NCBI RefSeq assembly: GCF_006345805.1
Contig: NW_021825840.1
Coordinates: 1-14,146, forward strand
Origin: Octopus sinensis
Taxonomy: Eukaryota
DNA length: 14,146 nt
Reading direction: 5' to 3'
Of the stretch, positions 1 through 14,146 are shown one piece after another; within the stretch, counting starts at the first letter, position 1; each line of letters begins with the position of its first letter. The position numbers were made by a program, and so were the translations under genes. The notes beneath the pieces were generated by a model. It saw only the letters and a program-made list of their open reading frames with translations. It searched no databases and was not told the origin of the DNA.

Positions 1-200
1 CACACACACACACACCACACACACACACACACACACATATATACATATATATATATATATGAACTTTGTGTGTGAGTTTGTGTATGTCTGTGTGTGTATG
101 TGTCCGTGCGTATATATGTGTGTGTGAATCTATGTTTATATACTTGTATGAGTGTATATGTGTGTGTGTGCATATGTTTTATGGTAAACATGAATATCTG
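1..200. repeat. Compound (CA)n/(TA)n/(TG)n microsatellite
   Basis: Directly visible dinucleotide runs; may continue beyond the window start. Confidence 0.95.
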
Positions 201-384
201 TCTCTATCACTATCTCTCTCGCCCTCTCACCTCATCTCTTTCATCATCGTCTCTCTCTCTCTTATTCCCCACCACCACACCTTTCTCTCCCTACGCCTCC
301 CTCCTTCTGAAGAAATAGCAAATTCGTTACATTTTAACAGTGACATCAAGACATATATGTCTCATTTTTTCTCACAGAAACACA

Positions 385-398
385 AACTCTCTCTCTCT

Positions 399-449
<51 letters not shown>

Positions 450-468
450 TCTTTTCTCTCTCTCTCTT
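385..468. repeat. (CT)n microsatellite
   Basis: Long ctctct run. Confidence 0.95.
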
Positions 469-498
469 TTATTCCATGGCAGCTGTCAACTAGAAATA

Positions 499-565
499 GG
501 TGCAGGAGTGCCGACCAAAGCCTTGTGAGTGGATTTAGTAGACAGAAACTGAAAGAAGCCCGTCG

Positions 566-643
<78 letters not shown>

Positions 644-877
644 CGTGTGTGTTTGTGTGTCTGTGTTTGTTCCCCTAGCATTGCTTGACAACCGATGCTG
701 GTGTGTTTATGTCCCCGTAACTTAGCGGTTCGGCAAAAAGAGACCGATAGAATAAGTACTGGGCTTACAAAGAATAATAAGTCCCGGGGTCGATTTGCTC
801 GACTAAAGGCGGTGCTCCAGCATGGCCGCAGTCAAATGACTGGAACAAGTAAAAGAGAAAAAAAAAGAGAAAAAGAG
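499..877 (+). mobile_element. tRNA-type SINE family A copy with internal (TA)n/(TG)n tract and deleted tRNA head
   Basis: Aligns with the copies at 10114-10417 (+) and 11226-11388 (-), e.g. gaaactgaaagaagcccgtcg and tcgactaaaggcggtgctccagcatggccgcag; A-rich 3' end (aaaagag)n. About 96 nt present in the 11226-11388 copy are missing after position 510. Confidence 0.85.
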
Positions 878-1310
878 ACATACCTATGTCTTGTTCCTCG
901 ACTAAACTCCTTATTTCACGTTTATTTCAAGAAATTCGACATCACTAATATGGCGTCCATCCTAAAACAGCGATTCTCGTTTTATTAATTTTTACTCTTT
1001 TTTTTATTGCAATTTTCTGTTTCTTATTTCGTCTCCAAGTTATTTTTTATAGGGGAAGCTCTTTGTTTCTTTCTGGTGGTCGGTAAAGCTATTATTGTTG
1101 CGATTGTTGCTGGTGTAGTGAAATTTTTACTTTTGTTTTTTTTTAAATAGTCATTCTTTTCTTCCTCTCTCTCTCTTCTCTGTTCCCAATCCTCCTCCTT
1201 CCACCACTATGACTATTACTCCTTTTCTCCTCCTAATCCTCCCGCCGAAACTACACCTGATTATATATACACACTTTAGATGAGTTGTAGTGTACCTGAG
1301 CACTGTACAC

Positions 1311-1311
<1 letters not shown>

Positions 1312-1368
<57 letters not shown>

Positions 1369-1371
1369 TAT
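1312..1371. repeat. (ATT)n microsatellite
   Basis: About 20 ATT units. Confidence 0.95.
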
Positions 1372-2146
1372 CCTTTTTCTTCTATCACTCATCCTCAATC
1401 TCCTCTTTATTTCATTCCTCGTCTTTTTCTTTTACTCCTCCCCTTCCTCTTCTCCAACATCAACTATTACTACTAATACTTCTATACCCTATCTTTCCTC
1501 CATCTCCTCCTCCTTATCCCCTTCTTCTTACTCCTTGTTTTGTCGACATCCTCTTTCTCTTTTTCTCTCTCGCAATTCTGTCACCCATTGCACAAATAAT
1601 ATTCCAGCAATTATCACTACCAACAACAGCAAAAAACAAAAAAAAAGGAAGAAAACCGTTCCCAGTAAAAGACAAATATATGGATACCCACTGAAGTTAT
1701 TTCCCCCACAACATTCAGTTGCATTATGGGATACAGTATTACTACAAACTGTAAACTGTCAAACTAAATAAACATTTCGCGAAGCAATTTGATTGTTTCA
1801 CTTCGCAATCGAAGTTGAAATTCTACCGAGATTGAGTTTAGCAGCAATTCTTCCCCCGTGGTGAGTTCTGTTTATAAAACAAGGAGCAAATCGATTCCTG
1901 CGATCGGTTCAATTGATTGAACCCCTTCAGCCACTAAATATGTGACCCCATCCTACTGCAGTATTTTCTGCCAAGCTGCTTGGATTTGCCATATTTGGCA
2001 ACTGAAACAAAATTTCGTAGTCACTGCCTAACGTTTCCTTGCTAAAATTACACACACACAGATACGAAAGCGCGCGCACATACACATATGTATCTATTCA
2101 CACACACACACACATACATATATACTAGTCAGTTAAGGTGATACAG

Positions 2147-2468
2147 TGTCACGTGACAACTTACTGGGGCTGCCTGCTGGAGCCTAGCGGCAGGTATTTA
2201 AAGGGAAAGATTTGACAAGTCAGCCAGTCACCGGCTGACACTCGCTGACGATACATCGAAGAGGCCAGGGAACAGAAGAAAGAAGAAGAAAGAAGACATG
2301 CACCCAACACCAGAGCTGATGACACCTTCGAAAGAGGGGAGCCCCGCCACGTCAAAACGGTAAAGGAGTAGGGGCCGAAACCGGACTTGGTTCCTCCTGA
2401 TGATGTCTTGAGCTAACTGGATCCTATAAAGGAGGTGTTGCGGTAGCAGACCACGAAACACGGTTGTA
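2147..2468 (+). other. GC-rich repeat-like island with three CTGAYGA motifs; possible degenerate Penelope-like terminal repeat or solo LTR
   Basis: Begins with the 12-bp palindrome tgtcacgtgaca; TATA-like tatttaaa; agaaga purine tract; CTGACGA 2245, CTGATGA 2316 and 2397; GAAAC 2377 and 2455. No TSD found. Confidence 0.3.
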
Positions 2469-2774
2469 ATTCCTATATGTATATATATTCATATACGCCA
2501 ATATACAAACAGTATATATATACATTCAAATATAATTCGCATGGTAAATACTATATACTGACAGTTGGGATTTAGCTAAACCATCCAGCGACGGAATTGA
2601 ATAGTCATGACTAATGAGTTTTAATTTTAAGCGAAACTAGATAAGTATAGTGATCTGGCTCAGTGTGGGAAGGGCGGTTATCGGATCTTTTCGGTTTGAA
2701 CGGCAGTTTTTTCTAGCGGTGTCATATGAAATTGTCACCCATAATTATGACCCTAGATTGCATTTCAATCTCTT

Positions 2775-2821
2775 TTAGGGTTAGGGTTAGTTAGGGTTAG
2801 GGTTGAGGGTGGGGGGAAGGG
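2775..2821 (+). repeat. Telomere-like (TTAGGG)n tract and G-run inside the MITE
   Basis: Four exact TTAGGG units plus TTAG, TTGAGGG and tggggggaaggg. Confidence 0.85.
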
Positions 2822-2940
2822 TATCTTTTTTTCTTCACAAATGTAAATAAACCCAATTTGTCTTTTAAACTAGGGACATATTCTTACAGCACAGAATGCT
2901 TTTTAACTCAATAAACGTCACTGATTGGTTGAAATTGCAG

Positions 2941-3060
2941 AAATTGAAGAAACAAAAGCAACAAATATCTTACAAGCTATAGAATTTTCTCAATAAAGCC
3001 AAATTGAAGAAACAAAAACAACAAATATCTTACAAACTATAGAATTTTCTCAATAAAGCC
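2941..3060. repeat. 60-bp tandem duplication inside the MITE
   Basis: 2941-3000 vs 3001-3060 differ at 2 positions (g/a at 2958/3018 and 2976/3036). Confidence 0.95.
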
Positions 3061-4084
3061 AAGAGAAAAAGATGTTTTATAAACACATTCTACCAGTATA
3101 CGAAGTTTAAAACTTTTTAGTTACCTAGAAATTATGTTAAAAACTGCCGTTCAAACCGAAAAGATCCCGGCTATCTTCCCTGTAATAATACGACTGTAAC
3201 AATATAACTGTGATATTCAATGCGCCTTTTTAATATATCCTTAGGTTTCAGGATAGAGTTTGAGGGATATTTTTCACAGTGCAAATAAACGTATGTAGTC
3301 TTCCTTGTAAATGCATTTCTTTTTTTCCTTTTATTTACTTTTAGTCTCGGTAGTTATTGTTAATTTTATTCTTTAGAATAAAATTACTGTTTTACTTACC
3401 TAACCTACTTCATGGTACCCTTTTACAACCATGAAGACTGGGCCAACGACATTTAAGTAGTTTGTCGGCCATGTTAATGTAGACGCATTTTTCGAAAATA
3501 GTCAGACATTTTGGCTCATAGTTTTGTTATTAAAAAAAGAACTAAGCTAAATTTTTATTTATAATATAACCTAGTTTATGATACCTCTTTTACAGTGAGA
3601 TGAAATCAGCTATAGCGACATACGTGTCTTGGCAACCAAATTATTGGAAATAAATTTTTATTCTTTTTTTTAATATATTATATATATATATACATATATT
3701 TTTATATCTCATTAGTTTTGTCAGCTTTATATATTTTTTTAATAAAAACGTAAAAATATTATATTTTATAATATACCTGATTTCATAATGCACTTTTCTA
3801 GCTAGGTGGACGCACTCAATCAGAATGAAATAGCTTGGCAGTCATATGATTAACATATATACAATTTTTTTCTAAATCTCGTTACTAGCGTTAGTTTCGG
3901 TAACTTTTTATATTAGTAAAACATAAGATATTATTTTATTCATAATATAACCCTAGGCGGGGAATAGGCAGCGATTTTGATACATTGTGATCTTCATTTC
4001 GGATTTTAACGTCATGGTTTCAAATCAAGCTGGAATTACCTTCGACTTTCATTCTTCCGGCGGGAATATTTCCTATTTTCATAT

Positions 4085-4173
4085 CTCTCACTCTCTCACA
4101 TTTTCTCATTCTCTCTCTCTCTCTCTCTATATATATATAATATATAATATATATACATATAATATATATATAG

Positions 4174-4234
<61 letters not shown>

Positions 4235-4246
4235 ATATATAATATA
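4085..4246. repeat. (CT)n/(TA)n compound microsatellite
   Basis: Directly visible. Confidence 0.9.
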
Positions 4247-4277
4247 GGAAAGAATGGAGCTGAACGAAGATTTAACA

Positions 4278-4388
4278 AAATTCCTTTATTTTATTTTCGA
4301 CATATGTTTCGAAGTCTGCAAAGTCCCTAATTCCGAATGAATAAGGAGTCCATTATGCAGCTTTCTCTTCAGGAAAATCCAGGAACTT
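4278..4388 (-). ncRNA. Type I hammerhead ribozyme (Penelope-like/retrozyme-type)
   Basis: Minus strand reads aagttcct gg attttc CTGAAGA gaaag ctgca...tgcag a cttc GAAA catatg TC gaaaat aaaataa aggaattt. All core nucleotides are present. Stem I is 6 bp perfect plus an 8-bp extension; stem II closes with G-C; stem III has a palindromic loop; GUC cleavage predicted between 4299 and 4298. Confidence 0.85.
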
Positions 4389-4614
4389 GATTCTCCAACA
4401 AAATGCACAACAAGTTTTTCGATGACTGCTCTCTAGGAGCCCATAAAGATAATGATAAATAATGTCTATTTGTCTACTTAAATAATATATATATATATAT
4501 CCGCTTCTTGACTGAAGATTGAAGGCTTCGAATGTCCCGTATGTGTTTTATGCATCGTCTTCTAAATGTTTTACGTTCTTGTCCCAGTTTGTATTTTTTA
4601 CACACACACACACA

Positions 4615-4651
<37 letters not shown>

Positions 4652-4830
4652 ATTGTATATATATATATATATTGATAAAAATGGTAAGACAACAAAAGAA
4701 AGAAAGAGACCTCGATATTATGTAAATAGAGGAATTTATCTGTAAATATAATACGTGACAATTATTCGGTAGCCATGATAAAACTCCGAGTTTCTGACGC
4801 CGAGATGGAAATCCACGCCGCCATCGCTTC

Positions 4831-4898
4831 AGTTATCCGGCCAACGGAAAAATGCTATGAAAAGTTTTTCATGGCATTTTTCCGATGGACGGATAACT
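4831..4898. other. 68-nt near-perfect hairpin (31 pairs)
   Basis: agttatccg g cca a cggaaaaatgctatgaaaa gt ttttcatggcatttttccg a tgg a cggataact: 9+3+19 bp, one G-U pair, two 1x1 mismatches. Confidence 0.9.
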
Positions 4899-5122
4899 TT
4901 CTCTTCTTCCTCTCTCTCTGTCTCTGTCTCTCTCTCTCTCTCTTTGTGCCTTTCTATTAATATATATTTCCATGTATGATGTACACACACACACACTCAC
5001 ACGCACATACACACACTCACACTCTCACACACACACACTCTCTCTCTATGCCTTGCTCTAACTGCCTGTGTGCGTGTACGATACACACGCACACTCACTC
5101 ACTCTCTCTCACTCTCTCTCTT

Positions 5123-5264
5123 GCGTAACTGGTTCTTAATTTATCGACCCCGAAAGGATGAAAGGCAAAGTCGACCTCGGCAGAATTTGAACTCAGAACG
5201 TAACGGCAGACGAAATACCTATTTCTTTCGCCCGGTGTACTAACGTTTCTGTCGGCTCCCCGCC
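5123..5264 (-). mobile_element. tRNA-type SINE family B copy, 3'-truncated
   Basis: Reverse complement matches 13570 onward (ggcg..gagc...gttag...ccgggcgaaa; ttctgagttcaaatt..gccgaggtcgactttgcctttcatcc); ends at a (CT)n tract. Confidence 0.9.
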
Positions 5265-5609
5265 TTCTGTAGTCTCTACATTACGCAAATCCGCGTAACA
5301 ACAACATATTCAGCTCCGAAAAACAATTGTAAGGCTGGCAATGCATCGCTTTTCAAAACCACGTTAGTCATTTTAACTTCGAAATTTCTACTCTGCAATA
5401 TATCATACCACCTAGCCTGTGGTATCTGCTATGCAGCTAAGTAGACTGCTATTCATATTTAAATATCAAGACGACCATATTATTTTGGACACGATTTTAA
5501 TATATTTCAATATATTTTGTTCTTTTTTCGTTTTGGAATATTTTTGGTAGAATATTGTTAGTCATTTCAAATTCTCAATTTTTATTAAAAACCAAAATAA
5601 TATCCTGCA

Positions 5610-5994
5610 TACATGTGAGTCTGTGTGTGTGTGTGTGTGTGTGTGAACATGTATATATTCATGTGTGTGTTAGCTGGTGTGTGTGTGCATATATATACAT
5701 GTGTATGATCGCGTCTGTGTGTGTTTATGTGTGTATGTATATATGTATGTGTGTGTATGTATATAGATGTGTGTATGTATATAACCATACATTAATATAG
5801 ACAAGCATACATATACATGCATGTACATATATAAACATATATGTGCACATAAACGTATCTATACATAAATACATAGGTATACATAGATACACATACATAT
5901 ATTTATATATTATATATATATACATACATATACGTATATATATATATATATATATACATACATATACGTAATATAATATAGGATATAATATACG

Positions 5995-6051
<57 letters not shown>

Positions 6052-6419
6052 CGTATATATATATAGAATATATACACATATGTAAATACATACATATATA
6101 GATCCACACAAATATATGCAATCCATACATAAATACACAAACCTCAATTCTATTTTTTATCAAAAAGTATGAAGAGAAATATGTATTTATGCGTTGTATA
6201 TATATATATATATTATATATATATATTATATATATGTATATGTATGTTATATGTATATGTATGTATGTATGGATATATATATATAGTATACATAGATAAC
6301 ATATGTATATAATATATATACATTTATATATGTCCGTATGCGTATGTATGACTGTTTGAATATCTACGTGCGTGTATGTAGTGTATGTACACACACACAC
6401 ATATATATATATATATATG

Positions 6420-6463
<44 letters not shown>

Positions 6464-6480
6464 TTATATATATATATAAA
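5610..6480. repeat. Long degenerate (TG)n/(TA)n/(TACA)n microsatellite field
   Basis: Directly visible; source of the YI/CV-repeat ORFs. Confidence 0.9.
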
Positions 6481-6589
6481 GAGTAATTAAAATTTTCCTT
6501 CTATTTTCTAATTTATTTTTATATTTTTGCCTTCCAAATTTATTTTCTATCTATCAGTGACATCTGAACGAAAAATTGCTTCGACGAGT

Positions 6590-7860
6590 TGGCGGTTATG
6601 GTAGTGATGGTGGTGTTGATGGTAGTGGTGGTTGTGTGGGTGGTGGTGGGGGTTCTAATAGAGGCGATGATATTTGTTGAGAAGCTGAGGAGGGGCGGCT
6701 CATGTGGCTATACTGTTGATGTTGCCGCTGGTAGATAGAGGCGATTGGATGGGGAAGGTTTTAATAGTGGTGGTAGTGTTTGTGGTGATTGTGATGGTAG
6801 CGGTGGTGATTGTCGTTATGGTAATCGGGCTTATAATGGTAATTGTCACAGTGATGTCAGCGGTTGTGGTGGTGGTGGTGGTGGTGGTGGTGCTTCTTAT
6901 GATGATTGTAGTGGGGTTGGTGGTGGTGGTGATGATGGTGATGGTGGTAGTGGTGGTGATGATGGTGATGATTGTAGTGGGGTTGGTGGTGGTGTTCGTG
7001 TTGGTGATAGTAGTGATGGTGGTGATGGTGGTAGTGGTGGTGATGATGGTGATGATGGTAGTGGCGTTGGTGGTGGTGTTCGTGTTGGTGATAGTAGTGA
7101 TGGTGGTGATGGTGGTAGTGGTGGTGATGATGGTGATGGTGGTAGTGGTGGTGATGATGGTGATGATGGTAGTGGCGTTGGTGGTGGTGTTCGTGTTATT
7201 GATAGTGGTGGTGGTGGTGGTGGTGATGGTGGTGGTGGTGGTGATTGTGATGGTGGTAGTGGTGGTGATGATGGTGATGATTGTAGTGGGGTTGGTGGTG
7301 GTGTTCGTGTTGGTGATAGTAGTGATGGTGGTGATGGTGGTAGTGGTGGTGATGATGGTGATGATGGTAGTGGCGTTGGTGGTGGTGTTCGTGCTAGTGA
7401 TAGTGGTGGTGGTGACCTTCGTGTTGGCGGTCGTAGTGGTAGTGACGGTGAAGTTGGTAGTCATGGTGGCGTGGTGCAGCTTCGACTGCTGCTGTTAGAA
7501 TGTTGGTGGTTGTGGTAGCGGTGGTAGTGGTGGTGGTGGTGGGGTGTGGTGGTGGTGTGGTGGTTGTGGTGGTGGTTGGTGGTGGTGGTAGTGGTAGTGG
7601 TGGTGTGGTGGGTGTGGTGGTGGTGGTGTGGTGGTGGTGTGGTGGTGGTGGTGGTGGTGGTGGTGGTGGTGGTGGTGGAGGTGAGCATATCAACGTAACC
7701 GTCGTCGTTGTCATGGTAATGGCTGTACATAGCAGGGGCGGTGGAGGGGGGATATTAGTATTTGTACTGGTTGTTATTGTAGTGGTTGCAGTGTTGGTGT
7801 TTATGTGTCGGTAATTATAGTTGAGACGGTGGTGGTGGCAGTGGTCGTGGTGGTGATAAT
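6590..7860. repeat. GGT/GAT/AGT trinucleotide-based minisatellite with an 84-bp higher-order unit (core about 6900-7410)
   Basis: The unit read in the + frame as GDDGDD(C/G)SGVGGGVRVGDSSDGGDGGSG (28 codons) recurs about 4-5 times; pure (GGT)n near 7630-7680. Confidence 0.9.
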
Positions 7861-7931
7861 TGCGGTGTGTCTATGGGGATGGTCATGGGAAGCGGTGGGG
7901 TGGTTTTCAAGTGACACTTCACGCAACTTAC

Positions 7932-7955
7932 GTCCTCTGGTTCCTGCGCAATTTC
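7932..7955 (-). other. Candidate 24-nt microexon (phase-0 reading EIAQEPED)
   Basis: Minus strand catcctgttgcag|GAAATTGCGCAGGAACCAGAGGAC|gtaagttg: canonical acceptor and GTAAGT donor in a ~100-bp unique island between repeats. No expression evidence. Confidence 0.25.
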
Positions 7956-8009
7956 CTGCAACAGGATGCACATAGTCTTACATTGCCCTTCCAAGTGTAT
8001 GCATAATTG

Positions 8010-8142
8010 TGTGCATGTATGTATACACACACACATATATATATATATATACTCATAAACACATATAGGCACTATAGATACATATATACACATGTATATC
8101 ACACACACATATATGTGATATATATATACGAATATATATTCA

Positions 8143-8194
<52 letters not shown>

Positions 8195-8207
8195 CATACA
8201 TATATAT

Positions 8208-8240
<33 letters not shown>

Positions 8241-8438
8241 GTATGTATATATATATATATTTATATGTATGTAGATATATATATGCATATATATGTATGA
8301 ATGCGTAATTGTCTGTGTGAGTTGGCGTTTGGAAGTTAGTTTCACAGAGAGAAAGACAATATATATAATATATGTATACGTTATATATATATATATATAT
8401 ATATATGTATTATATATATATATATATATATTATATAT

Positions 8439-8470
<32 letters not shown>

Positions 8471-8720
8471 CTGTATGTATATTTACATATATATAAAATA
8501 TGTTATAAATATATATAGGGGTATATATATGTATATATGCATATACGAATGTACGTATATATGCACAGAAATACATACATGCATATATATATATATATTC
8601 ATATATATATATATATAATAACATGGTTAGAAATATACGCTTTTTATGGAACGCATAGCCTGTTTATAGAAGTGTGGATAAAACATTGTGTGTATATATA
8701 TATATGTGTCATGTCTATAT
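8010..8720. repeat. Long degenerate (TA)n/(TG)n microsatellite field
   Basis: Directly visible. Confidence 0.9.
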
Positions 8721-9035
8721 GTATGTGTATTGTATGCACTTATTAATATTCTCATACACTGACAGATAAAAGCGCCATTTTATAAAAAAATTTAATCCAT
8801 ATTGACTAACATGGATGCTTGTGTCTTGAAGTATATCTTTAAATATCGGTATATTTATGTGTGTGTATATATGTCCTTTGAATGTATTTTTGAAATTTCT
8901 TACTAATATAGATAAAATCGATTCATAATCCAGATAGAACGTTCTTTCATTGGCAATAAGGCAAGCGGAGCTAGAGGCCCATGTAGGAATACCTGTGTAC
9001 GGAAAATGGAAAACGTTACCTTTTCGAGTGATACC

Positions 9036-9129
9036 GACTTAAGGGCCGGTTTTTATGGCGTATAAATTCCCCACCTGGATGGGACACCGGTCTGTCTGAC
9101 GGTTACTTATTTTTACCAGCTGAGTGGAC
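9036..9129 (-). mobile_element. SINE family C fragment (3' part)
   Basis: Shares ggccggtt, atggcgtataa, attcc and ctg.a.ggg.c.ccggtc.gtc with 11007-11090. Minus orientation is inferred from recalled similarity to a tRNA-derived octopus SINE. Confidence 0.6.
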
Positions 9130-9164
9130 ATAACAAATACAAAAACAAATAATTATTGATATTA

Positions 9165-9905
9165 TTAGGTTGTTCCGAAAATAATGGCCGATTTCAGAAA
9201 CAATTTTATTGTGGAAAAATGAACAATAGAAATGTTTTGATTAGTCAAAGTATGAGCCGTGAACATCTATGCTTCTCTACCATCGATCAACAAGATTATT
9301 TATGCCCCGTTGATAAAAACTTATTGGCTTTGGTGCTAAGAAATCTTTGAAAGCTGATTCCATCTCTGGTTTGGACCTGAAAGTTTTATCACTTAAAAAC
9401 GTGTTTAAATGCTTTAAAAATGGTAGTCAGTGGGTGAAAGATCAGGAAAATATGGAAAGTCTCGTATTCCCAAGTCTGTGAATTTCTGCAGTATCATTCT
9501 TGCAGCATGTGGCTTTGCATTATCGTGAAGCAGAATTGGGCCACACCGATTCACCAATTCAGGTTTCATTTTTTGCAAGTGAGCCTGCATTTCAGCGAGA
9601 TGATTGCAGTGTAATTAACAACACCAATTGCAGACCACCAGACAGTCACCATAATCTTTTACTGATGCAACTTTGGCTTCAAGAAATGTTAAGGGGACTC
9701 ACCACGGTCAAGCCATTGACCTAATCGTTTATGGTTATCATAAAGGAACCACTTTTTGTCTCAAATGACTATTCGGTCAAAAAAAAAGGATCATTGGTGT
9801 TTCGCAGTAAGAGCGTCGAGCACACTTTAAAACGCCGAACATTTAGATTTTCATTAAGCCCGTGCAGTACCCATTTATCGAGTTTTTTCACCTTATCCAA
9901 TCTTC
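9165..9905 (-). mobile_element. 5'-truncated mariner (Tc1/mariner) DNA transposon
   Basis: TA (9163-9164) then mariner-type TIR ttaggttgttccgaaaataatggccgattt (9165-9194), 46 bp beyond the transposase stop codon. The partner TIR is absent from the window. Confidence 0.9.
9241..9905 (-). pseudogene. Mariner DD(34)D transposase remnant with stops, frameshifts and deletions
   Basis: Hand translation: KVKKLDKWVLHGL (WVPHEL motif) ... RIVI*DKKWFLYDN (first D) ... KIMVTVWWSAIGVV ... GPILLHDNAKPH (second D) ... PYFPDLSPTDYHF (YSPDL motif, third D) ... LVDRW*RSIDVHGSYFD* (stop 9243-9241). Confidence 0.93.
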
Positions 9906-9999
9906 TACGGTTATTACTCTCGCAATGACTAAATGAAATATGTAACTAGACATGTACAGTGGCGATTTCTTCTCCACTTTTCGACCCTGTTCTTTCTCC

Positions 10000-10033
10000 T
10001 TTCCGACGAAGCGCTATTGCTCGAAACCTCAAA
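10000..10033 (+). ncRNA. Degenerate minimal hammerhead-like motif
   Basis: ttt CCGACGA a gcgc tatt gctc GAAA c ctc aaa. Deviations from a canonical minimal hammerhead: U4C, an extra A after A9, one stem II mismatch, and CTC instead of GTC. Confidence 0.35.
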
Positions 10034-10113
10034 CTCTCTCCTTTCACTGAGAATTAAGCTGACCATTGTTGTGCACCTCCTCATGCTCGGGGTTTTCGAT
10101 TTTTTATTTTATT

Positions 10114-10151
10114 ATTTCGGCAGACGGAATCTAAAAGAAGCCCGTCGTGTT

Positions 10152-10185
<34 letters not shown>

Positions 10186-10417
10186 ATATATATGTATATA
10201 TATTTGTGTGTGTGTACCTTTGTATCTGTGTTTGCCCCCATCATAATGTGACAATCGATGTTGGTGTGTTTACGTCCCCTAACTTAGCAGTTCGGTAAAA
10301 AAAACGTGATAGAATAAGTACTAGGCTTACAAAGAATAAGTCCTGGGATCGATTTCTCGACTAAAGGCGGGGCTCCAGCATGGCCGCAGTTAAATGACTG
10401 AAACAAATAAAAGAATA
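10114..10417 (+). mobile_element. SINE family A copy, 5'-truncated, with internal (TA)n/(TG)n tract
   Basis: Aligns with about 532-860 (cagacggaatctaaaagaagcccgtcg ... tcgactaaaggcggggctccagcatggccgcag ... aataaaagaata). Confidence 0.88.
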
Positions 10418-10519
10418 TATGTGTGTATTTGTGTGTGTGAGTGCATGTGTGTGTGGTGTGTGTGTGTGTGTGTGTGTGCAATATTAAAACGTGTGTGTAT
10501 TATTTTGAATGGGGTGCAT

Positions 10520-10865
10520 AATTCAGACGCAGGTTATCTCGTAAGACATTATTCAGTGTGTCCATTCATTTCATTTTATTAATACTCTCTGTCAAAACCT
10601 TTAAGCCTACCACCCGCTTCACACCCGTTTCACTTCTCCGTTGAACTTCCTGTTAGTCATAAGTTCTTTTATTCTAACAGCTTCTTTCCTCAAACTGCTG
10701 CTCTCTGGAACTCATTATCATCGTCTCGTTGTCTTCAGGTCTGCGATATTCAGTCCTTTATGCTTTCTGCTAATCAATATCTTTTGAATTTGTTGGCCTT
10801 TTCCTTTTCTTCTTTATAATCCATTATGCTATAATGGCGTTGAGCCTAGTTTGGGAAAATTTCCA
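10520..10865 (+). mobile_element. 3' end of a CR1/Jockey-group LINE (ORF2 C-terminus remnant and short 3' UTR)
   Basis: One frame reads RHYSVCPFISFY*YSLSKPLSLPPASHPF...YSNSFFPQTAALWNSL...DIQSFMLSANQYL (stop 10817-10819), matching the SFFPRT..LWNSLP...LQSFK..VN motif of ORF2 C-termini in this group. Confidence 0.75.
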
Positions 10866-11006
10866 ATATCGTGGAACTGTCCGTACAGGTGTGTAATTTC
10901 TAGTAGGTGTGTAATTTTGGGTGCGGTTTTGCTTTTGATGTTCTTTATTTTGATATTGTTGGTGTTTTTCATGGCCCCCTAGATATTGTCGTCTCTAGCC
11001 TTTGGC

Positions 11007-11204
11007 ATCATAGGCCGGTTATCCAGTTTCTATGGCGTATAAGTGAACAAGTTAACAGCAATATTCCTGAACGGGGCGCCGGTCCGTCGTAGAGCTATAC
11101 ATTTACAGCTTAGAGAACAGGAGCAATATGAAATTATGTGTTTTTCTCAAGAAAATAACGGATCGCCAGGTTCGGAAATTGATCCCTAGATCTTAGAATC
11201 GTGA
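11007..11204 (-). mobile_element. Diverged SINE family C copy
   Basis: Overlaps 9036-9129 in sequence; continues ggagcaatatgaaatt.tgtgttttt.tcaaga...gatcgcc.gg, recalled as the body of the same SINE. Confidence 0.55.
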
Positions 11205-11225
11205 AATTATGGACACACACATACA

Positions 11226-11388
11226 CGACGGACATCTTTCAGTTTCCGTCTGCCAAATCCACTCACGAGGCTTTAGTCAGCCCGAGGCTATAGAAGAAGA
11301 CACTTGCCCAAGGTGCCACGCAGAGGCACTGAACCCGGTACCATATAGCTAGTAAGCAAGCTTCTTACCATACAGGTCCGCCTGCGCC
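11226..11388 (-). mobile_element. SINE family A 5' half with tRNA-like head (A and B boxes)
   Basis: Minus strand ggcgcagg...TGGTAAGAAG (A-box-like, 11370-11361)...GGTTCAGTGCC (B-box-like, 11335-11325)...gtgagtggatttggcagacggaaactgaaaga; ends where the internal microsatellite would begin. Confidence 0.85.
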
Positions 11389-11794
11389 TATACACACATA
11401 CACACACACACAGAGGAAATAGGATCGTGCCTTCACTGTTGTTGTTTAGCCTCGGGCAAAAAAGCTGATGATACACATATGCTCATTCTTCGGTTATTTT
11501 TAATGCTGAGGTCTCAGACAAAAGTTGGCTGCTATTTCTAGTTGGTCGCTTGGCCGACCAATGTGTCGTGCGATATTATTGTTATTGTATCAAAACCTTA
11601 ATAATTCGTTCATTTTGTTTAAGGATGAGAATTATTTAAATCCCTCTCAACACATGGCTATGATGCTCCCTCACTACTTCTGCTCGTGATCAGAGATGCA
11701 CATATCGTCAGCCACCAAGGGACATACTCAACTGGTTAAGGACAAGCAACTGACAAGCAAATCTGAGGTCCCAGACAAAAGTTGGCTGCTATTT

Positions 11795-11974
11795 CTAGCA
11801 GAATTGTTAACATGCCGCTAAGCATTTCGTCCTTATGTTCGGAATTCAAATACCGCGGATATCGACTTTTCGTTTCATCCCTTCGAGTTCGATAAATTAA
11901 GTACCAGTGAAAAACTGAGGTCGATGTAATTGAAGAAGTCCTCCACACAAATTTCAGCGTTTGCGCCTTTAGTA
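11795..11974 (+). mobile_element. Diverged SINE family B copy inside the array
   Basis: gcagaattgttaac...ttcggaattcaaataccgcggatatcgac...ttcatcc.ttcgagttcgataaattaagtaccag; its tail resembles 14100-14146. Confidence 0.75.
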
Positions 11975-12263
11975 TCGTCAGCCACTAAGGGACATGCTCA
12001 ACTGGTTAAGGACAAACAACTGACAGGCAAATTTGAGGTCTCAGACAAAAGTTGGCTGCTATTTCTAGTTGTATCAAAACCTTAATAATTCGTTCATTTT
12101 GTTTAAGGATGAGAATTATTCAAATCCCTCTCAACACATGGCCATGATGCTCCCCTACGACTTCTGCTCGTGATAAGAGATGCACATATCGTCAGTCACT
12201 AAGGGACATGCTCAACTGGTTAAAGCCAAACAACTGACAAGCAAATCTGTGGTATTGAGCAGA

Positions 12264-12311
<48 letters not shown>

Positions 12312-12400
12312 GAGTGAGAGAGCAGTTCATGCCATCAAAGTGACACTGGGGTAAAATATACGAAGCCCAATATACCCATCATGACTACCCGTCTGATAAG
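12264..12400 (-). mobile_element. (AAT)n-tailed 3' end of a retroposon-like repeat
   Basis: Minus strand ...ctgctctctcactc(aat)n. I recall this as an abundant octopus interspersed repeat, probably the same family as the aaatccctctcaacacatgg...gcaaatctg half of the array unit; not verified. Confidence 0.5.
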
Positions 12401-12599
12401 CCACTAAGGGACATGCTCAACTGGTTAAGGACAAACAACTGACAAGCAAAACTGAGGTCTCAGACAAAAGTTTGGCTGCTATTTCTAGCTGGTCGCTTGG
12501 CCGACCAGTGTGTCGTGCGATATTATTGTTATTGTATCAAAACCTTAATAATTCGTTCATTCTGTTCAACTTGATGCACTCAACTGCTGACTCTATTGG

Positions 12600-12819
12600 C
12601 ACCGCCATTGTTACTGTCGGTGTTGTTGCTGTTGTTGTGGTGGTTGCGGTACTTGTTGATGTAGTTGTTGTTATTGGTGTTATTGGTGGGGTGTTGGGGT
12701 TGGAGGTGGTGGTGGTGGTGACGGTTGTGGTTATGAGGATGTTTTCAAGAATTAATTTCCGCTTCTTGTATTCTTTCTTTATGTACTTTTCGCGTTCTGG
12801 GTGATGATGATGATGGTTG

Positions 12820-12857
<38 letters not shown>

Positions 12858-12930
12858 ACGACGACGACGACGACGACGATGGTGATGATGATGATGATGA
12901 TGATGACGACGGCGACGACGACGACGATGG

Positions 12931-12977
<47 letters not shown>

Positions 12978-13400
12978 GAAATGATGACGGCGACGACGAT
13001 TATGACGATCATGCTGCTGCAGCTGATGATGATGATGATGATGACAATGATGATGAAGATGATGATGGTGATGATGGTGGTGGTGGTGATGACGACGACG
13101 ATGATGACAATTATGGCGATGGTGATGATGATGATAACTAGGAAAAACGAAAGAGGAAAGAGGCGGGGGGAAGAGGAGGAGGAGGAAACAAAATGGAGAT
13201 GAGGAAAATGATAACGGTGGTGGGTGGTGGTGGTGGCGGTGATGAAGATGGTGGCTGTGGTAGTGGTGGTGGGTGTAATAATGATGATTATAATGATGGT
13301 GATGATGATGATTGTGGTGATGGTGATGACTGTTGCTGTTGCTGTTGTTGTTGTTGCTGTTGTAGTTGTCGGTGTTGTTTTTCTCTATTCAATTGTTATT
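12600..13400. repeat. Trinucleotide low-complexity field (GTT, GGT, GAT, GAC, TGT)
   Basis: Directly visible; source of the poly-Met/Ile/Val/Asp ORFs. Confidence 0.9.
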
Positions 13401-13569
13401 CTCGTCGTGATTAATGTCGATGCAAAAGATATTGTTGACGTCATCGCTATTTATTGGCGTTGGGGCTTTTGTTCCTTTTTTCTCTTCTTGTTCTTCTCAC
13501 TGCTGCTACTGTCTCTATTACGCTTCATCTGTGTCCTGAAGCCCATCTTCCAACTTTTGATGTCATTAA

Positions 13570-14146
13570 GGCGGCGAGCTGGCAGAACCGTTAGCGCGCC
13601 GGGCGAAATGCGTAGCCGTATTTCGTGTGCCGTTACGTTCTGAGTTCAAATTCCGCCGAGGTCGACTTTGCCTTTCATCCTTTAGGGGTCGATTAAATAA
13701 GTGCCAGTTACGCACTGGTGTCGATATAATCGACTTAATCCGTTTGTCTGTCCTTGTTTGTCCCCTCTATGTTTAGCCCCTTGTGGGTAATAAAGAAATA
13801 GGTATTTCTTCTGCCATTACGTTCTGAGTTCAAATTCCGCAGAGGTCGACTTTGCTTTTCATCCTTTCAAGGTCGATAAATTAAGTACCAGTTACGCACT
13901 GGGGTCGATGTAATTGACTTAATACCTATGTCTGTCCTTGTTTGTCCCCTCTGTGTTTAGCCCCTTGTGGGTAGTAAAGAAATAGGTATTTCTTATGCCG
14001 TTACGTTCTGAGTTCAAATTCCGCCGAGGTCGACTTTGCTTTTCATCCTTTCAAGGTCGATAAATTAAGCACCAGTTGCGTACTGGGGGTCGACGTAATC
14101 GACTGAACTCCTCCCCCAAAATTTCGGGCCTTGTGCCTAGAGTAGA
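13570..14146 (+). mobile_element. SINE family B with one tRNA-like head and a body repeated with a 184-bp period (third copy ends in a different tail; runs to the window edge)
   Basis: A-box-like tggcagaaccg at 13580; B-box gttcaaattc at 13644, 13828 and 14012; gtatttc at 13618, 13802 and 13986. Confidence 0.92.

What the first reader, a model, noticed from the sequence alone, without database searches (positions are those of the whole stretch)
4278..4388. Apparently intact Type I hammerhead ribozyme on the minus strand
Seen in sequence (minus strand): stem I attttc (4378-4373) / gaaaat (4298-4293); core CUGAAGA (4372-4366); stem II gaa(a)g/cttc then ctgca/tgcag, continuing into a further ~9-bp hairpin; GAAA (4310-4307); stem III AC-atat-GU inside the palindrome ACATATGT; cleavage triplet GUC with the scissile bond at 4299/4298. 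Stem I extends through a 2x7 internal loop into 8 more pairs (aagttcct/aggaattt). Established knowledge: this matches the hammerhead core consensus, and short palindromic stem III loops typify Penelope-like-element hammerheads that cleave as dimers. An internal loop in stem I is the partner of loop II in fast natural Type I hammerheads. Inference: this motif may combine the two architectures and could be an undescribed cephalopod variant.
Basis: partly seen in the sequence, partly recalled or inferred. Interest (0 to 1): 0.85.

Follow-up and report, generated by a model that had tools for sequence, protein, structure and literature searches.

The report
Solitary type I hammerhead motif, octopus
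The minus strand at 4278-4388 really does carry an intact-looking type I hammerhead ribozyme motif of the kind already known by the thousand in animal genomes; it is a lone copy in repeat-rich octopus DNA, and its only unusual trait is a very long second helix.

Summary
Rfam's Hammerhead_1 model matches 4378-4293(-) end to end at 31.0 bits (gathering 34; E=2.2e-6 in a 131-nt search). It was found only once the search was narrowed, because the 51-nt insertion in helix II makes Infernal's filters drop it. All 13 core positions, G10.1-C11.1 and C15.2-G16.2 are intact. Shuffles and Markov simulations make chance unlikely.

A 6-bp helix I with an internal loop, plus a 2-bp helix III capped by a palindromic tetraloop, is the classical metazoan or invertebrate type I architecture, not a new hybrid. 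Hammerhead_1 loci have already been counted in a cephalopod genome.

The window is octopus DNA, closest to O. sinensis of the two species sampled. The motif sits in a ~238-bp unique island between TA microsatellites. The window holds no second copy, no tandem array and no Penelope-like ORF. No paralog turned up in 127 kb of octopus DNA.

The most likely reading is a solo retrozyme or PLE-derived hammerhead that cleaves after C4299, weakly or as a dimer. Nearest-neighbour folding favours inactive alternative folds. I rate it a new member of a known kind, of low to moderate interest.

The parts
4381..4388 (-). Outer (distal) helix I, 5' strand AAGUUCCU
   Evidence: Pairs with 4278-4285 (8 bp, one G-U). 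Base-pair probability is 0.67-0.99 in the unconstrained ensemble.
4379..4380 (-). Internal loop of helix I, 5' side (GG)
   Evidence: Direct reading.
4373..4378 (-). Helix I proximal, 5' strand AUUUUC (2.6-2.1)
   Evidence: Six Watson-Crick pairs with 4293-4298. Aligned to helix I of Rfam RF00163. The in-register pairing probability is only 0.01 in the ensemble.
4366..4372 (-). Core box C3-A9, CUGAAGA
   Evidence: Exact match to CUGANGA.
4311..4365 (-). Helix II, 55 nt: G10.1-C11.1 plus 2 A-U pairs, two bulged A around one G-C, a 5-bp CUGCA/UGCAG, and a 35-nt distal hairpin
   Evidence: The Rfam alignment shows a 51-nt insertion where the model has about 10 nt. The distal 5 bp have probability 0.87-0.98 and the proximal pairs 0.07-0.45. 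The segment folds at -12.9 kcal/mol, z=-1.92.
4307..4310 (-). Core box G12 A13 A14 A15.1 (GAAA)
   Evidence: Exact.
4300..4307 (-). Helix III: A15.1-U16.1, C15.2-G16.2, loop AUAU. This is the 8-nt palindrome ACAUAUGU, able to form an intermolecular 8-bp helix III in a double hammerhead
   Evidence: Direct reading. The self-duplex energy is -7.0 kcal/mol.
4298..4299 (-). C17 (4299) and predicted scissile bond 4299/4298 (GUC|G)
   Evidence: Position follows from the alignment to RF00163. Cleavage itself was not tested.
4293..4298 (-). Helix I proximal, 3' strand GAAAAU (1.1-1.6)
4286..4292 (-). Internal loop of helix I, 3' side (AAAAUAA)
   Evidence: Direct reading.
4278..4285 (-). Outer helix I, 3' strand AGGAAUUU
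4247..4484 (-). ~238-bp unique, AT-rich (GC 0.34) island that carries the hammerhead. It is the candidate solo retroelement unit
   Evidence: Bounded by (TA)n 4128-4246 and (AT)8 4485-4500. The next block, 4502-4598, is a different repeat with a copy in O. sinensis L018 whose upstream flank is unrelated. The island has no paralog in the window or in 127 kb of octopus DNA.
4128..4246 (.). (TA)n microsatellite abutting the 3' side of the island (minus-strand sense)
   Evidence: TRF. AT-rich or (TA)n DNA is a reported preferred target of PLEs (PMC8557442; PMC11167929). In this microsatellite-dense DNA it is only circumstantial.

Best explanation
This is a genuine hammerhead ribozyme motif of the canonical metazoan type I class, present as one solitary copy in intergenic, repeat-dense octopus DNA. 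It is most probably a solo unit, or a 5'-truncated remnant, of a hammerhead-bearing retroelement: a non-LTR retrozyme or the pseudo-LTR of a Penelope-like element. It appears to have landed in a TA microsatellite. If the minus strand is transcribed, the RNA would fold helices I and II around the intact CUGAAGA/GAAA core and cleave itself after C4299 by in-line attack of the C17 2'-OH, leaving 2',3'-cyclic phosphate and 5'-OH ends. Helix III is only 2 bp plus a palindromic tetraloop, so efficient cleavage is expected to need two copies pairing through ACAUAUGU (a double hammerhead) or a protein helper. No tandem partner lies within 14 kb and alternative folds are more stable, so at this locus the motif is probably weakly active or silent. 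Shown: the motif, its statistical significance, its solitary state, the absence of a PLE ORF, and the octopus origin. Inferred: the retroelement origin, cleavage and dimer dependence.
For: All core and helix positions were verified, and this is the only descriptor hit in the window. The chance rate of the bare descriptor is about 0.0015 per window or about 6e-8 per nt. The extra conserved pairs G10.1-C11.1 and C15.2-G16.2 were never seen together in chance hits. Rfam RF00163 gives a full-length match at 31.0 bits, E=2.2e-6. Scaled linearly, that is roughly 0.01 expected in both strands of a 2.7-Gb genome for this one family. In identical 131-nt searches, an octopus sequence that merely satisfies the descriptor (L021 10708-10757) gets no hammerhead hit, and a bona fide oyster PLE min-hammerhead gets 15.7 bits. 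Of 17 pattern matches to core plus helix III in the metagenome and viral collections, none had both helices I and II. The architecture equals the canonical metazoan or invertebrate type I hammerhead (PMC4209133; PMC7229834). Most PLE-type hammerheads occur as single dispersed motifs, and solo retrozyme monomers are common (bioRxiv 10.64898/2026.07.22.740005). The island's size (238 bp) and GC (0.34) fit the retrozyme ranges of 150-450 bp and below 45-50%, and it is bracketed by TA repeats. Hammerhead_1 loci and Penelope elements are reported in cephalopods. A degenerate PLE (RT plus GIY-YIG) was found in O. bimaculoides L019.
Against: The score is 3 bits below Rfam's gathering threshold. No paralog, tandem copy or family could be found in the window, in 127 kb of octopus DNA, in metagenomes or genome contigs, or by the protein route. 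Membership of a repeat family is therefore unproven. There is no PLE ORF in the window (tblastn; Pfam). The hammerhead fold is 5 kcal/mol less stable than the MFE (-18.4 vs -23.3). The in-register helix I has probability 0.01, and a competing hairpin UUCGA/UCGAA sequesters G12, A13 and C17. An approximate double-hammerhead energy (-45) is worse than the dimer MFE (-54). The overall fold z-score is only -0.58. Helix II is far longer than in described canonical motifs, so the usual loop I-loop II contact is not evident. TA flanks are weak evidence in DNA this rich in microsatellites.
Confidence: 0.72

Rival explanations
1. Chance look-alike: AT-rich, repeat-laden DNA happens to satisfy the short hammerhead consensus, and the RNA was never a ribozyme.
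For: The motif is small. Perreault et al. 2011 warn that consensus matches occur by chance in large databases (PMC3088659). The bare descriptor would occur about 340 times in a 2.7-Gb genome (extrapolated). A descriptor-level chance match was in fact found in only about 60 kb of octopus DNA (L021). [quoted passage not shown] The fold is not unusually stable (z=-0.58), the active fold is disfavoured, and the score is below Rfam's gathering threshold.
Against: The 31.0-bit full-length CM match with zero bias is far above the chance control (no hit), and even above a real PLE min-hammerhead (15.7 bits). The conserved G10.1-C11.1 and C15.2-G16.2 pairs, the 8-bp outer helix I and the coaxial 5-bp extension of helix II are all extras not required by the descriptor. 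Combined, they bring the expectation to about 1 or fewer per genome.
Confidence: 0.1
2. Host-retained (domesticated) single-copy ribozyme with a lineage-specific helix II domain. On this reading the hammerhead is kept by selection at this locus, for example to process a non-coding transcript, and the 55-nt helix II serves as a regulatory or protein-binding arm. This would be analogous to the few conserved single-copy hammerheads of amniotes.
For: The core and all three helices are intact, although neighbouring repeats are 4-20% diverged from their paralogs. The copy is single, with no family found. Helix II is more structured than shuffles (z=-1.92). Isolated, conserved hammerheads exist in amniotes (mentioned in PMC7229834).
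Against: There is no conservation data at all. No gene or ORF lies nearby. Intactness is an ascertainment effect, since only intact motifs get flagged. The active fold is thermodynamically disfavoured. Only 127 kb of a ~2.7-Gb genome was sampled, so 'single copy' is unproven.
Confidence: 0.08
3. Active retrozyme or PLE copy that currently produces circular or processed RNA from this locus.
For: The core is intact and helix III is palindromic and dimer-competent. Retrozymes are abundantly expressed in other molluscs (mussel).
Against: Circular-RNA production needs at least two hammerheads flanking a unit. Only one is present in 14 kb, with no tandem repeat and no PLE ORF.
Confidence: 0.05

Closest known systems
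Canonical metazoan type I hammerhead ribozymes of non-LTR retrozymes and satellite repeats (newt satellite 2, Schistosoma Sm-alpha, cave cricket, coral, mussel, axolotl; Rfam RF00163 Hammerhead_1)
   Same: Type I topology. Identical 13-nt core. G10.1-C11.1 and C15.2-G16.2. GUC cleavage triplet. 6-bp helix I followed by an internal loop and a distal helix. Helix III of 2 bp plus a palindromic tetraloop, described as typical of invertebrates. AT-rich host sequence of a few hundred bp. Full-length 31-bit match to RF00163.
   Different: Helix II is 55 nt (interrupted, at least 9 bp, plus a 35-nt hairpin) instead of about 4 bp plus a 4-6 nt loop, so the archetypal loop I-loop II contact is not recognisable. 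The copy is solitary rather than in a 150-450 bp tandem array. The score falls 3 bits short of Rfam's gathering threshold. No family or circular RNA has been shown.
Minimal hammerheads (min-HHR) in the pseudo-LTRs of Penelope-like elements (Cervera & de la Pena 2014; Poseidon_Ac of Anolis, PMC11167929)
   Same: Mostly found as dispersed single motifs from truncated elements. Longer and sometimes bulged helix II (7-8 bp; a bulge in D. virilis). Palindromic 15.2-16.2 and loop 3 implying dimer action. Low intrinsic activity and possible protein assistance. AT-rich or (TA)n insertion preference.
   Different: No PLE ORF anywhere in the window. No unpaired nucleotide between A9 and 10.1. Helix I is long (6+8 bp), not 4-5 bp. 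The Rfam HH1 score (31 bits) is twice that of a real mollusc PLE min-hammerhead tested the same way (15.7 bits), so it resembles the canonical class more than the minimal class.
Isolated conserved hammerheads of amniotes (HH9/HH10 and the discontinuous 3'-UTR hammerheads)
   Same: Single-copy genomic occurrence with an enlarged helix.
   Different: Those are defined by deep sequence conservation and an intronic or UTR location. Neither can be assessed here, and no gene is nearby. This comparison rests on my own knowledge and a passing mention in PMC7229834.

Membership tests
Hammerhead ribozyme, type I (Rfam RF00163) | Conserved core C3 U4 G5 A6 N7 G8 A9 ... G12 A13 A14 A15.1 ... U16.1 H17 | tested here: met
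   CUGAAGA 4372-4366, GAAA 4310-4307, U4300, C4299.
Hammerhead ribozyme, type I (Rfam RF00163) | Three helices around the core, with helix I open-ended and helices II and III closed | tested here: met
   Helix I is 6 bp (plus 8 bp distal). Helix II is 3+1+5 bp plus a hairpin. Helix III is 2 bp plus a tetraloop.
Hammerhead ribozyme, type I (Rfam RF00163) | Most conserved non-core pairs G10.1-C11.1 and C15.2-G16.2 | tested here: met
   G4365-C4311 and C4306-G4301. Never seen together in 25 chance descriptor hits.
Hammerhead ribozyme, type I (Rfam RF00163) | Score at or above Rfam's curated gathering threshold (34 bits) | tested here: not met
   31.0 bits, E=2.2e-6 in a 131-nt search. The deficit is attributable to the 51-nt insertion in helix II. 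No hit at all in larger searches because of filters.
Hammerhead ribozyme, type I (Rfam RF00163) | Tertiary contact between the loop of helix II and the internal loop of helix I (needed for fast cleavage at physiological Mg2+) | tested here: inconclusive
   An internal loop exists in helix I (GG / AAAAUAA), but helix II has no loop at the canonical distance, only bulged A4362 and A4315. The mussel retrozyme hammerheads also lack the archetypal loop nucleotides.
Hammerhead ribozyme, type I (Rfam RF00163) | Site-specific Mg2+-dependent self-cleavage 3' of position 17 | not testable with these tools
   Needs in vitro transcription. Folding suggests the active fold is 5 kcal/mol above the MFE.
Non-LTR retrozyme (Cervera & de la Pena 2020) | Type I hammerhead with a weak helix III (1-2 bp plus a palindromic loop) | tested here: met
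   ACAUAUGU. Definition.
Non-LTR retrozyme (Cervera & de la Pena 2020) | Head-to-tail tandem repeats of ~150-450 bp, each with one hammerhead | tested here: not met
   One hammerhead only, and no direct repeat of the island in 14 kb. It could only be a 'solo' monomer.
Non-LTR retrozyme (Cervera & de la Pena 2020) | Low GC (below 45-50%), no LTR/PBS/PPT, unit of a few hundred bp | tested here: met
   Island of 238 bp, GC 0.34. No coding capacity.
Non-LTR retrozyme (Cervera & de la Pena 2020) | Multicopy family in the same genome, with covariation among copies | tested here: inconclusive
   No copy in 79 kb of O. sinensis plus 48 kb of O. bimaculoides. This only bounds the copy number at roughly below 1e5. 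The whole genome was not searchable.
Non-LTR retrozyme (Cervera & de la Pena 2020) | Expression as small circular RNA | not testable with these tools
   No transcriptome access.
Penelope-like element pseudo-LTR hammerhead | Located in the repeat flanking a PLE ORF (RT plus GIY-YIG) | tested here: not met
   tblastn of Poseidon_Ac protein against the window gives no hit at E<=10. No RVT or GIY-YIG Pfam hit in the minus-strand frames of 2400-5600 and 8600-12800. A truncated remnant cannot be excluded.
Penelope-like element pseudo-LTR hammerhead | Minimal architecture: helix III absent or minimal, an extra unpaired nt 5' of helix II, helix I of 4-5 bp, helix II of 7-8 bp | tested here: inconclusive
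   A long bulged helix II and a palindromic helix III are present. The extra nucleotide is absent and helix I is long. The score profile is closer to the canonical class (31 vs 15.7 bits).

The most novel reading that the evidence does not exclude
The motif may represent an overlooked class of octopus or cephalopod type I hammerheads in which loop II is replaced by a long structured arm (about 55 nt). Such a class would be systematically missed by standard pipelines, because Infernal's filters and the helix-length limits of RNAmotif descriptors drop it. It might be retained as a host ribozyme whose extra arm regulates folding or binds a protein.
Probability: 0.08. Interest if true: 0.5.

Novelty: new member of a known kind. 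Interest (0 to 1): 0.25.

Why it matters
Hammerhead ribozymes tied to retrozymes and Penelope-like elements are already known in most animal phyla, including molluscs, and Hammerhead_1 loci have been counted in a cephalopod genome. One more copy does not change the picture. Two things are mildly useful. First, it is a concrete example of a canonical-core hammerhead carrying a 51-nt insertion in helix II. If that RNA cleaves, it extends the tolerated architecture of type I motifs. Second, it shows a practical blind spot. The same sequence scores 31 bits with Rfam's model when searched alone, yet is silently filtered out in window-scale or genome-scale scans, so published hammerhead counts may under-report long-helix variants.

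Tried and rejected
1. Rfam at gathering threshold on the whole window, at E<=10 on 501 nt and at E<=5 on the whole window gave no hammerhead hit. The filters were the cause, and the hit was resolved by a 131-nt search.

2. Paralogs inside the window: the repeat finder, TRF and blastn with word size 7 found none.

3. Protein route to paralogs. The 40-aa ORF over the motif and two neighbouring ORFs are not on record. A search with the 48-aa open frame found no candidates.

4. Pattern scans of public collections. A strict pattern in metagenomes gave 0 hits. A relaxed pattern gave 12 hits, none homologous and none with both helices. The viral collection gave 5 hits without stems. The prokaryotic genome contigs gave 0.

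5. PLE context. Pfam on three-frame minus-strand translations of 2400-5600 and 8600-12800 found only a mariner fragment. tblastn with the Poseidon_Ac protein found nothing in the window.

6. Sampling octopus DNA through a mariner fossil and a PLE fossil yielded six octopus loci (127 kb) and one oyster locus. There was no paralog by blastn or by a single-sequence covariance model with filters off, and no Rfam gathering-level hit.

7. A literature search for the SINE sequence string found nothing. The supplements of PMC8557442 are not held.

8. I considered the metagenome family L001/L003-L006/L009/L011 as relatives and rejected it. They share only the searched pattern, without helices I and II, and have no Rfam hit.

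Full report
**Observation**

- Helix I is AUUUUC (4378-4373) paired with GAAAAU (4298-4293).
- The core box CUGAAGA is at 4372-4366.
- Helix II begins with G4365-C4311 and two A-U pairs. It then has a bulged A4362, G4361-C4314 and a bulged A4315, followed by CUGCA/UGCAG (4360-4356 / 4320-4316) closing a 35-nt distal hairpin.
- GAAA is at 4310-4307.
- Helix III is A4307-U4300 and C4306-G4301 with loop AUAU, so the segment ACAUAUGU is an 8-nt palindrome.
- C17 is 4299, which puts the scissile bond at 4299/4298.
- Beyond a 2x7 internal loop, helix I continues for eight more pairs (4388-4381 / 4285-4278, one G-U).

**Is it more than chance?**

A descriptor scan of both strands finds only this site. 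The descriptor required an exact core, helix I of at least 4 bp, helix II of at least 3 bp and helix III of at least 2 bp. In 3000 dinucleotide-preserving shuffles, a match with helix I of at least 6 bp appeared 4-5 times, about 0.0015 per window. In 2 x 40 Mb of first-order Markov sequence it appeared 2-3 times per 40 Mb.

That rate would give a few hundred bare-descriptor matches in a 2.7-Gb genome, so the descriptor alone proves nothing. None of the 25 relaxed chance hits also carried the two most conserved non-core pairs, G10.1-C11.1 and C15.2-G16.2, which the candidate has. Only 2 of the 25 had an outer helix I of at least 7 bp.

Rfam initially gave nothing: at gathering threshold, at E<=10 on 501 nt, or at E<=5 on the whole window. 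When only 4270-4400 was searched, which relaxes Infernal's filters, RF00163 Hammerhead_1 matched 4378-4293(-) over the whole model (1-45/45). The score was 31.0 bits, with bias 0.0 and E=2.2e-6, and the alignment showed a 51-nt insertion where the model expects about 10 nt in helix II. The curated gathering score is 34, so the match is formally sub-threshold.

Scaled linearly (my inference), the E-value corresponds to about 2e-4 for the whole window against all families. For this one family it corresponds to about 0.01 over both strands of a 2.7-Gb genome.

Two controls were run in identical 131-nt searches:

- An octopus sequence that merely satisfies my relaxed descriptor (L021 10708-10757) gets no hammerhead hit at E<=10.
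- A real mollusc PLE min-hammerhead (oyster L022 9322-9361, minus) gets 15.7 bits.

In addition, of 17 exact matches to 'core plus G10.1/C11.1 plus helix III' in the metagenome and viral collections, none had both helices I and II. I conclude that the motif is a real hammerhead-type sequence, not an accident, with roughly 90% confidence.

**Where it sits**

The window is eukaryotic, non-coding and saturated with microsatellites and interspersed repeats.

A frameshifted mariner transposase fossil (Pfam PF01359) has an Octopus sinensis protein as its best database relative (62% identity). About 25% of the window is covered by repeats shared with only 79 kb of O. sinensis DNA, at a mean of 84% identity and up to 96%. 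Fewer repeats are shared with 48 kb of O. bimaculoides DNA.

The hammerhead lies in a ~238-bp unique island (4247-4484, GC 0.34). The island is bracketed by (TA)n 4128-4246 on one side and (AT)8 4485-4500 on the other. The next block, 4502-4598, is a different repeat. Its O. sinensis copy (L018 14694-14792, 85% identity) has an unrelated sequence where the island would be.

The island has no second copy in the window, and there is no other hammerhead on either strand. tblastn with the Poseidon_Ac PLE protein, taken from the supplement of PMC11167929, finds nothing in the window. Pfam finds no RT or GIY-YIG in the minus-strand frames of 2400-5600 and 8600-12800.

**Search for relatives**

No eukaryotic genome could be searched directly. 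I tried four routes:

- The ORF/protein route.
- Four pattern scans of public collections.
- Indirect sampling of octopus DNA. The mariner fossil and a PLE fossil (L019, about 23600-25000, RT followed by GIY-YIG) served as handles. This gave six octopus loci (127 kb) and one oyster PLE locus.
- blastn, a single-sequence covariance model with filters off (best non-self 18.6 bits against 139.9 for self), and Rfam at gathering threshold over those loci.

None of these found a paralog. This bounds the copy number only loosely, at roughly below 1e5. It does show that the island is not one of the very abundant octopus repeats that litter the same loci.

**Structure and likely activity**

ViennaRNA gives an unconstrained MFE of -23.3 kcal/mol for 4392-4274, against -18.4 for the hammerhead-constrained fold. 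In the ensemble:

- The outer helix I (0.67-0.99) and the distal helix II (0.87-0.98) are robust.
- The in-register proximal helix I (0.01), the proximal helix II (0.07-0.45) and helix III (0.02-0.05) are not.

A competing hairpin, UUCGA (4313-4309) with UCGAA (4300-4296), buries G12, A13 and C17. The palindrome ACAUAUGU can form a -7 kcal/mol intermolecular helix III. Even so, an approximate double-hammerhead energy (-45) is still poorer than the dimer MFE (-54). The whole region is no more stable than shuffles (z=-0.58). Helix II alone is moderately so (z=-1.92).

Tertiary contacts are not modelled, and several natural animal hammerheads are weak as monomers, need dimers, or need a protein. 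This argues for low activity, not for none.

**Comparison with what is known**

Cervera & de la Pena 2014 define the canonical metazoan type I hammerhead as helix I of 6 bp and helix II of 4 bp with loop-loop contacts, plus a helix III of 1-2 bp capped by a 2-4 nt palindromic loop that forces dimer action. [quoted passage not shown] It places such hammerheads in AT-rich 150-450-bp tandem repeats, the non-LTR retrozymes, including about 5000 copies in a mussel.

PLE min-hammerheads have longer, sometimes bulged helix II and mostly occur as dispersed single motifs from truncated elements. PLEs prefer AT-rich or (TA)n targets. Solo retrozyme monomers are common, and retrozymes appear to derive from PLE pseudo-LTRs. 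The giant squid genome paper already reports 235 Hammerhead_1 loci and Penelope elements.

What does differ is helix II. At 55 nt in place of about 14, it removes the canonical loop II. It is also the reason standard scans miss the motif.

**Verdict**

The best explanation (confidence about 0.72) is a solitary, canonical-type type I hammerhead left by a retrozyme or PLE-type retroelement in a TA microsatellite. Its core is intact, but it is probably weakly active or silent at this locus because it has no tandem partner and competing folds are favoured.

The rivals are:

- Chance (about 0.10).
- A host-retained single-copy ribozyme with a novel helix II arm (about 0.08).
- An active circle-producing retrozyme at this locus (about 0.05, largely excluded by the single site).

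Novelty: a new member of a known kind. Interest is low to moderate (0.25). The main value is the filter blind spot for long-helix II hammerheads, together with the question of whether such an insertion is compatible with catalysis.

Noticed in passing
window 13566-14137 (tandem, period 184, 2.6 copies); inverted copy 5122-5273; partial copy 11818-11941: A SINE-like repeat (GTTCTGAGTTCAAATTCCGCCGAGGTCGACTTTGC...) recurs many times in every O. sinensis locus sampled, at 84-96% identity. ARAGORN and Rfam do not recognise a tRNA head in it.
   Followed up: partly
window 9159-9906 (-): Frameshifted mariner-type DNA transposon fossil (Pfam PF01359 Transposase_1, E=4e-12). Its best protein relative is an O. 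sinensis 'SETMAR-like' protein at 62% identity, and it is 81% identical at DNA level to L018 9952-10738.
   Followed up: yes
window 2679-3167: MITE-like element of ~489 bp with ~29-bp terminal inverted repeats (about 2683-2711 and 3139-3168). It has an internal 60-bp tandem duplication (2941-3062) and an interstitial telomere-like (TTAGGG)n tract on the + strand at about 2776-2807. Three copies at 85-89% identity occur in one 20-kb O. sinensis locus.
   Followed up: partly
window 4502-4598: A ~97-bp repeat next to the hammerhead island has an 85% copy at L018 14694-14792. In both loci it is followed directly by a microsatellite, which suggests a microsatellite-associated short repeat.
   Followed up: partly
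window 4826-4901: Near-perfect inverted repeat or hairpin (ggaaaaatgccatgaaaaacttttcatagcatttttcc...) that draws weak miRNA-precursor-like Rfam hits (mir-5429, 35 bits, far below gathering).
   Followed up: no
window 6580-7700 and 12744-13380: Long G/T-rich triplet minisatellites (GGT/GAT-type, strong GC skew up to +0.75) that create long spurious ORFs on both strands.
   Followed up: no
window 11703-12487: Four dispersed or tandem-like copies (73-94% identity) of a ~96-bp unit (TATCGTCAGCCACCAAGGGACAT...), also present in the O. sinensis and O. bimaculoides loci.
   Followed up: no
whole window vs 4270-4400: Methodological point: a 31-bit full-length Hammerhead_1 match is reported only when about 130 nt is searched. 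With 501 nt or 14 kb it vanishes, while microsatellites give miRNA-like 'hits' up to 55 bits with E=9e-9.
   Followed up: yes
L022 (Saccostrea cucullata) 9322-9361 (-) and 16691-16725 (+): Two PLE-associated minimal hammerheads share the palindromic helix III AGCGCU (GAAAGCGCUU). One lies inverted just upstream of a 593-aa RT plus GIY-YIG ORF and the other lies inside a second PLE gene range. Rfam HH1 gives only 15.7 bits for the first.
   Followed up: partly
L019 (O. bimaculoides) about 23600-25000 (+): Degenerate Penelope-like element with RT motifs followed by a C-terminal GIY-YIG (…LIYCIKCSNCEELYIGETG…), interrupted by several stops. Its closest intact relatives are oyster proteins (about 40% identity). 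No hammerhead was detected in its flanks.
   Followed up: partly
L001, L003-L006, L009, L011 (marine metagenome contigs): A conserved ~110-nt sequence family (…gcgccatatCTGAYGAG…GGCCTTGAATGGCGAAACATATGTCgtcag…) contains both hammerhead boxes but lacks helices I and II. It has no Rfam match, and its nature is unknown.
   Followed up: partly
L012 740-789 (+) (metagenome contig Ga0307984_1069078, GC 0.38): Possible type I hammerhead with a 7-bp helix I and the same helix III ACAUAUGU as the octopus motif, but an irregular 31-nt helix II region. It is unrelated in sequence, gets no Rfam gathering hit, and scores 14 bits with model R1.
   Followed up: partly
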